From IMG/VR virus record IMGVR_UViG_3300032303_003166, positions 1-64,000 of that record: a stretch of DNA of 64,000 nucleotides. The stretch is one strand, 5' to 3'. How positions within the stretch are numbered: the stretch's first letter is position 1; the number at the start of each line of letters is the position of its first letter. Of this stretch, positions 1 through 64,000 are shown piece by piece. The notes beneath the pieces were generated by a model. That model saw nothing but the letters and a program-made list of their open reading frames with translations. It had not been told where the DNA came from and made no database searches. The DNA is from a virus (lineage: Duplodnaviria; Caudoviricetes). A program made the translations under genes and the position numbers.

Positions 1-3000
1 GAAGCAGTAAGTGTTTTACCATCCGCAATAGTTAAGGTAGAACCAGTTGCTGGGGAGGTAATTGATACTTTGTTAATACTAGTGGCAGAAGCAACACCAA
101 GGATAGGTGTTGTTAGTGTTGGGGAAGTGCTGAACACAATATTGGTTGAGGAAGTACCAGTAGTTCCTGTGGCACTCGTAAGATAGTTAAGTTTAGTTGA
201 TGTTGTTGTTAACGCTACATTCTCATTTAACTTAAGGCTTGTCCATGTTCCAGTAGGAGTATAGCTACCAGCCAACTCAAGAATTGTATCATTAGCATCA
301 CTAAGTGTTTTTGTTCGCTCTGTCGTGATAGGACCGCTGAATTTGGTGAATCCGTTACCTGTACCACCCTTATCGCTGGTGAGAATGGCCACACTGCTGG
401 TAACACCGCTGGATGTGGTAAGAACCACACCACCCGTGGTCAGGTGACTCAGCGTAACACCACTTCCGGTTATGGTTATCACACCTTTGGTTATGTCAGA
501 TGTGGATTGAAGAAGTAGTGTGCCAGACGCAATAGTTGAGCCACTAATCTGAGATATGATTGGAGTGGTAAGAGTTGGAGATGTGCTGAACACCACATTG
601 GTTGAAGTGGTTCCTGTGGTTCCGGTTGCACTTGTCAGGTAATTGAGCTTTGTAGAGGTTGTAGTCAGCGCAACGTTTTCATTGAGTTTAAGGCTTGTCC
701 AGGTACCCGATGGTGTATAACTTCCACCCGCTTCAAGTAGCGTATCATCAGCGTCTCTTATGGTCTTGACTCGTGTAGATTCAGCTGCTGGGCCAGTGAT
801 TCTCATGGTACCCGTGGTAGCATTTGATTGCAAGTCTAGAGCTATTTTATTGGCGTTTGAAAACTGAGTAAAGTTAAGAGCCGTAGTTCCCAGAGTAACT
901 GCCCCACTAACTCCAGCCAGAATCCATCCTTCTCCACTTTGAGTTCCAGTTTCTACGAAAACATACATACCGGTAGAGATCTCAACGCCTGGAGTATTGT
1001 CTGCATCTGCGGTTCGTGTCAGTACACCATTTGACCCGGTACCCACGGTTGAAAGATAATAAATACCATTTTGAGCTGCTGCAGCAATTGAGCTCTTTGT
1101 GGTTGACTGATCTTTGATGAGTACCCGATCATTAAGAGATATGGTTATGCCATCAAGAACCAGTGGGCTTGCAACTCCGGTTATGGTAAGAGCGGTAGCG
1201 CCTGTTCCCACATTATTGCCTGGATGAGACGCTGCAATCACGGACTCTTTTAGGTCTAGGCCAGCAGCAATATTGTCAGTGTAAGTTTTAACCGCTTTTT
1301 GAGTAGGAATTGCAGTATCTGAGTTTGCGGCCAACGTACCATCTGTATCCAGATGAGCACCGTCCAACAGGTCTACGTTAAGGTTTGTGACCTTGGTTGT
1401 ACTTGATACTGAGAAAGGAGCAGTTCCGGTTGCAATTGAGGAGGTAAACGTTTTTGCAAAAGCGTTAGTAGAATAGAAGTTACCGTCATACACTGTTTTA
1501 TCTGTTCCTGCTGGAGCGGGTGTTCCGCTTGTTTTAAAGAACGATCCAGCTCCTGTGGTTGCACTGCCAGCTGTTAAGAAAAGACCGGCAGAACCCGCGG
1601 TAATGGATGTTCCTACATACAGTTTCTTTGCAATTGCAACTCCACCTTGAAGAAAAACTGAGGCAGATGAATCAGTTGCAGAAGAAGCATTTGTGGTGAG
1701 GTCAACTCGTAGTTGGCCATCTACCATGAGGTTGTTCATACTTTCAATTTGAACCTGTACAAAAAGTTCACCCAGGGTTGGATGAGCTCTGATCACAGTT
1801 CCTATTGTAACAGAAAAATATCCATCGCCTGGTTGTGAGAGTCTAAATGCTCCAGCAGTGGTTTCTGAAAGATAGAGTTTATCTCCGGCAGTATAAGTAC
1901 TGCTTGGCAAATTGAGATCATGAACACTACCGCTTATGGTTACATAACCCATATCACCGGTAAGAATGTCCTGTGTTGCTATACCAATTACACGACTGGC
2001 CGCGTATGAGGTTGCTATTGCGGGTGCAATGGTTGGACGATTCCCATGACTTCCATTAAGATAAACAGCCATACCATTAGTAATGGTTGTACCGGTATTA
2101 TTCTCAGCTCGTAAAAGTTGTTCTTGTCCAAGATTTACTGTTACTGCGCTTGATTCATTGTAATAGGCAAGTGAGTGTGAAGCTGCATCATAGAATACTC
2201 TGCCTTCAGCCCATGCAGGAACTGCTGCACCGGTATCAAAATTAATAGAATCTGCGGTAAGAGTATTAGCAGAAAGATTTGTGGAATAAAAGTTACCATC
2301 ATAGACAAGTCGAGCAGTTCCTGCGGGAGCTGGAGTTGCAGATGTCTTGAATAGATTACCTGCACTTGAGGTTAGACTTCCTGCAACGAGATTCAGTGAT
2401 CCACCAACTGTTAAGTTTTTAGCTATTCCGGCTCCACCCGTGATTTGAACCGCACCAGAAGCCGCAGTGCCAAGAGTGTTATCAGTTGCATCTGTAGAAG
2501 CTATTGTGGTAAAAGTTGTGGCATTACCTTGCACGGGAATGTAGCCTGAAAGGGCTGAAGTTGATGTATTATACCCGTCAAGCAAATCCGCATTAAGATT
2601 ATCAACTTTAGTAGTACTAAGTACGGTTAATGGAGCGGTTCCCGTGGCTATTGAGGAAGCTATTGTGGTAAAAGTTGTTGGATATCCTTGAACTGGAATC
2701 GTTCCACTTGAAGCAGAGGTTGAAGTATTATATCCATCAAGTAAATCTGCATTTAAATTGTCTACTTTTGTGGTGCTTAGCACTGTTAGTGGCGCGGTTC
2801 CAGTAGAGATTGATGAGGCAATGGTTGTAAAAGTTGTTGGATTGCCTTGAACCGGAATGGTGCCGCTTGATGCGGATGTTGAGGTATTGTATCCATCTAA
2901 CAGATCTGCATTAAGATTGTCTACTTTAGTAGTACTAGTAACAGTTAATGGCGCAGTTCCGGTTGCTATTGATGATGTAAATGTTTTTGCAAAAGCGTTA

Positions 3001-4607
3001 GTAGCATAAAAGTTTCCATCATAGACCAGCTTATCAGTTCCTGTGGGAGCCGGAGGTGCAGATGTCCTGAACAAGTTACCTGCACTTGCAGCTAGACTTC
3101 CTATAACAAGATTCAATGATCCACCAACGGTTAAGTTTTTATATATACCAACACCACCCGTAGTGATAATAGAACCAGTATTCACTGTTCCAAGAGTGTT
3201 ATCAGTTGCATCGTTTTGATAGATTAGACCAAGGGATGAAAATAGTGAATAATTTCTGGTACCATATCGGGCTTCCAGATAAGCTGCAACGTTTGTGTTA
3301 TTTGTTCCAGTCTTACCCATGAATGAAGATATTCCATATGCTGTAACGTCAGGTGAATCGTTAGCTCCGCCTTCATAAAATGAAGCCAAGCTGGATCCGG
3401 TTATTCTATTTGTGCTATATGATATTATATCAAGTCCTCTACCTGAAGTTAAAGCATCTGTATTATAAATAGCTATTGCAGATGCTGTGGTTAATGAGCT
3501 AGCGGTTATGGAAAAAGCATCGTTATGAATTCCTGTATAATCCTGGTAAAAATATCCAGTACCAGAAGACATTGTCAAGTTGGCGTTGGCATTCAACTGT
3601 AAACCTGTGCCCACTGTCAGGTTCTTGGCTATACCAACACCACCAGCAATCTGAACAGCGCCAGAAGCCACAGTGCCTAATGTGTTATCCGTTGTGTTTG
3701 TTGACTCAATGGTTGTAAAAGTAGTAGCATTACCTTGTACAGGAATGGTGCCACTAGATGCTGAAGTAGATGTATTGTAGTCATCTAGTAAATCTGCGTT
3801 AAGATTTGTAACTTTTGTTGTGCTTGTAACTGTTAATGGAGCTGTTCCATCTGCAACAGAAGATGTAAGTGTTGAGGCTGACATGTTTGTGGCATAAAAG
3901 TTACCGTCATACACCATTTTATCTGTCCCTGCTGGAGCAGGAGTACCCGATGTCTTGAAGAACGATCCGGATCCTGAGGTTGCACTGCCCACTGTAAGAG
4001 TAAGCCCAGCAGTTCCAGCAACAGTAAGACCGTTACTCCCACTGCTTACACTGGTAATATTAGATTGAGTTGCGCCAGTAACTGTAGCAGCTGTACCCGT
4101 TGTATCTTGATTGAGAGTGGGAATATCTGCACCAACCAGTGATCTGAATGATGGAACACCGGCAGATCCATTGGGTGCAGCCAACACAGTGTTTGCAGAT
4201 TGTGATCCGGTTGTTGAAATAAGCAGAGCCCAATAAGTATGACTAGTATCTGCAACAGGGTCATGATTTAAATTAGCTGCATTTACTGAATAATAAAGAG
4301 TACCTGCGACATTTGTAATGGCGTATCGACTGTATGTAACTGTTGAAGACCATTGTGGAATAGGATCAGATGGATCAGATCCTCCAGTAGATGATACAAT
4401 AAGAGCCCAATAAGTATGACTAGTATCTGCAACAGGATCATGATTTAAATTAGCTGCATTTACTGAATAATAAAGAGTACCTGCGACATTTGTAATGGCG
4501 TATTGATCATAAGTTATGACGTCAGACCATTGAGGAATTCCAGTGTCTACATACGCTTTATCTGGAATTCCATGTGGAGTTGTTGGCGCCGGTCCTAATA
4601 TTTCCAT
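1..4607 (-). CDS. Giant repeat-rich tail fibre/virion adhesin, partial (>1530 aa, runs off left edge)
   Basis: Hand translation from ATG at 4607 (MEILGPAPTTPHG...) stays open to the window edge. Thr/Ser/Gly-rich, with two CBM5/12-like N-terminal modules, TKVDNLNADLLDG repeats and an LKESV...DRVLIKDQ...QNGIY module. Promoter motif at 4637-4645. Not in the ORF track because it has no stop codon here. Confidence 0.85.
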   Translation of the reverse strand, partial: MEILGPAPTTPHGIPDKAYVDTGIPQWSDVITYDQYAITNVAGTLYYSVNAANLNHDPVADTSHTYWALIVSSTGGSDPSDPIPQWSSTVTYSRYAITNVAGTLYYSVNAANLNHDPVADTSHTYWALLISTTGSQSANTVLAAPNGSAGVPSFRSLVGADIPTLNQDTTGTAATVTGATQSNITSVSSGSNGLTVAGTAGLTLTVGSATSGSGSFFKTSGTPAPAGTDKMVYDGNFYATNMSASTLTSSVADGTAPLTVTSTTKVTNLNADLLDDYNTSTSASSGTIPVQGNATTFTTIESTNTTDNTLGTVASGAVQIAGGVGIAKNLTVGTGLQLNANANLTMSSGTGYFYQDYTGIHNDAFSITASSLTTASAIAIYNTDALTSGRGLDIISYSTNRITGSSLASFYEGGANDSPDVTAYGISSFMGKTGTNNTNVAAYLEARYGTRNYSLFSSLGLIYQNDATDNTLGTVNTGSIITTGGVGIYKNLTVGGSLNLVIGSLAASAGNLFRTSAPPAPTGTDKLVYDGNFYATNAFAKTFTSSIATGTAPLTVTSTTKVDNLNADLLDGYNTSTSASSGTIPVQGNPTTFTTIASSISTGTAPLTVLSTTKVDNLNADLLDGYNTSTSASSGTIPVQGYPTTFTTIASSIATGTAPLTVLSTTKVDNLNADLLDGYNTSTSALSGYIPVQGNATTFTTIASTDATDNTLGTAASGAVQITGGAGIAKNLTVGGSLNLVAGSLTSSAGNLFKTSATPAPAGTARLVYDGNFYSTNLSANTLTADSINFDTGAAVPAWAEGRVFYDAASHSLAYYNESSAVTVNLGQEQLLRAENNTGTTITNGMAVYLNGSHGNRPTIAPAIATSYAASRVIGIATQDILTGDMGYVTISGSVHDLNLPSSTYTAGDKLYLSETTAGAFRLSQPGDGYFSVTIGTVIRAHPTLGELFVQVQIESMNNLMVDGQLRVDLTTNASSATDSSASVFLQGGVAIAKKLYVGTSITAGSAGLFLTAGSATTGAGSFFKTSGTPAPAGTDKTVYDGNFYSTNAFAKTFTSSIATGTAPFSVSSTTKVTNLNVDLLDGAHLDTDGTLAANSDTAIPTQKAVKTYTDNIAAGLDLKESVIAASHPGNNVGTGATALTITGVASPLVLDGITISLNDRVLIKDQSTTKSSIAAAAQNGIYYLSTVGTGSNGVLTRTADADNTPGVEISTGMYVFVETGTQSGEGWILAGVSGAVTLGTTALNFTQFSNANKIALDLQSNATTGTMRITGPAAESTRVKTIRDADDTLLEAGGSYTPSGTWTSLKLNENVALTTTSTKLNYLTSATGTTGTTSTNVVFSTSPTLTTPIISQISGSTIASGTLLLQSTSDITKGVITITGSGVTLSHLTTGGVVLTTSSGVTSSVAILTSDKGGTGNGFTKFSGPITTERTKTLSDANDTILELAGSYTPTGTWTSLKLNENVALTTTSTKLNYLTSATGTTGTSSTNIVFSTSPTLTTPILGVASATSINKVSITSPATGSTLTIADGKTLTA
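2500..2975. repeat. Three tandem ~153-bp (51-aa) coding repeats, with further copies near 3700-3870 and 1360-1440
   Basis: Unit SSIATGTAPLTVLSTTKVDNLNADLLDGYNTSTSASSGTIPVQGNPTTFTTIA. Confidence 0.85.
4225..4503. repeat. Near-perfect ~102-bp direct repeat (4225-4326 / 4402-4503) in the fibre gene
   Basis: One mismatch seen; encodes YAITNVAGTLYYSVNAANLNHDPVADTSHTYWAL twice. Confidence 0.9.
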
Positions 4608-4659
4608 TTTAGATCCTTAATCGAGTTCTACTACCTTATTTAGTAAAAACTAAGGAATC

Positions 4660-5496
4660 TTAGGTTAAACCTCTATCATCAATTTGTCCCATAACAACAA
4701 CTTGAAAAGCATCAGTTCCAGGAGCGTTTCCAGCTGCAAACTTAACTGTGATGTTATTGAGGTCAGTATGCTGTACGTCTACAAGAACTTGATCATAATT
4801 TCCACTGTTTCTGTACACTGAAACAGTTACATCTCTTGTTCCTAAAGCGTGATTGACTGTAAATGATGTTGCAGAAGTATCACCAATAGGTACTGAATAC
4901 TTCTTGATCTGTCCAGTCCAGTTGGTTAGAGTTGAAGGAGTAATTACTCTACCAGTGTCTGTACCAACATTAACTTCAACCTGTGTAGCAAGCTCTACTG
5001 TACCACCGGTGGTTTCTGAAGCTGTAGGAGTTCCTGTTCCAAAAATAGAGAATACGATATCATCATCACCTAAGACTGGCTTTACCGTAGTTTGTCTGTA
5101 AGATACTCCAGCTGAAGTTCCCTCATCAACAGTAATAACTGCGTTGTTAAATTCCAAACTGGAATTCATGTCTGATGAGCGGACCATGGGAGTGCTGCCA
5201 GAATTCCAAATGTAGATACCATTGGTCTTGGCATCATCTTGAGCTTTTACCAGTACTCTGTTGTCTTGAGCCATGGTAACACTGTTGATGGTTGCACCAG
5301 GAGAAGATAGTGTAATGTTACCTTGAGTTGCTACTCTGACATTGTCTTTCCAGGCAAGTCCTTCAGAAAATGAATTGAATTGAGCTAATGTTACTGGTGA
5401 TTGATCTTCAGTTGCATCAGGAATATTGATAATCCTACTGACGCCATTAAAGTCAAAGTCGGTATAAACATAAGTTCCAGTGTGTGATGTAGCCAT
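4660..5496 (-). CDS. Tail-fibre-associated structural protein
   Basis: WKDNVRVAT...NRVLVKAQ...NGIY module (also in the giant fibre) and C-terminal HALGTRDV fibre motif. Confidence 0.7.
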   Translation of the reverse strand: MATSHTGTYVYTDFDFNGVSRIINIPDATEDQSPVTLAQFNSFSEGLAWKDNVRVATQGNITLSSPGATINSVTMAQDNRVLVKAQDDAKTNGIYIWNSGSTPMVRSSDMNSSLEFNNAVITVDEGTSAGVSYRQTTVKPVLGDDDIVFSIFGTGTPTASETTGGTVELATQVEVNVGTDTGRVITPSTLTNWTGQIKKYSVPIGDTSATSFTVNHALGTRDVTVSVYRNSGNYDQVLVDVQHTDLNNITVKFAAGNAPGTDAFQVVVMGQIDDRGLT

Positions 5497-5511
5497 ATAT
5501 ATGTCCTTCCT

Positions 5512-5985
5512 TTAGATAAGCCGTGCTGTTCCAGCTACAGGAGCTGAAAATGATATTTCTAAAACGTTATTACTTAAATTAGTAACTGTGCCAAGGAGAC
5601 TAACTCCGCCAGTAGTGTAAGTCATGACTATTGGTTTTCGCCCTAAATTATGAGCTATTGTCCAGGTTGTGCTTGGTAAAGTCTTAACGTAATTATATGA
5701 AGGAGCTAACCATTGAGTGTTGAAGTTTGTAGAGTCTATTTTAACAAGAACATCTCCAGCCAACCCCCCAACTGGAACACCCGCTCCTTGAGGTCCTACT
5801 CCGCCTTCATCTTTAACAGTATGAGTTATTACTATTGTTGGAGTCAATTGAGTATCTAGATTTGCATTATCAACTGTGAGAATGGTGTCAGGATTTTCAG
5901 CGTCAATAAGGTATGAAAGACGAGGAGTATCTGCTACAATTGTAGCAATTATTGTATCATCTTCATAGATTAGGTTTGTGGACAC
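5512..5985 (-). CDS. Tail-fibre-associated protein
   Basis: GVPVGGLAGDVLVK...NTQW and WTIAHNLGRKP motifs typical of fibre modules. Confidence 0.6.
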   Translation of the reverse strand: MSTNLIYEDDTIIATIVADTPRLSYLIDAENPDTILTVDNANLDTQLTPTIVITHTVKDEGGVGPQGAGVPVGGLAGDVLVKIDSTNFNTQWLAPSYNYVKTLPSTTWTIAHNLGRKPIVMTYTTGGVSLLGTVTNLSNNVLEISFSAPVAGTARLI

Positions 5986-6351
5986 TTAAACACCTTTTGT
6001 TATAGAAGGATAGATTAACGCTTTACCAAAAAGGATTTTTTCTCTTGTAAGATCTGGATGAATTAAAAAAATGTCATAAACATAGATATCTGGAACTGTT
6101 GGATCTCTTGATACCTGAGGAATAGATAGAGACACCTCATAATCCATTCCAATATAGAACACTCCATCAGACTGATCTGGATTAAATGTTACATTCATTG
6201 TATAAAACTTATTGTCTTCTGGATTAATGCGTACTTGGCCTACGCCAGTCCAAGCTGTCATATTAAATGGAACTTCAGCGTAATCTTTATAAGTAAACTT
6301 TCTTTTAAAAGTTTCTCCTCGATTTATGGATATCTGAAGATTTGCTGCCAT
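5986..6351 (-). CDS. BppU/LtfC-like fibre attachment protein
   Basis: I.RGETF...YVYDI...KILFG pattern; co-transcribed with fibre genes. Confidence 0.55.
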   Translation of the reverse strand: MAANLQISINRGETFKRKFTYKDYAEVPFNMTAWTGVGQVRINPEDNKFYTMNVTFNPDQSDGVFYIGMDYEVSLSIPQVSRDPTVPDIYVYDIFLIHPDLTREKILFGKALIYPSITKGV

Positions 6352-6935
6352 TAATAATAAATTCCTGTTATGGTAGTATCAATATCTCCAGTTTGAATAT
6401 GGCTTATGGTCCAAGTTCCATTGCTATTGAGCTGTTGCAAATAGGTTCCAGGATCAATTCCCATTGTAGAAATAATCATTCCTCTCATAAGATCTCCTGT
6501 AGCATTTGCAATATCATAAAGAATGTCAGTGCCATCATCAATCTTTCCATCAAATTGAATCTCAATTGAATGAAATGGAACATATGAAACTTCAGGAATA
6601 ACAACGCCATAGAGAGTGAGTCTGTAAGCAGATGTGTCTCCAGTATTGTTTGATTTAAGCCACACAGCGGTTCCATCCATATCAATAGCCAGAGTTTCTC
6701 CAGTAAGAATTGTTAGGTAGGCAATAGGGGCGCTTGGAACAATCACATTTAGCACTACATAAAGGGTATTGTCAGAATCATTGATGAGAGATAATCTTCT
6801 AAAACGATCTGTTGAAATGAGGTTATACCCAGTGCTAACCGCAGGATCTGAATCAGGAGAGTTCCCGGCAAGACCATCATATGATTTGTGTGTATGTGAA
6901 CCTGTAAATGCTAATTGGCGTCTATTTTCTATCAT
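6351..6935 (-). CDS. Hypothetical virion protein
   Basis: 194-aa beta-rich ORF with GAGG RBS, behind promoter motif at 6957-6965. Confidence 0.6.
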   Translation of the reverse strand: MIENRRQLAFTGSHTHKSYDGLAGNSPDSDPAVSTGYNLISTDRFRRLSLINDSDNTLYVVLNVIVPSAPIAYLTILTGETLAIDMDGTAVWLKSNNTGDTSAYRLTLYGVVIPEVSYVPFHSIEIQFDGKIDDGTDILYDIANATGDLMRGMIISTMGIDPGTYLQQLNSNGTWTISHIQTGDIDTTITGIYY

Positions 6936-6956
6936 GGGATACCTCGTGTCTATTTA

Positions 6957-7009
6957 TAATTAGTATATAGCTGTCTTTATTCACCATTGGCCAATCTTAT
7001 TACTAATTA
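6957..7009. promoter_or_regulatory. Divergent pair of late-type promoter motifs TACTAATTA (representative of about 25 sites)
   Basis: Minus 6957-6965 and plus 7001-7009; the motif recurs upstream of most structural genes. Confidence 0.75.
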
Positions 7010-7042
7010 TTTAGAAATAGTTTATCATAAAGAGAGTCTGAA

Positions 7043-7999
7043 ATGAGAACAAAAGATCTAGCTGTGGTCTGTATTGGGAGATTTGCTCCACCAACCAAAG
7101 GTCATAGTGTGGTTTTTAAAAAAGTAAATGATCTATCCAATGATTTAGATGCGGATGGTTGGATATTTACAACCACCTCTTATTGGAAAACCAATAAAGC
7201 TTCAAATGCAGAAGACAGAATGAGAAACCCAATACCATTTGAGTTTAAAATAGAACTATTACAAGAGATTGTTTTAGAAAATAATTGGTCTATACAGGTG
7301 TATGATAAACCGGACGCCTCAAGTCCGGTTTTAGCCGCTAAAAAGCTATATGAAATGGGCTATACTGGAGTAACATTTATTGCTGGATCAGACAGAGTTG
7401 AGGGTGGAGAAGACGAATATGAGTCTATGGTGAAATCTTACAATGGAAAAGAATACTATTTAGACCCATTAACTTTTGAAAAAGCAGGAGATAGATTAAG
7501 CAGCGCAGCCAGTGATACTGATTTTATAAAAACAATAAGTGGAACAAAGCTTAGACAGTGCGTTTTAAATGACGATTTTGATAGCTTTAGCAAAATGATT
7601 GATTCACATGATGAAGACTTGAAGCTAGAATTATTTGGCATAATTAAAAGCAATTTTGATGAAATACAGCAAATTGACATCAATAAAGCAAACGTCAAGA
7701 AAGCTAGAGATGCAGCAAATGCTCAAAAAAGAGCAGACATAGACGCAAGAAAGGCTGCAAGACTTGCAAACAAGTCTGAAAGTTCATTACGTGAAGAAGA
7801 TGAAATCATTAAATCAGAACTAGACAAAGGCATTGCTGATGAAGATGAAGAGCATGGAAATACTTTTTTAAAGTATATTAAGAAAGCTCGTGATTTACAC
7901 GATATGGAAACAGATGTGGCTAAAGATCATTTAACACAAGTAGATCCAGAGTATTACAGTAAAATTCAAAAGTTTTTTAATACTAGCAGACATAAATAA
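7043..7999 (+). CDS. Phage cytidyltransferase-like (HxGH nucleotidyltransferase) with C-terminal DUF5661-like module
   Basis: GRFAPPTKGH, AGSDRV and ISGTKLR motifs; tail KGIADEDEEH...VAKDHL..DPEYYSK. Confidence 0.75.
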   Translation: MRTKDLAVVCIGRFAPPTKGHSVVFKKVNDLSNDLDADGWIFTTTSYWKTNKASNAEDRMRNPIPFEFKIELLQEIVLENNWSIQVYDKPDASSPVLAAKKLYEMGYTGVTFIAGSDRVEGGEDEYESMVKSYNGKEYYLDPLTFEKAGDRLSSAASDTDFIKTISGTKLRQCVLNDDFDSFSKMIDSHDEDLKLELFGIIKSNFDEIQQIDINKANVKKARDAANAQKRADIDARKAARLANKSESSLREEDEIIKSELDKGIADEDEEHGNTFLKYIKKARDLHDMETDVAKDHLTQVDPEYYSKIQKFFNTSRHK

Positions 8000-8004
8000 A
8001 AAAG

Positions 8005-8628
8005 GTGGCAAGAATGTTAAAATTTGAAAGTATACTTAGTGAAAAAAAAATTATGACAAAAAAAGAAGATCCATGTTGGGATGATTACCACATGGTTGGT
8101 ATGAAAGACAAAGATGGACGTGAGGTACCTAATTGTGTTCCTGATAATCCTAAGGAGAGTATTATAAAAATTACATCACAAGATATTTTGGAGGCTCTAA
8201 TTAGCAAAACAATCTCTATTGAAGAAGCTCAGTTCTTTCTAATGGAAGAAGCTCAATCACAATTTGATTTAATTGAATCTGTAGTTGAAGAACTAGCACT
8301 ATTATATGATCTAGATTCAGAATATATTTGGGAAGAGCTTGAACAAGTTACTGATCAAGATCTATTAGAGTATGCAGTTGATGCCAAAGGTCACAAAAGT
8401 TCTAAAGGTGGCTTGACTCAAAAAGGTCGTGATGCAGAGAATAAGAAAAGTGGTAGTCATTTACAGGCGCCAGTAACAACTCCACCAAGTAAATTAAAAC
8501 CTGGAAGCAAAGCTGCAAAAAGAAGAAAATCTTTTTGTGCTCGTATGGGTGGTGTGAAAGGTCCTATGAAGAAACCCAATGGTGAGCCAACTCGCAAAGC
8601 ACTTGCTTTAAAAAGATGGAATTGCTAG
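8005..8628 (+). CDS. Modular phage protein with C-terminal DUF6321-like domain
   Basis: PCWDDY...EVPNCVP motif; GGLTQKGR...RRKSFCARM...LKRWNC as in T4-like cyanophage proteins. Confidence 0.7.
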   Translation: MARMLKFESILSEKKIMTKKEDPCWDDYHMVGMKDKDGREVPNCVPDNPKESIIKITSQDILEALISKTISIEEAQFFLMEEAQSQFDLIESVVEELALLYDLDSEYIWEELEQVTDQDLLEYAVDAKGHKSSKGGLTQKGRDAENKKSGSHLQAPVTTPPSKLKPGSKAAKRRKSFCARMGGVKGPMKKPNGEPTRKALALKRWNC

Positions 8629-8671
8629 CATAGCATCCTCTTAGACTTTTTAGTCTAAGAGGAGTTTGATT

Positions 8672-9529
8672 TTAACCAAAAACTGAAGAGACCCGGCGAT
8701 CCCAAGAAACTCTTTGGGAAAGCTTGGGAACATGATGACTTACAGCTTCAGTTGCCAATTGCAACAACATATAAGCTGTAGCATCTTTTCCAGCAATAAC
8801 ATCCACAATATCACCGTCTTTGTTATACTCTAGGTGAACCAGACCAGATGAAAGTTCAACCACTTTTTTAGCCAGTCTCTTGGAGAGCACTTCCATCATA
8901 AGAAGCTTGAGTGTAGGGCTAAGCTTTTGTCCATAGATTTCAGAAAGTGTCTTGGCTTTTGCAGCAAAGCCCGCTGAATTCTTTTCAAGAGCTTCCATAA
9001 GAATTTTTCCAATCTCATTATAGTCAGGCTCTTTAACATGAGGAAAGCGTAGAAGTTCTATAGTCTGACCAACAGAACTACCATTTTCACATAGCCAACG
9101 ATAATTGCCAAAGATGAAAGTTAAGGAAGATGAGCGGTCATAGGAATTTTGAACAATAATACGTGGAGAATATCCATCATCCTGCGCTTTACTATCAATG
9201 CCTTTTGCAAAGACATCAAACTTAATCTCTGGAAGAATAATTTCTCGCTGAAAGAGTGATCCTTTGCGAGCAACTGTCATCTTGCGAGTTTCAAACTTAA
9301 TTTCATTTGCGGAAAGAAGATCATCCACAAAAGTATTTGCAGTACCATGCTCAGTTAGCTTATAGGCAGGACGAACAACTGAAAGAGTTTCGTGATTGTC
9401 TGAGCGAACAAGCTCATCAAAATGAGTAGGTAGCCCATAGCTGTTCATTAGCTGCTTGCGCTCTACTCCAAAGAAGCAGTTTGTATCTTCACTTTTCTTC
9501 ATGTTTTTAAGAATTCTTTTTTTTGCCAT
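8672..9529 (-). CDS. DUF932/DUF945-like protein
   Basis: LVRSD...LSVV..AYKL, NSYDRSSS, YRWLCENG. Start moved to ATG 9529 (AAGGAG RBS, sigma70-type promoter). Confidence 0.7.
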   Translation of the reverse strand: MAKKRILKNMKKSEDTNCFFGVERKQLMNSYGLPTHFDELVRSDNHETLSVVRPAYKLTEHGTANTFVDDLLSANEIKFETRKMTVARKGSLFQREIILPEIKFDVFAKGIDSKAQDDGYSPRIIVQNSYDRSSSLTFIFGNYRWLCENGSSVGQTIELLRFPHVKEPDYNEIGKILMEALEKNSAGFAAKAKTLSEIYGQKLSPTLKLLMMEVLSKRLAKKVVELSSGLVHLEYNKDGDIVDVIAGKDATAYMLLQLATEAVSHHVPKLSQRVSWDRRVSSVFG

Positions 9530-9551
9530 TTTAATGACTCCTTGTAGTATT

Positions 9552-9580
9552 AATATAACCACACTAAAAACAAATGTAAA
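9552..9580 (-). promoter_or_regulatory. Sigma70-type early promoter TTTACA-N17-TATATT (representative)
   Basis: Same arrangement at 27638-27666(-), 28105-28132(-, N16), 39139-39167(-), 54119-54147(+), 15503-15531(+, TATTTT). Confidence 0.75.
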
Positions 9581-9660
9581 AAAATAATTGCACACTTTCC
9601 TCCACAAAGTATCATTTCGTGATACTTTGTGGAGGCAAATGATGCTATTTAGTAGCAATC

Positions 9661-10734
9661 TTACTTGGGAATGGTTCCCTCAACGCCCTTTACAAACCAG
9701 TTAATTGAAAGAATATCGTTAAGTGGTAGAACTGAACCTGCGGGTATTCGTACCTTTCCGTCTTGATCAGTAAGTGGACCGGTGTAAGGATCAAAAGTTC
9801 CTTGTTCCAGAGAATCGTGTACCTTGGCTACTGCATCTTTAACAGATTGAGGAACATTCTTGCCAAGCGGAGCCAGGTTTACAAGACCATCAGCCATAGA
9901 ACCCACATACTGTTCACTTTTCCAGGTCTTATCACGAACGGCAGTTACCACTCGTGTATAATATGGACCCCAGTTCCAGACTGCGTTGGTTAGATAGGTA
10001 TCTGGAGCATAGCGATTCATGTCACTATCATTTCCACCAGCAAATAATCCACGTTCCTTAGCGGCTAGCACAGAGGCTGGACTGTCCTGATAGGCAAGAA
10101 GCACGTCAGCACCCTTGTCTAGCAGCGAATTAGCAGCTTGCTTTTCAATGCTTGGATCAAACCAGGTGTTACTCCAGACCACAAGAACTTTTATCTTGGG
10201 ATTTACGCTTTGAGCACCTAGAGTAAATGCGTTAATATTGGCAACAACTTCTGGAATTGGATATGCACCAACGTATCCTAGAACATTCTTTTTAGTAACA
10301 CTTCCAGCCGCAATACCCGCTAAATATGATGCTTCCCAGTTCTTACCAGTATAGGTTCCCAGGTTCTCTGTTGACTTGTATCCGGTAGCATTCAAGAAAA
10401 CCACCTTGGGATTCTTAGCAGCAACATTAACAGTTGGATCCATGTAACCAAAACTGGTGGTAAACACCACGTCATGATTGGTGGCCAGGTCTGCAATTAC
10501 ACGTTCAGCATCAGACCCCTCTGGAACATTTTCAACTGTGTCTGCCTTAATTCCAAGCTTTTCTTCCATATACTTACGACCAAGATCATGTTGATAGGTC
10601 CAACCTCCATCGCCTGGCGGTCCAATATACACAAAGGCCACGCGTGTTCCAGTTGACGCCACTTCACTGGGCGTACAAGAAAATAGAAATAGTGCTATTG
10701 CAGATAGAAATAGCATTTTTACAAATGAGTTCAT
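9661..10734 (-). CDS. BMP-family (nucleoside-binding) ABC substrate-binding lipoprotein
   Basis: Lipobox LFLFSC; GPPGDGGWTYQHDLG, TTSFGY and WSNTWFDP motifs. Start 10734 follows GGAGG. Confidence 0.9.
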   Translation of the reverse strand: MNSFVKMLFLSAIALFLFSCTPSEVASTGTRVAFVYIGPPGDGGWTYQHDLGRKYMEEKLGIKADTVENVPEGSDAERVIADLATNHDVVFTTSFGYMDPTVNVAAKNPKVVFLNATGYKSTENLGTYTGKNWEASYLAGIAAGSVTKKNVLGYVGAYPIPEVVANINAFTLGAQSVNPKIKVLVVWSNTWFDPSIEKQAANSLLDKGADVLLAYQDSPASVLAAKERGLFAGGNDSDMNRYAPDTYLTNAVWNWGPYYTRVVTAVRDKTWKSEQYVGSMADGLVNLAPLGKNVPQSVKDAVAKVHDSLEQGTFDPYTGPLTDQDGKVRIPAGSVLPLNDILSINWFVKGVEGTIPK

Positions 10735-10823
10735 TAATCCCTCCTGAGGATAATGAGAATATAACACTGATTTTATCTTTTTTAGAAAAAAGGGCAATAA
10801 GCATTGCTTATTGCCCTTAATCT

Positions 10824-11441
10824 CTATTTAGAAATCTTGACCTTTACAGGTGCTTTTTCATCCTTCACAGGAATTTCTGCTACCAAGAGATCGCCTTCCC
10901 ATTTGGCGGAGGCGTCTGCCACATTAAAACGATTCTGTGGAATCTCATACTTATACTCTCCACTCACGTTTTCTTTTATGGTATTACGTAAAGTTGCCCA
11001 CTTACTATCTTTCTTGTCCTCTTTTTTCTCAGCTTTCTTGATAGAAAGAACCATAAGATCTTCATCAAATTCAAGATCTACAAGATCTTTTTGAATCCCA
11101 GCCAGAGCAAAAGTAAAGCGTAAAGACTTGGTGTCTTTTTGTATCTCAATTTTGCAAGGAGGAAAGCCATTTACTTTATCCCATGGAGTACCGTGACTTG
11201 TAATATAGTTTGTGACAGGAGTGTACCATTCAACTGTTGGTGAATTGTATGCATATCCACCCATATTAACTGAAGTTCCTCCAACAACCCCACCCCAGTT
11301 AGTGGTTGTGGTATATGCAGTATTCACTGTAGCTGCGGGAAGAGTAGAAACATGGTAAGAAGTAATAGGCTTTGATGCAACTTCAAATAAATCAAATAGT
11401 TCATCAGCCCAATTAGAGAGTGAAGCAAATCTGGCGTTCAT
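10824..11441 (-). CDS. Small heat-shock protein (Hsp20/alpha-crystallin)
   Basis: FPP.KIE...FTFALAG...F....ASAKWEGDLLVAEIP; long N-terminal region. Confidence 0.8.
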   Translation of the reverse strand: MNARFASLSNWADELFDLFEVASKPITSYHVSTLPAATVNTAYTTTTNWGGVVGGTSVNMGGYAYNSPTVEWYTPVTNYITSHGTPWDKVNGFPPCKIEIQKDTKSLRFTFALAGIQKDLVDLEFDEDLMVLSIKKAEKKEDKKDSKWATLRNTIKENVSGEYKYEIPQNRFNVADASAKWEGDLLVAEIPVKDEKAPVKVKISK

Positions 11442-11574
11442 AATAGAACCTCCAAAAGTTTTAGTTTAGCCCTTCATACGAAGCAGCTTGTGTTTTTGTT
11501 GCTAGCGGCCGCTACTCAACAGTTATTTAGTACTCTTAGGGATTTGCATCCCTAAGAGTTTTTTTACAGAAACA

Positions 11575-11853
11575 TCAAGGGAAGCTTGGATACATTCCTT
11601 CAATGCAGATCATTTGAACAGGATGCTGTCCCCATGGTTGAGGAGTTCCATGCTCATCCTTTGCACGCAGATCTGGAAGTTTGAAAGTGGCTGTTCCGTC
11701 ACCACCATACATGGTGCCAATAATAGAATAAAGAGCAGCATGATCTTTAATGTTCATAGACTGACCTTCACAGGCCATCCAGCCTCGTGGTCCGCCACGC
11801 CACATTCCTCCACCAAATAGACAAATACTAGAAATATAAGAATCTGGACTCAT
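11575..11853 (-). CDS. Stand-alone phage tail collar domain protein
   Basis: PRGWMACEGQ...ALYSIIGTMYGGDGTATFKLPDLR. Confidence 0.85.
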   Translation of the reverse strand: MSPDSYISSICLFGGGMWRGGPRGWMACEGQSMNIKDHAALYSIIGTMYGGDGTATFKLPDLRAKDEHGTPQPWGQHPVQMICIEGMYPSFP

Positions 11854-11880
11854 ATAATAATCTCCTTTAATATACTTTTA

Positions 11881-12240
11881 TTAGTATTGTTTATCTTTAC
11901 TAGACAGATACCAGTTTTCTCCTTCATTCTCATTAGGATATCTATCCAATGAATTAATGAATTCTGGGTACCAGGAGGCAAACTTTATAAACTCTGACTG
12001 ATCATTATCCAGTGATGGATACTTTTTAACCAAGCTCATCCAAATTTTCATTTGATTTAACATATATATAGCTCTTTCTTTATCTCTTAAAGAATAAGCT
12101 CGGGTTCCTAATTCTTTATCTTCTAGATCTTCTAAAAGAATGCCACTTTTAAGAATTTTCTTATAATCCATTTCATTTATTTTTTTAAAGGCATAAGCTA
12201 CATCTTGATCAATTCTATTGACAACCTGTTTTATACTCAT
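11881..12240 (-). CDS. Hypothetical protein
   Basis: 119-aa ORF, ATGA-coupled to the upstream gene. Confidence 0.6.
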   Translation of the reverse strand: MSIKQVVNRIDQDVAYAFKKINEMDYKKILKSGILLEDLEDKELGTRAYSLRDKERAIYMLNQMKIWMSLVKKYPSLDNDQSEFIKFASWYPEFINSLDRYPNENEGENWYLSSKDKQY

Positions 12241-12650
12241 ATGGATTTTCCTAGTTCTTGTAAAATAGAGTTTACATTCTTAATGTCAGCAGAGTGCACT
12301 TGTTGACTTAGTTCTTCATTGATGACAATACTGCGTATTTTTTTACTATTAAGAAGACTTAATACTTCATTATAGGTATTTTTAATAGGAATCCAAATAA
12401 TTCCACTTACGTGGCGATCATTTTTAAGATAGCGTATCATTTCATCTTCGGTCATTTGAATCTTATCACTATAATTTATGCAAGGAGACCATTCTTCTTT
12501 CATGCATAATAAAGATTTTATCTTTAATGAGACATTGCTATCATCTTGATAGGATACTTCAAGTAAATCTAGTATTCCAAAGACGTCAAAGTTTGCGATT
12601 TTAGCAGCTTTTCTTGAGTCAATAAAAATAGTAGATGAAATAGTATTCAT
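12237..12650 (-). CDS. Hypothetical protein
   Basis: 137-aa ORF directly after TACTAATTA. Confidence 0.6.
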   Translation of the reverse strand: MNTISSTIFIDSRKAAKIANFDVFGILDLLEVSYQDDSNVSLKIKSLLCMKEEWSPCINYSDKIQMTEDEMIRYLKNDRHVSGIIWIPIKNTYNEVLSLLNSKKIRSIVINEELSQQVHSADIKNVNSILQELGKSI

Positions 12651-12679
12651 ATATTTTAATTAGTATGTTTCTTGATAAA

Positions 12680-13018
12680 TTATTTGCTTTTTACAAGCAT
12701 TGCATAACCATAAAGAAAATCCATCTCTTCATCTTTAACAAGAAGTACTGGTTTGTCTTGCAAATCATGTACAATTGCAGACCAACCGGCACCAACAATT
12801 TTAAAGTTAATCTCAACTGAGTCTTTACTTGGAAATAAATAAAGCTTTTGTTTTTGAAAAACTTTTGTTTCTCCTGGCTGATCTTTTATAGCTTTTTTAT
12901 AAATAAGTAAAGAATTTTTTAGTCTTTCTTTTACTTGTTTTTGATATATATTTTTAAAATTCTTTTTATTTTTATTTAATAGCATGTATCTTATAAATAA
13001 AGAGTATATTGTGCTCAT
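12680..13018 (-). CDS. Hypothetical basic protein
   Basis: 112-aa ORF in a tightly packed run. Confidence 0.55.
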   Translation of the reverse strand: MSTIYSLFIRYMLLNKNKKNFKNIYQKQVKERLKNSLLIYKKAIKDQPGETKVFQKQKLYLFPSKDSVEINFKIVGAGWSAIVHDLQDKPVLLVKDEEMDFLYGYAMLVKSK

Positions 13019-13020
13019 AG

Positions 13021-13530
13021 TTAATCCTTGGAAACTCCTAAACCTGCAACCTCTGATTGCAAATTTTTTGAAAGATTACTTAGTATGAAATTTTGTTGTC
13101 CCCATGATTCAGTTAGGCGACGAAGAAAAGAAATCTGAGCCTCTTTCATATTGAGCTCATGCTTTTTTTGCTTGAATTCCTCAGAGAATTTGGTACGCAC
13201 AATATATTCTATTTCTTTTTGTGAAGCCCATTTTCCTGGTGACACTGATTTAGGATTTTCTATTTCTCTAACCTGAATATACTTATCTGCATACCAGTCT
13301 TCATACTCTTCTTCAGAACGTTTAAACTCATTACGAGCAATAGAGTGCATGGCAATAAGAGTAAGATTGGTATTTTGGTATTCCATAAGAGCGCGATTAA
13401 GATCAAAAAATGTGAGCATTCCATCTTTTCCTAGTTGTGAATACTTACGAATTTCAGCTAGTTTTTGTTGAACATACTCTAAGAAAGCTGCTTCACGCTC
13501 TTGAATATCATATTCACTTTGATCTGTCAT
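13021..13530 (-). CDS. UvsY-like recombination mediator
   Basis: Helical; YEDWYADKY...KEIEYIV...ISFLRRL..SW..QNFILSNL resembles UvsY. Start at MTDQ after GAGG. Confidence 0.5.
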   Translation of the reverse strand: MTDQSEYDIQEREAAFLEYVQQKLAEIRKYSQLGKDGMLTFFDLNRALMEYQNTNLTLIAMHSIARNEFKRSEEEYEDWYADKYIQVREIENPKSVSPGKWASQKEIEYIVRTKFSEEFKQKKHELNMKEAQISFLRRLTESWGQQNFILSNLSKNLQSEVAGLGVSKD

Positions 13531-13587
13531 TCCGCCTCTTGTTCTCATTAAAATTCCTTATAAGGAAGATATAACCTGAGGAATGAA

Positions 13588-14040
13588 TTAATCTTCAAGA
13601 AGTTTAAAAAATGTTCTAATGTCTTTCCAAACAGCATTGTCTTTATTATTATCACCAGTTTCAACATTAGTAGAGCCTGTTTCTCTATTAAAATAAAGAA
13701 CGTCTTCATAAACGTTAAATTGAGGACGATATATTGATATTGATTCATTGTTAAATTGAATTGGACTATCTACGTCTTTGGTATATTTTTTATCAAAAAT
13801 AAAAATATATTTTATCCGTGATAAAGATATATCTGTTCTATTTTTTATAGAAATTATTGCTCTTTTTGACTTTGTATCAAAAACTACATTAAAATAATTT
13901 ACTACTTTTGAAAAAAATTGATCAAAGTCTGATATAATGAAATCAATATAAATATCATCTTCCGCTGCTGTTTTTGATACACCTTGATAAACTAATGTTT
14001 CGTCATTTTTAAACTGTATGGTTCTATAGCTCAGTTTCAT
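13588..14040 (-). CDS. Hypothetical protein
   Basis: 150-aa ORF overlapping the end of the upstream gene. Confidence 0.55.
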   Translation of the reverse strand: MKLSYRTIQFKNDETLVYQGVSKTAAEDDIYIDFIISDFDQFFSKVVNYFNVVFDTKSKRAIISIKNRTDISLSRIKYIFIFDKKYTKDVDSPIQFNNESISIYRPQFNVYEDVLYFNRETGSTNVETGDNNKDNAVWKDIRTFFKLLED

Positions 14041-14935
14041 TTTTATTTTTCCTATTCAAAGTAACCGTTTTAAGCGCATTCTCTGGAGCTTCTGTTTGAG
14101 CTGATCCAGTTCCACCAGTGGACGCATTTATTGCTCCACCACCAATTCCGCTTTCACCATCCTCTTTAAAATAGAACTCCAAAAAGCTTTTTATGTCCTT
14201 TTTTTCAGGTTCGGGAAGATAGATTTCAAACTCAACAAATCCGCCTTCAAGGCTAGTTTTTACTTCACCACCAAAAGATTTGGCAAATCTTTGATAAATA
14301 GAAGATCTATAACCCTCTGATGATTTTGCAGAGAAAGAAACCATTCTTATTTTTGAATACTTATTTACTATGTTATGCGCTTCATTGAAAACATAAGAAA
14401 AAATTTGAAACATTCTTTTGGTTCTAAGTTTTTTAATGCTTTCATCTTTGCTATTTGTTACATAATCTGGTAACACTTGAGTATAGGGACTTCCTGATCT
14501 TCTACTGATAGCGTAAAAAATTATTTCTAGTATGGCTATGTCAGGATCCTGATCAATATCAACATGAAAATCCACCTGATAGTCAATACCTAAAGGATCA
14601 TCTTCAGGTAAATGCACCAGTATATTTTTTAATAAGCGTACATTGGTTTTTCCTGGAATTAAAAGTTCATCAAGATTGTCAAATGTTATTTCAGGATCTA
14701 GATCTTTAATAAAATCCGGATTAAATTCAGTAGACCCAACAAGTTCTTTTATTTTATTCTCTTTCTTGCTTCCATAGTAACGCATCTGAGTTAAATGATC
14801 TTCTGCAGCGGCTTTTGAGGCATGACTTGAGATTATCTTGCCTGTTTCATGCGATTTGACCACCCAAGGAGCAGATTCGCCCGCTGAATTCTTGTGACCA
14901 GGAACATGAGTAACAAATTCGTTTAGCTTTACCAT
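14024..14935 (-). CDS. Modular hypothetical protein (putative internal head protein)
   Basis: Start ATG 14935 overlaps the upstream stop; LNE/IKE sites; common phage motif FSAK...RSSIYQRF. Confidence 0.55.
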   Translation of the reverse strand: MVKLNEFVTHVPGHKNSAGESAPWVVKSHETGKIISSHASKAAAEDHLTQMRYYGSKKENKIKELVGSTEFNPDFIKDLDPEITFDNLDELLIPGKTNVRLLKNILVHLPEDDPLGIDYQVDFHVDIDQDPDIAILEIIFYAISRRSGSPYTQVLPDYVTNSKDESIKKLRTKRMFQIFSYVFNEAHNIVNKYSKIRMVSFSAKSSEGYRSSIYQRFAKSFGGEVKTSLEGGFVEFEIYLPEPEKKDIKSFLEFYFKEDGESGIGGGAINASTGGTGSAQTEAPENALKTVTLNRKNKNETEL

Positions 14936-15453
14936 CCAAGTTCCGTCCTTCGTAATTGAGCGTCTGACACCAATTCTAAGATCTCTTGAGGAAGAGTATT
15001 GTTGTAGTATGCGCAATTAAACTTTCTCCAAAGCGCATAATTTGTGCCTATGGTTATAAATGTTTCAAGAATTTGAAGAATCATTACGTATGGTCTGTCT
15101 ACTTCTGGATCTTTTAAGACGCGAATTAGCAAATCATCTTTGTCAATATTATATTTATTAAGAGTATAACACTCAAAAGGAAACATTTCAAAAGGATCAA
15201 GAGAGTCTAGACTTAGAGTTCCTTCTGTATTAATAACTCTACGCATGGGAATATCAATCATTGGTGGCATAACCACTTCAATAAGACCTATATCATCAAT
15301 GGTTCTTGATTCCAGGTCTCCCTGTTTTGTGTATTTGGCCGATATTCGCATAAAATCAAGAGTATTACCAGCCAATGAAATTGAGTTATCAATCAGTTTT
15401 CTTTTGAGTCTATCTAATTTTGAGCCTAATCTGGATTGAATGTTTCTTGGCAT
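14929..15453 (-). CDS. Putative head-completion/neck protein
   Basis: 174 aa, leaderless late-type start; weak resemblance to head-closure proteins. Confidence 0.4.
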   Translation of the reverse strand: MPRNIQSRLGSKLDRLKRKLIDNSISLAGNTLDFMRISAKYTKQGDLESRTIDDIGLIEVVMPPMIDIPMRRVINTEGTLSLDSLDPFEMFPFECYTLNKYNIDKDDLLIRVLKDPEVDRPYVMILQILETFITIGTNYALWRKFNCAYYNNTLPQEILELVSDAQLRRTELGW

Positions 15454-15537
15454 AAGTAATTAGTAACCGGTAACTAACTACAATAGTTATCTAAATTATT
15501 TTTTTACAAAGCCACAATAGCTGGTTATTTTAGATAC

Positions 15538-15729
15538 ATGGAGAATAAAGTTATGGCTATGACACGAGATGGAATTTTAGGGCTATTAGATCTAGAAGAC
15601 GCTCCTCAGCACCCCTTATATGTGGCTGAGGGAAAAGAGCAGGTAAAAGATAATGTTATTATTAATGGCAATCTTTTAATAAAGAAAGGTTCTGTTATAG
15701 AAATTCAACAACCCAAGAAGAAGAAGTAG
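15538..15729 (+). CDS. Small hypothetical protein
   Basis: Follows TTTACA-N17-TATTTT by 6 nt. Confidence 0.55.
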   Translation: MENKVMAMTRDGILGLLDLEDAPQHPLYVAEGKEQVKDNVIINGNLLIKKGSVIEIQQPKKKK

Positions 15730-15756
15730 GTTATATTCTACCACAGAGGTAGAAAT

Positions 15757-15984
15757 ATGAAAACCAAAGATTTTACATATATTAAGGCTATGGGTGAAAA
15801 GAAAAGCTATTCACTTATGGTGCTTAATGAAACAGATAAGCATCTTAATGGCGTTGCTATGAATTACTTATCAGATGAAGAACGAGCAGCGCTTACTGGC
15901 ATTCAAGAAAAGTATGAAGAAGATCTTAAGCCCTTTATGAATAAGGCTTATAGACAATTTCTTAAAGAAAAAATTGTACAATAA
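15757..15984 (+). CDS. Small hypothetical protein
   Basis: GAGG RBS; ends at a terminator. Confidence 0.65.
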   Translation: MKTKDFTYIKAMGEKKSYSLMVLNETDKHLNGVAMNYLSDEERAALTGIQEKYEEDLKPFMNKAYRQFLKEKIVQ

Positions 15985-16009
15985 AAAAGGAGCCTTACGG
16001 CTCCTTTTT
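15984..16009. terminator. Bidirectional intrinsic terminator
   Basis: AAAAAGGAGCC-ttac-GGCTCCTTTTT between convergent genes. Confidence 0.85.
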
Positions 16010-16025
16010 GCTTTAAGCCAAGATA

Positions 16026-16211
16026 TTATTTCTTGGCTGCGGCTGCTTTAGCAGCGGCTTTGTCAGCGGCTACTTTTGCAAGCATTTCATCCAGGCTTTT
16101 TACTTCTACATAAGCGGGATCTTTTACTGCCTTCTTAACCGTGGCCTTGGGATTTACCCAGCCTGTTACTGCAGGATCCTTATCAACTGCGTCTTCAAAT
16201 GTTACTGCCAT
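16026..16211 (-). CDS. Small Ala/Lys-rich protein
   Basis: Strong AAGGAG RBS; 61 aa. Confidence 0.65.
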   Translation of the reverse strand: MAVTFEDAVDKDPAVTGWVNPKATVKKAVKDPAYVEVKSLDEMLAKVAADKAAAKAAAAKK

Positions 16212-16232
16212 AATGTTTTTTCTCCTTTATCC

Positions 16233-16970
16233 TTAGTTCATCTTCTGAATTTCAACATACAATGCCATTCTACCAACACCAAGTAGATCAGAAGATACAT
16301 AGCACATTCTACCATCAGTGGTATACTCGTCATAAGCACCAAGTTTGCTTCCCCAAGAGTCTAGGTGGTAGGTCATTTCTTTGGCTTCACCAACATAGGA
16401 AGCATTGTAGCAAGAGCGATCAAGTACGTTATCTGAATAGTCACCCTCTATTTCTACAGTCTCACTATATCCCAAGCCGCCGCCGCCGCCGCCTCCTTCA
16501 CCGCGGTCAGTATCAAAGCCAGGAGTATCATTATACTTGCGAGGTGATCCCTTCCAATGAATGGACGCTGTATTATTGCGAATATTAGTAATACCAGTAA
16601 CTTCCCAACCATTTTGAAGAAGTTCAAATCGTGCTTGTGCATCGCCTTCTGGTCCAAAAAGATCATAAACCTTATGAGCTACTGCTCTGCCGTAATCTAG
16701 ATCGGTAACATATACATCATAGTCAGCAAGAGCTACTCCACCAAAATACATATTGTCATCATCATTGGCTCTCCACCAGATAGATGTTCTACCAACAGTC
16801 TCAATGGGTGCATCGGTTCCAATAGCAACATCTACTGTATGGCCTAAATAACTGTTTGATTCAGCATACACTTTAGTGATTGACCAACCATTAGGAAGAA
16901 CAAATGAGTCTCCCTGACCTAGAGGTGAAATAACCGCGCGGTTATTCCCACCCTTCTTATTCTTAACCAT
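16233..16970 (-). CDS. Putative capsid decoration-like protein, paralog family member
   Basis: N- and C-termini similar to 32532..33224. Start 16970 after GGAG. Confidence 0.55.
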   Translation of the reverse strand: MVKNKKGGNNRAVISPLGQGDSFVLPNGWSITKVYAESNSYLGHTVDVAIGTDAPIETVGRTSIWWRANDDDNMYFGGVALADYDVYVTDLDYGRAVAHKVYDLFGPEGDAQARFELLQNGWEVTGITNIRNNTASIHWKGSPRKYNDTPGFDTDRGEGGGGGGGLGYSETVEIEGDYSDNVLDRSCYNASYVGEAKEMTYHLDSWGSKLGAYDEYTTDGRMCYVSSDLLGVGRMALYVEIQKMN

Positions 16971-17091
16971 AAACATCTCCTATTTACCTTAAAAAGGTTC
17001 CTCTTTTTTGAGATCTCAATACCGAGATCTTCCTTTTAATTAGTAGAGACAGATATTGAGCTTAACTACTAAATATAAATGGAGGCTATTC

Positions 17092-17850
17092 ATGTTTAAA
17101 GGAAAAACCCGGTTAGGTCAAAGTGTTGATGCTGCAATTATCTCTATAGCATCTTATAGCGATGGCCAAAAAGATGTTTACAAAAGTTTAGGATTTGATA
17201 AGTATAAAGAACTCAATGTTGATGGTGCAAATTGCCAGTTAGCCGCTAGTGACACTGAAGTGGTGATCGCATTTCGTGGCACGCAGGTAGAAGAAGTTAG
17301 TGACGTATTTGCAGATCTTGACATTATTAAAGTTAAGGAAGGGAATGGGTTTGTTCATCAGGGTTTTAGAAATGAATCTCTTAAGTTATGGAAAGGAGTA
17401 AAAGATTGGTGCAATAAGAATTCTGGAAAAGACATTTATGTTACAGGCCACAGTCTTGGTGGAGCTCTTGCTCTTTACACCACCTATCTTTTAGAGAAAG
17501 AGGGACTGCAAGTAGCGCAGCTTATCACCTTTGGACAACCACGTCTTGGAAATACTGCATTCTTAAATGCTATCAATGTTCCTTATCTACGTTATGTAAA
17601 TCTTAATGACATTGTTCCACATGTTCCACCAGTAAACTTTGGTTATAATCATGCTGGAGATCTTCAGTGGATTGATAGTCACGGCGAAATCTCCAAGATG
17701 AATACCTGGAATCGTTGGGTTGAAGGTCTTTCAGTTTTGGTTTATTCAATGTTTAATAAGCATCCTTTTAAGACCATTGAAGATCATGACCTTCACAAGT
17801 ACGCTGATAAGCTTACTCATCTCTTAAACAAAGAAACCAGAGGCGTTTAA
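17092..17850 (+). CDS. Class 3 lipase
   Basis: AFRGT, VHQGF, GHSLGG nucleophile elbow, TFGQPRLGN, DIVPHVPP. Start 17092 after GGAGG. Confidence 0.9.
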   Translation: MFKGKTRLGQSVDAAIISIASYSDGQKDVYKSLGFDKYKELNVDGANCQLAASDTEVVIAFRGTQVEEVSDVFADLDIIKVKEGNGFVHQGFRNESLKLWKGVKDWCNKNSGKDIYVTGHSLGGALALYTTYLLEKEGLQVAQLITFGQPRLGNTAFLNAINVPYLRYVNLNDIVPHVPPVNFGYNHAGDLQWIDSHGEISKMNTWNRWVEGLSVLVYSMFNKHPFKTIEDHDLHKYADKLTHLLNKETRGV

Positions 17851-18159
17851 TCAATTTTTAGTTCTATTATATACCTCTTCCAATCGCGTCAAAAAACCTG
17901 GCATATCAAACTCTTTGCGTCGTAGTATGCGCTCTAATAAATGTTTGTGACAGCTACTACATAGCAGCACAAGCTCACTAAGATTTTCATTGCCATAGGA
18001 GGCAGGAACTGTGTGATGTACTTGCATGTATCGCGATTGTGAAGCTCTCTTGGAGATCTGGCAGATGTAGCAGGTGTAATCATATTCAATAAGAATTAGC
18101 CGTCTTGTCTCTTTCCACTTGGGTGAAGCGCGATATCTGGTTTTATCTCGTTGATTCAT
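17851..18159 (-). CDS. HNH endonuclease
   Basis: CYIC...VHH...E....L.LLCSSCH. Confidence 0.85.
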   Translation of the reverse strand: MNQRDKTRYRASPKWKETRRLILIEYDYTCYICQISKRASQSRYMQVHHTVPASYGNENLSELVLLCSSCHKHLLERILRRKEFDMPGFLTRLEEVYNRTKN

Positions 18160-18269
18160 ACCTAGTTAGTGTAAAATTATCAATCTAAGCACATTCATAG
18201 AAAGCTTGGTCATAATTTAATTTGTATGAACTTAAATTAAAATTACTTTGACAAAATTTCATATACATA

Positions 18270-18299
18270 AAAAAAGGAGAGCCGAAGCTCTCCTTTTTT
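18270..18299 (-). terminator. Intrinsic terminator of the capsid gene with cUUCGg tetraloop
   Basis: Minus strand GGAGAGC-TTCG-GCTCTCC-TTTTTT. Confidence 0.85.
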
Positions 18300-18315
18300 G
18301 CAATCATAAATCTGA

Positions 18316-19860
18316 TTAGCGGATTGAAGTGATCTTGATACGACCAAAATACTTGCTGTTAAGAACAGCCTTGTCTTGATATGTGGCAAGACCAGCTTCT
18401 GCGTAGAAGTTCTTACGTTGAATGAGGCCAGTTGATACGAAAGGTACCAATACACCGTAAGCAATGCCTACGTCAGCTTCGTTCTCGGGATTCTTGAACA
18501 CAGTTACTAGTTCGTCGTTAGGAATAACATCAGAGGGAACCTTGAATAGAGGAATTCCTTGAAGTTCACCAACCTGGTAACCACCGTTTCTTTCCTGGGC
18601 ACCCTTGGTGGTGAAGCCAGTGTTGAGGCGGAGGTAAGAAACAGCCTTGGGTCCACCAACGATACGAGTTACGCCACCACGTTTGATGTCATTGTACATG
18701 TTGTCACCGATTCTCTCGATGGCCTGTCCAACAAGCTGAGCAGTGTGTCCGTATGAGTCGTTGGTACCAGCGCCAGCTTCAGCATCAAACTCAGTGTAAT
18801 AGGCAGTGCCATTACCAAGAGCGGCAATGTAAGCATCCTTAACAGCAGAGTAGTCAAGTGAGCGGCGAATTTCCTGACCAGCGTAGTCAAGAAGCAACTC
18901 TTCGCCAGAAACACCAAAGGACGTATCCAAGGTGATCTGAGTGAGTTGAGTCATGGTCACGCCAAGTGTCCAAGGACGAGGATTGAATTGGTAGTCGTCC
19001 ATGACGAGTTCAACTTCGCCAAGGTTGGTACCAGTGAGGTCTCTTTCTGAGTCGTAGCGACCATAAGCAAGAGGAGTACCACCGCTATAACCAGTTACAT
19101 GGAATAGGGTAGGACTGTCTTGAGTTATAGTAACGCCAGCTCCGGGAATTACAAACCAGGCCTTGGTCATCTTGTCCTGAACGGCTAGTGGATCTTGTTC
19201 ACCACCAACTCCAAATACTGCGGCATAACCGTCAATATAACCAAGAGCAAATGCACCATTGGGAGTGCCAGTAGCCACGCCGTTGGCACCAACGGTAAGG
19301 GGACCAAAGTTAAAGTAGTAGCCACCATCAGTTCGACCAATAACCTGAGCATTGGCTACTTCTGAGGCATAGCGGCTTTCTGAGGTTTCATACATGGCCT
19401 TGCGGTAATCGCTGCTCTGGGGCTTCTGAGTACCGTTGAGGTTGTAATCACCAAAAGTACGATTGATAGCGGTTCCACCAGTTGAAGTGGTGTAAACTGG
19501 GCGAATGTACTTGATGCTATCCTTGGTCGTCTCCATAGCAAACTCGGTAAATAGCTTGGGACGAATTACGTTGGTATAAACCAAGCGAATTAGGCGTAGC
19601 ATGTTTTCAGGTGAAAAGCCTTGAAATGAGCTTGAAAGCTGAGCTTCAGTCAAACGACTCATGATACGAGTCTGATTTTCCAAGTAAATGGCGGTATTAC
19701 GAGCGGTGCCTTCATCAAGGTTCTTGAGGCCTACACCAACTTCAGGAATACGTGACCACTTCTCGACAAGACGGTCTGCGCGATAGGATCTCTCATTGAG
19801 ATAGGCCTTATCAACAGCAGGACCAGCAGCGTTGCGCTGCATTGTTGCGGTTAGGGACAT
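18316..19860 (-). CDS. Major capsid protein (T4 gp23-like)
   Basis: LVEKWS...TAIYLENQ...LTE, LIRLVY, EIRRSLD, KYFGRIKI; 514 aa; downstream of portal and protease. Confidence 0.9.
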   Translation of the reverse strand: MSLTATMQRNAAGPAVDKAYLNERSYRADRLVEKWSRIPEVGVGLKNLDEGTARNTAIYLENQTRIMSRLTEAQLSSSFQGFSPENMLRLIRLVYTNVIRPKLFTEFAMETTKDSIKYIRPVYTTSTGGTAINRTFGDYNLNGTQKPQSSDYRKAMYETSESRYASEVANAQVIGRTDGGYYFNFGPLTVGANGVATGTPNGAFALGYIDGYAAVFGVGGEQDPLAVQDKMTKAWFVIPGAGVTITQDSPTLFHVTGYSGGTPLAYGRYDSERDLTGTNLGEVELVMDDYQFNPRPWTLGVTMTQLTQITLDTSFGVSGEELLLDYAGQEIRRSLDYSAVKDAYIAALGNGTAYYTEFDAEAGAGTNDSYGHTAQLVGQAIERIGDNMYNDIKRGGVTRIVGGPKAVSYLRLNTGFTTKGAQERNGGYQVGELQGIPLFKVPSDVIPNDELVTVFKNPENEADVGIAYGVLVPFVSTGLIQRKNFYAEAGLATYQDKAVLNSKYFGRIKITSIR

Positions 19861-20069
19861 TATTTTTCTCCGAAATAAAATCTATATTCTTTTTTCTTAA
19901 CGTTTTTCGTATATAAACGAATTTCTTAAAAAATTCTTATTTTGTTCGATATATAGATCGATCTTTTTCGGGTATATAACATCCCAACTTATTCATATTG
20001 TATAATAGATAAGGAGACTGGCCAACGACCTGTCTCCATTCTCTGTTTAATTAATTAGTATACTTAATA

Positions 20070-20699
20070 CTATTTATCACACATTGCGCAGTGTCCATCC
20101 GCTTCTAGCTTGCAACCACAATCAGGACACATTCCATCTTTTTGACCGTATTCTTCTACTAGAAGTTGCGCTTCTTTAGAAGTAATAATTTTTGATTCAT
20201 ATGCATGATTAATATCATTCATTGTAATTTTTGATTTACCAAGCTTTGCCTCTTGAATAGAGATTGTCTTGTCAAAAAACTCTCTAGCTAAAGATACAGC
20301 GTCTTCTCCACCTTCTAATCTTTGTCGAATATAATCTCTATCAGCTATTTGATCTAAGACGCCTTCAACATCTTCATGTCTCCAGCCTTCTTCATCTACA
20401 AGCTTATCAGTTACTAGTTTACGAACATGGTCAACGGTCATATCCATATCGTCTTCAGGTTCTTGAGCAAAGTTATCGTCAGACATCCATTGATCGTTGT
20501 AGTTTTCTGTAACTTGGGATGTTCGCTTGACACCATGTTTTGAAAGAATACTTTTGGATCTTACTTCTACACCACCGGATTCAAGAAGAAACTTTGCCTC
20601 TTGAATAGAAATAGTTTTGTTAATAACTGCTTCTAGAATATCTTTTGATGTAATTTTCATTAGTTTTTTTCCTATTACTTCTTGTGCTTTGAAGACCAT
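20070..20699 (-). CDS. Putative internal head protein with repeated KIT..DI.EA...KTIS..EA motif and C-terminal Zn ribbon
   Basis: Internal repeats; CPDC...CAMC; lies in the head operon. Confidence 0.55.
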   Translation of the reverse strand: MVFKAQEVIGKKLMKITSKDILEAVINKTISIQEAKFLLESGGVEVRSKSILSKHGVKRTSQVTENYNDQWMSDDNFAQEPEDDMDMTVDHVRKLVTDKLVDEEGWRHEDVEGVLDQIADRDYIRQRLEGGEDAVSLAREFFDKTISIQEAKLGKSKITMNDINHAYESKIITSKEAQLLVEEYGQKDGMCPDCGCKLEADGHCAMCDK

Positions 20700-22423
20700 G
20701 AACGGTCGCTTGCTTCAACATCAATTTGCTCTTGAAATCTTGAAAGAACAGGACTGATGTCTTTTACGAAACCAACGCTCTCTTGTAGAGCAGCTCTTTC
20801 ATTAATACCAATGCCAGATCCACCAGGAACACCTAGGCTGGCATAGTAGTCAGCGCCCTCATTGAGTGAAGGAAGAACCTTAAGATATACGCCTTGAGCT
20901 TCTTTCATGGTTCTGCAACGAAGAATTCTTTCTTTGTAAGGAAGAATTGAGCTGCCGTGACGTGAAATTAGGTCAGTCCAATAGGATTCAACGTCTGATT
21001 TCTCATTGATGTTCAAGATCTCACCAAGTCTTTCCTTGGCAGTGGGAACCAGCGGAGCTTTTTTCTCAACTTTTACTTCATCAATCTTCTTGTTAAACAT
21101 TGCTTTCATTTCTTTAATTGCGGCATTACGTGAAACAACCATGTCTGAAAGAATCTTGTTTCTCTTCTCTAGTCTGGTAACATGCGCATTGGCTTCTTCA
21201 AGCTGAGTGGAAATGCTATCATGTTGTTCTGAGGCTTCAGTTAGCTTTGAAGCGCCATTTGAAAGAATCTTGTGTGATCTTTCTTTAAGAGTGGAAACTT
21301 GCTTGTCTCGTTCTTTAAGAGCGCCTTGAAGATATTGAATCTTGTCGGCTAGTGAGGCAGCGTAATTGGCTGAAGGAGTGGTTGCAAGCTTGGCCTTGGC
21401 TTTCTTAAGTGACTCTGAGAGCACATTGGCAATCTTTTCCCAATCTTTGGCTTCTTGAGCAGCAACTTGAACTTCAGCGGCCAGGAGAGAAACTCCTTCT
21501 TTAAGCTTTTGAGTATTTTCAACTCCAAAGTCTTTTTCTACTTGTCCAGCTTCTGAGAGCATTGAAGAAATCTTGGCTTTCTGACCTTCAATTTTCTTCT
21601 CTACAGCCTCTCTTAGTTCAGGAGCTGCTCCATTATTAAACATGGAAAGAAGATCTTCCATTTCTGCAAGCTTCTTTTGTGGATCTGAGATCTTTTCAGC
21701 GTCATTTAGGAAAGTTTCAATGTCCTTTCTAAAACGCTTTTCTTCTAACTTAGAGATAGTTACGCTCTCTGACATTCTGATGTTCCCCTTATCTGGAAGG
21801 TTTGTTTCAACAGACTCTGTCTGTTGACGGCCAGTATTTGAACTTACCGATTCCCGCTTGTTATTTGCTGTACCAAACACGTTTTGTGAAGGATTAAGCA
21901 CAATGTCTGCAATTCTTTCAATGAGATAGGTTTTTGGGTCAACTCGTCCACCCTCAAGCAGGTCACCAAGACCTGATGAAGAGAATCCTACTCTCCCACC
22001 CTTGCGGATAATGTCCTCGGCAAGAGTACCATAATTTCCTACGAATGCGCATGTACCCCAAACTACTTGATTTTCATCAAGTTTGAGGTCTAGCCACACA
22101 ACAGCAGCTTCTTTAAAGTTACCATCACTATCGTTACTTGGGTGGTCTGCGAGGCCCAGTCCCCCTTCCCAAATATGTCTTTGTTCGGAAATAACTCTCT
22201 CCCAGAGAGCTTTCTCATAAATTCTTCCATTAGCATTTGTTGTATCATAACGTGAAACAGGCATTTCCCAAAGAGTTACACCCTCGGTTAATGAAGCGCC
22301 CTCAGTTAACTTATTACCATTATAATGATTTAAAAGAGATTCACGTAATGCTGGATCTTCAACTTTTCTAATCTGTTTTTGAAGATCGGTGGTCATACTA
22401 AAACTTTCTACAAGCTTGATCAT
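20675..22423 (-). CDS. Prohead protease (gp21-like) fused to coiled-coil scaffold
   Basis: NANGRIYE, GLADHP, VGFSSSGLG, DIVLNPS, then ~350 aa of coiled coil. Confidence 0.88.
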   Translation of the reverse strand: MIKLVESFSMTTDLQKQIRKVEDPALRESLLNHYNGNKLTEGASLTEGVTLWEMPVSRYDTTNANGRIYEKALWERVISEQRHIWEGGLGLADHPSNDSDGNFKEAAVVWLDLKLDENQVVWGTCAFVGNYGTLAEDIIRKGGRVGFSSSGLGDLLEGGRVDPKTYLIERIADIVLNPSQNVFGTANNKRESVSSNTGRQQTESVETNLPDKGNIRMSESVTISKLEEKRFRKDIETFLNDAEKISDPQKKLAEMEDLLSMFNNGAAPELREAVEKKIEGQKAKISSMLSEAGQVEKDFGVENTQKLKEGVSLLAAEVQVAAQEAKDWEKIANVLSESLKKAKAKLATTPSANYAASLADKIQYLQGALKERDKQVSTLKERSHKILSNGASKLTEASEQHDSISTQLEEANAHVTRLEKRNKILSDMVVSRNAAIKEMKAMFNKKIDEVKVEKKAPLVPTAKERLGEILNINEKSDVESYWTDLISRHGSSILPYKERILRCRTMKEAQGVYLKVLPSLNEGADYYASLGVPGGSGIGINERAALQESVGFVKDISPVLSRFQEQIDVEASDRSWSSKHKK

Positions 22424-22457
22424 TCTCTATATCCTTTAACTATTAATTAGTAATAGA

Positions 22458-24608
22458 TTAGTCAATTTCTTTACTTTTCATCACTTCTGATAGCAAGTCT
22501 TCTTTTCCGTCATTAAATTCTTTTCTTGATTGATTAATATGATCTGTTAGTGTGGTTTTTGTTTCTTTAATTCTTCTAGAGCCAAGCTGAGTACCCTTGC
22601 TGCTTGCAAGTACTTCAAGGAAATGTGAAGAGGAATTTTCCACATAATTCATTAGCTTAACATGTTTCTTGTTTTTTGTGAACTCCATGATGTTATTTTC
22701 CACCAAAGAATTAATATATATCTGACTCTTGGTTTCAGTATAACGCTTGCTTAATTCTTTAAATCGTTTGGCGTGTAGCTCTCTAAGGACATTGGCTCGT
22801 GATTTACTTTGTAATCCTTCACCAAAATCAAAATCATTTTCAACGTCTGGAGCAGGAGTCTCTTCTTCTGGTGTTTCAGTTTCTTCTTCTGGTGGTGTGG
22901 TTCCGCCGCCACCACCACCGCCGCCGCCTAAATCTGCACCAAGATCTGAACCACCACTTTCTTCATTATCTCCAGATTTCATTTTTCCAATAGCTGAAGT
23001 CCAATAAATGTTGGCATCATTTGTCCATTTTGCAATATCTTCTGGAGATAGGAAACTATATTTACTTAAAATATCTTTAATAACTGCAGGAGGCAGCTCT
23101 TCTTCCTCAGAGGTTCCAAGAGCAAGTTTAAGAGCATCAATAATTCCTGAAACCAAATCCAATGAGTTATTACGTATATTTGTTCTATCATCAGACATCT
23201 CTTCTGCAGGAAAACGCATTGAAAGAGTGAATGGAGTCTTATAATCAAATTCACCAGTAAGAGCAAAATGAAGACGAACCAGAGATTCAAGTCCATCCAA
23301 AAATGAGGATTGAAGTGTGTAAATCTTTCTCGCAAATGGTTTATATTGCTCCATAAGAGAGATGGCACTGTTTCCAAATCCACCAAACTCTTGATCAACA
23401 TAGCCTTTTGGCATACCGGTTGCAATAAGAACACGATCAAAATACATTTCAAGGTCTTTAACAAAGTCAATGTCAACTTCTGGTTTATGTATATCCAAAT
23501 CCACAAGACCTTCAGGAATCCACATCTTGGTATTAACAGAGTATACTTCTGATTGACCTGAAGCAGGTGTTACACCAACATTCTCATACTCTTGTCGTAC
23601 TTTTTCAACCACCTGAAACTGTGATACTTCATCCATGCCTGGAGTGGTCTTTATACTATAAACATGCACTGGAAAGCTCATGGTTCTGGCAAGAGCTTGT
23701 AAGGTTTGAGTGGACTGAGATAGCTTAAAAGGAATTAAACAATCTATTAGGTCTGTACGACCATAAGGAAACATTTCAGATCCTTCAGCATTTATTCTAA
23801 AGTGAGTAATCTCCCAAGGCGGAACAACCATATCTTCATAAAGAGTGAAACCAAAAAGCTTGGTATCAAAGATATCAGTAACATTACTTCCATCTCCCTC
23901 TTCTCCTTGAAGATTGGCAATCATCATTTGAATTTGAGCATCTTTGGCTAAGAGATTGGAGTATCCTCTTAGTTCATTAAGAGAGCTCATTACATTAACT
24001 GGATTAAATTCAAGACGTGATAAGATTTGTTTTACTGATAGTGGAAAAATCTTTTCCACGCCTTTCTCTGAAACTTTTTGACCCCAGAAAGCATCGCCAT
24101 ATTTAGCAATAGAAAAGATTGTGGATCTTATTCTATTTTGAGTAAGTCCCCATTGTCTAAATAATGAATAAATACGATTTGTAAGACGAGTGTCTGGCGC
24201 TTCAACTGAAATAATGTTGTCTTGAACGTCCAATTGCGTGGCTTCATCAGCTTGAAGATTTAGGTATCTGGAGATAAACGGATCTGTTTGAGCCATGAAA
24301 TCAATCTCTGAAACCAGCTTCATTCTGTCCTGATAACTCAGGTCAGTAACATCACTTAGGTAAGCATCAAAAAGCTTTTCAAGTCTCTCAGAACCATTTC
24401 CACGTAAGATATTACTTTGATTTAAAAGATCTTCAAACTTATTGGGTTCTCGCATCTTTACAAATTCAATATTGGTATTCTTAGATCTTATGGTCGAATT
24501 GGATTTTTTATCACCGGGTATAAAGCCACCAACAAGTGCTGCAACCGATTTCCAGAATCCTCTTCGAGCTATTTTTGACTGTAATTGTCCATCATTTATA
24601 TCACTCAT
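22458..24608 (-). CDS. Portal protein (T4 gp20-like)
   Basis: KYGDAF, EITHFR...FPYG, DLEMY...GMPKGY; acidic/Gly-rich C-terminal extension. Confidence 0.85.
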   Translation of the reverse strand: MSDINDGQLQSKIARRGFWKSVAALVGGFIPGDKKSNSTIRSKNTNIEFVKMREPNKFEDLLNQSNILRGNGSERLEKLFDAYLSDVTDLSYQDRMKLVSEIDFMAQTDPFISRYLNLQADEATQLDVQDNIISVEAPDTRLTNRIYSLFRQWGLTQNRIRSTIFSIAKYGDAFWGQKVSEKGVEKIFPLSVKQILSRLEFNPVNVMSSLNELRGYSNLLAKDAQIQMMIANLQGEEGDGSNVTDIFDTKLFGFTLYEDMVVPPWEITHFRINAEGSEMFPYGRTDLIDCLIPFKLSQSTQTLQALARTMSFPVHVYSIKTTPGMDEVSQFQVVEKVRQEYENVGVTPASGQSEVYSVNTKMWIPEGLVDLDIHKPEVDIDFVKDLEMYFDRVLIATGMPKGYVDQEFGGFGNSAISLMEQYKPFARKIYTLQSSFLDGLESLVRLHFALTGEFDYKTPFTLSMRFPAEEMSDDRTNIRNNSLDLVSGIIDALKLALGTSEEEELPPAVIKDILSKYSFLSPEDIAKWTNDANIYWTSAIGKMKSGDNEESGGSDLGADLGGGGGGGGGTTPPEEETETPEEETPAPDVENDFDFGEGLQSKSRANVLRELHAKRFKELSKRYTETKSQIYINSLVENNIMEFTKNKKHVKLMNYVENSSSHFLEVLASSKGTQLGSRRIKETKTTLTDHINQSRKEFNDGKEDLLSEVMKSKEID

Positions 24609-24638
24609 AGTTATTTAGTAATAAAATTAGATAAGTGA

Positions 24639-24908
24639 TTAATAGTAAATTTTTTCTTTGCCACTAGGCCGTTTTGCTTTGTGCATAATATGTTTAGCAT
24701 AGTCTTGAGAGGCGTTATCTTCAGTACCTGCTCTCATGTATTCAGGAATATGGATACTAGACGTGCTATAACTTCTTTTAAGTGCCTCATTGCACACTTC
24801 ACAAACAATCTCTTTTTTCTCAATTAAAATTTCGTAAGCAGCAAAATTATCAAACTCTTTTTCTATTACCGTGTTGCAGGTCTCGCAATGAAAATCATAA
24901 AATACCAT
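24639..24908 (-). CDS. FmdB-like zinc-ribbon protein
   Basis: YDFHCETC...CEVC...LKR. Confidence 0.75.
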   Translation of the reverse strand: MVFYDFHCETCNTVIEKEFDNFAAYEILIEKKEIVCEVCNEALKRSYSTSSIHIPEYMRAGTEDNASQDYAKHIMHKAKRPSGKEKIYY

Positions 24909-24920
24909 GTTTTGTTCCTC

Positions 24921-25349
24921 CTAGAAATCAAACCGAAATACACCCTCTTTTTTTACTACATAATTATCTAGTTCACGAAACTCTTCTGCGTAAATAGATC
25001 GCTTTTCTTCTTTTCTTTTTGCAATCTCTTGCAAATCTTCAAATACATATGCTCTTAGCTCTCTTGGCGCCCATTGAACTCCTATTATAAATAAACATTT
25101 TGCATAAGGTATTTCTTTTTTTAAAGCTATAAGATTATCAATCTGATGCTGCTTAAGATCAGCAAAGTTAAATGCTTCTACTTTATGTAAATACTTTCCT
25201 TCCCAATAAACAGGAAATCCTTTGGAAGCTCCAAAGCCATCAAATGGTTTTTTAGCTGCAGCTGCCCCTAAAGATGCGTCCAAATCACTTATCTTATAAT
25301 ACCAATCAAGACTATCACCTATTACTTTATTTAAATCACTCTCTTTCAT
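24921..25349 (-). CDS. RecU-like Holliday junction resolvase
   Basis: KPFDGFG...VYWEGK...LKQHQIDNL. Confidence 0.7.
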   Translation of the reverse strand: MKESDLNKVIGDSLDWYYKISDLDASLGAAAAKKPFDGFGASKGFPVYWEGKYLHKVEAFNFADLKQHQIDNLIALKKEIPYAKCLFIIGVQWAPRELRAYVFEDLQEIAKRKEEKRSIYAEEFRELDNYVVKKEGVFRFDF

Positions 25350-25918
25350 ATGCCCAAGAACGCAGAATTTAAATCTCGTTCTTCTTGCATGATTTTATAC
25401 ATGTAAGCAATTGTTCTGTCTGGTGCTACGCCCTGTTGTACACGATAGGGCCCTGCGTTATAAGCCATAATGGCGTCTTCCCAAGATCCTAAGCGATCAT
25501 ACATATCTCGTAAATATCTTAGCCCTAAGGATACGTTGATTTCTGGATTAAATAATTGTTTTCTTGTATGAGTGTGAAATGTTGAGCTATTCAGTTGCAT
25601 TAAACCAATGTCTATTGTTCCATTTTTATTAATGTTGGTTGCTTGTGGATCAAATCCAGACTCTGTATCAATAAGAGCAAGAGCAAGATGAATGGGAACG
25701 CCGCATTCTTTTGCTTTTTCAAAAATCATTGCGCTATAAGGGCTCTTATATAAGTATTGAGTCTCTTTTAAAGAGTTACTTACAATGCTTCTTATAACTG
25801 AAATATCCGCTTTTCTTAGGTCAACATGCTGATCTTTTGTGATAGACCGGGTGGTAGCTCCAAATAAAAAAATAATAGCACCAAATAGTACAGCAAAACC
25901 CAATATAACGTTTTTCAT
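25346..25918 (-). CDS. Membrane-anchored SLT lytic transglycosylase (possible endolysin)
   Basis: N-terminal hydrophobic segment; TESGF, GLMQLN, AYNAG motifs. Confidence 0.9.
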   Translation of the reverse strand: MKNVILGFAVLFGAIIFLFGATTRSITKDQHVDLRKADISVIRSIVSNSLKETQYLYKSPYSAMIFEKAKECGVPIHLALALIDTESGFDPQATNINKNGTIDIGLMQLNSSTFHTHTRKQLFNPEINVSLGLRYLRDMYDRLGSWEDAIMAYNAGPYRVQQGVAPDRTIAYMYKIMQEERDLNSAFLGI

Positions 25919-25941
25919 TTTAAAAAACTATTCAATATTCC

Positions 25942-26292
25942 TTAAATCTTGGTTAAGTAATAGGTCACATCGTATGCAGTAGCCGGCGTAGAAACTATTT
26001 GATATTCAGTATCGGCCGTAAAAATGCCAGTTCTTGCTATATCACTAAACATTGATCTATTTAAAATAACATATTCATTAATAACTGGCGTATCAAGAAT
26101 TTCAATTGTAGCTACAATTCCGGTGTAAACTGTTATAGTATCAGTTTCTGCAGCTGCTTGTGTTATAATTTTTATCAAAACTTTATCAATCATATACCCA
26201 GCTGGAAAAATTATATAGTCTCCATTAGATACGGATGGACAATACAATTTAATTTCATCTGATCCTAAAATTTTAGCAAAAGTGTTAGCCAT
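25942..26292 (-). CDS. Putative structural protein, paralog family member
   Basis: NGDYIIFPAGYMIDKV resembles QGDSFVLPNGWSITKV of 16233..16970. Confidence 0.5.
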   Translation of the reverse strand: MANTFAKILGSDEIKLYCPSVSNGDYIIFPAGYMIDKVLIKIITQAAAETDTITVYTGIVATIEILDTPVINEYVILNRSMFSDIARTGIFTADTEYQIVSTPATAYDVTYYLTKI

Positions 26293-26342
26293 TAATAAAT
26301 CTCCAAAAGAAAATATAACAATAAAATAGCTTTCTTATTGTT

Positions 26343-26354
26343 GACTAATTAGTA
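26343..26354. promoter_or_regulatory. Palindromic bidirectional late-type promoter (GACTAATTAGTA)
   Basis: Contains the motif on both strands, between divergent genes. Confidence 0.65.
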
Positions 26355-26380
26355 ATTGGCTTCTATATGTGAGGAAACTG

Positions 26381-26980
26381 GTGTGGAAAATGATAAGAAA
26401 AAAAGCTTTACTTTTTTTGGATTTAGGCCAAGCATCAAAACTGTTCTTATTGCTCTTGCTGGTCTGTTTGCTATCTCCTTCACTGTTTACACAGGAGACG
26501 TCATCTACAACACCCTTACCGGAACCAGTGACAGTAAACTTACCACAATTATTAAACAGTTACAAGACGATCAAGCTACAGTTAGACAAAATATTAGTGG
26601 ACTACAAGACGCGCTTAATAGAACTTCAGACAGCGTTATCAGCCTCACAGGGCAATTATCTGCAATTGCAAGCACAATTGACAATATTGCAACAGTCCAA
26701 TCAGGAATTAAGCGATCTATCCAAGACTCTGCAAAGTCAATTGGAATTATTAGTAGATCAGTTGAAGACCTCAAAGGAAACCTTGGTGCAATTAACGAAG
26801 GAATTACAAGACTCCAAGGATCAAATAGCAGTTTTGAAAACCAATTACAGCAATTTGGAAACCTCAATCAACAGTTTGAAAACTATATCACAAAGCCTTG
26901 AACTCCAAAGAAATTTACTTCTCTGGGGAGTTCCAGTGGCTTTGATAATAGGCTTTGCTGCTGGCTGGTTCTTACATTAA
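26381..26980 (+). CDS. Overprinted spanin-like protein (signal peptide, coiled coil, C-terminal TM)
   Basis: LFLLLLLVCLLSPSLFT-QE signal, Leu heptads, LLLWGVPVALIIGFAAGWF anchor. Confidence 0.55.
   Translation: MWKMIRKKALLFLDLGQASKLFLLLLLVCLLSPSLFTQETSSTTPLPEPVTVNLPQLLNSYKTIKLQLDKILVDYKTRLIELQTALSASQGNYLQLQAQLTILQQSNQELSDLSKTLQSQLELLVDQLKTSKETLVQLTKELQDSKDQIAVLKTNYSNLETSINSLKTISQSLELQRNLLLWGVPVALIIGFAAGWFLH
26383..26901 (+). CDS. i-spanin-like protein (N-terminal TM plus coiled coil)
   Basis: TM segment VLIALAGLFAISFTVY then heptads; GTG start 8 nt after GAGG. Confidence 0.55.
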   Translation: MENDKKKSFTFFGFRPSIKTVLIALAGLFAISFTVYTGDVIYNTLTGTSDSKLTTIIKQLQDDQATVRQNISGLQDALNRTSDSVISLTGQLSAIASTIDNIATVQSGIKRSIQDSAKSIGIISRSVEDLKGNLGAINEGITRLQGSNSSFENQLQQFGNLNQQFENYITKP

Positions 26981-27618
26981 GAATTCATATAAGATGAAAC
27001 TTTTGCTCTAATGTTATTGGTGATCTTGTAATAAACATTAGTGGTAATTCCCATTTCTTTTTTGATTTCAGAGATAGATAAGCCGCGCTTTTTAAGAGCA
27101 GAGATCTTGAATTCTTCACTACTCAAATGCTTTTGTAGATCTTTAATAAAGAGTTCAGCTTTATGCTCATCATCATTCCTAATGAATTCATCTTCTGCAG
27201 AAATATGAGCATATTTTACAGAGTCTAGCATATTAGATTCCTCTTCGCCAAAAGACATGATTGGGCTCATTTCTTTATTTCCTTTAAGCGCTTTACGACG
27301 ATAAGTGCGGCGTAGATTAGACAGATAGAAACCATAAGGACCTAGAAACTTCCATTTATCATTCTCAACTTTTTCCATATTTGTATAGTTAAGAGCATCC
27401 ATAAATGCAACATATGAATCATTCTCAAAATCTGTTTTAAGATTTGCAAGATTGTTAGTGTAAGTCTTATTGTTAATCTTTTCAAGATTTAACCGAAGCT
27501 TTGACCAATGGTTATAAACAAAATTCTTATAACGAAAATATAGTTGATGAGTTGCCTCATCATTTCCTTGCTTTGCAAGTGTAGTTAAGCTGCGATCAGT
27601 CATCTTAGAATAGTCCAT
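26977..27618 (-). CDS. Sigma-70-like RNA polymerase sigma factor
   Basis: TDRSL..LAKQGNDEA..QLY.RYK region 2 start; C-terminal GLSISEI..EMGIT HTH. Confidence 0.75.
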   Translation of the reverse strand: MDYSKMTDRSLTTLAKQGNDEATHQLYFRYKNFVYNHWSKLRLNLEKINNKTYTNNLANLKTDFENDSYVAFMDALNYTNMEKVENDKWKFLGPYGFYLSNLRRTYRRKALKGNKEMSPIMSFGEEESNMLDSVKYAHISAEDEFIRNDDEHKAELFIKDLQKHLSSEEFKISALKKRGLSISEIKKEMGITTNVYYKITNNIRAKVSSYMNS

Positions 27619-27672
27619 GTATTCTCCTTGTAGGTCTAATATAATGCAGCGGTGGTGAATTGTAAAAAACTT

Positions 27673-28086
27673 TTATAGTTTTTCTTCTACAAAATTGCCT
27701 ATTTCATCAATAAATCGTACACGCTTAACACCAAACTCTTTAATGAGTTTCATGCATATGTGACAGGGACGAGAGAAAGATGGAGTGCCGTCATCAAGTT
27801 CACGATAAACATACATTGTAAGATTGTTGATGTCATGATGCTTTCTACGTACCAGTGCCATGAGCTCTGCATGGCTATTACGCAAGAAGTCTTCTCCCTC
27901 TTCATCAATATCTTGATACTCTGGATGAGTTTTTGAGAAAGTATTGTAACCCTTACTTACAACATTTTTGCCATTAATTAGAACAGCTCCCATTCTTTTG
28001 GATACCATTCGCGCGTTGGAGCTGTTTGAGGATGTTCTGGCCTGTCTAAAACCTAGTGCCCATCTCTCTGGCATCTTGTTGTGCAT
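27673..28086 (-). CDS. Zn-dependent cytidine/dCMP-type deaminase
   Basis: HAE and PCHIC motifs. Confidence 0.85.
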   Translation of the reverse strand: MHNKMPERWALGFRQARTSSNSSNARMVSKRMGAVLINGKNVVSKGYNTFSKTHPEYQDIDEEGEDFLRNSHAELMALVRRKHHDINNLTMYVYRELDDGTPSFSRPCHICMKLIKEFGVKRVRFIDEIGNFVEEKL

Positions 28087-28147
28087 ATGTACCTCTACTA
28101 AAGTAATATAATACGTGTTTGCACCGTGTAAAAAAGAATTTTACACC

Positions 28148-28252
28148 AGACTGCCATTATTGAGCAGTCTACAGTCTGCCATAAAATGGCAGCTATATAA
28201 TATCTATAATAGTAATAATATAATATCTATTCTCTTAGGAGACAGCGTCTCC
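28148..28252. repeat. Hairpin/AT-rich cassette, copy 1 (candidate origin)
   Basis: Three palindromic modules plus a 45-bp AT-rich spacer; homologous to 54005-54111. Confidence 0.8.
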
Positions 28253-28340
28253 ATGAATGCTTATCATTCTATAAGAAAAATCTTTATGGAAACTTAGAAA
28301 CCCTTGGTTATATGTATCTACAATAGGAGACTCTATAAAA

Positions 28341-29456
28341 ATGAAAGCTACTTTAAATCAGACTTTTTTGGATAGTGTGATTTCAATCAACCGTTATGTG
28401 TCAGTTATTAACGGTGTCAATTTGGACCGAAAGAAGATTGTATTTCTCTTCAAGAAATCTGGTGATTCTTCCTTATATTATATCAGCAATGGATTGTTTG
28501 CAAAAGCCAGCTTAGGATCACTATCCTGTGATGAAGATGCAAATTATGAAGTTGACTATGAAAAGTTTCTTCACCTAGTTCAAAATTCAAATGGTGACCT
28601 GGTAATTGAGGTCACTGATTCTACCATGAAAGTTACCACAGATGTGGCTATTGTGGACTTACTGTGTTCCAAGATTGAAGAAAAAGATCCCACCATGGAC
28701 ATTGTAAATGTGTTTAAGATTTCAGACTACTCTGAAAATATCTCATTGTCTGAGAATGTTATTGCTGGTATGGCCATGACCAATTCTCTCATTGCTCTTT
28801 CCAAGAACAATGCAGGATCTATATTTGACAATAAGGTTATGTACTCAGATAGATCTCAAATTTACACAAAAGATCTTGTTACCAAGTCTAACGTGGGAAT
28901 TTGTGATGATGGGTTGATTCTTCATAAGAATATTTTCTCAGTTCTTACAAACTTCTTTAAGTTTAACAAGAATGATCTCACTCAGGTTCTCTTAAAGAAG
29001 AAGCCCAAGACCTCTGACTCTTTTGTGATCTCAGACAACTCAATGGAGCTTTTTATTAGCAATGCTCAGGCTGAGGTTTCTCTTCCTACAGAAGATGATC
29101 TTAAATCTATTTGCCCAACTCATCATTCTTTCTCTCTTTCAAAAGAGGCTCTTGATGAACTGGTAGCATTCTTTTCTGGATTCTTTGTGGGCAACTCCTG
29201 GAAGCCGCTAACTTTTGTAAATAAAGACGGTGAACTTGAGGTTGAATATTCTGTACCGTCTGTAACTAATATCTCTAGAAAGGTTGGTCCACTAAACCCC
29301 GGATCTGCCTGGACCAAGTTTGTGGTTGACTCAGACTCGATCAAGAACTTTGTTTCAAAGCTTCAGGGTGAATTTGAATTCTATGTGGAAGAAAAGAAGC
29401 TAGGCATTCTTGTAAAGAATGGAACAGACAATATTGTATTTGCAAAGTTGGTATAA
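28341..29456 (+). CDS. Putative DNA sliding clamp (beta-clamp-like)
   Basis: 371 aa with three-fold beta/alpha pattern (VDYEKFLHLV, LILHKNIF..L, VDSDSIKNFV). Confidence 0.55.
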   Translation: MKATLNQTFLDSVISINRYVSVINGVNLDRKKIVFLFKKSGDSSLYYISNGLFAKASLGSLSCDEDANYEVDYEKFLHLVQNSNGDLVIEVTDSTMKVTTDVAIVDLLCSKIEEKDPTMDIVNVFKISDYSENISLSENVIAGMAMTNSLIALSKNNAGSIFDNKVMYSDRSQIYTKDLVTKSNVGICDDGLILHKNIFSVLTNFFKFNKNDLTQVLLKKKPKTSDSFVISDNSMELFISNAQAEVSLPTEDDLKSICPTHHSFSLSKEALDELVAFFSGFFVGNSWKPLTFVNKDGELEVEYSVPSVTNISRKVGPLNPGSAWTKFVVDSDSIKNFVSKLQGEFEFYVEEKKLGILVKNGTDNIVFAKLV

Positions 29457-30143
29457 ATGAATATTTCTAATGAATACACCACCGAAAAACCGCCCACAGA
29501 AAAAGAGCTTATACGTCTTCAAAATGAGTGGATTGAGAGTGGCCGTAATCAAGAGAAATTAGATCCTTTTTTTACAACCATGACAGCTTATGCCAGATCA
29601 CTTGCCCTTAAAATAAATAAGGGCAAGGTGTATCTTGCACCGTCCAGAGTTATGGAGATTGCTTACGATTCTACGCTTAAAGTGTTTGATAGATATGATA
29701 AAGATCCAGAGTTTAAAGTAGAGACTTCCTTTGCCGGCTGGATTAAGTATCCTATACTTGAACAACTTTATGGTAGCAAGCAAAGAAAGCTTGATAGAAT
29801 TGTAAGCTTAAATACCATGATTTCATATGATAATGAAATGGAGCTTATTGATATACAAGAGAAGCTAAAGTTTACCTCAATTAGCTCTTCAGACTATGAA
29901 AAGAATTCCACAAATGATCTTAATGAAATTATTCAAACTATAATGTCAGTGTTTAATGAGATGAAGACTGAGCTGCCTTATCGTCTTCAAATGCTATTTA
30001 AGATTGGTTTGCTACTCTGGATGAGACGTCCTAAGAGTCGTTTCTCTATACCTAGATTTATAAAGACATTCTTTTCTGAACAAGAAGAAATGCTTTTTGA
30101 GATTTTTATGCTAGAAGTTCGTAATAGGATACATGAGTCTTGA
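29457..30143 (+). CDS. Divergent sigma-like factor (candidate late sigma)
   Basis: Region-2-like EIAYDS..KVFDRY....SFAGWI and VSLN...ELID; abuts the clamp gene. Confidence 0.5.
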   Translation: MNISNEYTTEKPPTEKELIRLQNEWIESGRNQEKLDPFFTTMTAYARSLALKINKGKVYLAPSRVMEIAYDSTLKVFDRYDKDPEFKVETSFAGWIKYPILEQLYGSKQRKLDRIVSLNTMISYDNEMELIDIQEKLKFTSISSSDYEKNSTNDLNEIIQTIMSVFNEMKTELPYRLQMLFKIGLLLWMRRPKSRFSIPRFIKTFFSEQEEMLFEIFMLEVRNRIHES

Positions 30144-30174
30144 ACTAATTACTTAACTATGTTGAGGTATTTAA

Positions 30175-32490
30175 ATGACGATTTATGCTAAGCAATTTAT
30201 TCAAGAAGCATTTGGAAAAGGTACAAACCTTCATAGTACTCATGCTGAAGATTTGGTTCATTTGGGTGGAAAGTTTGGTGTAAATTGGCTATTAGAAACG
30301 CTAAAAAACATATTCTCTGATTTGCAATCAGAGAGTCAATCTAGTATTACAAAATCTGTAAAAATTGATGGTGCACCAGCTGCCATGTGTTTTATGAGTT
30401 TTCCAGGTCTTGAGGGGCCTGGAGTTGCTACCAAAGGCCTATTTGCTAAAAATCCCAAGTATGCTAGAACTCCTGAAGATTGTCAAGTTCTTTATGGCCA
30501 CGCTCCAGATCTTGTTAGAAAAATGCAAAAACTTTTGCTATCAATTCCTAATATGGGTATACCTGAGGGTGAAGTTTGGCAGGGTGATTTTCTTTATGAT
30601 AGTGAATCATTAAGCACTGAGATGATTGGCGGAGAAGAGTGCTTGACTTTTCAGCCTAACACAATTATATACGCTGTTCCATTAGACTCTGCACTAGCAG
30701 ATGAAATAGCTAATTCTGATATTGGAATTGCATTTCATACGCGATACACTGGAACTATTGATAACGCTAAAGCAAATTATAACGCTAAAGTATCTGAATT
30801 AAACCCTACGCCTGGCGTGTTTATGACAGATCCTTACATACCATCTCTTTCTGGAAAAGTTAAATTCTCTTTTGAAGAATCCAACTATATCAATGAGCAA
30901 TTATCAGTTTGTGAAGAGATTATTAATTCATTAGATATTGAAGATATTGTACAAAATGAAAACTTTACTATGTTATTTAGCACTTATCAGAATACTCTTG
31001 TACGTCAAGGAACTCAAGTTGTTGATCCAAAAGAATTCTATAATGGATTTAATTCTTGGCTAAATAATAGAGTACAAAAAGAAATAGATTCTAAAAAAAC
31101 AGAAAAAGGAAAAATAGACACTCAACAAAAATTTGATTCCTATCTGTCTTTAGCTCAAGATACAAGAATAGTTATGATTGTAGAGCTAATAAATATTCTT
31201 ACCAATCTTAAATCTAAGTTTATAGAAAAGTTAAACTATTTAGGTCAATTTAAAACGTATTTAAAAACTTTAGACGGAAATATCATGACAACCAATCAAG
31301 AGGGTTTCATGATCTCTGATCAAGAAGGCAATGCTGTTAAGCTTGTGGATAGAGGAGAATTTAGTAAGATGAATTTTGATCCTAATATTTTAAAAGGCTG
31401 GCAAAAGAATGCAGAAGCTACTATATCAGAATCTGTTAAAGAGTTTTTAGAAGTGTATAGCTTTGATGACTTAAAAAATGTTGTTAATGATAAAGGTCTT
31501 CCAATAAGAACACAAACTTCAAAGTCTTTGACCGTTGAAGTGCCAAAGCCAGAAAGAACCACTATCACAAAAGATCTTGCATCTGAATTAATTTCAAATG
31601 ACACTCCTCCAGAATCAGAGATTTCTTTATTAAGAAAAGATAAAGATATTAAGATAGATAAGTTTACAATTGCAACCAAACCGTTAGGATCTCTAGAAGG
31701 AAATAAAGGACATACTTTTGAAGATAATGTTTTAGATGTTTTAAAACTAAAAGAGTTTTCAGAATATTCACAAGAGCCATGGGCTCAAGAGCTATTACAT
31801 CTTTTAACAGTTTCTGAGTTAGACTACACTGAAGAAGATGTTGAAAAAGTTGGTGGATTAAATGTAAGAAGACCTATTAACTGGTTATCAGAAAATCTTG
31901 TTCCGCTACCAGAGGGTGCTAAGTTTGGAGACTTTATTGCAATTGGAAGAGCCTTATCTGACATTAACATTTATGGCGATGGTGGTCCAGAAGATATTCT
32001 ACCTATCTCTGTAAAATACGGATCTAGTTTGGCATTTTTAAATTGTGGTTTTGGATCAGTTAAAGGAAATTCTGATATATGGAAAAATAATTTTAGAAAA
32101 TTTTTCTCAATTATTTCGCCTGATATTAATATAGATAGAGCTCTTCAAGCATTTGATACCAATAACGCGGTGACATTATCAAAAGAAATAGACAATGAAG
32201 TAGTTTTAACCAATCCACCATTTGTTACAGATTTTATAAATCATGCCATTGGTGAAGGATATCTTTACGTACATAATAAGCATGTATTTTTTATGAGCAC
32301 AGAAAAAAGAATGCTCTTGTCTGCAAATCCAAGAATTAAGTATGTAATTTATCCTGTTGCGCCAAGCGATGGATTTGAAATCGCACTTGAAACTGATGGT
32401 ATGACAGTTTCAATTAAAGTAAGAGATAAAGTTGGAAGACCTGGTGGTGCTCCAGCAATGATGTTGGAAAAATACAAATTTAAAGAATAA
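30175..32490 (+). CDS. DUF6267-like (ligase-like) domain fused to a putative PD-(D/E)XK domain
   Basis: NLHSTHAED, KIDGAPA, QGDF, EGF, VKLVDR.EFS; C-terminal GHTFE...SDI...ISVK. Confidence 0.7.
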   Translation: MTIYAKQFIQEAFGKGTNLHSTHAEDLVHLGGKFGVNWLLETLKNIFSDLQSESQSSITKSVKIDGAPAAMCFMSFPGLEGPGVATKGLFAKNPKYARTPEDCQVLYGHAPDLVRKMQKLLLSIPNMGIPEGEVWQGDFLYDSESLSTEMIGGEECLTFQPNTIIYAVPLDSALADEIANSDIGIAFHTRYTGTIDNAKANYNAKVSELNPTPGVFMTDPYIPSLSGKVKFSFEESNYINEQLSVCEEIINSLDIEDIVQNENFTMLFSTYQNTLVRQGTQVVDPKEFYNGFNSWLNNRVQKEIDSKKTEKGKIDTQQKFDSYLSLAQDTRIVMIVELINILTNLKSKFIEKLNYLGQFKTYLKTLDGNIMTTNQEGFMISDQEGNAVKLVDRGEFSKMNFDPNILKGWQKNAEATISESVKEFLEVYSFDDLKNVVNDKGLPIRTQTSKSLTVEVPKPERTTITKDLASELISNDTPPESEISLLRKDKDIKIDKFTIATKPLGSLEGNKGHTFEDNVLDVLKLKEFSEYSQEPWAQELLHLLTVSELDYTEEDVEKVGGLNVRRPINWLSENLVPLPEGAKFGDFIAIGRALSDINIYGDGGPEDILPISVKYGSSLAFLNCGFGSVKGNSDIWKNNFRKFFSIISPDINIDRALQAFDTNNAVTLSKEIDNEVVLTNPPFVTDFINHAIGEGYLYVHNKHVFFMSTEKRMLLSANPRIKYVIYPVAPSDGFEIALETDGMTVSIKVRDKVGRPGGAPAMMLEKYKFKE

Positions 32491-32515
32491 AAAAGGAGCC
32501 TCGCGGCTCCTTTTT
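32490..32515. terminator. Bidirectional intrinsic terminator
   Basis: AAAAAGGAGCC-tcgc-GGCTCCTTTTT. Confidence 0.85.
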
Positions 32516-32531
32516 GATTTACTAAGCTATC

Positions 32532-33224
32532 TTAGTTCATCTTTTCAATTTGAACATAGACATTAGTGTTTTCAACACCAATCAAATCGCTGTGTACATA
32601 ATAGGTACGAGCGGTTCCACCTGCGGCAACTCCCCACTTTCCACCAGTTACTACAGCTGATGTGTAGTTTTTGAGTGTGTGAGCAGCGTAGGCTCCCATT
32701 GTGGTTCGAGCCATTACATCTACAGGAAGAACTCCGGTTGTGAGGTTTGTTCTTGTAATGGTCTGACCGGTGAGGCTGGTTGTTACTACAGCAGGAAGAT
32801 CACTTGTGTTAGCAGGATTGCTCTTCCAGTTAATAATACCAGTTGCAGTGCTATAATCAGTAAGAACAATACCAGCAGTTGCAGCAAGTTCAGCAGCCTT
32901 GGCTCCACCGGGTCCAAACTCATTCCAGATATGCAAAACAGTTTCTGCAACAGTAGCAGTGGCACTGATTTGAGTAACTGCAGCAACTCCACCAAGGGAG
33001 AATACAGTGGAAACGTGAGTTGATGTTCCGGAGACAGTAAACTTACCAAGCTGATTAATAGCGGGGGTTGTGCTGATTGACACTGCATTGGCTGAAACTG
33101 TAGCAGCAATCTGTTCAGCAATTACGCTAACAATATAATAGCCAGGCTTTACAGTAAATGAGTCATTCTGAGCAAGATTAGTGATTACAAATCTTGATTT
33201 TCCATCTTTTTTTGCTTGTACCAT
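32532..33224 (-). CDS. Putative capsid decoration-like protein, paralog of 16233..16970
   Basis: Shared termini MV..KK.G..R.VI..L.Q.DSF and YV.SDL.GV....YV.I.KMN. Confidence 0.55.
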   Translation of the reverse strand: MVQAKKDGKSRFVITNLAQNDSFTVKPGYYIVSVIAEQIAATVSANAVSISTTPAINQLGKFTVSGTSTHVSTVFSLGGVAAVTQISATATVAETVLHIWNEFGPGGAKAAELAATAGIVLTDYSTATGIINWKSNPANTSDLPAVVTTSLTGQTITRTNLTTGVLPVDVMARTTMGAYAAHTLKNYTSAVVTGGKWGVAAGGTARTYYVHSDLIGVENTNVYVQIEKMN

Positions 33225-33303
33225 AATTTATTACCTTTTTTTAGGTTTAAACAGTGTTGTAATAAAGGAGAAAAGCAATTTTCTCCTTTATTTACATTAT
33301 GAA

Positions 33304-34776
33304 TTAACCTAAAATTCCTTTCTTAAGAAGATTTTCAAAGTCAAGCTTTTCAGTAAGACCTTTCTTTGAAGGCTTGCTGTTGTCAGGATAACCAGCGGGC
33401 TTTGAGGCTAGTGAGCTAGCACCAAGTGAATCAGCACCAGGCATTCCTTCCTGATTGTGCTTTACCTTATGACCGTCACCAGCTTCTTTTCCCCAAATAG
33501 CTCCTGATCCGTTCTGAGCACCCTTAACTTTCCAAGCCATTACTTCAGCTTCTCTCTTGCTCTTGGCAATCTTGGCCTTGATGGCTTCAACTTTCTTGCT
33601 GCGATCAGACTTGGTAGCTTCAGTCTTGGAAATAGTGTCATCATCTTCACCAATAAGACCAGCAACATTCAACCAGCCAACATAAGGACCCTGGTTGTCA
33701 ACATGCAAATCAGCCATGGGAGTAGAATCATCCTCGTTCATGCTCTTGCGAAGATTGGCAAGCTTCTCTCTGCGTGAGAGAACTTTTTGGCGAACTGATT
33801 CAAGAATTTGATCAAGATCTTCATCTTCCATTTCGTCTTCAACAGCAGCACCAGCAAGCTGATCAGCTGCGCCCTGAAGAGCGTCAACAAGATCACCAAC
33901 AGTGGCAGGCTCTGCAAGTCCCTTGCCCTCTTCGTCTTCCATATCTTCATCATCTTCCATGGCTTCCTCTTTGGAGGTTTCGCCCATCTCATGATCAGCA
34001 AGATCTTCTTCTTTAAGATTTCTAAGTTGAGCAATCTTTTCCTTGATGGCCTTGATACGAGCAGCCTTGCTCTCTGGCATAATGGCAGCTTCAATATCAG
34101 CAGCAAATCCAACATCGCTCATTTCTTCATTAGGAACTTCTTGAGGAGCACCAGGCATCTTACCAGCTCCGGTAGGTCCTTCCATTCCAATTGATCCATC
34201 TTCATTCTCAAACTGGCGCTTGAGGTTTCTCTTAAGAACGGCAAGTTGTACTCGGTCCTTGAGAGCAAGTTTCTTACCGGCCTTGGTGGCGCGGGCTTCT
34301 TTCAACATTAGAGCTTCGAGTAGATCTAGCTCTTGTTCTGTTAGTGTATTCATACTGTTTCCTCTATTTGATACTTTTTTATTCTTAGTTTTTGATTCTT
34401 TGATACCAAGCATTTCGTCAGAGTCTGCAAAAATTGAACTTGGCTCAGATCTATTAGGAATAAAGTTGCCCTTGTAATCGTTCAGAATTTGCTTTGCAAC
34501 CTGCTCAGAGCAGTAGATATTTTGGTATCTTTCCCATTCTTCCATTGCTTGCTCAGAAAAAGTAATATCGTACAAAGAAGGCCAATCATTGTATTCTTCT
34601 TCAGGAACCTTTCTAAGTTTGCCTAAAATCTTTTCGTGGTCATTTTCGTCTAATTTAGCAACGGTAATAAATGACGAGATTTTCTTATGATCCCACCCAG
34701 AATCACTCTGATGATTATACTCAAAATAGTAGGTCTCATCGCCATCTCTAAAATAAGCTTCTTGTTGTGTTTTCAT
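33304..34776 (-). CDS. Acidic coiled-coil prohead core/scaffold-like protein; second in-frame start at 34353
   Basis: E/D/K-rich, many LxE sites; duplicated RBS-ATG cassette. Confidence 0.55.
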   Translation of the reverse strand: MKTQQEAYFRDGDETYYFEYNHQSDSGWDHKKISSFITVAKLDENDHEKILGKLRKVPEEEYNDWPSLYDITFSEQAMEEWERYQNIYCSEQVAKQILNDYKGNFIPNRSEPSSIFADSDEMLGIKESKTKNKKVSNRGNSMNTLTEQELDLLEALMLKEARATKAGKKLALKDRVQLAVLKRNLKRQFENEDGSIGMEGPTGAGKMPGAPQEVPNEEMSDVGFAADIEAAIMPESKAARIKAIKEKIAQLRNLKEEDLADHEMGETSKEEAMEDDEDMEDEEGKGLAEPATVGDLVDALQGAADQLAGAAVEDEMEDEDLDQILESVRQKVLSRREKLANLRKSMNEDDSTPMADLHVDNQGPYVGWLNVAGLIGEDDDTISKTEATKSDRSKKVEAIKAKIAKSKREAEVMAWKVKGAQNGSGAIWGKEAGDGHKVKHNQEGMPGADSLGASSLASKPAGYPDNSKPSKKGLTEKLDFENLLKKGILG

Positions 34777-34799
34777 ACTGTTTCCTTTGTTTGATTCAT

Positions 34800-35393
34800 T
34801 CATAGCATTTTTTCTCCACAATGTTTACAAACCTTATCTTTCATTCCTAAAGGTTTTCCACAGGATGGGCATGTGCTAGAGCCAAACATTTCATTTTCTT
34901 CATCAACAAGGCTATCTTCATCATAGGCTTCGTTTATCTGTTTGTAAAGATTCTTGGCTTTTTCGTTTATTTTGTTTTTCTTCCAAGCCCTGAATGCTTC
35001 AATTACTTGTTGTTCTTCAGCATTTTGAGGCATAGCCCCAATTCCTTGAACGCCATTTCCAGCGCCCGGACCAACTCCACCAGTCACCTGAGGAGGAGCT
35101 CCAGTTAGATTGGAGTTTACATCATTTCCCACTCCGCCGTCGTACATATTTCCGCCCATTGCCTGCTGAAGAGCTTCAATAGGAACATAGAGAGGAACCA
35201 TGCCAGGAGGAACTTGAGGAGATGCACCCATATCATCACCGGGTGGTGCCATTTCAGACTCACCTTCAGGAGCGGAAGCAGCAGGACCACCACCAGCCAC
35301 GTCTTGTGGAGGCATAGCCATTGCGCTAGGATCTTCTTCAGTCAAAAGCTGTTCATATAAATACAGAGCTTTTGCTTTGCTAGATACTTTCAT
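34800..35393 (-). CDS. Pro/Gly-rich putative head protein with C-terminal Zn ribbon
   Basis: LLTEE and INEA sites; CPSC...CKHC. Confidence 0.5.
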   Translation of the reverse strand: MKVSSKAKALYLYEQLLTEEDPSAMAMPPQDVAGGGPAASAPEGESEMAPPGDDMGASPQVPPGMVPLYVPIEALQQAMGGNMYDGGVGNDVNSNLTGAPPQVTGGVGPGAGNGVQGIGAMPQNAEEQQVIEAFRAWKKNKINEKAKNLYKQINEAYDEDSLVDEENEMFGSSTCPSCGKPLGMKDKVCKHCGEKML

Positions 35394-35559
35394 TTAATAT
35401 CCTTTATAAATTTTTTCGCATCTCAAAGCCAAGAGATTACTAGGCTTCTTTCCAAGACACTCATATTAATATATAGTTAGTTATTAGACAACAAAAGGAC
35501 CCTCACGGGTCCTAATGTATTATACAAGTTACATTTAAGAGTTAACTGTAATTTATATG

Positions 35560-36141
35560 TTACAGTTGTACTTTTGTAAGTTTTTTTACTCCAACCAAAG
35601 ATAAGTAATAAGCTCCAAAAAGAACAGCTGAATAAACAGTATCACTCATTATAGTATTCTTAAAGAAAGGAATTGCTGCCACATAGCATTGCATTAAACC
35701 GTCCCATGTCATGGCGTACATGCTAGGCCATGCAGGAATTAAATTAATCCAGGTCACAAAATTAGATATGATAAAAAATGTTAATGAAGCTGCAGGAATT
35801 GTTGCAAGAGTAACCAATGGATTCTTAGATTTATTCATGAAGCCATAAAGAATAATTGGTAAAAATGCCAAATATACCGCTGGGCTTCCTGAAAGATATT
35901 GATACACACTTAGGCCATATGTATTGGTTAGCGCAAGAATTACATCGCTAAGCGCCAGACCTGCAAAAGGTATAAACCATCGTGAATTTCCTGCTAGCAT
36001 TGTTCCAGCAAAAAGAGCAATTGCGCCTATTGGAGAAAAGTTGTCTGCCACATGAAATATCCTGGCAACTATAGCCAGGAAAATAAGAGATAAAGATATT
36101 ACCACAGTCACATTGGACTGCTTAGAGAAAAATGATTGCAC
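35560..36141 (-). CDS. DUF6580-like membrane transporter (ECF S-component-like), probable cobalamin uptake
   Basis: About 5-6 TM helices; NFSPIGAIALF.G, FFIISNF..W, CYVAAIPFFKNT. GTG start 36141 lies 5 nt after GGAGG. Confidence 0.75.
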   Translation of the reverse strand: MQSFFSKQSNVTVVISLSLIFLAIVARIFHVADNFSPIGAIALFAGTMLAGNSRWFIPFAGLALSDVILALTNTYGLSVYQYLSGSPAVYLAFLPIILYGFMNKSKNPLVTLATIPAASLTFFIISNFVTWINLIPAWPSMYAMTWDGLMQCYVAAIPFFKNTIMSDTVYSAVLFGAYYLSLVGVKKLTKVQL

Positions 36142-36143
36142 GT

Positions 36144-36230
36144 CGACCTCCACATCGATTAGTGATTTTTCAGGTCTGACTTTTTATGACAGTCGGCGGA
36201 GGCCGGCGCTGAATTCCACAGCTTTCTGAT
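36144..36230 (-). ncRNA. Minimal cobalamin riboswitch
   Basis: UCAG-AAA-GCUG-UGGAAUU-CAGC-GCCGGCCUCCGCCG-ACUGU...AGUCAGACCUGA then hairpin CGA-UGUGGAGG-UCG. Shows T-loop, B12-box-like segment and CCUCC/GGAGG kissing pair. Confidence 0.8.
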
Positions 36231-36275
36231 TAATAGTTAGTAAGCTACTATTTAGATAGGAATATAACATAAGCC

Positions 36276-38318
36276 ATGTCAGACATTAAAATTGTTCAAA
36301 ATACTTCAGTGATTCTTGATGATCTCATGGCCGGAGACATGTCCACTCTTTCCAGAGAGCAGCTTAAAAACTTTGATTTTAATAAAATTCAACTGGCGCT
36401 AGACTATCTGGTAAATAATGAAAATCTTTCAGAGGCCAAAAAGCTTCACTATATTGGAAATTCTTGGAAAATCTTTTATAAGCGTAAACCACCAACTCCT
36501 GAAGAGTTTATGACTGAAGAGTGGATAGGTCCACTTGCAGAGCATACTTATCCACGAGTAAAACAAACATTCTTGGATTTTATGAATCCTACAACGCCTT
36601 ATCGCAATCTAATTCTATACCCGCATATGGGATGGGGAAAAACGTACGCTGCTATGTTTATGTCACTCTATTGTGATACGCATATTGCGTTAATGAGAAA
36701 CGCTAAAAGATATCTAGGCTTGAACCCCGCATCTCCAATAGCCCGAGCATTTTTATCATTTTCAATTGAAAAAGTCCAAGAAACGTTACTTGAGCCATTT
36801 CTTCTTGCTCTTGAAAATAGTCCAATGTATGAGAAGGTTCATACACGAGACGGCATGGCCAAAAGAGAAGCAGAACAAGCTCATAACAATCAGATAGATA
36901 AAATATTCTGGACCACAGCTTCTCCTAGCTCTCATATTCACATATCCAATGGAACTCAAATTAAAATTGTTTCTAGCTTACACAGACTTCTAGGTCTAAA
37001 TCTGGTGGGTGGTGCAGTTACAGAGCTCTCTCACTTTAGAGAGGCCGGAATGACAGACGACTATATCATGGATACATTTTGGGAACTTAGAAACCGCGTT
37101 CAGGTTCGTACCATGAAAGGTAATTATTGGGGAAGAATTATCCTAGACTCGTCTCCTGATGATATAAGCGGAGCTGTTGATCAGTATATAAATGGTAACG
37201 CAAAAGAAGATCACACCAATATGATAGTACGTGGATCCATGTGGGAGTGGTCGCCAGAAAATCATGACATGAATAATTTATTTCCTATTTATAGAGGTGG
37301 AGCAGGGCGTCCTCCTCAAATACTAGAAGACTCAGAAATAAATAATTTTGATGTTAGTCAGGTTCTTTGGGTTCCTGGAGACTTAAAAAACTCATTTAAG
37401 AATAATCCAGTAAAATCCCTAAGAGACCTGGCTGGGCTACCATCTGGTAGTCAGGCTCGTTTATTTATGAATTATGAAAGCATTGATAGCTGTTTTTCAA
37501 CCAAATTAAAAAATCTTTATACCTATATTACTGCATCAACCAAAGATGATCCAAAAGATCTCATATGGAATAAAGTGCACTCTCAATTCTTTAAAAATGA
37601 TGGGCTAAAAGTTTCTTTCTATTATAAGCCGCATCTTCCACGAGCAATACACATTGACTCTAGTACAACAGGAGACATAACTGGTATTGCAGCTACTCAT
37701 GTGGAAAAGAATGCAGATACCGGTGAGATAATGTTTATAACTGACTTCAGTATTGCAATTGCTCCTGATGGAGGAAGAATAAGTCTTGATGCTGTAAAAT
37801 TCTTTATTGAAGATTTAAGAAATAAAGGTCATATGAATATTGCTCAAGTCTCATATGACACATTTCAATCAGAGGCATCAGTTCAATATCTTGAAAGTCG
37901 TGGCTTTAATATTGCCAAGCTATCAGTAGACAGATCAACTGAACCGTATTATCACCTATACTCTATGGTAGAGTCTGGGAGATTTAAGATGGGAAGAAAC
38001 ATATTCTTTAAGAATAATTTAAAATCTTTAGAAATTGTAAAAAGAAATAAAACAGGATCTCCTAAAGTAGATCATACCAACGGTCCAATACCTGATCCAC
38101 ATGGCGATTCTGCTTGGGAAACCAGCATTATTGGAATGAATGCAAAAGACGTATCTGACGCTGTATGCGGATCAGTATACGCAGCAAACATGATTTTGGC
38201 TCCACTAGGAGCTCCTGAGATCTGGAATGAAAGCCATGAAGGAATTCTTAGTAAAGATCTTGCAAAACAAAATTTGCAAGATTTTATGGACAAAATGGGA
38301 ATAGGAATAGCTATGTAG
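36276..38318 (+). CDS. terL: Terminase large subunit
   Basis: Walker A-like MGWGKT, ILDSSP coupling motif, RNase-H IHIDSS, YDTFQS, KVDH and KDVSDA. Confidence 0.85.
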   Translation: MSDIKIVQNTSVILDDLMAGDMSTLSREQLKNFDFNKIQLALDYLVNNENLSEAKKLHYIGNSWKIFYKRKPPTPEEFMTEEWIGPLAEHTYPRVKQTFLDFMNPTTPYRNLILYPHMGWGKTYAAMFMSLYCDTHIALMRNAKRYLGLNPASPIARAFLSFSIEKVQETLLEPFLLALENSPMYEKVHTRDGMAKREAEQAHNNQIDKIFWTTASPSSHIHISNGTQIKIVSSLHRLLGLNLVGGAVTELSHFREAGMTDDYIMDTFWELRNRVQVRTMKGNYWGRIILDSSPDDISGAVDQYINGNAKEDHTNMIVRGSMWEWSPENHDMNNLFPIYRGGAGRPPQILEDSEINNFDVSQVLWVPGDLKNSFKNNPVKSLRDLAGLPSGSQARLFMNYESIDSCFSTKLKNLYTYITASTKDDPKDLIWNKVHSQFFKNDGLKVSFYYKPHLPRAIHIDSSTTGDITGIAATHVEKNADTGEIMFITDFSIAIAPDGGRISLDAVKFFIEDLRNKGHMNIAQVSYDTFQSEASVQYLESRGFNIAKLSVDRSTEPYYHLYSMVESGRFKMGRNIFFKNNLKSLEIVKRNKTGSPKVDHTNGPIPDPHGDSAWETSIIGMNAKDVSDAVCGSVYAANMILAPLGAPEIWNESHEGILSKDLAKQNLQDFMDKMGIGIAM

Positions 38319-39132
38319 CTGCGCTTTTATTGGTGTATACCAGGCCACGTACTTTATGAAAGCCACGAGCTAGAGATGCAGAGCAATAATCAGCATGGCC
38401 TTGAAAGATACAAAACTGACAAGCGTAGCTAACAGTCGGCTTCCATTCAGTTTCTTCAGCAATAGAATCAATAGTTTGAAGAATAGAATCTTTGCTAATA
38501 TCCACATCAGAGAACTTAAGCTTAATAGACTTAAGAGTCTCAAGTGGAGAAGATTTGTACTTGGCATAAGGATAGTAAATATACACAGTAATCTTTTGCA
38601 AGAAGTCTTTGATAGGAACCTGAGGAGCATATTTGGCATGAACAGCCATGATATAAACTGAAAGCTGCAGGTCATGATCACCAGTGCCAGACTTGGCAGT
38701 CTTGTAATCAAGAACAATGTATTCATCGCCACGAATAAGAACCAGGTCTAGTACACCTTGAAAGCTTGCACCATCCAGGGAGAATTCAACTTTTTCTTCA
38801 GTATGAATCTGATCAAAGTTTCCACCCACAACAAATTCTTTCCAGAATACTTTAAAATTGCCAAAAGCAGCCTCAAGCTCAGGCAGATTGATAGAGTCAA
38901 TATCAAGCTTTTTACCATAATTTTCATATTCACGAAGCTTGGTAACCCACTGGTCAAAAGATAAAGATTCATTATCACGATAATGTTCAGCAATATAATG
39001 AAACGCAGAGCCTTTGGTAGTATGAGGACTGGCCCAATCAGCTTTAACACCAACATTATAGTTGAGATTGTATTCATTTTTGCATTGGTGAAACTTTTTA
39101 ATACGTGATGCTGACCAGACAATATTTTTCAT
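38311..39132 (-). CDS. Cas4-like PD-(D/E)XK exonuclease
   Basis: SASR...C, GSAFH, GVLD..LDYKT, QLSVY, CQFC...C. Confidence 0.85.
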   Translation of the reverse strand: MKNIVWSASRIKKFHQCKNEYNLNYNVGVKADWASPHTTKGSAFHYIAEHYRDNESLSFDQWVTKLREYENYGKKLDIDSINLPELEAAFGNFKVFWKEFVVGGNFDQIHTEEKVEFSLDGASFQGVLDLVLIRGDEYIVLDYKTAKSGTGDHDLQLSVYIMAVHAKYAPQVPIKDFLQKITVYIYYPYAKYKSSPLETLKSIKLKFSDVDISKDSILQTIDSIAEETEWKPTVSYACQFCIFQGHADYCSASLARGFHKVRGLVYTNKSAAT

Positions 39133-39315
39133 AAGTCTAATATAACAGGAGCCAAAGAGAATGTAAAAAAGTTATCTAACTTTTTTACTAGAATGACAAA
39201 ACAACAAAAAAGGAGCATTTCTGCTCCTTCTAAGTTGTTGTCTGGTATATACTTATTTTTGATCAAACTGACGAAACCGCGCAGGATGATGAAATCAAGC
39301 TAACGCCGTATGGTA

Positions 39316-40272
39316 CTACAGCCCTAGGCTTTCTGTGAGGTCTGAGAGCTCTTGGTACATAATTGTAGCAACTTTCTTTTCACTAAGACCACTAAAACCA
39401 CTATGTGACTCATAAATGTCTTTAAGAACTGAAGTTAATTCACTCTTGTCTACAACCTCAAGCAACTCACCATTGCAATTGTCATTTACCATTTCAATAA
39501 CTGAATTCCAGGTTTTAACCACTGTTTCTTTAGCAATGTGTCTGGCCTTTGAAGAGGTAACTTTTACTGGATCACCATGATAATTCTTAGGATCTAGTCC
39601 ATCAACTCCAGAGTCTGCAGGATTTCCTTTTCTGCCATAAGTTTCTGCTTTTTGATGAGCTTCTTTTTCGCCTACTCCATGATCATATTCAAGATCTATG
39701 CCAGGATATTTATCTTCATAGTCTTCAGATGTCATTGGATCATCATAATCTTGTTCATCAGAGACATGATCAGGCATTAGGCCTGGTTCATCATATGCAG
39801 TGTTTGGATCATCATATAGTCCTTCTTGAAGAGCACGTTTAGCCTGCTCAAAAATACTAAGACTGTTTTTTTGTGAAGAAGCTTTATCCCTATTAAGTTG
39901 AGTTCCAGCTACAAGAAGATCTGCTTTTGTTTCTGAGGGTAGATTTTTCATATCACTCATACTTAAATCTGCTTCGTCTGCTGCCACTTTCATAGGATCT
40001 TTTTCCATTTCAAAAAGAGCATCTCTTACGGCTTCTCTAATCAAAGCTTTTAATTCACTTTTGGAAATAGAAATAGAATCATTGTTTCTTGATTCTAAAA
40101 TTTTATTGGATGAAACAGGAGCCATGATCTCATCAATTGATGGAGAAGTGTCTTTTTTCATAAGCTTTAGAATTGAAGAGGTATCTACTCCACCAGGATC
40201 TCTACCAAAGGTAGATTCTAGAAGACCAAATCCACCACCTTGAACATCATTCATTACTTCTGCTATTCCCAT
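39316..40272 (-). CDS. Acidic putative internal head protein
   Basis: LLES, ILES, LKALIRE and LQEG sites. Confidence 0.5.
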   Translation of the reverse strand: MGIAEVMNDVQGGGFGLLESTFGRDPGGVDTSSILKLMKKDTSPSIDEIMAPVSSNKILESRNNDSISISKSELKALIREAVRDALFEMEKDPMKVAADEADLSMSDMKNLPSETKADLLVAGTQLNRDKASSQKNSLSIFEQAKRALQEGLYDDPNTAYDEPGLMPDHVSDEQDYDDPMTSEDYEDKYPGIDLEYDHGVGEKEAHQKAETYGRKGNPADSGVDGLDPKNYHGDPVKVTSSKARHIAKETVVKTWNSVIEMVNDNCNGELLEVVDKSELTSVLKDIYESHSGFSGLSEKKVATIMYQELSDLTESLGL

Positions 40273-40277
40273 GCTAT

Positions 40278-40643
40278 TTAACCTTTAAAATATTGCTTGC
40301 CATTCTCTGCGCGCACATATCCCTGTTGTAGTTGTTCTTGTGGAGCGCTCTGTTCTAGAGGAGCAGGAGCTTCACCTAAGGAGTTATTATTAACTGTTGC
40401 TTCGGCATTTTCTCCAACTTTACCAAGATTATATATGGTATCAGAAAGAGTCATGATTGCTTGTTCAATTTCATTGATATATTCAATTGCAGGATTGGTC
40501 TCTAAAGGAATTCTTCTTTGCATTTCACCATCAAAATTTGAGCTATCAGCAATAACTTGAGCCAGACTTGCTTTTGCTTCACCGAGCTTCTTTCGTGCAT
40601 CTTCAACAAGTTTTAATAGTGATGTATAATTTTTTCCAGCCAC
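40278..40643 (-). CDS. Hypothetical protein
   Basis: GTG start, AAGGA RBS, promoter motif at 40660. Confidence 0.6.
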   Translation of the reverse strand: MAGKNYTSLLKLVEDARKKLGEAKASLAQVIADSSNFDGEMQRRIPLETNPAIEYINEIEQAIMTLSDTIYNLGKVGENAEATVNNNSLGEAPAPLEQSAPQEQLQQGYVRAENGKQYFKG

Positions 40644-40684
40644 TTTATTATCCTTTTTTTAATTAGTTCTTTTTGTCACAATAT

Positions 40685-43144
40685 CTAGTGTCTTACAGCT
40701 ATGACTATGTGAGCGTATCTTTCATCAAGCCAGGTGATTCCAGACGATCCATAAATAGAAGTTAATATATTTCTTGTAGTTATGTCACAAGAACAGCTAT
40801 CATGCGATACAAGAATGAGTATATCTCCTGCTTCTACACTTTCTAGAGTTGAGTTAAGTGAGGCTATTCCAGGAGGATTTTGGTAAGTGTTAAAACTAAC
40901 AGTGGCCTTGGTTGATCCATTTGTATGGTCTATTATGGCAAGAGTATGACCTACTATCATAGGATGACCAATTCCAATAGACGAATCAGATGCTATTGTA
41001 GTTCCATTCACATTGATGTAGCTACCAACAGGTGGATCACCATTTGTAATAGATACAGCCTCAATAACTTGGTCAAATAATGTTCTAGTTGCAGTTCGTG
41101 GTCCAAACATTAGATAATCTTCATATGTAGGATATAGGTCAAACGGATTAAAAGGATCGGTGGTGGTGCCATTCCATAGAGTCAAGTCAAACTCATTTGG
41201 TGAACTGTCTTTAAGACCTTGAAGAGCATTTTCACCTGGAACAGTATATAACATAAGTTGAGTTCCATCAATAACTGGGAGTGGTTTACTTATTGCACCG
41301 TTTTCTCCATAAGCATATTCACTTATTCCGTCTATAATTCTTACGTTGGAAACATACCCATAAAACCTAGCCATGTCAGCATATTGACCAAAAACGATAT
41401 AACTAGATATTCCATCTCTATCTGTAAGTAGTGGAGAATTTTGTAATGGATCATACGCAGATGTTCCTTCAACCACTCCATTAACATAAAGATTGAGAAC
41501 TCCATCATTTGCTGTTACTGCAATGTGGTACCATTTATTGATGTCTAATATTGTGGTACCACATATGTACTTTAATCCTGAATTGTACCAATAAAAAGAT
41601 AGACGTCTATCCGCCAGTGGGCCAAAGGACCAGGTAAGTCCAGAATATGGTGGAAGTGCACCATAAGAAATTGCTGAAGGAACGTCAATATCATTTGTTA
41701 CTGGGTTACTTGTCATACAAATCCAAGCTTCAACGGTAAATGTGTTTTGAGTGTTAGAAAATAACACCTGACTTCCAGTATTAACGGAAGCAAAGTCTGA
41801 TCCAGTTCCTCCCATTTGTAGTCTAAGACTTCCATATGGATATGGAACAGGATGAGAATCTTCCCAAACAACATCGTGATTGATAACTGTTTTATGAGAG
41901 GGAGATGCATCATGATATGGATAAGTTTGAAGAGCTTGTAAAACAAGTATAGGTTGAGTGAAAATTGATTCGGATATAAGTCGGGTACGGGCCCATGGAT
42001 TAAACTCATATAGATATCTAGCAGATTTGCATATTTTGATTCCGGTCAAAAGACCATCATAAAGACCAATAGAACTAGCTGGATCAGCAAGATTAACCTG
42101 CTCTACACCAATATACAAGGGTCCGGTAGAATTAGAAGGCGTCCATGATGTTGACCCCCAGGTCCCAGCAATGGAGCCATTGTAAAAAATAGTTAAGTTT
42201 CCATTATATTTGACTATTGCTACGTGTATCCATTTTTGAGCAGGAGGAGCAGTTATAGTAATGGTGCCACCTATTATTAGAAGTCCAGACAAAGAAGAAT
42301 AGGTTACGCTAATATCATCAATTGGATTTGCAGTCACTTGACTCAGTATACCATGAGTTGTTTCAAAGCCAGGGTTTATCCACATCCAAAATTCAATTGT
42401 AAAATCTCCAGGAAGTGAAAAGTCATTGCTTGCGGGAATTGATAAGTAATCACCAATAGTAGGTTCACCTGTTACAAAGCGGTAACTGCCCCACACAGGG
42501 CTTGTGTCCTCAATTCGCACTCTTTTGGTTCTTACTACCTCTCCAGATTTACTTACAGTATGTAACTCTATTTCAAAAGATTGTGGTCCCTCAGTTAGTA
42601 TGTCGTCTTTTACCAGGATGTCAAAAGTGCCTGTATTAGAATTGATCTTGAAAGAGCCAGATGTCTTTCCAAAGTCTCGTTCTTGTGTTGTAAGATGATT
42701 TAGTGTCCAGTAAAGAGTTGTGTCATCTGGAACATTGCGAGTATGAACCGTGTAGGTGGTTGTGGTGTCTTCATTTATGATTGAATGACCAGCAATTCTA
42801 TAGGGAGATGGCGGAGTAGATGATTGAATGAGAGGCTGATGATTTCCGGAAAAATAGATAAAGTTACGTCTTTCAGTTACAGTAAGAATCTGATCTTGCA
42901 TAAGATTATCCACAAATTCTTTTGCAGTCTCTTCTTTATTGAAGGCAGCAACAAAATCCTTAGGTCCAATGTCTGTTTGTTCAAGCAAATCATTTAAGGT
43001 ATAATCATACTCTGAACGAGAATAAACTGCAATTTTACTTAAAAATTCTTTTAGCTTAGGAGGAGGAGACATAATTTGATCAACTCTGTCTATGAGTTGA
43101 TTGACCATTGCCTCTGTTTGTGTATTCTCTCGTAGATTCATCAT
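40685..43144 (-). CDS. Virion adhesin-like protein: Calx-beta-like, two LamG/ConA domains, ILEI-like domain
   Basis: DDILTEGPQSF; DFTIEFW...WIHVAIV; FTVEAWI...WYHIAV...LYVNG; C-terminal FNTY...ILVSHD. Confidence 0.75.
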   Translation of the reverse strand: MMNLRENTQTEAMVNQLIDRVDQIMSPPPKLKEFLSKIAVYSRSEYDYTLNDLLEQTDIGPKDFVAAFNKEETAKEFVDNLMQDQILTVTERRNFIYFSGNHQPLIQSSTPPSPYRIAGHSIINEDTTTTYTVHTRNVPDDTTLYWTLNHLTTQERDFGKTSGSFKINSNTGTFDILVKDDILTEGPQSFEIELHTVSKSGEVVRTKRVRIEDTSPVWGSYRFVTGEPTIGDYLSIPASNDFSLPGDFTIEFWMWINPGFETTHGILSQVTANPIDDISVTYSSLSGLLIIGGTITITAPPAQKWIHVAIVKYNGNLTIFYNGSIAGTWGSTSWTPSNSTGPLYIGVEQVNLADPASSIGLYDGLLTGIKICKSARYLYEFNPWARTRLISESIFTQPILVLQALQTYPYHDASPSHKTVINHDVVWEDSHPVPYPYGSLRLQMGGTGSDFASVNTGSQVLFSNTQNTFTVEAWICMTSNPVTNDIDVPSAISYGALPPYSGLTWSFGPLADRRLSFYWYNSGLKYICGTTILDINKWYHIAVTANDGVLNLYVNGVVEGTSAYDPLQNSPLLTDRDGISSYIVFGQYADMARFYGYVSNVRIIDGISEYAYGENGAISKPLPVIDGTQLMLYTVPGENALQGLKDSSPNEFDLTLWNGTTTDPFNPFDLYPTYEDYLMFGPRTATRTLFDQVIEAVSITNGDPPVGSYINVNGTTIASDSSIGIGHPMIVGHTLAIIDHTNGSTKATVSFNTYQNPPGIASLNSTLESVEAGDILILVSHDSCSCDITTRNILTSIYGSSGITWLDERYAHIVIAVRH

Positions 43145-43158
43145 AGCTTAATTAGTCA

Positions 43159-43539
43159 TTATTCTGATTCTAATGAAGAAAATATAGTACTATCAATTTT
43201 TTCTTGAATTAGTTCATCAATAACTGTGGATATATCAGACGGCAAGTCATCAATAATACGTGATAACGTGGATTTTAGATTTTGTGATAGTGAGATAAAT
43301 GTATTAAAGTTGGTTTTGACCGATCCGTCAGACTGCTCTTCATCATCAGAATACTTAATGTATAGATCTCCTATAAGAGGAAGTCTTATGGTCATTGCTT
43401 TTTCAGGATCTCTTGAAAATTTCTCAACAATATTAATAAAAGTAAATTCATAAACCTCTTGTATAACGCTCTTATTTATTCCAGTAAGCGCGGAAACTTC
43501 TTCAATAGAATGCTTGTCCTCTAGTGTAAAATCAATCAT
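43159..43539 (-). CDS. HU/IHF-like DNA-binding protein
   Basis: IEEVSALTGINKSVIQEV...IRLPLIGDL. Confidence 0.55.
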   Translation of the reverse strand: MIDFTLEDKHSIEEVSALTGINKSVIQEVYEFTFINIVEKFSRDPEKAMTIRLPLIGDLYIKYSDDEEQSDGSVKTNFNTFISLSQNLKSTLSRIIDDLPSDISTVIDELIQEKIDSTIFSSLESE

Positions 43540-44899
43540 TTTTTTCTCCTAATTCTTCAGTCATATAAGAAATTATATATTCTTTTGTGTAGTTAGCTTT
43601 ATAATATAACACGTTATCGGATTCCATTTTTTGAATTAAAGGTAAATCAGATCCGCCTTTAATGCTTAAAAGCCAAGAAATAAAAGCTGTTGCATAGGTT
43701 TCTGAAACTCCAGAGGCGCTTTGAGCCTGGTCCTTTGAAGCCAAGTTGTTGTCTTTTCCTAGTAAGAATAGTGAAGAAATAAACTTTTCAAGAGACTTTA
43801 CTTGAGAGGTTGTCATTATTCCGGCGCGATATCTTTTTTTCTCTACCTTGGGCCTGGCTTTCATTGTGCTAGTTGGATGATTTTCCACAACAATTTCAGG
43901 TTCTTTTTCTTCTGAAATTGGTTCAGACTCCAAAATTGGTTCAGTTTCTTCTATTTGAAGAGGCTCTTCTAAAACTTCACTTATCTTTTCTTTTTTAGGC
44001 GTACTTTTGGCTACTCTTTTTTTAGGCGCTGCTAGCACTTCTTCTTCATCTCCATACAGTTTTCTACGTATCTTACTAATTTTTTCAGGAGTAAAATCTT
44101 CTCCTAAGAAATGAATAAGATGCTCTCTATCAATTTTAATTGATGGAGATGTTATAATAATGCCTAATTCTATTAGAACAGAGATTAGCGTAAGCAAGAA
44201 TAGTCTTAGAGTGTTCTCTGTTATAAATGAGAAAATAGTGTTCTTAAGAGTATTTGCCATTAACTGAAAGACGTTAGAAGTGCTCTTGGTGGTTTCTTTT
44301 TCTTTTATTTGTTGTAGTTTTAGCGTGCCAACTTCATCATTGTACTTGGAAATTGCATCTTGTTTTTCTGTTATTTTTGTTTCATAGGACACAATTTGAT
44401 CAGAAAGTTTATTGAAAGAGGAGGTGTAGCCTTGAGGCAAACTTTTTTGTTGTGTTTGAAGAGTGGCAATTCTTTCTTTGTAAGAGAGCACATCTGCTTC
44501 ATAGGTTGAAATGCTTTCTATTTTTTGTTGAAGTACAATGGCTGTGGGAGAGCTCTGGGCTTGTTCATAAGACCGGTCTAGTACGTTAAGAGTAAATGCA
44601 AAACTGGCAATGATGCTTACAAGTATGGATCCAATATAGATTCCATAATTAAGCCAGGCTTCATATTTTAGCTCCAGATGCAATAGTGTGTTTGCCTTTA
44701 TAAGCAAATAGACTTTTAGTAACTCAAGAGTTACAGCAAATGTAAGCATGACAAGCTGGTCAAACGGATCAGATGCTGTGTGTAAGAACAAATTTACACT
44801 AATAAAAGAACTAAGAGCCACAAAAAGAATGAATGCAATGTATTTGACCGCAACGAAAACTTTTGAAGATGAAATTTCTTTTTTGTCTTTTTTCGCCAA
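43532..44899 (-). CDS. Membrane protein (3 TM, coiled coil, TM, cytoplasmic tail)
   Basis: Hydrophobicity and heptad pattern. Confidence 0.65.
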   Translation of the reverse strand: MAKKDKKEISSSKVFVAVKYIAFILFVALSSFISVNLFLHTASDPFDQLVMLTFAVTLELLKVYLLIKANTLLHLELKYEAWLNYGIYIGSILVSIIASFAFTLNVLDRSYEQAQSSPTAIVLQQKIESISTYEADVLSYKERIATLQTQQKSLPQGYTSSFNKLSDQIVSYETKITEKQDAISKYNDEVGTLKLQQIKEKETTKSTSNVFQLMANTLKNTIFSFITENTLRLFLLTLISVLIELGIIITSPSIKIDREHLIHFLGEDFTPEKISKIRRKLYGDEEEVLAAPKKRVAKSTPKKEKISEVLEEPLQIEETEPILESEPISEEKEPEIVVENHPTSTMKARPKVEKKRYRAGIMTTSQVKSLEKFISSLFLLGKDNNLASKDQAQSASGVSETYATAFISWLLSIKGGSDLPLIQKMESDNVLYYKANYTKEYIISYMTEELGEKND

Positions 44900-44952
44900 T
44901 GTACACCTCTAAAATAATATAACCCATTTAATTAGTCCTATACTAAATAGAT

Positions 44953-45372
44953 ATGGACACAAAAACATCAAATTTTGAACGTGGAACATTCTCTTGGTGG
45001 GAAAAACTTCTAGGACCCAATGGAGTTGGAAACCAAATAATTTCGTTTGTTAATAAGAATCTTATTCCCACAATTGATACCATAATGACCCGCGCTTTTG
45101 GTAAAAACTATAGTTATGAAAAAGTTGGAGCAGATCTAACTCCTATTATTCAAGGAAAAATTCTTTCAGGCTTTGAATTTAAAACCGTATTTTATGTAGA
45201 AATAATTGAAAACTTTGATGGTAACACTCAAGATGTAGATGATGATACAGAATTTTTCTATGACTCTCTTAGAAAATTAAGAGGAATTCAGGTAAATGAA
45301 GATTCAGTAAAAATTGACACTCAAAGTGGTAGAATTACACTTACCATGAAAATTCCTTTACAGGCAGTATAA
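44953..45372 (+). CDS. Hypothetical late protein
   Basis: Leaderless start after TACTAAATA. Confidence 0.6.
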   Translation: MDTKTSNFERGTFSWWEKLLGPNGVGNQIISFVNKNLIPTIDTIMTRAFGKNYSYEKVGADLTPIIQGKILSGFEFKTVFYVEIIENFDGNTQDVDDDTEFFYDSLRKLRGIQVNEDSVKIDTQSGRITLTMKIPLQAV

Positions 45373-45375
45373 CAC

Positions 45376-46500
45376 ATGGCAGATATTTTCAATACCTTAA
45401 AAGGTTATACTGACATTCAAAAAAGAGACACCTGGTCTCTCACCGGTCAAAACTATATTACCTCAACAAGCACCGTATACACCAAAGGAACTCTTTATAA
45501 GATTAACTTTCCCACTTCAGTTATTCATGGCGGGCTTGTTCTTGCTCTTGATACTTTTTCCAGTTCAACTCTTTTAACCTGGCAAACCATTGAGATTATA
45601 GATTCAACAGCCGGATATATTTCTTTTTCACAACATGTTATCAATCCCTATTTTTCATTAATACTTACTCCTGCAAAAGTAACCGCCATAAGCGCAATTC
45701 CAGTCAACACTAGCTTTATTCCTTATGAAATACCTGCCTATTCAGTGGTGGTGCCAGATGATGAGCTTGATAGAATTCTTCTTGAAGTAGGAGTTCCATT
45801 TGTAGAACTCGAAGAGTTGGAATTCACAAAAGAACAGATTTTATCTTTAATGATAAAGCCGGCGCTTGACCTATATTTTAAATGGTTTCCTAAAATTAAA
45901 TCTCAGGTTTATCCTATGTCATCAATTTCTTTTGATGTTCCTGTGCCAGTAGGAGCATATGACGCTCATAGAGTTTTTGTAATTCAAGGAAATCCTGCTA
46001 CTGTTCCCACCAACGGCCCTGCTAACCCGCTATTGAGATATTTTGATGAAGGTATTTTCTCAATGATGAATGGACTGACCAAAAGGTCCAAGTCTCAGAT
46101 TGGTAGAACCATGGGAAATAACTATGCAACCATGTCAGCAAATAGAGCTGTACTTCAAGGCATGACCAACTATATGCAACGCATATACTTTAAGACAGAA
46201 AAAGACGATCTTGGAGTCAAGCACGTTACTGGTTATAGTTTAAAGATGGGTTATTTACAGATTGAATGGGCTTACTCTTCTAACAATTGGTCAGATGTAG
46301 AATTTAGACTCATACAGGATGTACGTGAGCTTGCTGCAGCTAAAGTGTTACGAGCAGTTGGTCAATTAAGAGGCCAGGTTAAAAGTGATATTCCTGGAAC
46401 AGTAGATTATGACGCTTTTGTAAGCAGAGCTAGTGATCTGGAAGATAAAATTATTGGCAAGTGGGAAGAGTGGACAAAAGTTGCAATTGTTCGTTCTTAA
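45376..46500 (+). CDS. Neck/head-tail adaptor (gp13-like) with N-terminal extension
   Basis: ILLEVGVP...EQI....KPALDLYFKWFP; ELAAAKV..AVG..R. Confidence 0.55.
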   Translation: MADIFNTLKGYTDIQKRDTWSLTGQNYITSTSTVYTKGTLYKINFPTSVIHGGLVLALDTFSSSTLLTWQTIEIIDSTAGYISFSQHVINPYFSLILTPAKVTAISAIPVNTSFIPYEIPAYSVVVPDDELDRILLEVGVPFVELEELEFTKEQILSLMIKPALDLYFKWFPKIKSQVYPMSSISFDVPVPVGAYDAHRVFVIQGNPATVPTNGPANPLLRYFDEGIFSMMNGLTKRSKSQIGRTMGNNYATMSANRAVLQGMTNYMQRIYFKTEKDDLGVKHVTGYSLKMGYLQIEWAYSSNNWSDVEFRLIQDVRELAAAKVLRAVGQLRGQVKSDIPGTVDYDAFVSRASDLEDKIIGKWEEWTKVAIVRS

Positions 46501-46515
46501 TGATGGTATTAAAAC

Positions 46516-46542
46516 AAAAAAGAGCCTAAAGGCTCTTTTTTT
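46516..46542. terminator. Bidirectional intrinsic terminator
   Basis: AAAAAAGAGCC-taaa-GGCTCTTTTTTT. Confidence 0.8.
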
Positions 46543-46556
46543 ATTATAAAATGTTA

Positions 46557-48611
46557 TTAAGCTATTTGTGACTGATAAGCTACTTGAGAAACACCATCAA
46601 TTGACTCTGCTGCTGCTTGAAGATCTGAAAAAGACTTAATTGTTCTCCATTTTGGATCAGTTCCAATTCTATAAGACACTGGAGCAGCACTAAGAGATCT
46701 ATTAATTGATTGTGCTCTGTCATTCTGTGTTCCTAAGAATCCAGACTTGGCTTTTCCACTTATATTCTGGCCAGTTTGAGCTATGTTATATAGATACATA
46801 CCAAGAATTTTTTTAGAAAGATCTGCTGGAAGAGGCTGAACTTGTTGTTGGCCAGTTGCTTTTTGTTGTGGTTGATTTCCTTTTTTACCCCACCAACCAA
46901 AATTTTTTCCAGCGTTGTATATTTTCCAAACGCTACCAGCCATTGCTAATGTTACTCCAATTGGTACTAAGAATGGAGAGGCTGCTACTCCTAATGCCAC
47001 CAATGATCCTCCAACAATCTTAGCTGCTGCAGACCCTATGTCTATTGCATTAGAGATTAAATCATCTCCTCCTACAGCGTTTACAACATCACCTACACCT
47101 CCACCTCCACCCGTAAAATCATAATTACCAGTATAACCTTGTAATCCAGAATTAGGCCCATGAATGAAATGATCTACAGGTTCTCCTGTTCCACCTGTGG
47201 CAGTACCAGCTGCAGTGTCTTCTGGTTGATGAGATGTGTCGGCTATCATTGCTTGTTCATCTGTATAATCCTTTGTTATATCATTGCCATTAATATCGTA
47301 AACGCCTATTACGTTTCCATTAGGATCTTTCATAATGCTAGTTGAACCAACACGCTCTATAGAGCTTCCATCTGGCTGAGGCTCAGGTGCGGCAGCTGGA
47401 GTAGGTGCAGCTGCAGGTGTGGCTGTACCAGTAGAATCCTCTTTATATAATTGATCTGGGGCCATAACTTCTATTAATTGATTTTCAAGAAACACAGTAG
47501 AAAGAGCTCTATTTAGAATGGACATTCCTTGAACTTCTGTTAACGATGATTTAGTTTTAATAGTGCTATTACCAAATCGTCTGGCTTTATTTTTATTTAG
47601 AGCGCGAGTTACATTTTTCTTATGTAAATCATTGTTAGATGAGGAAAGTTGTTCAATTGGAGCTTTATTAGCTGGCTCTTTGTTGGTTATTTTATTAACC
47701 GCGCTTATTAACGCATCAATAGCTTTTACGTTTGCTCTTGATAGCGATACTTCTATCTCAGGATTTTGAATGTTAAGCTGAGACAAGAGTTGATGAGCTT
47801 TGGCTTTTACTCTTTGTTTTACTTCAGAAGGACGATTATCCACATTTGCTGATGTAGGTGTTTGTTGTGGCTGTGCTGCATATGCTGCAGATTGAGTTTG
47901 TGCAGCTGTGGCAGTTGAGGTTGAAACAGAGGGCTCTCCAATTGGTTTTGTTGGCTGTTGTTTCTCTACTTCATTATTTGCTTTAGCTATTTGAGGGTTT
48001 TGTTTAACATATTGTTGAATTTCATTTTGAAGCTGTTTAGGATTAATTTTAGAATAAGGAGTAAGTTTATCTAGCACAAGCTTAATTTGATTATCATCAA
48101 CTTTTTTGTCGTTACCAAATCCAAGAATTCCTTCATTTAAATTATTTAATTCTTTTTCATATAGTTCAAGTGCTTCTTTTTCAGTAATAAATCCATGCTT
48201 TAATGAAAGTTCAATATATTCTACATATTTATAATCTGGTTTTACTTGGTTTTCTTTTATTATAATTTTTTTTTCAAACAATTCATGCTTATCATTTAGA
48301 TAGTTATGTTTACCAACTTTTATTTTATTAGAAAATGGATCAATGTTATAAGTCCAACCATTAAGCACAATATGCTTATCATAGTCTGGTTCACCATTAG
48401 CTTTAGGAAATAATTCTGCGTTATCTATTTGATGATCATGTTCTGCAACAGTAAAATAGTTTATGAAAGCTTCCCAAGCACCAGGATCTTTTTTATGAAT
48501 AACAAAGTCTGTGTCTGAATAATAATCAATCCTAAACATGTTTTCATTAGCCCATTCATGCTGCTTAATAAAATCATCTAGAGCTGGAACTCCAGTACGG
48601 TGTTTATCCAT
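46557..48611 (-). CDS. Modular putative internal/ejected virion protein with hydrophobic hairpin
   Basis: LxE sites; low-complexity linkers; Gly/Ala-rich segment IVGGSLVALGVAASPFLVPIGVTLAMAG. Confidence 0.5.
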   Translation of the reverse strand: MDKHRTGVPALDDFIKQHEWANENMFRIDYYSDTDFVIHKKDPGAWEAFINYFTVAEHDHQIDNAELFPKANGEPDYDKHIVLNGWTYNIDPFSNKIKVGKHNYLNDKHELFEKKIIIKENQVKPDYKYVEYIELSLKHGFITEKEALELYEKELNNLNEGILGFGNDKKVDDNQIKLVLDKLTPYSKINPKQLQNEIQQYVKQNPQIAKANNEVEKQQPTKPIGEPSVSTSTATAAQTQSAAYAAQPQQTPTSANVDNRPSEVKQRVKAKAHQLLSQLNIQNPEIEVSLSRANVKAIDALISAVNKITNKEPANKAPIEQLSSSNNDLHKKNVTRALNKNKARRFGNSTIKTKSSLTEVQGMSILNRALSTVFLENQLIEVMAPDQLYKEDSTGTATPAAAPTPAAAPEPQPDGSSIERVGSTSIMKDPNGNVIGVYDINGNDITKDYTDEQAMIADTSHQPEDTAAGTATGGTGEPVDHFIHGPNSGLQGYTGNYDFTGGGGGVGDVVNAVGGDDLISNAIDIGSAAAKIVGGSLVALGVAASPFLVPIGVTLAMAGSVWKIYNAGKNFGWWGKKGNQPQQKATGQQQVQPLPADLSKKILGMYLYNIAQTGQNISGKAKSGFLGTQNDRAQSINRSLSAAPVSYRIGTDPKWRTIKSFSDLQAAAESIDGVSQVAYQSQIA

Positions 48612-48655
48612 CTTAAATTACTCCTAAAGTTAATTAGTAACCAAAGATAAATATA

Positions 48656-48967
48656 TTATTTTTTGTCATCATTCCATTTTAAAAATAAAGCATTACACAT
48701 TATATGTGATAAGTGATTCATTCCGGATTCAGGATCAATTTTTTCACCGGACATGTATGAAACAGCATGTCTCATAAGAGCATTTTCATAACGCTCTCTA
48801 CTTACTTTTTTCCAATTATCAATCGCATATTTTTCAGCGCCATGCATAAGAACCTTAACAGTTTCTTCAAGCTGAGCCCAAGGAAGCAGTCTCCAATCCA
48901 GCTTGTCCTGATCAAACTTAATGCCCTCTAAGCTATCTAGGGCATGCTCTTCTCTATTTTGTGACAT
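48656..48967 (-). CDS. dATP/dGTP diphosphohydrolase domain protein (DUF5664)
   Basis: GIKFDQDK..W.LLP, HGAEKY..DNW, ALMRH, DPESG.NHL.H..CN. Confidence 0.85.
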   Translation of the reverse strand: MSQNREEHALDSLEGIKFDQDKLDWRLLPWAQLEETVKVLMHGAEKYAIDNWKKVSRERYENALMRHAVSYMSGEKIDPESGMNHLSHIMCNALFLKWNDDKK

Positions 48968-49733
48968 ACATTTTTTCCTTAAGAACACGAATATCACGTT
49001 CAGTATAATTTTTAAAGTCATAAGCGCTAATGGCTTCAGAGATCATTTTAAGTTCATTTCCACTAAAAGTTTTTGCATCAAAGACTCGATTCTTCCAAGC
49101 GGCTATGGTCACTGGAAAAAGAGGCTGAACCAGATCATACATATCTGCGGCTAGCCAGCGAATTTCCTGTTGAGCATGTTCATCAAGACGCAGTTCTAGA
49201 AAATGAAGTAGATTATGTAGATCTACACCAGCCACAAATGTGGTCATTTGAGAAACAGGCAGCACTCCACGAGCCATTTCATTGGCAACATCAAGCGATT
49301 GAATAAACTCATATGAGTGAACAGATCTTTCAATGGCTTCACGATAGTGCTTTTCTACAAGATCATTTTTTTCTAGCTCAAGATCACGTCCACTGCCTTG
49401 CTTTTTATTTGAAGCAACAGATCTAAACGCATTAGGAACATAATATTCATTTGTAGCATTTACGTAGCGTAAAGATACCTCATTATATGACCAGGTGCGA
49501 TGGCGCATAAATTGACGAGCAACAAAGATTGGAGCCTGAATCTTAAACTGAATAAATGACATCTCAAATGGAGTAGTGTGCGCATTACGAATAAGATACT
49601 CAATAAGCTTGGCATCGTCATCTGTAAACTCTTTTGACTCATTATTGAATGAGGTTCGTGCTGCATTTACAAAGTTTAAATCTGAGCCGTAGTGTCCAAT
49701 GAGCTCAACAGTGCATCTTGACTTCTCTATCAT
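48954..49733 (-). CDS. thyX: Flavin-dependent thymidylate synthase
   Basis: HTTPFE, RQFMRHRTWSYNEVSLRY, EMARGVLP, LRLDEHAQQEIR. Confidence 0.95.
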   Translation of the reverse strand: MIEKSRCTVELIGHYGSDLNFVNAARTSFNNESKEFTDDDAKLIEYLIRNAHTTPFEMSFIQFKIQAPIFVARQFMRHRTWSYNEVSLRYVNATNEYYVPNAFRSVASNKKQGSGRDLELEKNDLVEKHYREAIERSVHSYEFIQSLDVANEMARGVLPVSQMTTFVAGVDLHNLLHFLELRLDEHAQQEIRWLAADMYDLVQPLFPVTIAAWKNRVFDAKTFSGNELKMISEAISAYDFKNYTERDIRVLKEKMYVTK

Positions 49734-49816
49734 GTGTGGTCTCCATGTAAGAAGATATAACCTGGATTCTAGACGTTTCTTATATTTTTACTAATTCTAT
49801 TATAGGGGTTTAACAC

Positions 49817-50242
49817 ATGGCCGCAACCGTAGAAGTTCATAAGGGTGGACGTTTAAGACTACATGTTAAAGATATATCTAACGTTAATAATACTTTTAAA
49901 ATACCTGCTAACTTTAGAATTGAATTTGTATACGCAATCATAATCACAGAAATAATAGAGAGCACAAATCTTCATGGCATTGAAATGAAAAACTCCACTC
50001 CTTTGTCTATTTTAAAATCTTCTCCTCATTACATAAGTGGACCAGTAGGAACTTTTATTGATTTATCCCCAAGAATTAATAGACAGCTTCTTGCTTATAG
50101 TGAGACTAGTCCCGCAGACAATGAGATAACAATAAGTCATTATGTAGTAACAAAGACCACTGGAGGCGGATACAATACAGCAGTTTCTTCTAGTTGGACT
50201 GCAAGCTATAAGCTTATTATTGGTCTTGAGTCAATAATTTAA
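49817..50242 (+). CDS. Putative structural protein, paralog family member
   Basis: KGGRLRL....NTFKIPANFRIEFVYA resembles the N-terminus of 16233..16970. Confidence 0.5.
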   Translation: MAATVEVHKGGRLRLHVKDISNVNNTFKIPANFRIEFVYAIIITEIIESTNLHGIEMKNSTPLSILKSSPHYISGPVGTFIDLSPRINRQLLAYSETSPADNEITISHYVVTKTTGGGYNTAVSSSWTASYKLIIGLESII

Positions 50243-50271
50243 CTAATTGTATATACTGGAGATTAATTTAA

Positions 50272-50997
50272 ATGGGTAAGAAATTTAGAGAAGATAACAA
50301 TCTAATTGATGATGTTTACAAAGAAGATGAAGATCGTGTTGAAAATCCTTTAGATTTCTTTTCAAATTTTAGCATTGAAAAGCCCATGGGTTATGATGAT
50401 GACTCCAGTGAAGACACCGCTTCAGAAAATGAAACGTCTGCTCATCGTGCGCAATTAAGCTCTGTAAATCACAATCCTGCAGCCTCTCTTGATGGAGTTG
50501 AAGATGATTTGCGTGATGCAATGAAAAGCTTTCCCAAGCAAGATGATGAAGAACATGAGTTTGAAGTAGAGGTTACTGCTATTGAAACTCCTAAAAATCC
50601 TATTATCATGGATCCTTATCTTATGGGAGAAAAAGATATGCTGGAAAGCGGTGTTGTATTAAAGCAAGATACTTGGATTAATGAAAGAATTGTTAAGAAA
50701 GGATCAAGAGTTAGATTGATAAAAGAATATAATGATGATGCAGAAGTTTATGGTGCTTTAAACCGCCATGCTAAAGAAACTGATTGGAAAACTAATCATC
50801 CTGAGGCTTATAATGCTTGGCAAAAAAGAAAAGAAACTCCAGCAGAAAAGATTGAAGGCTATTTGGAATTAAAAAAAGAATTGGATGATTTAAAAAAGAA
50901 TGATCCTGATTCCAATAGAAGATGGGATATTGTAAATGCTATGGGTAAGTTACAACACAAGCATATGCAATTTGATCCAGAAAACACTTCCTATTAA
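50272..50997 (+). CDS. Acidic putative internal head protein
   Basis: FRED, MLES and LIKE sites; promoter motif at 50241. Confidence 0.5.
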   Translation: MGKKFREDNNLIDDVYKEDEDRVENPLDFFSNFSIEKPMGYDDDSSEDTASENETSAHRAQLSSVNHNPAASLDGVEDDLRDAMKSFPKQDDEEHEFEVEVTAIETPKNPIIMDPYLMGEKDMLESGVVLKQDTWINERIVKKGSRVRLIKEYNDDAEVYGALNRHAKETDWKTNHPEAYNAWQKRKETPAEKIEGYLELKKELDDLKKNDPDSNRRWDIVNAMGKLQHKHMQFDPENTSY

Positions 50998-51005
50998 TAA
51001 AATAT

Positions 51006-51452
51006 ATGAAAGTAAATACCAAAGATATTGACACTCTTAGGAACAATCTCACCAGATATGTTCAAGAGGTAAAAGATGTCAATATCTCTTTGCATGATTC
51101 TTTACAAAATGTAGAAGAAATGTTAATTGCTTTGCAAGAAACACAAAATGAATATGTGAATCTAATAAAAACTTATAGATATGATACTTCCTCAGATTAT
51201 TATGCTTCATTTACCGGTAATGTTCAACCAAAAACAAAACAGCATGACCTAGCAGCAGACGCGGAATTAAATAAGACACTTAGAAAAGATATAGAAGACT
51301 TAGAGAATGGAATTGCACTAGAGCTAGGAAACTTTAAAAAATCTTTTAAAGAATTTTCTACCTATATACAAGATGCAACAGAAGCTTATGCCCATCATAA
51401 AGAATTGTGGGCACAACTTATAAAAGAAATAGAAAAAGCTCCTAAAAGCTAA
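51006..51452 (+). CDS. Hypothetical helical protein
   Basis: 148-aa coiled-coil ORF. Confidence 0.55.
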   Translation: MKVNTKDIDTLRNNLTRYVQEVKDVNISLHDSLQNVEEMLIALQETQNEYVNLIKTYRYDTSSDYYASFTGNVQPKTKQHDLAADAELNKTLRKDIEDLENGIALELGNFKKSFKEFSTYIQDATEAYAHHKELWAQLIKEIEKAPKS

Positions 51453-53449
51453 GCTTCAAGTACAATATCATCCCCGGTTTGTAGCTGATTGGCCTCAATA
51501 ACATGAATTACATTTTGTCTTTTAACAGACACTTTGTCTTTTTCCTGAAAGATATGTTCATGCCCAGATTCATCTTTAACTCTTAAAAACTTTTTGTCTT
51601 TGGCAAAGATTGGCCAAGCTGTTGAGCTGTGAAAATCTTTTTCCTTGGAATTATAAATCTTTCTAAGAGTTTCATCCTCTGCATCAATTCCTGCAAGACG
51701 AACCTGAAGTGAAGCATAGTCCAGACTAAAAATAACATAATCATCTGATGGAACATCAATAATAGCAGGAATTGTTTCATCATTTGCTGGAATCTGTTGA
51801 AGATTAGGATCCTTACATTTGCTACGGCCAGTGTCAGCTAACATATGAGCATAATTGGCACACATGCGATAACTTCCATCCGAATAAGGATTAATGTTTT
51901 TTCCCCAACCCTCATCATCTGTCTTTCCAATAAAAGTATTAAGAAGAGTATTGGTGGTTCTAAGTTCTTGAAGAAGCTCGGCCTCTCTATGACCCATCTG
52001 CTTCCATCGCTCAAGCTGATCTTCTCCAGTGAGATAGTCACCAGCTTTTGATACTCCAAGATTAGGCCAACCGAGAGCCTTTATCTTGGTTCCTAAAACC
52101 TTAAGTGAATTAAAGTCAAAATTTCCCACAATATTCATTGCTACACGCAATTCTTCTTCAATTTTCTTGATCTTTTCTTGAAACATGGTTCTTGCACTAT
52201 GAAGACGATCCATGGATACATATAGTCCATCATACTCCATTTGAGCAAATGCACGTAAGCTACGCATCATAATATCTTCATAGTATGAGGTCATGGTATA
52301 CCACTTATTCTTTTCATTGGGAAAAGTTGCATCCATCCAGGCCAAATGCTCTCTTTGCTTTTTCCAAACCTGATATGTTACAATAGCGTCCATGGTAGCA
52401 TACTTGGCCAAAGTTGAAAATGGAATCTTAGTATAATCATTTTCTCCAGTGTTCTCAATAAATTCATCCAACTCTTGTTCATAACCACCGTGCTTGGTAT
52501 AAAAATATGAATTGGTCTTGAGGCTATTACTACGTAGCTCATTTAACACATGTCCTAGCTGAACAATGTCTTCATGAATTGCAGCATTAGGAATTCCATT
52601 ACGCCATAAGAATTTACAGTCAAATTTTAAGTTAGCACCTATTTGAGTTTTCTTTCCAAGACATTCATTAAGAACTACCTTATCAACCAGATTCCATGGA
52701 CAAATATAGCCATTTATTCCATCAAAAGAAAAAGTTATAACACCAATCTTGGCTCTTACATGAGAGAAGCCACTTGTTTCCAAGTCCCAAGCCATGTGTG
52801 AATATCTAGAGTGTTGTTTGATAACTCTTATAAACTCTTCAGTGCTTTCAATCTTGTGAAGAATCACTTCATCCAATTCTTGATCTGCTGACAGCTCAGC
52901 ATATTTCTTTTCAGCAGTGTCCAGCTGCCAACGAGCAAAGTTCATCTTATAAGTGTCATAATACGGAGATAGTGATTGACCAAATGTCAATATTTGACTA
53001 AATGAGTCAATTGGAAATACATAACGACGAGTATGTTGATCAAAGAAATAGGTTTTGGGATTGGTAATAACATCATAAAGATAATTTACCTGTAAATCAT
53101 CTCGAGACACAGCATAGAGTGCAGAGCCAGAGGTAATGATAACTCCACGATCCTCAACGTATTGAGAAAACGGAGTCTTGTTCTTCTTGTAGAAGTTGGT
53201 TATACCGCCCTTGATATTTTCTTCAGTGGGTGCAATATATGATGCTAGTACAATACGATACGAATCAAAATACTTTTTAACAAGAGTGGATATTGCTTTA
53301 ACCTTTCTTGTATCATAATGCTTGTCCACAAGCACAAGAGCATAAGGTTCATTCTCAATAAAATTGTCTGCAAGAAGTATCTCTGTGTTTATTTCATCTT
53401 TCAACTTTTTGGATGAAGTTACAGAAATATTTCCAAAAGCAAATGCCAT
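51449..53449 (-). CDS. Family-A DNA polymerase, N-terminal part only (exonuclease through motif A)
   Basis: ExoI WDLETSG, ExoII NLKFD, ExoIII YATMD, TGR...PNLQQIP, motif A DYASLQVR, DFH..TA; motifs B and C absent. Confidence 0.9.
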   Translation of the reverse strand: MAFAFGNISVTSSKKLKDEINTEILLADNFIENEPYALVLVDKHYDTRKVKAISTLVKKYFDSYRIVLASYIAPTEENIKGGITNFYKKNKTPFSQYVEDRGVIITSGSALYAVSRDDLQVNYLYDVITNPKTYFFDQHTRRYVFPIDSFSQILTFGQSLSPYYDTYKMNFARWQLDTAEKKYAELSADQELDEVILHKIESTEEFIRVIKQHSRYSHMAWDLETSGFSHVRAKIGVITFSFDGINGYICPWNLVDKVVLNECLGKKTQIGANLKFDCKFLWRNGIPNAAIHEDIVQLGHVLNELRSNSLKTNSYFYTKHGGYEQELDEFIENTGENDYTKIPFSTLAKYATMDAIVTYQVWKKQREHLAWMDATFPNEKNKWYTMTSYYEDIMMRSLRAFAQMEYDGLYVSMDRLHSARTMFQEKIKKIEEELRVAMNIVGNFDFNSLKVLGTKIKALGWPNLGVSKAGDYLTGEDQLERWKQMGHREAELLQELRTTNTLLNTFIGKTDDEGWGKNINPYSDGSYRMCANYAHMLADTGRSKCKDPNLQQIPANDETIPAIIDVPSDDYVIFSLDYASLQVRLAGIDAEDETLRKIYNSKEKDFHSSTAWPIFAKDKKFLRVKDESGHEHIFQEKDKVSVKRQNVIHVIEANQLQTGDDIVLEA

Positions 53450-53481
53450 AAGGCCTCCAAGTATTCTTGGATAGTATAACC

Positions 53482-53964
53482 TTACTTTTGCCAGTTACTC
53501 AAATTCTTAAGAAAGCTTTGAAAAGAGTTATCTGCTTCTTGTGATATTTTTTTTGAATTCCAAAATCTAAGCTTGAGTGCTTCTTCTGTTTTGTTAGTGC
53601 GACTTTTACCCTCTTGATTAGATCCTATATTTAGGAGATAGCTGACGCTCTCTTGTTTACTTTCTAGATCAACTGCATTTTTTGCACCACTAAGAGCTTC
53701 CATTACAGAAACGCCGTCTTTGGTTTTTAATGCAGAAAGAAGTCCAATATTTCCAGTAGTAAAATCCAATAGATACATGCTATAACTTCCTAGAACAATA
53801 GAGTTTATTTGTCCTACCATCTCATGCATATTCTTTTCTCTGAGAACACCATATAGATTTTCTGGTGCTATCATTTCTTTTCTGTCTGATCCATTGATCC
53901 ATAGATTGATGTAACGGCCGTTGGCGGTGCGTTGCGCAATTGCGAAATACAAATTACTTTCCAT
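53482..53964 (-). CDS. Hypothetical late protein
   Basis: Leaderless start after TACTAAGTA. Confidence 0.6.
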   Translation of the reverse strand: MESNLYFAIAQRTANGRYINLWINGSDRKEMIAPENLYGVLREKNMHEMVGQINSIVLGSYSMYLLDFTTGNIGLLSALKTKDGVSVMEALSGAKNAVDLESKQESVSYLLNIGSNQEGKSRTNKTEEALKLRFWNSKKISQEADNSFQSFLKNLSNWQK

Positions 53965-54004
53965 TTCTACTTAGTAAAATTCTTCAAAATCAAACATAAT
54001 CTGC

Positions 54005-54111
54005 GGAGACAGCGTCTCCTAAGAAAAATAGATACTATATTTATTCTATTATAGATATTATATAGCTGCCATAAAATGGCAGTATGCAATATGCCATTAT
54101 TGAGCAGTCTA
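54005..54111. repeat. Hairpin/AT-rich cassette, copy 2 (candidate origin)
   Basis: Same modules as 28148-28252 in reversed order. Confidence 0.8.
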
Positions 54112-54172
54112 GAAAAAGTTTACAGACCCGGAATGTTTTGTTATATTATATTTATAAAATTGGAGGCAGACT

Positions 54173-54337
54173 ATGGGAGACTTATCTACTGATCTGGTTG
54201 AAGTTATTGACAAGATGAAAGCCTCTGGCTGGGGATCTGGCGATATACTCTCTTTTGTAAAAACAGTATTACAAAATAGAGAAGAGGATGATCCAAAAGA
54301 AAAAGATATGGGTAGGCAGGAGATTTTTGATGACTGA
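54173..54337 (+). CDS. Small early protein (54 aa, not in ORF track)
   Basis: GGAGG RBS; MGDLSTDLVEVIDKMKASGW...; behind a sigma70-type promoter. Confidence 0.65.
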   Translation: MGDLSTDLVEVIDKMKASGWGSGDILSFVKTVLQNREEDDPKEKDMGRQEIFDD

Positions 54338-54512
54338 AAATGATGAGAATAAAATTCTAGAAAACTATACATTTCTGACCTCTCGTACAAGCGACGGATT
54401 ATATAGGACAGAAACACCGCAAATTCCTGGACTTTTTGAAGTGGCAGAAGATCCTGCACAAGCTGTAGAAAAAATGAAAAACATGGTTATACTGAAATCA
54501 AGAGGTGCATAA
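54330..54512 (+). CDS. HicB-like antitoxin domain protein
   Basis: YTF.....DGLY.TETPQIPGLFEVAEDPAQAVEKM. Confidence 0.55.
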   Translation: MTENDENKILENYTFLTSRTSDGLYRTETPQIPGLFEVAEDPAQAVEKMKNMVILKSRGA

Positions 54513-54935
54513 ATGGCAATTGTTCTACGTGATATTACATTTCAAAATGAAGATAATATCAAACGTCAAAATTTCTGGACAGAAAAAGGTCTATGGACTC
54601 CTGTAGGCTTTATGACAGAAGAGCGTGCTCAATATTTTGAGCTTGTGGATGAGCTAAAAAATAGCGAAAAGTATTTGGGAGCTATTGGATTTTTTGTGAA
54701 TGATGACTCACAAAGAGTATTCTCTTCTGTATATGTTCTACCAGAGCACAGAAAAAAAGGACATGCAAAAACTCTTTATAAGAAAACATTATCCAAATAT
54801 AAGACCTGTGGAGTATGGGCGTATATAGATGAAAAGAATACTCCCTCCATAAATCTTCACAAGACCATTGGTTTTAGTGTTAAGTCATCCTCCACTAATC
54901 AAAAGACACATATGTTTTACAAGGAAACAAAATGA
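54513..54935 (+). CDS. GNAT acetyltransferase
   Basis: VYVLPEHRKKGHA; NTPSINLHKTIGF. Confidence 0.85.
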   Translation: MAIVLRDITFQNEDNIKRQNFWTEKGLWTPVGFMTEERAQYFELVDELKNSEKYLGAIGFFVNDDSQRVFSSVYVLPEHRKKGHAKTLYKKTLSKYKTCGVWAYIDEKNTPSINLHKTIGFSVKSSSTNQKTHMFYKETK

Positions 54936-55489
54936 GCGATACTCCTAGACTAACCAAAGAGCAAAGACTTCTTATAAAAAAAGAAAAAGATCTTAAAAAA
55001 CAATTGAAAGTTCAGGAGAAGCAAACTCGTGAAAGACTTAAAAAAGAAAAAATACAGGCAAAAGAAAACATTAGACTTGAGCGTCTCCGTAAGAAAGCGG
55101 CGGCTGAACAGAAAAAGGTTGCTCGAGCGTTTAAGGCAGAACAGGCAATTATTAGAAAAACACGGCTCTTTGATGACGTTACTATTAAAACCATTAAGAA
55201 CGCTGCAAAGTCTGCTAAAAAAGAACTTCCCAATGGATCTTTCTGGCTTGGAAAAGAGTGTATAAATTTCCTAGTAACTCATCCAGATAATCCAGATGTA
55301 GCAGTACTTCGTGTAGATGATGGAGTAAGAACTTCTTGGAGAAATACCACTTGGTTCTATGACTTTGATAATAAGATTCAAATGAAGTTTGAAAAAGATC
55401 TACATAAGCCAGAGCATGGAGACAAATCTATTCGCTGGGAAATGTTTGATAAGTATGTTGCAGGTCAATTGAAAAAGGTAGAAGCATGA
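54932..55489 (+). CDS. Hypothetical basic protein
   Basis: K/R/E-rich N-terminal helix; ATGA coupling. Confidence 0.6.
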   Translation: MSDTPRLTKEQRLLIKKEKDLKKQLKVQEKQTRERLKKEKIQAKENIRLERLRKKAAAEQKKVARAFKAEQAIIRKTRLFDDVTIKTIKNAAKSAKKELPNGSFWLGKECINFLVTHPDNPDVAVLRVDDGVRTSWRNTTWFYDFDNKIQMKFEKDLHKPEHGDKSIRWEMFDKYVAGQLKKVEA

Positions 55490-56031
55490 ATTATACTGGC
55501 GTAACTCAAAGAGTAATAATTCTAGAAGGTCCGGATAGATGTTCTAAATCCACTCAAGCAAAGCTTTTATGGAAATGGCTTGCTAAAAATCAACCATACA
55601 ACCCGCTAGTTCAGCTTCATTATAGTGGTTATCCTACACAAGATCAAGGCGTTCTAAACTTTAATCATATGTTTGAGATTATTGAAGACTCTCCTTGGAC
55701 AAATTTTATTCTTGACAGATCTCATATTGGAGAAATGGTATATGCTCCTAAGTATCGTGGCTATAGTGGAGATTATGTTCTAGATATAGAAGAGAGATAT
55801 AGCCTTAAAGATTTCTTTTTGTTTACTTTTATTGATGACGTAGATAATTTACTTGCTAGAGATGATGGTGATTCTCTTTCATCCACTAAAGAAGATCTAG
55901 AAGAGGAAATTGCGGCATTTAAAAATGCCACACTGCTGTCAAATATTCCTAGGAAGCTTATGATTAATATCTCTGGAAAAACACCAGAACAAGTACATGA
56001 CATTATCATAGAGAACTTATCAACTAATTAG
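55486..56031 (+). CDS. Thymidylate/dNMP kinase
   Basis: ILEGPDRCSKST P-loop; ILDRSHIGEMVY. Confidence 0.8.
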   Translation: MNYTGVTQRVIILEGPDRCSKSTQAKLLWKWLAKNQPYNPLVQLHYSGYPTQDQGVLNFNHMFEIIEDSPWTNFILDRSHIGEMVYAPKYRGYSGDYVLDIEERYSLKDFFLFTFIDDVDNLLARDDGDSLSSTKEDLEEEIAAFKNATLLSNIPRKLMINISGKTPEQVHDIIIENLSTN

Positions 56032-56033
56032 AT

Positions 56034-56867
56034 ATGGACTATAAGCAACTTCTCGTTACTCTTAATGAAATTAAAATTTCTGATTTCTCAAATGGAAAAG
56101 GAATTTCAAATCTAACATCAGGGTTTATGAATGACCGAGAACGAGAAGTTGGTCCATCCCGCCGCACTGACATTTGTCAACGTGCTGGGTTTGCTGACAA
56201 TTATGATGACATTGTATTTGAGTTTATAACTCCTGCAGGGTCAGACGGTGATATCACTGTTAATGCAAAAACATTTAAACATGAAACAAATCGCACTGGT
56301 CATTATAGTCTTTGGATTTTGGTAGTTGGCGCTTTAACTGCTCTTAAAGAAATACGTGGAGATAAAGACCAAGAATTAAAAACAGATAAAAATATTCAAC
56401 GCATTACAAAAAACATTGAAGAACCAACAACAGATATTAATGATCGTGATTTTCATGACGCAGGTCCGGTTGAAGGGCAAGAAGAGGAAGAAACCATAGA
56501 TGATGAATCTCCTCTTGAGGGCACAAGAAAGAAGGAATCACGTCTTAAAGAAGACATTGGTGATAATTTTGAAATCACAAACAAAGAAATGAAAGCGCTC
56601 TTGAATAATTGTGATATACGCGTGTGGTCTAATTCTCCAGCATTCTATGATCAAGGCCTGGCATATAATCTTTCCAAAAAAAATGGTGTAATATACCCTA
56701 ACAATATTGTTCCTAAGAAATGGAATGCTCCCAATCTGCATGCAGGTGTTGGACTACTTGATAAACATCTTGCTCTTCTTATCAAAGACATTCCTTATTT
56801 CTATGGCCAAATGGCTGAAAGAGTTAAAGAGCTCTTGTCCAAATCCAAAGGAAAGATAGACTTTTAA
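56034..56867 (+). CDS. Hypothetical late protein
   Basis: Leaderless start; LNE and LKED sites. Confidence 0.6.
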   Translation: MDYKQLLVTLNEIKISDFSNGKGISNLTSGFMNDREREVGPSRRTDICQRAGFADNYDDIVFEFITPAGSDGDITVNAKTFKHETNRTGHYSLWILVVGALTALKEIRGDKDQELKTDKNIQRITKNIEEPTTDINDRDFHDAGPVEGQEEEETIDDESPLEGTRKKESRLKEDIGDNFEITNKEMKALLNNCDIRVWSNSPAFYDQGLAYNLSKKNGVIYPNNIVPKKWNAPNLHAGVGLLDKHLALLIKDIPYFYGQMAERVKELLSKSKGKIDF

Positions 56868-56886
56868 GAGTTATATTACTCTTGTC

Positions 56887-57882
56887 ATGTCATATTTTAC
56901 AAAAGAAGAAAACTTTAAAGTCTTAACTTTTCTGATTGCAAGTCTAGGACTAAAAACCAAAAAGCATTTGTCTGAATCTGATCCTCAAATATTTATTACC
57001 TGCCCTGCACATTCTGACAAAACTCCGTCATGTTCTGTAAATGTGGAAAGAGGAATTGCTCATTGCTTTAGTTGTGGTGGTTCCTGGACGCTAAATCAAC
57101 TCTCAAAAGAGCATCTTGGAAAATCTGCATTTAAAATACTAGGCAAGCATTTTGACGAAGATACTGAATTTTTAAATTTCTTAAATAAAGCCAAAGAACC
57201 TGAAGATCATAAAAAATTACCACAAGTACAAATATCATTTGATGGTCCTATGATCAGACTTAATGATCTTTGCGTAACCTATCTATTAAATCGTGGAATA
57301 ACCCTAGAGATTGCACGAGAGTTTAAAATGAGATATATGGAAAAAGGATTTATAAATGGCACTCCTTTTTCCAAAAGATTGCTAATACCTGTGATTGAAC
57401 AAACTCATACTCTAGCGTATGAAGGCCGGGATGTTACAGGATTATCACTTAAAAAAGTTCTCTATCCGGCTGGCTCATCAGTAAATACTCTATATGATAT
57501 TGATAATCTAAAACGAGATGAACCGCTATATGTGGTTGAAGGCCTTATGGACCTGGCTATCTTACGACAAGACCCATATTTTAAAAATAGCACTTCTCTG
57601 TTTGGGTCAAATCCTACACGTAGAAAAGCCGCGTTATTATCAGACTTTAAACAAATAGTCTGGATACCAGACAATGATAAAGCTGGATATGATTCTGTAA
57701 CAGGATATTCTGAAATGATTGATCTTACTAAAACAAAGATCTCTATTTTGCGTGTTCCGTCATTTTGTAAAGACGTTGGAGACTTTCCTAAAAACAAATT
57801 CAACATCTCAGAAAAAAAAGATCAGTGGATTTCCAATATTGTATCACTCCAATCATTTAAGACTAACTTAATATCAAAATGA
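56887..57882 (+). CDS. DNA primase (CHC2 zinc finger plus Toprim)
   Basis: CPAHSDKTPS...HCFSCG; YLLNRGI; VVEGLMD; DNDKAG. Confidence 0.9.
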   Translation: MSYFTKEENFKVLTFLIASLGLKTKKHLSESDPQIFITCPAHSDKTPSCSVNVERGIAHCFSCGGSWTLNQLSKEHLGKSAFKILGKHFDEDTEFLNFLNKAKEPEDHKKLPQVQISFDGPMIRLNDLCVTYLLNRGITLEIAREFKMRYMEKGFINGTPFSKRLLIPVIEQTHTLAYEGRDVTGLSLKKVLYPAGSSVNTLYDIDNLKRDEPLYVVEGLMDLAILRQDPYFKNSTSLFGSNPTRRKAALLSDFKQIVWIPDNDKAGYDSVTGYSEMIDLTKTKISILRVPSFCKDVGDFPKNKFNISEKKDQWISNIVSLQSFKTNLISK

Positions 57883-57895
57883 AGGAGGAGCTTAA

Positions 57896-58453
57896 ATGCT
57901 TCATCAAAAGATCGAATCCGGTCAATATATTTCTGAATTCAAGGAAAAGTTCACTAATTTTATAAACAAGGCTCCAATACTTGCAAGTTACGTTGTCACC
58001 CAACAAGGAGTTGATGTAATTCATGAGAACTCAAAAGCTGTATATCATTATGATTGGGACTTTACCAAGCATGTCAAAACCTTTATCCATGACATTAAAA
58101 TGGAAATCATTAAACATTATCCGCGCCTTAAAGAAGTTACAACTGTTGAAAAACAACTCACTCCAGAACAACAGGCTAATCTAATAGAGAATGATGGAAT
58201 TTCTCCTAAAGATGTTCCATCATCACGTATGGAAACAGTGTCTCGTCTTTGGAGAATAGACAAAGTTATTATTATACGAGATTCTTTTATTCTGGTTGAT
58301 GAAGACACAGCTGAATCTTTCAGATATAAAATGAATCGCTCATGTGTATACTTCTTAACAAAATATAGAAGCGGTGAATTTAAGTCTTTAGAAGACGCAG
58401 CAAACTATTTCTTTAAAAATTCTACGCTGGTAAATAAAATAGAAAAGATTTGA
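57896..58453 (+). CDS. Hypothetical protein
   Basis: AGGAGG RBS; 185 aa. Confidence 0.65.
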   Translation: MLHQKIESGQYISEFKEKFTNFINKAPILASYVVTQQGVDVIHENSKAVYHYDWDFTKHVKTFIHDIKMEIIKHYPRLKEVTTVEKQLTPEQQANLIENDGISPKDVPSSRMETVSRLWRIDKVIIIRDSFILVDEDTAESFRYKMNRSCVYFLTKYRSGEFKSLEDAANYFFKNSTLVNKIEKI

Positions 58454-58455
58454 TA

Positions 58456-58818
58456 ATGTCTCGTCGTGATAAAAATGATTTAGAATGGCAAAAAGTCAAA
58501 GCAGAAGTATCTTTGAGAGATAAGAATGTGTGTCGTCTTATGAGAGTTTTGACTCCACAAGAGGCTTACCTGCTTATAAATAAAGCAGGATCTCTTTTAA
58601 ATAGACTAACTCCTGCACATGTTTTTCCAGTGTCAACAGATCCTAAGCTGTGTTATTGCGCAGACAACATAATGACTCTGAATCAATATAGTCATAGCTT
58701 GCTAGAAGAATGCAAACATCCACTTACTGGTGAAAAAATAAGTAAAGAAGATGAAAAAAACTGGTGGATTCGAATCTTAGGTAACAATGCTTTTACTAAA
58801 TTAGAAAGAATGAGATAA
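58456..58818 (+). CDS. HNH-like protein
   Basis: V..RD..CR...AHVFP.....NI..L...H. Confidence 0.6.
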   Translation: MSRRDKNDLEWQKVKAEVSLRDKNVCRLMRVLTPQEAYLLINKAGSLLNRLTPAHVFPVSTDPKLCYCADNIMTLNQYSHSLLEECKHPLTGEKISKEDEKNWWIRILGNNAFTKLERMR

Positions 58819-58847
58819 CTTGTTATATTAATTAAAGGAGTTTAATT

Positions 58848-58997
58848 ATGGAAGAGACAGTCAAACTTGACGAGGTAAAAATAACTAAAACTGAACTAAC
58901 AGAAAAGCTTATTGAAATAAATGACAAGCCTACCGGAAAGAAAATAGTTGAAGTTGCTCCTGGCGTTTGGAAGACTTTAACTCGTCTTCAAGGCTAA
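58848..58997 (+). CDS. Small protein (49 aa, not in ORF track)
   Basis: AAGGAG RBS; MEETVKLDEVKITKTEL...RLQG. Confidence 0.6.
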   Translation: MEETVKLDEVKITKTELTEKLIEINDKPTGKKIVEVAPGVWKTLTRLQG

Positions 58998-59021
58998 GAT
59001 TTAAAATTAAAGGTAAGGAAT

Positions 59022-60008
59022 ATGCTTCCATTTGATGCTATACTCGTAGATGTACTTAATGTGGCTTATAGAGTCTTAGAAGATCGCTATAAAAAGTCGC
59101 GCTTTCAACAAAAAAGCGTATATACAGACCTTTTTTCTAATTTTGTAAATACCATTAGAGAGATTGAATCTAAGTATCTTTCCACCACCGGAAATGTATA
59201 TTTGTTATTTGATAACTCTGACTCAAAACAAGATTTGCAAGATTCATTCTATAATGTAAGACGTAAAAATATTTATCCCGAATACAAAGTTCATAGAAAG
59301 AAAGACAACAAAGATTTTTATCAAACAATTGACCTCTTAAAATATTATTATATGGTCAATACTGAAAAGTATGTTTGTATTCAAATATCCAATTTAGAGG
59401 CTGATGATCTTGTAAAGCCAGTACTAAGTCATTACATAAAGCCAGAGGAAAGAGCTCTATTTATTACAAATGATTCTGATTGGGCACGATATATTTCAAA
59501 TCGTAATTTTATTCTGGATAATTTTGTAGAAGATCCCTCTTCAATTGATGATTATAGCAAGAAATTAGGCTTTCCAATTACAGAGAGCAATATTGTTCTT
59601 TATAAGTCTTTTTTTGGTGATGCTGCTGATGAGATTCCTCAAATTATTCCCAAGACAGAAAAAAACTTAGAAATGTTTTATGATATAATTAAAAGAAAAA
59701 ATGAAAATCTAAATGAGCTTGTATTAGAAGCTCGTAAAGGCGATCATCCTATTTTTAAATTGCCAGAATTTAAAACACAAATAAGAAATTCAGATGGAAA
59801 AATAGAAAAAGATTCTCTTTATAAGCTGGATCAATTTATTATAAATCTACGTTTAGTTTCATCTATTAGCATTGATAAAACACATCTTCTTGCAGCAACA
59901 GTTATGGGTCGTAATTCAATTAAGCTAAAAGAAGCTGTAGAAAAAGCCATGGGATTGCTTTCTTCTCAAAAGAAATTTACATTTGGATACAAGAGGCCAC
60001 GAGTTTGA
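59022..60008 (+). CDS. 5'-3' exonuclease / RNase H (FEN-like)
   Basis: ILVD, LFD, RK.IYPEYK.HR, LEADD, TNDSDW, GDAADEIP. Confidence 0.9.
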   Translation: MLPFDAILVDVLNVAYRVLEDRYKKSRFQQKSVYTDLFSNFVNTIREIESKYLSTTGNVYLLFDNSDSKQDLQDSFYNVRRKNIYPEYKVHRKKDNKDFYQTIDLLKYYYMVNTEKYVCIQISNLEADDLVKPVLSHYIKPEERALFITNDSDWARYISNRNFILDNFVEDPSSIDDYSKKLGFPITESNIVLYKSFFGDAADEIPQIIPKTEKNLEMFYDIIKRKNENLNELVLEARKGDHPIFKLPEFKTQIRNSDGKIEKDSLYKLDQFIINLRLVSSISIDKTHLLAATVMGRNSIKLKEAVEKAMGLLSSQKKFTFGYKRPRV

Positions 60009-60997
60009 TTTGTTTTTTTGGAGACGTACACTTTACAGACCAACGAGAGTATTTATATGAAGCTGGAAATGAGTTTTTAAGTTTTTATAAAAATTTATCA
60101 CAAAATAATTCTCAAAATATTGCTGTTTTCCTAGGTGATTTGGTTGAAACATTTATAAACAGTGGAAGAGTTTTTGAGCAACTTCACTTATTACTAGAAT
60201 ACTCAAAGTTTAAACATATTTATGTACTTGTAGGCAATCATGATTTGCGTAAGAGTAAGGGTAGAGAGCATCTTGCTTTTGAATTTATTCGTAATATGCA
60301 AAATGTTACCATTCTTGAAAAACCTTTTGAAGAAATCACAATTGAAGGCTATTCTTGTCTTTCACTTCCTCATTATAATCATATTGAGGGTTTGCCTCCT
60401 ATGTATGATCATTACAATAGCATTCCCAAAGAATTTACTAGCAAAACTTATGATTTTGTACTAGGTCATTTGACTGACAATACAATAAACGCTTTTGGAA
60501 AAGTAGCAGACCTATCTGCAATAAAAACAAAGAAATTAATTCTAGGACATATACATACCAGATCAAATTCCAGCTATATTGGATCTATTTATCCACTAAA
60601 TCCTCTGCAGAGTGATGAAACCAGAGCTATCTGGTGCTTGGATAAATATGACTGGTCAGAAATTTCTCTTCCAAAAATGCTAGGCTATTATGAAGTTGAA
60701 TTTCCTGAATCTCTTCCAGCTGTTGATCATAAAATCTCTTCTTGGACCGTCTATAATTGCTATGACGTGTCTTTACTAAAGCAAAAATATGGAAATATTC
60801 ATATTAGACAGGTAAACTCTAAACCTAAAAATTTAAATAAATCTGTCTTAAAGAAAGAGCATTTTCGTCTTTCGTTCTCTGATTCCCAATCTTCTAAACC
60901 AATAGATCTACTTAATGAGTTAATCAAGTCCTCAAGTACATCATATGATCGTGGAGCTGTTTCTATTTTAAAGAAACTATTATCTTCTCCTGCTTAA
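60005..60997 (+). CDS. Mre11/SbcD-like metallophosphoesterase (gp47-like)
   Basis: GDVH, LGD, VGNHD, GH, LGHIH, YIGS. Confidence 0.85.
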   Translation: MICFFGDVHFTDQREYLYEAGNEFLSFYKNLSQNNSQNIAVFLGDLVETFINSGRVFEQLHLLLEYSKFKHIYVLVGNHDLRKSKGREHLAFEFIRNMQNVTILEKPFEEITIEGYSCLSLPHYNHIEGLPPMYDHYNSIPKEFTSKTYDFVLGHLTDNTINAFGKVADLSAIKTKKLILGHIHTRSNSSYIGSIYPLNPLQSDETRAIWCLDKYDWSEISLPKMLGYYEVEFPESLPAVDHKISSWTVYNCYDVSLLKQKYGNIHIRQVNSKPKNLNKSVLKKEHFRLSFSDSQSSKPIDLLNELIKSSSTSYDRGAVSILKKLLSSPA

Positions 60998-61016
60998 AAA
61001 ATTGTACTAATTTAAT

Positions 61017-62162
61017 ATGGGACAAGAATTTCAATATGAATCATTTTATGACACTAAAAAATATGGAATGTCATACTACTCAGTTCAGATCGCTTTAGAG
61101 CGATTTATTGCTGAAAAAATATTACGTGGTGATCTTTCAAGGATTCTTTTTACCGCTGATTCTTTCGTATTTCGCGCTAGAATGGAGCAACAAGATCGTA
61201 GTACAGCCTATCAAGCAGCTTCTTCATTAAAATTTCCTTTTTCAAATTATTGGTATGAAGGTTTTTGGGAAAGAGATGACAGAATAGCATCTAATCAAGC
61301 ATCACAACAGCTATCAGGAATAAACTTAGGTGGAGACTTTTATATAAGATCTCGCGCAGTTATGACCACTATTCCGTTTACTTTTTATTTTAACTCAGAC
61401 AATGATGCGCGAATAGCTTATGAAAAACTACAATGGACATTTAATCCAAGAAGTGCTGTACTTTCAACAACTGTTAAATACAAAGAACATATTATAGATA
61501 TTCCAGTAATCGTGTCATTAGAAGATCTAGTATATAATCCTGATTACACTGAAAAAGAATGGTTAAGTCAAAATAGAATTATTCCTATTAGAGCAAATTT
61601 TAAAATAAGAACGTATACTCTTGGTCCTAATGTTCAAACACCAGTTCCTGGTGGTCTTGACACAACAGATACTGAAGATGAAATTATATCTATCACAGAA
61701 ACTGCATTACTACAATTTTTTCAAAGTAAAAATTTGTATACAACTTTAACAATAGATGATATAGAGCCTTTAGATGAGGTTGAATTAGCGGTCAATGCTT
61801 ATTTTGATCCAACATATGATGTTGTTATAAACTCTATTACTAGTAGTAACATTACTTATAGCTCTGTAAAAATTAGTTGGAATCTTGATATTCCACCAAT
61901 ATCTGATCCTACCTCAATTGAAAGCATAATCATAAGTACTAAAGGAAAAGAGTCTGTGACTATAAATAATCCAGCTCTTATTGATGACTATGTGTTCACT
62001 GGTCTTAATGAATTATCCACCTATAAGTTTCAATTATATATTAAATTAAAATCAGGAAAGATAAAAATTCAAACAATAACTATTACTACAGCAAACAATC
62101 CAGCAGTTCCAGACATTGGGGGACTAGCTGGTCTTAAATCTTTAAGAGGAGTAACTTTCTAA
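61017..62162 (+). CDS. Tail-completion/terminator-like protein with C-terminal fibronectin-III domain
   Basis: Lies before the sheath; ITYSSVKISW...FTGLNELSTYKF FN3 signature. Confidence 0.55.
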   Translation: MGQEFQYESFYDTKKYGMSYYSVQIALERFIAEKILRGDLSRILFTADSFVFRARMEQQDRSTAYQAASSLKFPFSNYWYEGFWERDDRIASNQASQQLSGINLGGDFYIRSRAVMTTIPFTFYFNSDNDARIAYEKLQWTFNPRSAVLSTTVKYKEHIIDIPVIVSLEDLVYNPDYTEKEWLSQNRIIPIRANFKIRTYTLGPNVQTPVPGGLDTTDTEDEIISITETALLQFFQSKNLYTTLTIDDIEPLDEVELAVNAYFDPTYDVVINSITSSNITYSSVKISWNLDIPPISDPTSIESIIISTKGKESVTINNPALIDDYVFTGLNELSTYKFQLYIKLKSGKIKIQTITITTANNPAVPDIGGLAGLKSLRGVTF

Positions 62163-62242
62163 TTTAAGATACTAATTATTATGTGGTGGATACTAATAGA
62201 TTTTGCGCTCCACTTTACGGATTCAAAGGAGTAACACACTAA

Positions 62243-64000
62243 ATGGCAGGAAATTTTAGACTTTCATTCAATGATATTGACACAAGCCAAGCTCTTGGAG
62301 TAGTAGACTCATTTATAAGAGGATACATGGTTTTAAAAGCACCTAAAGGAAATGCACTTCCAACATATTTTCCAAGAGGATCAGCTAATAAAATAATTTC
62401 TCTTATAGGTGTTCCTTCAGTTACATATCCTAATATACAAGACGCTCTTGACTTTAACGCCCAATATGGCCTTTACATATCATCACCAGCATCAGGATCC
62501 TTAGGATATGCTTCATACTATGGCGGAGTTTACTTAACAGAGTATGGTTTGTTTAATTTTGATAGAGTAAGTGACATAACTTCTCCTAATTATAAGGTTG
62601 CTCTTACTATAGGTGGTGAAGTTGCAAAAAATGGTTTAGCATCAGTAAATTCAAATCTATCTTGGAATTCAGGTTCTGGTATAATAATAGGAGATGGTGA
62701 AGGAAGTGCATATATTCCAGATTGGGTATATGATAAACTTAGTGGAATAAGACTTACATACAATGGAAATAATCTTGGAAGTGAAGATTTAAAAGGAAAA
62801 GTAATTGACATTACTGTTGATAAATCTGCTAATCCAGCTAAGTTAAAGTATGAAGGAACCGAGATTGGAAATATAACCACTACCAATGGGACACATATTG
62901 CAACTTTAGCTGGTACTCTGGATACTAGTCCCACTAGTCCAGAAATTCTATGGGGTGAAGATAGTCTAACTATAGCCTATTTCACATCTTATTTTAATAG
63001 CAATGGAATTACAAAAGAGTGGATTCTAGATTTAGCTGATGATACTTATTTTTATCTAAATCAACGATCTCCTAGTGAGATTCCAACAAATCTTACTATT
63101 TCTAAAATAGGATATTTTAGATCTATATCCAGTATTTCTACTAGTGACGCTTCAACATGTGTTTTTACTTGTAAGAATCACTCTTTAACAAACTTATCTA
63201 CCATTTCATTCTCCCAGATTGGATCTCTTAGTATTCTTGGCCACACTGCAACACGAAAATATTATGTTCATTATATTAATGCTGATACTTTTAGTATATC
63301 CATATTGCCTACTAGTACTCCTTTAGTATATGAATCAACTCCTGGCACTCCTACAAGTTCACAGATTATAGGGACAATAGGCGCTGGTGTTACTTACACA
63401 GAAACCAAGTGGTCAACCAATCAAATTTCATTCTCATTTACTGAGGCAGGAGCTCCTGGAAAGCAAGTGGTTGGTGGAACATTTATTGGAAATCTTGTCA
63501 GCACTTCAAAAGATTCTTATAACTCAAACAATTATATAGAAAATCTTCTTATGGATACAGACAATAATTTTCTTCAAATAAGAGTTGTAAAACCATTTAC
63601 GGGTTCAACACTATATAGCGTTCCTGCTGCTACAACAGTCTCTATAACTGGAAAAAGATATGCAGCTCAAGCAGATGCAGACCTGGCAGTTATCCTTAGT
63701 GAAGGATGGGAATTTGCCACTGAAGACGAATATGATGTTGTAGACCTCTTTATGGAGCCTAGTGGAGAACCTTCCATTAAAGATTCTTTGGTTTCACTAA
63801 GGTCTGTTCATCAGCTATCAACCATAATTGCTCCTATTCTTGGTACAACTGTTGATGAAATACATGATGCTCATGCCGGTGCTCCAAGCTCAAAAGGCCT
63901 TGCATATTATGCAAATCAGTTTATGATTAAAGAAAACTATGCAGGAACTCAATTCTGGAGCAATTGTATAGGCGCAATAGGAACCAAACTTGCCACAATA
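62243..64000 (+). CDS. Tail sheath protein, partial (runs off right edge)
   Basis: AAGGAG RBS; MAGNFRLSFNDIDTS...GYMVLKAPKG..P sheath-type N-terminus; GWE...DEYD.VDLFM...; frame stays open to the edge. Promoter motif at 62170. Confidence 0.7.
   Translation, partial: MAGNFRLSFNDIDTSQALGVVDSFIRGYMVLKAPKGNALPTYFPRGSANKIISLIGVPSVTYPNIQDALDFNAQYGLYISSPASGSLGYASYYGGVYLTEYGLFNFDRVSDITSPNYKVALTIGGEVAKNGLASVNSNLSWNSGSGIIIGDGEGSAYIPDWVYDKLSGIRLTYNGNNLGSEDLKGKVIDITVDKSANPAKLKYEGTEIGNITTTNGTHIATLAGTLDTSPTSPEILWGEDSLTIAYFTSYFNSNGITKEWILDLADDTYFYLNQRSPSEIPTNLTISKIGYFRSISSISTSDASTCVFTCKNHSLTNLSTISFSQIGSLSILGHTATRKYYVHYINADTFSISILPTSTPLVYESTPGTPTSSQIIGTIGAGVTYTETKWSTNQISFSFTEAGAPGKQVVGGTFIGNLVSTSKDSYNSNNYIENLLMDTDNNFLQIRVVKPFTGSTLYSVPAATTVSITGKRYAAQADADLAVILSEGWEFATEDEYDVVDLFMEPSGEPSIKDSLVSLRSVHQLSTIIAPILGTTVDEIHDAHAGAPSSKGLAYYANQFMIKENYAGTQFWSNCIGAIGTKLATI

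Follow-up and report, generated by a model that had tools for sequence, protein, structure and literature searches.

A duplicated non-coding cassette with the layout of an iteron-type origin in a large uncultured phage

What might be the role of two closely similar non-coding elements that are placed about 26 kb apart in a phage genome, in mirrored order and with most of their parts reading on the same strand? The question is raised by the window, i.e. the whole stretch of 64,000 nucleotides analysed here, which comprises positions 1 to 64,000 of the 93,583-bp IMG/VR record IMGVR_UViG_3300032303_003166. Direct sequence reading locates two cassettes of ~105 bases, copy 1 at 28148-28252 and copy 2 at 54005-54111. 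On the + strand copy 1 is ordered A, B, S, C and copy 2 C, S', B, A; read along the + strand, the modules A, B and C have the same sequence in both copies, and S is inverted. A previous sequence-only reading had described the mirrored order, the same-strand modules and the reverse-complemented spacer, and each of these points proved to be exact. Compared between the copies, A matches at 20/20 positions directly vs 10/20 inverted, B at 17/17 vs 14/17 and C at 15/15 vs 12/15 (ungapped), whereas S matches at 26/45 positions directly vs 42/45 inverted. The match counts of A, B and C were reached in none of the dinucleotide-preserving shuffles (0/100 for each module). S and the neighbouring arm of B together make up an inverted repeat of 56 nt with 88% complementarity.

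The record is a linear fragment with a CheckV completeness of ~31%, probably derived from a jumbo phage of roughly 300 kb, so that per-genome counts made on it are lower bounds and the presence of two copies per genome is not established. No further cassette copy was found in the 93,583 bp, and a degenerate pattern that combines the S-proximal arm with the S repeat retrieved only the two known loci from IMG/VR. Independent contigs of relatives with 96-99% identity repeat each local layout (L001 and L004 at locus 1, L054 and L073 at locus 2), which argues against an assembly artefact. The cassette is a real, conserved cis-element, present in two copies in the fragment, with a familiar architecture and in an undescribed phage lineage.

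Sites A and B are closely related to each other. The sequence-only reading had regarded A as a module in its own right, and its exact repetition in both copies stands; A itself is, however, a degenerate version of B: the two share the left half-site, but the right half of A is degenerate, and its core differs from the CTGCCAT-N3-ATGGCAG dyad pattern at 3 positions. In copy 1, A also has outer arms (AGACTGC/GCAGTCT), and the outer arm is degenerate in copy 2 and almost intact in the relative L073. As expected of iteron origins, the sites are repeated at regular phasing: both are 17-bp 7-3-7 sites with centres 25 bp apart in both copies, and also in both lineages compared below. In both copies B adjoins S and A adjoins the flanking promoter.

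A census of hairpins with a stem of at least 6 bp and a 3-nt loop counts 63 in the record against 36 expected, and among these no B- or C-like hairpin occurs elsewhere. Since the A, B and C motifs and the 14-bp motif of S are found nowhere else in the record, they do not belong to a general promoter or terminator family. Exact matches to B and C in IMG/VR come from near-identical relatives, with the addition of one unrelated phage that has the 17-mer of B. In that phage (L002/L003) the 17-mer lies inside an intergenic repeat of its own, ~75 nt in length, ~25 nt upstream of successive start codons (L002:4090-4170, L002:4530-4610 and L003:760-830); we judge the match to be due to chance or unrelated.

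Table. Positions of the cassette modules and of the neighbouring genes and promoters, numbered as in the window except where indicated.
Feature	Position	Strand	Remarks
Site A, copy 1	28152-28171 (dyad 28148-28170; 7-3-7 core 28151-28167)		imperfect dyad, distal site
Site B, copy 1	28176-28192		perfect 7-3-7 palindrome (CTGCCAT-N3-ATGGCAG), proximal, abuts S
Spacer S, copy 1	28193-28237	+	45-bp AT-rich tract, probable DNA unwinding element
14-bp repeats of S, copy 1	28195-28208, 28218-28231		
Palindrome C, copy 1	28238-28252		G+C-rich, 6-3-6
Palindrome C, copy 2	54005-54019		
Spacer S', copy 2	54020-54065	-	reverse complement of S
14-bp repeats of S', copy 2	54050-54063, 54027-54040		
Site B, copy 2	54066-54082		abuts S'
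Site A, copy 2	54092-54111 (core 54091-54107)		
dCMP deaminase gene	27673..28086	-	left of copy 1; Pfam PF00383 E 7e-11, PHROG 174
Sigma70-like promoter TTTACA-N16-TATATT	28105..28132	-	reads leftwards, away from copy 1
DnaN-type beta sliding clamp (by predicted structure)	28341..29456	+	right of copy 1; 371 aa
Family A DNA polymerase, N-terminal fragment	51449..53449	-	3'-5' exonuclease and first part of polymerase domain; PF01612, PF00476
160-aa protein	53482..53964	-	left neighbour of copy 2
Early-type promoter TTTACA-N17-TATATT	54119..54147	+	reads rightwards into operon (54-aa ... primase); conserved in lineage X
DnaG-like primase	56887..57882	+	operon right of copy 2; PHROG 47 E 1e-31
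Exact early promoters	9552-9580, 27638-27666, 28105-28132, 39139-39167, 54119-54147; 88955-88982 (genome)		

The spacer is the physically most distinctive part of the cassette. Nearest-neighbour duplex stability, computed in 41-bp windows, ranks S1 (-35.8 kcal/mol) and S2 (-36.1 kcal/mol) as the least and second least stable windows of the 93.6-kb record, ~3.6 sd away from its mean of -50.1 kcal/mol (sd 3.9). S is likewise the least stable stretch, by a clear margin, in 6/6 cassette-bearing relative loci tested (5 distinct cassettes), and remains so even where its distal half has diverged; a comparable extreme is absent from the four cassette-less relatives tested. The proposal of an unwinding element is thereby borne out in silico, in that S provides the adjacent AT-rich tract of low stability that characterizes iteron origins. 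Because the extreme is conserved, selection seems to act on meltability itself. S also holds a 14-bp motif twice, as direct repeats 23 bp apart.

Both cassettes are located in divergent intergenic gaps, and the strong promoter on the A side reads away from the cassette in each case. The sequence-only reading had also placed the copies beside sigma70-type promoters and replication genes, and this is supported by TTTACA-N16/17-TATATT at both copies, by the dCMP deaminase and clamp genes at copy 1, and by the PolA N-fragment and the primase operon at copy 2. The promoter beside copy 1 matches the E. coli consensus at 10/12 positions; it is conserved both in lineage X and in L055, a relative that lacks the cassette. 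Six sites in the record have the exact form, two of them flanking the cassettes, and from its sequence it looks like a phage-specific strong early promoter form. A further, TACT(A/T)AGTA-like motif occurs at both loci (53965-53985 and 28093-28110), at most ~12 nt from the start codons of the leftward genes; as a promoter element, it would entail very short leaders.

The clamp protein has no Pfam, PHROG or PDB-sequence match. The lead to its identity came from the Atlas, and its AlphaFold model (pLDDT 86.5) aligns over its full length with bacterial beta clamps in Foldseek (E 7e-16, TM 0.7-0.78); on the basis of the predicted structure, it is a DnaN-type beta sliding clamp. Its gene has a conserved proximal promoter-like element of its own, downstream of C. 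The family A polymerase is split, and the gene for the N-terminal fragment is on the copy 2 side. Upstream of it is the gene for the 160-aa protein, which has a conserved C-terminal NSFQxFLxNL tail and is found only in the cassette-carrying lineages (W, X), being missing from the cassette-less 59% lineage.

Among the genes neighbouring either copy, in a fragment that represents ~31% of the genome, neither an initiator nor any other protein that would bind the sites was found, and DnaB_C is absent from the fragment. The 160-aa protein was considered as the site-binding protein and set aside, having no Pfam, PHROG or Atlas match, a pLDDT of 62 in AlphaFold and no Foldseek match at E <= 0.001. 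Another protein considered for this role has 213 aa (26977-27618, - strand), with a C-terminal HTH and an N-terminal region resembling sigma-factor region 2; from these sequence features it is probably a phage-encoded sigma-like factor. It was rejected for its sigma-factor look, and since it is kept in a cassette-less relative, it is a poor candidate for binding the sites. The fragment also encodes a RecU-like resolvase (24921-25349, -), a PD-(D/E)XK nuclease (38311-39132, -) and a calcineurin-like phosphoesterase (60005-60997, +), which together suggest a phage with its own recombination machinery.

Related phages were informative. The modules were found at both loci in the close relatives and also in a more distant lineage, termed X, with ~69-74% amino acid identity in clamp and polymerase. 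Lineage X is represented by L052, L071 and the X-like L067 at locus 1 and by L064, L065 and L072 at locus 2, with L071 and L072 originating from one metagenome. The order of the layout is common to 8/8 aligned cassettes, all of which are collinear in the S-to-C frame. In lineage X both loci have the half-site CTGTCAG, where both loci of the window have CTGCCAT; the sites therefore changed in concert. The left half-site of A co-varies with B in lineage X. Site sequences that co-vary with lineage, another property of iteron origins, are therefore found here, and from the sequences this is the pattern that would be expected of sites matched to one trans-acting protein.

The arrays are nearly invariant within each genome, with identities of 20/20 in the window and 34/35 in lineage X. 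In the latter, S is inverted between the loci, whereas the 35-nt array stretch reads on one and the same strand at both, the array having been flipped in its entirety, together with its inner spacer. Locus 2 of lineage X has an A-type site next to S and lacks a B palindrome; single-strand folding of this locus yields only the C hairpin and none for A or B. Palindrome C retains perfect dyad symmetry through three different stems among the relatives, and its centre is AGC, AGA, GGT, CTTGT or lacks a loop altogether.

The cassette is not found in every relative. L055, a relative whose clamp is 87% identical, has no cassette at locus 1, where a gap of 124 bp (L055:2877-3000) retains intact promoter-like elements on either side. 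Among close relatives, presence or absence of the cassette is therefore polymorphic. Relatives with 44-59% identity lack it too, and no analogous cassette was found within 40 kb in relatives with 45-59% identity. The absences at locus 1 of the 87% relative and in the distant relatives imply that the cassette is dispensable, at least singly.

We tentatively conclude, at a probability of roughly 0.45, that the cassettes are a pair of compact iteron-type replication origins or origin-like initiation sites. Anatomy, conservation, co-variation, meltability and context are observed, and it is from these that we infer binding, melting and initiation. Phased inverted-repeat sites, a meltable AT tract and a palindrome together make up the layout of an iteron origin, and for this reason we read the cassettes as origin-like sites. 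Their location at points of transcriptional divergence beside replisome genes favours the same reading. In such a mechanism, the dyad-symmetric 17-bp sites A and B, 25 bp apart, would be bound by a lineage-specific and probably dimeric phage DNA-binding protein. The 45-bp TA-rich S with its two 14-bp repeats would then open as the unwinding element, aided by negative supercoiling between the flanking divergent promoters, and the G+C-rich palindrome C would bound the melted zone. The replisome genes (clamp, polymerase, primase) would be supplied from next door, and two such sites 26 kb apart on the fragment would be comparable to oriL and oriR of SPP1. The notion of paired origins, already put forward by the sequence-only reading, is thus a reasonable one in view of the meltability of S and the promoter and gene context, but the GC-skew check does not add to it: the cumulative skew tracks gene orientation, without a clean minimum or origin signal. 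The dispensability of the cassette and the lack of an initiator among the genes of the fragment searched count against origins, as do two further features. A and B are centred ~55-86 bp upstream of the start points of the strong early promoters, a position that would also suit an activator, and the polarity of A/B relative to S differs between the two copies.

The anatomy resembles that of the lambda ori, which has a palindrome beyond the AT-rich tract, as C is placed here. A lambda iteron is an imperfect inverted repeat, and two iterons with the adjacent AT-rich tract constitute the minimal unwinding-competent ori (PMC7466680). The cassettes share with it the tandem arrangement of imperfect inverted repeats (17-19 bp) next to an AT-rich tract; their site sequences also vary among related phages, as those of lambdoid phages do together with the initiator. 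They differ in being intergenic rather than inside an initiator gene, in the lack of an O-like protein among those found here, and in comprising two copies with the unwinding tract in opposite orientations, and their function is predicted. In SPP1, the initiator G38P binds two discrete distant sites with similar affinity, and oriL consists of iterons and an adjacent AT-rich unwinding element (PMC5737612). The common features are the pair of discrete, distant sites in one phage genome and, as far as oriL is concerned, repeats beside an AT-rich tract; in SPP1, however, oriL is inside gene 38, the repeats are AB boxes instead of 7-3-7 dyads, and the initiator is known, whereas for the cassettes it is hypothetical.

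T4 offers a third comparison. It has several origins, and the more active ones are located where transcription diverges; in their minimal form, oriF and oriG measure ~100 bp including an A+T-rich unwinding element, and oriE, with its evenly spaced repeats, requires an early promoter (PMC3016281). The cassettes are similar in forming multiple sites of ~100 bp at transcriptional divergence with an A+T-rich unwinding element. In oriF and oriG, however, the promoter reads into the unwinding element and forms an R-loop, whereas the strong promoters of the cassettes read away and only a weak promoter-like match points into S; the iterons of oriE are 12-nt direct repeats.

The main rival to paired origins is transcription control, which accounts for promoter proximity and co-variation equally well, although we consider it the less likely of the two. 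In this case a dimeric regulator encoded by the phage would act through A and B, as tandem operators or activator sites situated between the strong early promoter and a second promoter in S whose -35 element overlaps the S-proximal arm. The clamp and polymerase operons would be co-regulated, and C would be a further operator or a 5' stem. The 17-bp 7-3-7 dyads at 25-bp spacing indeed resemble lambda-type operators, and the sites are 8-18 bp from the -35 elements of the early promoters at both loci in both lineages. The S-proximal arm in lineage X is CTGACA, followed by a -10-like hexamer 17-18 bp further on, and the promoter scan of copy 2 gives ATGGCA-N18-TAGAAT. In every case S-C points at the clamp or the polymerase operon, and half-sites that co-vary between lineages would suit a regulator as well. 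Moreover, the promoters on both sides persist in the cassette-less relative, which makes the cassette an optional add-on.

Several observations, however, are not easily reconciled with control of transcription. It gives no reason why the most easily melted 41 bp, both in the record and at every relative locus, should be those of S, and the most conserved part of S would fall in a promoter spacer. The putative promoter in S is weak in copy 1, and the clamp gene keeps a promoter-like element of its own downstream of C. No regulator gene was found. Repressor operators of the lambda type overlap the core (-35/-10) of the promoter that they regulate, next to a repressor gene; no such gene was found here, and A and B do not overlap the strong early promoters (centres at ~-55 to -86) but may overlap a possible weak promoter in S. 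Another promoter, composed of the right half of A and the centre of B and reading into S (TTGAGC-N16-TAAAAT), occurs only in copy 1 of this lineage and was rejected as a conserved element.

The sole unusual detail of the cassettes is that the orientation of the array is uncoupled from that of the unwinding tract. In the iteron origins studied so far, the orientation of the iterons relative to the unwinding element is usually fixed. It is conceivable that the strand polarity of the A/B array is itself functional, as it is the same at both loci and in two lineages despite the inverted unwinding tract. Both sites might, for example, load helicase or primase on the same strand, such that forks fire co-directionally, or else the dyad centres might be flipped in a programmed manner, as a flip-flop by which a site is turned on or off. 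We regard either possibility as unlikely; if true, it would make for an origin whose initiator has a polarity independent of that of the unwinding element.

Instead, the same-strand centres of A, B and C are probably products of small local inversions between the short inverted half-sites. Where short inverted repeats allow template switching, the spacer that separates them is known to become inverted (PMC8604942). The earlier proposal of strand-specific hairpins is weakened accordingly. The two loci differ by flipped dyad centres in the window lineage and by a flipped array in lineage X, and flips of the centre would be neutral for dyad-symmetric protein sites. Alternatively, the same-strand centres may have arisen by direct-register conversion between palindromic modules, which would also explain the 100% identity of the array within the genome.

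The sequence-only reading had favoured strand-specific hairpins as primase, initiator or nicking signals; read on single-stranded DNA, A, B and C might likewise act as N4-like hairpin promoters, and any such role would account for loops that stay on one strand. Such hairpins do fold on either strand of copy 1 (three of them, with 6-7-bp stems and 3-nt or 9-nt loops, z ~-5). The loops and module A are identical on the + strand of both copies, the A/B array is on the same strand at both loci of lineage X as well, and in one relative the closing pair of B carries a change that is T.G-compatible on the + strand. The conserved hairpin with loop bases fixed on one strand that is typical of N4 virion-RNAP and G4-type signals, however, is not seen, since only C folds everywhere: the B palindrome is missing from locus 2 of lineage X, where neither A nor B folds, copy 2 of the window has a degenerate A hairpin, and the centre of C varies among relatives and is missing in one perfect palindrome. 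The half-sites, furthermore, co-vary at both loci in the manner of protein-binding sites. There is neither a genome-wide family of such hairpins nor an Rfam match to the cassettes, and no RNA polymerase family match occurs among the proteins scanned against Pfam or PHROGs. With loops that are not conserved and hairpins that are lost in lineage X, a signal read on single-stranded DNA is improbable.

Recombination or mobility, with the inverted S or the direct A/B serving as sites for inversion or excision of 26 kb or with the cassette as a small mobile element, could draw on the 56-bp inverted repeat 25.8 kb apart, on the presence/absence polymorphism among close relatives and on the RecU-like and PD-(D/E)XK nucleases of the phage, but it is very unlikely, since 12/12 related contigs have the same flank pairing without any inversion or deletion isomer of the 28.2-54.0 kb segment, the fragment has no tyrosine or serine recombinase (PF00589 and PF00239 unmatched), and the cassette ends have no visible terminal inverted repeats or target-site duplication. 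The recombinase gene and alternative isomers known from Hin/Gin, shufflons and Cre-lox were accordingly not found here, the suggestion of recombination signals finds no support in the absence of any integrase or resolvase match of that kind from the fragment, and a MITE or other mobile element was rejected for want of terminal inverted repeats or a target duplication. PeSL cassettes of T4-type phages, in which many copies of an early promoter and a terminator-like stem-loop flank small accessory ORFs, were likewise dismissed, there being only two copies here and no terminator-like site in the scan of either region.

Should the cassettes be origins, they would provide two short (~105 bp) and precisely bounded candidate replication starts in a large uncultured freshwater phage, together with a defined 17-bp site that could be used to fish for the initiator of the phage. 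For interpretation from sequence alone, they call for caution, because short inverted repeats that flip their centres can mimic strand-specific conservation. The pair is also a natural experiment in which the same array is present in both orientations relative to the unwinding tract, such that any dependence on orientation could be read directly.

Follow-up and report, generated by a model that had tools for sequence, protein, structure and literature searches.

The window analysed here (positions 1 to 64,000 of a virus record 93.6 kb long, with a G+C content of 36%) carries on its minus strand an 89-nt leader RNA, 36230-36142, that probably works as a translational OFF switch, a pared-down phage form of a cobalamin-clan riboswitch, and controls a corrinoid importer. 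The element itself is real and conserved. The recognisable phage genes are those for a terminase, a major head protein, a head protease, a DNA polymerase, and a thymidylate synthase. The completeness of the 93.6-kb contig is estimated at only 31%, so that the whole phage genome probably measures about 300 kb, two-thirds or so of it missing from the contig. The leader and the DUF6580 gene behind it form a one-gene unit between the terminase gene and a terminator-like hairpin, with the following features:

36276-38318, plus strand: divergent terminase gene, on the other side of the switch-DUF6580 unit from the terminator-like hairpin
36261..36268, minus strand: second promoter-like motif GTTATATT, extended -10 type, with a presumed start near 36254
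36234..36242, minus strand: phage promoter motif TACTAACTA of the ACTAANTA family, from motif statistics, with a putative +1 at A36230
36170..36229, minus strand: aptamer, four-way junction P3-P6, from the AdoCbl-II match, the minimum-energy fold and covariation
36229-36226, minus strand: 5' strand of P3, from the sequence
36222-36208, minus strand: P4 hairpin, from the sequence
36205-36194, minus strand: P5 hairpin, with L5 CCUCCG at 36202-36197, from the sequence
36192-36176, minus strand: P6 hairpin, set by covariation (CUG/CAG, AGU staying in L6)
ending at 36170, minus strand: 3' strand of P3, from the sequence
36159..36169, minus strand: single-stranded linker of 11 nt containing no G, from the sequence
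36143..36158, minus strand: P13 hairpin of 4 bp, its 8-nt L13 pairing with L5, from sequence and covariation
36151-36147, minus strand: RBS GGAGG within L13, 5 nt before the GTG at 36141
35560..36141, minus strand: DUF6580 membrane protein, 193 aa, six helices, from Pfam (PF20221, E 1.5e-39) and AlphaFold
35496..35513, minus strand: intrinsic-terminator-like hairpin that ends the one-gene DUF6580 unit
35481, minus strand: next ACTAACTA motif after the terminator-like hairpin, from a motif scan

The leader and promoter motifs named in the initial annotation are all present on the minus strand, in a leader that was called GC-rich and has 49% G+C against 36% for the genome. Its aptamer comprises J3/4 (GAAAG), the L4 T-loop, L5, an L6 ending in AGU, and a short J6/3, without P1/P2 and without J1/3. 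P6 had been drawn as GACU...AGUC; the hairpin is there, in the different register given by covariation. The final hairpin, P13, does hold the RBS 5 nt before the GTG, with one base pair more than was drawn, and the G-free linker satisfies published linker rules (PMC5028336). An upstream GTG at 36153 was considered as a start and rejected: homologues begin at the codon equivalent to GTG 36141, which is therefore taken as the start.

An Rfam scan of the window at gathering score returned no family. With the covariance-model search that had been proposed as a check, AdoCbl-II does match the window copy, at 17.5 bits (E 0.4) and thus short of the gathering cut-off of 36.5; despite this score the alignment puts P4, L4, P5, P6, and L6 in register. 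The folding energy of the window element alone is not significant (z -1.4), and the aptamer part folded alone has the four-way junction as its minimum-energy structure. What raises the element above chance is its conservation, with covariation, among relatives. Nine distinct copies were found on phage-like contigs, eight of which precede a DUF6580 gene or its operon: the element lies directly before DUF6580 in loci L003, L004, L006, L205, L207, and L296, and before the first operon gene in L203 and L295. The nearest DUF6580 homologues, on phage-like contigs, form one clade (SH-aLRT 95 in a quick tree), and every locus of this clade with DNA at hand carries the element. L205 has a second switch copy as well (1291-1399, within 1291-1597), directly after a tRNA gene and before a 66-aa ORF without a Pfam match.

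Model R1, built from four copies, recovers the held-out copy of L203 at 49 bits and both L205 copies at 54 and 26 bits; model R2, built from seven copies and without Rfam input, recovers the held-out copies of L295 (58.7 bits) and L296 (21.5 bits), two loci picked solely on the prediction from the protein tree that they belong to the same clade. The E values of held-out recovery range from 1e-8 to 1e-11. Across seven copies 91.6% of the cells are paired, a level reached in none of 500 shuffles and compared with 28-46% in slid controls, and 14 of 17 pairs have two-sided compensatory changes, found in all four helices, P3-P6; since the seven sequences are related and their alignment was fitted to the model, these pair counts are not probabilities. 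A separate shuffle test, with a descriptor partly derived from these sequences, is not independent evidence. At the sequence level, the L4 T-loop consensus and an AGY at the end of L6 are found in all nine copies, and together with the covariation of P3-P6 they bear out the cobalamin-riboswitch-type architecture read earlier from the window. Scores of relatives on AdoCbl-II include a range of 27.6-35.2 bits, with E as low as 9e-5, and across L203, L205, L295, and L296 they run from 21.9 to 35.2 bits; all copies fall below the cut-off of 36.5, and so standard annotation misses them.

Between L207 (7896-8010) and the window (36229-36132), 98 bases are identical, covering the whole switch including the otherwise variable linker. 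This identity runs from P3 into the gene start, beyond which the coding regions are about 60% identical; the DUF6580 protein of L207 is 56% identical to that of the window, and its N-terminus resembles that of relative P0002. By sequence comparison, the 98-base identity is taken to mark the 5' boundary of the element at P3, and it may reflect a recent exchange of the RNA module as much as selection. The terminase of L207 (5190-7870, minus strand) lies in two ORFs of 235 and 595 aa, the first ending in a Hint-like domain, which suggests a split or frameshifted intein.

Applied to 27 bacterial genomes, R2 gave three matches, all of them class I cobalamin riboswitches that score 89-114 bits on RF00174. 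In these genomes, which bear DUF6580, no copy of the variant was found among the up to 145 candidates scored per genome, a weak absence. Around 81 other viral class II RNR loci, R1 detected no copy within 10 kb, and a search of 42 other viral records with R2 was equally negative; the variant therefore is not general in phages with NrdJ. A pattern scan of viral contigs for the P13 hairpin gave 69 matches, real only in two near-identical phage contigs, and a scan of viral contigs with a longer core pattern gave none.

The leader had been placed under a promoter of the phage's own. As a motif by itself, TACTAACTA does not carry this claim, being seen once against 0.61 expected and thus not above chance; what makes it convincing is solely its membership of the ACTAANTA family, because that family is concentrated outside ORF bodies (42 of 56 matches, in a genome with 18% non-ORF space). 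An ATG stands exactly 3 nt past the ACTAANTA motif in 10 matches, compared with three or fewer at every other offset; if these mRNAs are leaderless, +1 would lie four bases past the motif, which in this leader is A36230, the base next to P3 on its 5' side. Many genes of the window start exactly 3 nt past a ACTAANTA motif without an RBS (examples are 15464, 18170, 24619, and 53975 on the minus strand, and 44942, 56023, and 61006 on the plus strand), which suggests that the phage makes a class of mRNAs that are leaderless; ACTAANTA recurs in L003, L004, L006, L203, L207, and L295, over a range of 33-54% G+C. The second motif, GTTATATT, has 19 of its 31 genome matches outside ORF bodies, with an ATG 6 nt later in four, and a matching motif is kept in L207. 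A start near 36254 would lengthen the 5' leader by about 24 nt; this extension folds on itself and is not conserved, and hence is no source of P1 or J1/3.

The core of the element is remodelled. All nine variant copies are missing the J1/3 T-loop, and counting from the putative +1 there is no room for it 5' of P3. J6/3 reads R-Y-C in seven of the nine, where this C pairs with the initial G of J3/4, compared with A-R-Y-G in the canonical class II copies examined alongside; in eight of the nine it is one base shorter and has a pyrimidine as its second base. The initial annotation was right that peripheral helices are missing, and overlooked this altered 'B12 box' strand. In class IIa, the final two bases of J6/3 are the docking site of the J1/3 T-loop, which is reported to matter for binding and for strong repression (PMC6158498). 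We infer that a local G-C pair took over from this long-range J1/3-J6/3 contact, both partners of which were lost together. A lower stem under P3, not found in the window copy, is kept in L203, L205, L295, and L296, and in L203, L295, and L296 the stretch just below P3 is short and either paired or mismatched; L6 is a plain loop of 6-11 nt.

Pairing of L5 with L13 over the RBS, claimed as CCUCC with GGAGG, is supported by the relatives: five to six of six positions pair in seven copies, and L004 alters both loops together, to CUCCU with AGGAG. In the window there are five contiguous Watson-Crick pairs, four of them G-C. Two registers fit, one contiguous over 6 bp and one anchored at the end with two L13 bases bulged; the last position is paired in seven of seven copies in the end-anchored register versus six of seven in the contiguous one, and in the former all seven tabulated copies pair the final base of L5 with the U that invariably opens L13. 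In env8, repression no longer depended on ligand when the kissing loop was perfectly paired, and natural switches keep an unpaired base (PMC5028336); because perfect pairing is reported to abolish regulation (PMC5028336), the exact complementarity of CCUCC and GGAGG is a caveat as well as a support. When the whole leader is folded by nearest-neighbour rules and without ligand, a long L5/L13 duplex hides the RBS, at an opening cost of 8.0 kcal/mol in the window and of 2.5-6.7 in relatives, and the minimum-energy fold has the RBS closed in the window and in L003. The folding model ignores tertiary contacts and co-transcriptional order; the ligand-free closure that it predicts is the main doubt about switching.

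The assignment of the protein to DUF6580, with a fold like that of an S-component, is supported by a PF20221 score of 136 bits (curated cut-off 27) and by an AlphaFold model (pLDDT 92.8, six helices) whose best structural match is BtuM (Z 15.1, rmsd 2.9 over 166 residues). Nothing but BtuM and ECF S-components appears among the 15 best structural matches (Z 9.5-15.1); S-components for unrelated substrates reach Z 10-13, and a CbrT chain Z 6.9. As modelled, the protein has an S-component fold, and by fold and gene context it is a probable corrinoid importer. Searches of its sequence against PDB, PHROGs, NCBIfam, and cultured phages gave nothing useful, and no sequence match to BtuM or CbrT was found. 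Identity with BtuM itself was rejected on 10% sequence identity, the lack of a sequence match, and the lack of a Cys at the Cys80 position. The sole Cys, Cys152, lies in loop 5 by a roughly collinear alignment with BtuM; it is present in 102 of 112 family members and replaced in the near relatives P0001, P0004, and P0123 (by Ser, Phe, or in an Ala region). The DUF6580 family comprises 3,167 clusters at 50% identity.

The gene context in relatives provides the B12 link that had been suggested for this family. The order in L203 is class II RNR (NrdJ, scoring 552 on TIGR02504 with a cut-off of 400), TSCPD subunit, thioredoxin, the element, TonB receptor, TonB, DUF6580, and cobalamin adenosyltransferase; L295 repeats it, with a class II RNR domain. 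L004 has DUF6580 with receptor and TonB, L006 DUF6580 with TonB, and a P0002 contig carries an adenosyltransferase. The TonB receptors score far below the BtuB cut-off, and their substrate therefore rests on context. The putative importer is 'solitary', as initially described, on this contig, but not in close relatives, where it is found with TonB receptor and TonB. Neither an RNR nor an adenosyltransferase or TonB gene was found in the 93.6-kb contig or its two sister contigs, all three of which are fragments; the search of this contig, 31% complete, thus did not reveal the nrdJ gene expected elsewhere in the genome, which adjoins the B12 cassette in two relatives (L203 and L295). In L295 (2437-5176), the class II RNR just upstream of the cassette is split by a group I intron with a LAGLIDADG endonuclease. 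A further large phage, L214 (3356-12643), has NrdJ, a TSCPD subunit, and a cobalamin adenosyltransferase, with no switch copy in 22 kb, and L003 (2880-2990) has near its DUF6580 gene a very short tmRNA-like gene with a tRNA-like domain and only about 19 nt inside.

Canonical AdoCbl-II switches, at 58-93 bits, precede DUF6580 in nine loci of a separate marine viral clade. Among L010-L087 many viral contigs have DUF6580 without a switch directly upstream, AdoCbl-II being above cut-off in 9 of 49 records. A canonical AdoCbl-II aptamer followed by DUF6580 is seen in the marine contigs L022 (4776-7306), L050 (4842-7360), and L057 (4815-7375), and also in L039, L051, L060, L061, and L077; a conserved segment of about 85 nt without an Rfam match lies between the two, with the L5 complement inside, and in L022, L050, and L057 an ORF of about 600 aa follows DUF6580.

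In the mechanism that we propose, transcription would start at the phage promoter, one base before P3, and the aptamer would fold first, as the four-way junction backed by covariation, closed by an L4-L6 contact presumed by homology. At low corrinoid, ribosomes would bind at the RBS within L13 and translate the DUF6580 gene; bound corrinoid would stabilise the L5-L13 kissing loop, for which the pairing is supported and the dependence on ligand is predicted, so that the RBS is hidden and synthesis is off. The protein, for which fold and context are established and transport is predicted, would carry corrinoid over the inner membrane of the infected cell. Most likely the imported corrinoid would feed a B12-dependent class II RNR for phage DNA synthesis; alternatively, its consumers could be host enzymes on which the phage relies. 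A wider reading stands at about an even chance: that the element is a phage-restricted aptamer subclass of about 60 nt, the smallest described, able to bind corrinoid although its J6/3 is rebuilt and the J1/3 T-loop is missing; that a group of large phages run their own feedback-controlled B12 supply (receptor, TonB, DUF6580, adenosyltransferase) for class II RNR; and that the DUF6580 proteins form a new B12 importer family of the inner membrane.

Several other explanations have to be weighed against a corrinoid-responsive switch. Chance likeness in an intergenic spacer would agree with the sub-threshold Rfam score and the non-significant folding z-score of the window copy; on sequence grounds it is already refuted by the conservation results, that is, by the E values of held-out recovery, the covariation, and the 98 bases shared with L207 against a coding identity of about 60%, and we regard its probability as negligible. 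It is very unlikely that the element no longer senses a ligand and acts as a fixed dampener, in which the pairing of L5 with the RBS holds the level of a membrane protein low. Such a dampener would fit the five contiguous Watson-Crick pairs with their four G-C, the RBS closed in the ligand-free minimum-energy folds of the window and L003, and variant g of PMC5028336, but it needs no covarying P3, P4, and P6, no T-loop, and no AGU in L6. Moreover, the aptamer alone folds first into the junction, and under the end-anchored register two bases of L13 would stay unpaired, which is also the case in env8, with the last L5 base paired to the invariant U in seven of seven copies.

The other two explanations accept a functional sensor. 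An RNA of cobalamin-riboswitch descent, the remodelled pocket of which now senses a particular corrinoid form, cobinamide, or another small molecule, is quite unlikely: the departures do cluster at the ligand face (no J1/3, a short J6/3, the first G of J3/4 paired into P3), and the copy before the 66-aa ORF of L205 precedes a gene without a B12 link, yet the gene context is B12-specific (adenosyltransferase, class II RNR) and L4, L6, L5, and L13 are all kept. Nor is it likely that the switch is a true B12 sensor while DUF6580 transports cobalt or a lower-ligand base, or serves only to bind or sequester corrinoid. S-components for unrelated substrates come close behind BtuM, there is no sequence match to BtuM or CbrT, and the single Cys is off the BtuM position and lost in near relatives; however, BtuM is the top fold match, and DUF6580 is encoded between TonB receptor/TonB and adenosyltransferase, in a pathway that lacks just the step of corrinoid transport over the inner membrane.

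The corrinoid-responsive OFF switch is our preferred reading. Riboswitches are rare in phages, and neither a cobalamin riboswitch in a phage nor DUF6580 was mentioned in the literature searched, the coverage of which was incomplete; new are the reduced form of the RNA and the association of this form with NrdJ and adenosyltransferase. Should the switch work, a virus senses a host cofactor and regulates its own uptake of it, and its replication is tied to the availability of B12; the cassette in related phages suggests that these viruses themselves keep track of the cofactor and replenish it. In this RNA nature has made a deletion experiment, without the J1/3-J6/3 contact thought necessary for strong class II regulation, and because this contact is missing, an 89-nt construct tests the minimal cobalamin-binding core and its ligand selectivity. 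The order receptor-TonB-DUF6580-adenosyltransferase beside NrdJ provides a testable substrate for the large uncharacterised DUF6580 family and, for bacteria that have no BtuCDF, a candidate for the B12 transporter missing from their inner membrane.

A phage-encoded glutamine riboswitch is known from phage Melnitz, and phage glutamine riboswitches are described as rare (PMC9004378). In both cases the phage carries its own metabolite sensor; the ligand class differs, and here gene and neighbours form a coherent pathway of import, activation, and use. With BtuM of Thiobacillus denitrificans (8OVV; PMC6072759) the DUF6580 protein shares the six-helix S-component fold, a similar size, and an encoding near TonB receptors with no ECF partner in the neighbourhood, whereas the invariant cobalt-ligating Cys80 belongs to BtuM and the DUF6580 protein has its Cys152 elsewhere, replaced in some relatives. 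On the RNA side, the features of Rfam clan CL00101 are found: the P3-P6 junction, the L4 T-loop and L6 AGY sequences, and the L5-L13 complementarity over the RBS. With class II, and env8 Cbl-IIa in particular (RF01689; PMC6158498, PMC5028336), the element has in common the P3-P6 four-way junction, the L4 T-loop, a short L6, a 6-nt L5, an 8-nt L13 that contains the RBS, the G-free linker and, as predicted for the phage element, translational control of a transporter; two unpaired L13 bases would be a further likeness to env8 if the end-anchored register holds. Unlike class II, it has neither the J1/3 T-loop nor, in the window copy, P1, its J6/3 is R-Y-C instead of A-R-Y-G, its kissing-loop bulge is predicted at L13 positions 2-3 instead of 6-7, its aptamer takes about 60 nt compared with 81 model positions and scores below the gathering score, and it is phage-encoded under a phage promoter. 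The core is shared with Cbl-IIb and class I (RF00174) as well (PMC7367189), and the segment below P3 in L203, L295, and L296 is as in Cbl-IIb; in contrast to Cbl-IIb, there is no P6 hairpin extension and a paired lower stem occurs in some relatives only, and in contrast to Cbl-I (RF00174), there is neither a P2 module nor a large P6 extension. By these sequence features the element has a class II-like working plan and yet is placed outside Cbl-IIa, Cbl-IIb, and Cbl-I, and therefore fits no described class.

Follow-up and report, generated by a model that had tools for sequence, protein, structure and literature searches.

The question raised by this locus is why a gene encoding a family A DNA polymerase should stop just before motif B, and by what means such a polymerase could be made whole. 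The window, that is the whole stretch of 64,000 nucleotides that was analysed, comprises positions 1 to 64,000 of the IMG/VR virus record IMGVR_UViG_3300032303_003166, which derives from a large uncultured phage. The gene of interest (hereafter the N-half) encodes, in this order, an N-terminal region, a 3'-5' exonuclease, a thumb and palm region with motif A, the first helix of the fingers and a half-HINT tail (Table 1). The presence of Exo I, Exo II, Exo III and motif A with its catalytic Asp in one chain assigns the product to family A. The DNA_pol_A family (PF00476) is matched at amino acids 414-619 over profile positions 2-199 of 381, and the last 46 amino acids match neither a polymerase profile nor any Pfam family. 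A first-pass annotation of this DNA had reported the three exonuclease motifs, motif A and the DFHSSTA helix, a departure from the polymerase fold before the O-helix and a convergent neighbouring gene, and Pfam matches, motif positions and the open reading frame list confirmed all of these at the places given. The convergent gene is not an endonuclease, and no endonuclease gene lies beside the N-half in this genome.

Table 1. Positions of the features of the split polymerase; "window" refers to the analysed stretch and "genome" to the complete virus record
Feature	Position	Strand	Basis
PolA N-half gene, 666 aa, TAG stop	window 51449..53449	-	ORF list, Pfam, motif positions
3'-5' exonuclease domain, aa 199-366	window 52352..52855	-	Pfam PF01612, E 3e-11
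Exo I	window 52769-52792	-	motif position in N-half
Exo II	window 52610-52639	-	motif position in N-half
Exo III	window 52379-52402	-	motif position in N-half
Polymerase domain, N-terminal half only	window 51593..52210	-	Pfam PF00476, E 4e-20
Motif A, aa 576-585	window 51695-51724	-	motif position in N-half
DFHSSTA helix, aa 605-615	window 51605-51637	-	motif position in N-half
Half-HINT tail, aa 621-666, 46 aa	window 51452..51589	-	AF2, VIA, hhalign, column counts
Convergent ORF, 148 aa, overlaps polymerase stop; no family assigned	window 51006..51452	+	ORF list
Promoter-like element TAAGGTTATACTATC, upstream of N-half	window 53470..53484	-	15-mer match
C-half gene, 267 aa, motifs B and C	genome 84709-85512 (outside window)	-	PolA profile positions 237-375
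Same 15-mer (one Y position), upstream of C-half	genome 85516-85530	-	15-mer match

The missing part of the polymerase was found in the same record. Exactly two PolA matches occur in its 93.6 kb, the N-half and a second gene 31 kb away (the C-half), which bears out the earlier proposal of a polymerase encoded by two genes. Motif B of the C-half lies at genome positions 85378-85425 and motif C (HD) at 84901-84918, so that the two genes together hold a complete set of catalytic motifs; the equivalent of Phe762 is Leu and that of Tyr766 is Phe. In this record, which is approximately 31% complete by CheckV, there was no HMM match for PolB or DnaE, and the intein HMMs gave no match at E <= 1. The extra segment that had been predicted at the N-terminus of the second half exists for approximately 12 residues only, as from SVNDF on the sequence is that of an ordinary polymerase ahead of the O-helix. 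Close relatives were sought in viral_contigs and one near-identical contig was found. This independent IMG/VR contig carries the same 666-codon open reading frame and stop (98% identity, 13 residue differences) and the same C-half; the end of the N-half is therefore not an assembly break, and the break at around 51590 that would have undone the first-pass reading is absent.

The relatives without any insert show what has been interrupted. In these the DxHSxTA helix runs directly into S/T-L-E-E-F-x-K-x-K-K ... R...K...F...F-G, and at that very point our polymerase has an extra module of approximately 58 residues, 46 of them ending the N-half and some 12 starting the C-half. On the Klenow structure we take this break, and with it the module, to be located between helices N and O, in the N-O loop at the fingers. 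An exhaustive HMMER search found 4024 relatives, of which the best 150 representatives were classified: 63 are contiguous enzymes of the ordinary kind; in 45 the chain stops, like ours, 53-70 residues past the DxH motif (mostly 57-62); and approximately 17 are contiguous with an insert at the break position. Among cultured phages (T5-like, Vibrio and Clostridium phages) the best matches reach about 27% identity or less and none has the break. A search with the tail profile in a set of 5.8 billion proteins (the longer proteins) returned five of the six input proteins together with P0161, a near-identical copy of the N-half, and consequently says nothing about other host genes.

The fold of the module was approached through relatives that keep it unbroken. 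The AF2 model of the 72-residue module of one of these (P0122, from locus L011, with an alignment of 54 rows) has a pLDDT of 83.9 and five to six strands. Its top 28 or so PDB hits in Foldseek are all inteins, Hedgehog or BIL domains, with E-values from 5e-3 and TM-scores of 0.63-0.67. The VIA search, which is independent of Foldseek and covers 48,161 chains, gave a top 25 that belong without exception to the HINT superfamily, with Z-scores of 9.0 for the PhoPolII mini-intein, 8.4 for PI-PfuI, 7.9 for gp41-1, 6.0 for Hedgehog and 4.8 for BIL. The alignments cover only the middle of the HINT domains, as for example residues 43-105 of 127 in gp41-1, and in inteins bearing an endonuclease, such as PI-PfuI, they bridge the endonuclease insertion. 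The tail of our phage (48 residues, pLDDT 89.0) is modelled with the same strands, four to five of them, which correspond to the C-terminal 45 or so residues in the N-fragment of a split intein. Its top 14 VIA hits are all inteins or Hedgehog (Z 6.7-3.8), and it aligns to residues 44-88 of gp41-1, 53-98 of 101 of the Npu DnaE N-fragment and 80-128 of PI-PfuI, with an rmsd of 1.6-2.4 A. These matches come from AF2 models of only 48-72 residues, and Z-scores of 6.7-9.0 with Foldseek E-values of 5e-3 and above are in a range where chance hits are possible; the predicted fold should accordingly be judged by the uniformity of the hit list and by its consistent register and not by the scores.

Profile comparison leads to the same family by another way. 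Six sister polymerases (P0039, P0041, P0104, P0137, P0143 and P0150) end in a full split-intein N-fragment (IntN) of 103-111 amino acids, which begins at a Cys right after the R...K of motif B and contains T/S-x-x-H. The same intein is contiguous in P0119, where it ends in Asn followed by Cys, and it is also present at locus L015; its C-part ends in Asn or Gln and then Cys. This live split intein therefore belongs to the same polymerase family as ours and is full length, with Cys1 and T/S-x-x-H, both of which our tail lacks. Its insertion point lies within motif B, approximately 30 residues downstream of the site of our tail, and in P0150 the tail module and the live N-fragment are found in one and the same chain. 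When a profile of 40 tails was compared with seven real N-fragments by hhalign, a match with Prob 97.7 and P 2.5e-12 was obtained, whereas the reversed profile and 20 column-shuffled profiles gave P >= 0.013. Tail columns 1-43 fall on columns 60-102 of 103 of the N-fragments, that is on their last 43 residues, and the chain ends coincide. Each of the real N-fragments taken singly matched the tail profile with P between 1e-7 and 6e-11, whereas unrelated inteins of the same polymerase family (P0024 and P0147) gave P of 0.006 and 0.26, and from this it follows that the tail is specifically related to the lineage of the live intein. The Pfam search of the tail and of nine contiguous modules gave no Hint or intein family at E <= 10 and only hits at chance level (e.g. 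E1-E2_ATPase and RodZ_C), although the intein and Hint models of Pfam do detect the real inteins of P0024, P0147 and L015.

The module is thus related to the type of split intein that persists undamaged in motif B of sister polymerases, and descent from such an intein is its most likely origin. The first-pass suggestion of a Hint-like tail is upheld by structure search and profile comparison alike. Membership in the HINT superfamily, to which both point, concerns the second C2 unit only. In gp41-1 this unit comprises residues 59-110, and the natural split site lies inside it, before strand beta-6 (bioRxiv 10.1101/546465). From this layout and the alignments of tail and module, the module of our phage is essentially the second of the two symmetry-related C2 units that make up the HINT fold, and its break lies where split inteins are naturally divided. 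Since the end of the tail coincides with that of the real N-fragments, the break is at the canonical loop in which split inteins are divided and endonucleases are inserted.

The two genes also share a putative expression signal. The sequence TAAGGTTATAYTATC precedes both halves and has only these two matches, at two mismatches or fewer, in the 93.6 kb. Its core GGTTATAYT occurs 14 times in the record against 3.2 occurrences expected, nine of the 14 copies being placed 6 or 16-23 nt before the start of an open reading frame, and the element was also seen before an N-half or C-half gene in four loci of relatives. It can be read as an extended -10-like class of promoter, which suggests that the N-half and the C-half may be co-expressed.

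We regard it as probable that this phage has a two-chain family A polymerase, held together non-covalently and without splicing by means of the half-HINT module at the break. The N-half would end with the globular four-strand part of the HINT unit and the C-half would open with the next strand; the chains, made separately from copies of one promoter class, would meet by strand complementation of the module and through the native interface of fingers and palm. From the sequences we infer that the heterodimer would function without any covalent joining, so that what most likely clips the two proteins together is a dead half-intein. This would amount to the docking step of a split intein minus its chemistry, a step described as the "capture and collapse" of a disordered region of IntN with IntC (review PMC11766414). 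A free-standing endonuclease gene probably accompanied the module on its arrival and broke the polymerase gene in two; the endonuclease may have been lost later while the halves drifted apart to their present distance. The earlier reading of a polymerase in two genes with a dead Hint fragment at the break is largely supported by the C-half, the sound assembly and the Hint-like tail.

The tail of the N-half and the head of the C-half could instead be leftovers of an intein and its endonuclease which are tolerated as a neutral scar, the pairing of the chains being due to the native polymerase interface alone. This seems unlikely to us but has precedents, as the tails of the split NrdA of phage Aeh1 are dispensable for the formation of the heterodimer (PMC3045599), and in some relatives (P0155, P0109 and P0019) the gene has been rejoined and no more than a hairpin or approximately 10 residues of the module are left. 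It also agrees with the lack, between tail and head, of the charge complementarity by which capture is driven in real split inteins, a lack that also argues against a simple copy of their docking: the net charges in our phage are -3 and -1, respectively, and in the family the tails average -4.3 and the heads range from -2 to +4, as compared with +9 for the real C-fragment (IntC) of L015. Against a scar stands the conservation of the module. The length of the tail and its Gly, Arg, Ala and Asp positions, which are structural ones, are maintained over 40 diverged tails (the final Asp in 39 of the 40), the head strand M-K-I-x-S-I is conserved at the start of all nine C-half clusters, whose members have 264-272 amino acids, and a confident common fold is predicted.

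A second possibility, somewhat less probable again, is that the module serves mainly as an accessory domain of the fingers, for instance for contact with a partner or with DNA at the fingertip, and that the gene break in its most permissive loop is secondary. The location of the module in the N-O loop would suit such a role, and approximately 10 contiguous relatives (P0122, P0083, P0059, P0102, P0139, P0090, P0053, P0018, P0126 and P0061) keep the entire module in one chain, for which reason it cannot be a clasp only. An accessory domain would leave unexplained, however, both the specific homology to a nearby live split intein with coinciding ends and the endonuclease genes found exactly in that loop in relatives. 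This possibility and the clasp are not mutually exclusive. The uncomplementary charges, and the retention of the module by contiguous enzymes with the other role that it may imply, speak against the clasp, as do the dispensable tails of Aeh1 NrdA, the best-studied analogue, and the incompleteness of the record.

That some unconventional trans-splicing reaction still joins the halves covalently is very improbable. A Ser or Thr follows the head strand in nearly all members, in four C-halves it is directly preceded by Asn, and a live split intein lies 30 residues away in sister enzymes; nevertheless, this +1 Ser/Thr is also present in the canonical insert-free enzymes, and the insert of contiguous relatives would never be removed. 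The first-pass annotation had noted the absence of a recognisable block A and of TxxH, and this is confirmed across the 40 tails: no conserved Cys, Ser or Thr stands at the upstream junction, the first 45 or so residues of an intein have no counterpart in the module, and the column aligned with the His of block B holds His in eight of the 40 tails, our own tail having Lys there. Also missing are blocks F and G and their terminal His-Asn, there being only about 12 residues of the C-half before normal polymerase. As blocks A, F and G and TxxH are all absent and the C-half contributes approximately one strand of 12 residues, splicing by the module appears implausible, and the description of the Hint fragment as splicing-dead seems justified.

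Artefact or decay, be it misassembly, pseudogene formation or readthrough of the stop codon, has next to no chance of being the explanation, even if TAG is recoded by some phages and the record is a fragment. The open reading frame has the identical end in an independent assembly, and at least 45 clusters share the break with differing stop codons; readthrough of TAG would add only some 17 unrelated codons up to a TGA, and every catalytic motif is intact.

The surroundings of the split genes in relatives give some indication of how the break may have arisen. A free-standing endonuclease gene lies between the halves, in a single operon with them, in three loci. In L013 the N-half, a 222-aa HNH_3/AP2 open reading frame and the C-half follow each other with overlapping stops and starts, and in L012 an open reading frame of 384 aa with a weak HNH match is found between the halves. 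The contig of L015 was binned into a Fusobacteriaceae MAG, and its polymerase is made up of three parts. The first is an N-half ending in the clasp tail; the second, of 137 aa, consists of the head strand, approximately 24 polymerase residues and a real N-fragment; and the third, which comes after a TnsA-like open reading frame, is a real C-fragment ending in Gln and then Cys and joined to the rest of the polymerase. In a tree of the polymerase body, from which the module was left out, our N-half belongs to a clade with good support, in which 31 of the 36 representatives are split. Another ten split forms are scattered among contiguous enzymes, and there are close sister pairs of split and contiguous as well as of split and canonical enzymes. 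At least 12 changes between the states are required by branches with good support. A single origin of this state was rejected (AU p 1e-41, lnL difference 2087), with the reservation that the group was named after the tree had been seen and that recombination could mimic such a result. The real split inteins are equally patchy in the same tree.

These observations could be accounted for if the half-HINT flanks and the free-standing endonuclease together formed a mobile element of their own, a "non-splicing split intein" that invades polymerase genes and breaks them, the damage being neutralised by the self-complementing pieces of the clasp in place of protein splicing. We put this forward tentatively, as one possible view. 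Such an element may have originated from the ectopic movement of an endonuclease gene that took along the neighbouring ends of a live split intein, and our phage would then stand late in this course, having lost the endonuclease but not the clasp. That the module has been domesticated, as the first-pass annotation had it, is unproven, a selfish cassette being indicated just as much by its patchy distribution and by the endonuclease genes of relatives.

Known fractured genes and split inteins offer the closest comparison for the clasp as we understand it. In the fractured genes of Dassa et al. and in the split inteins gp41-1 and Npu DnaE the break in an essential replication gene coincides with the endonuclease-insertion loop, as is the case here. 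In the model of Dassa et al. (2009, PMC2677866) the final stage is the loss of the endonuclease and the genomic uncoupling of the halves. An endonuclease gene between adjacent halves, the typical layout of a fractured gene, is seen in our relatives but not in our genome, where the separation of 31 kb fits the end state of that model. As far as a search of the paper by terms goes, family A polymerase is not among its host genes (PMC2677866). Our phage differs from gp41-1 and Npu DnaE in that only one C2 unit is left, approximately 58 of some 125-140 residues, and that Cys/Ser1, TxxH and blocks F and G are absent, so that splicing is not expected.

The NrdA-a/mobE/NrdA-b arrangement of Aeromonas phage Aeh1 is similar in that the insertion of an endonuclease splits an essential enzyme and short end tails restore function without RNA or protein splicing. 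In that phage, however, the tails are needed for higher-order assembly and not for the pairing of fragments (Crona et al. 2010, PMC3045599), that is they act in the dimerisation of heterodimers, and no relationship to inteins was shown, although the same authors speculated that the tails may be degenerate intein remnants. In our phage both the fold and the profile comparison back an intein origin, and the module constitutes a defined folding unit. Replicative polymerases in pieces are also known from the exo/pol split of T7-like cyanophages of clade B (PMC12695635), from MEP401-type OM43 phages (PMC10580990) and from the split Pol III alpha of jumbo phages (PMC7824862), but there the genes are divided at domain boundaries or elsewhere, and no report places an intein-derived module at the break. 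No description of such a module was found in the literature on split family A polymerases, fractured genes and degenerate or inactive inteins.

If the clasp operates as proposed, protein splicing may decay to plain non-covalent assembly in which only the docking half of the intein is kept, an end state that was speculated upon for the ribonucleotide reductase tails of Aeh1 and not demonstrated there. Moreover, one enzyme family provides a comparison series with an intact gene, a contiguous module, a split with clasp only, a live split intein and both of these in a three-piece enzyme, which makes the survival of essential genes after fracture by selfish endonucleases testable. The module in addition provides evidence for the independent existence of one C2 unit from the HINT fold, which bears on the proposed origin of this fold by duplication, and it is a candidate for a small, scar-tolerant and splicing-free heterodimerisation tag. 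Genes that encode half a polymerase in this way are readily annotated as truncated or as "DNA polymerase I-like".

Regarding the neighbourhood of the C-half, a gene encoding an SNF2 helicase follows it in all four loci whose flank was examined, and the gene upstream of it in our record looks, by eye, like a deaminase.

The polymerase family to which the two genes of this phage belong is an intein hotspot, since P0024, a relative that is an N-half with the clasp-type tail, has its exonuclease domain interrupted by a LAGLIDADG intein as well (aa ~300-634). P0147, also of this polymerase family, contains another intein at aa ~603-810. Motif B of family-A polymerases is itself interrupted by a bona fide intein family, immediately C-terminal to the R...K lysine, which is split in the relatives P0039, P0041, P0104, P0137, P0143 and P0150 and contiguous in P0119; no description of it was found in the literature searched.

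At locus L015 the polymerase is encoded in three pieces. The dead half-HINT clasp is the only join between pieces 1 and 2, and pieces 2 and 3, which are separated by an ORF for a TnsA-like endonuclease, bear a complete split intein whose C-part terminates in Gln rather than Asn. In the contiguous polymerases P0019, P0155 and P0109, which are placed beside split sisters in the polymerase tree, the module is reduced to a hairpin or ~10 residues, and these short remnants look like deletion scars following gene rejoining.

A gene for an SNF2-family helicase was found directly downstream of the C-half in every case (L002, the studied phage, and L007, L008 and L017), whereas in the contiguous relative L011 it is placed upstream of the polymerase. 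In the 93.6-kb record the 15-nt version of a promoter-like element, GGTTATAYT, occurs only at the two polymerase halves. The core is present in 14 copies (3.2 expected), nine of them 6 or 16-23 nt 5' of the point where an ORF begins. Transcripts from copies spaced at 6 nt would be near-leaderless.

Compared with Klenow, the steric-gate Glu710 is replaced by Gln in motif A of this family, and in motif B of the studied phage's subclade the Phe762 and Tyr766 positions are occupied by Leu and Phe, respectively.

Coordinates of the polymerase motifs, promoter-like elements and associated loci
Feature	Position	Strand	Remarks
Promoter-like element, 15-nt version	window 53470-53484	-	precedes N-half
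Promoter-like element, 15-nt version	genome 85516-85530	-	precedes C-half
Further GGTTATAYT core copies	near 9560, 15729, 44924, 54485
Motif A	window 51695-51724	-	D-Y-x-x-L-Q-x-R
Motif B on C-half	genome 85378-85425
SNF2-family helicase gene	L002:2-1426	-	region 3' of genome 84709 in studied phage
Family-A polymerase in three pieces	L015:1-4332		NCBI GCA_016938425.1, contig JAFGUR010000209.1
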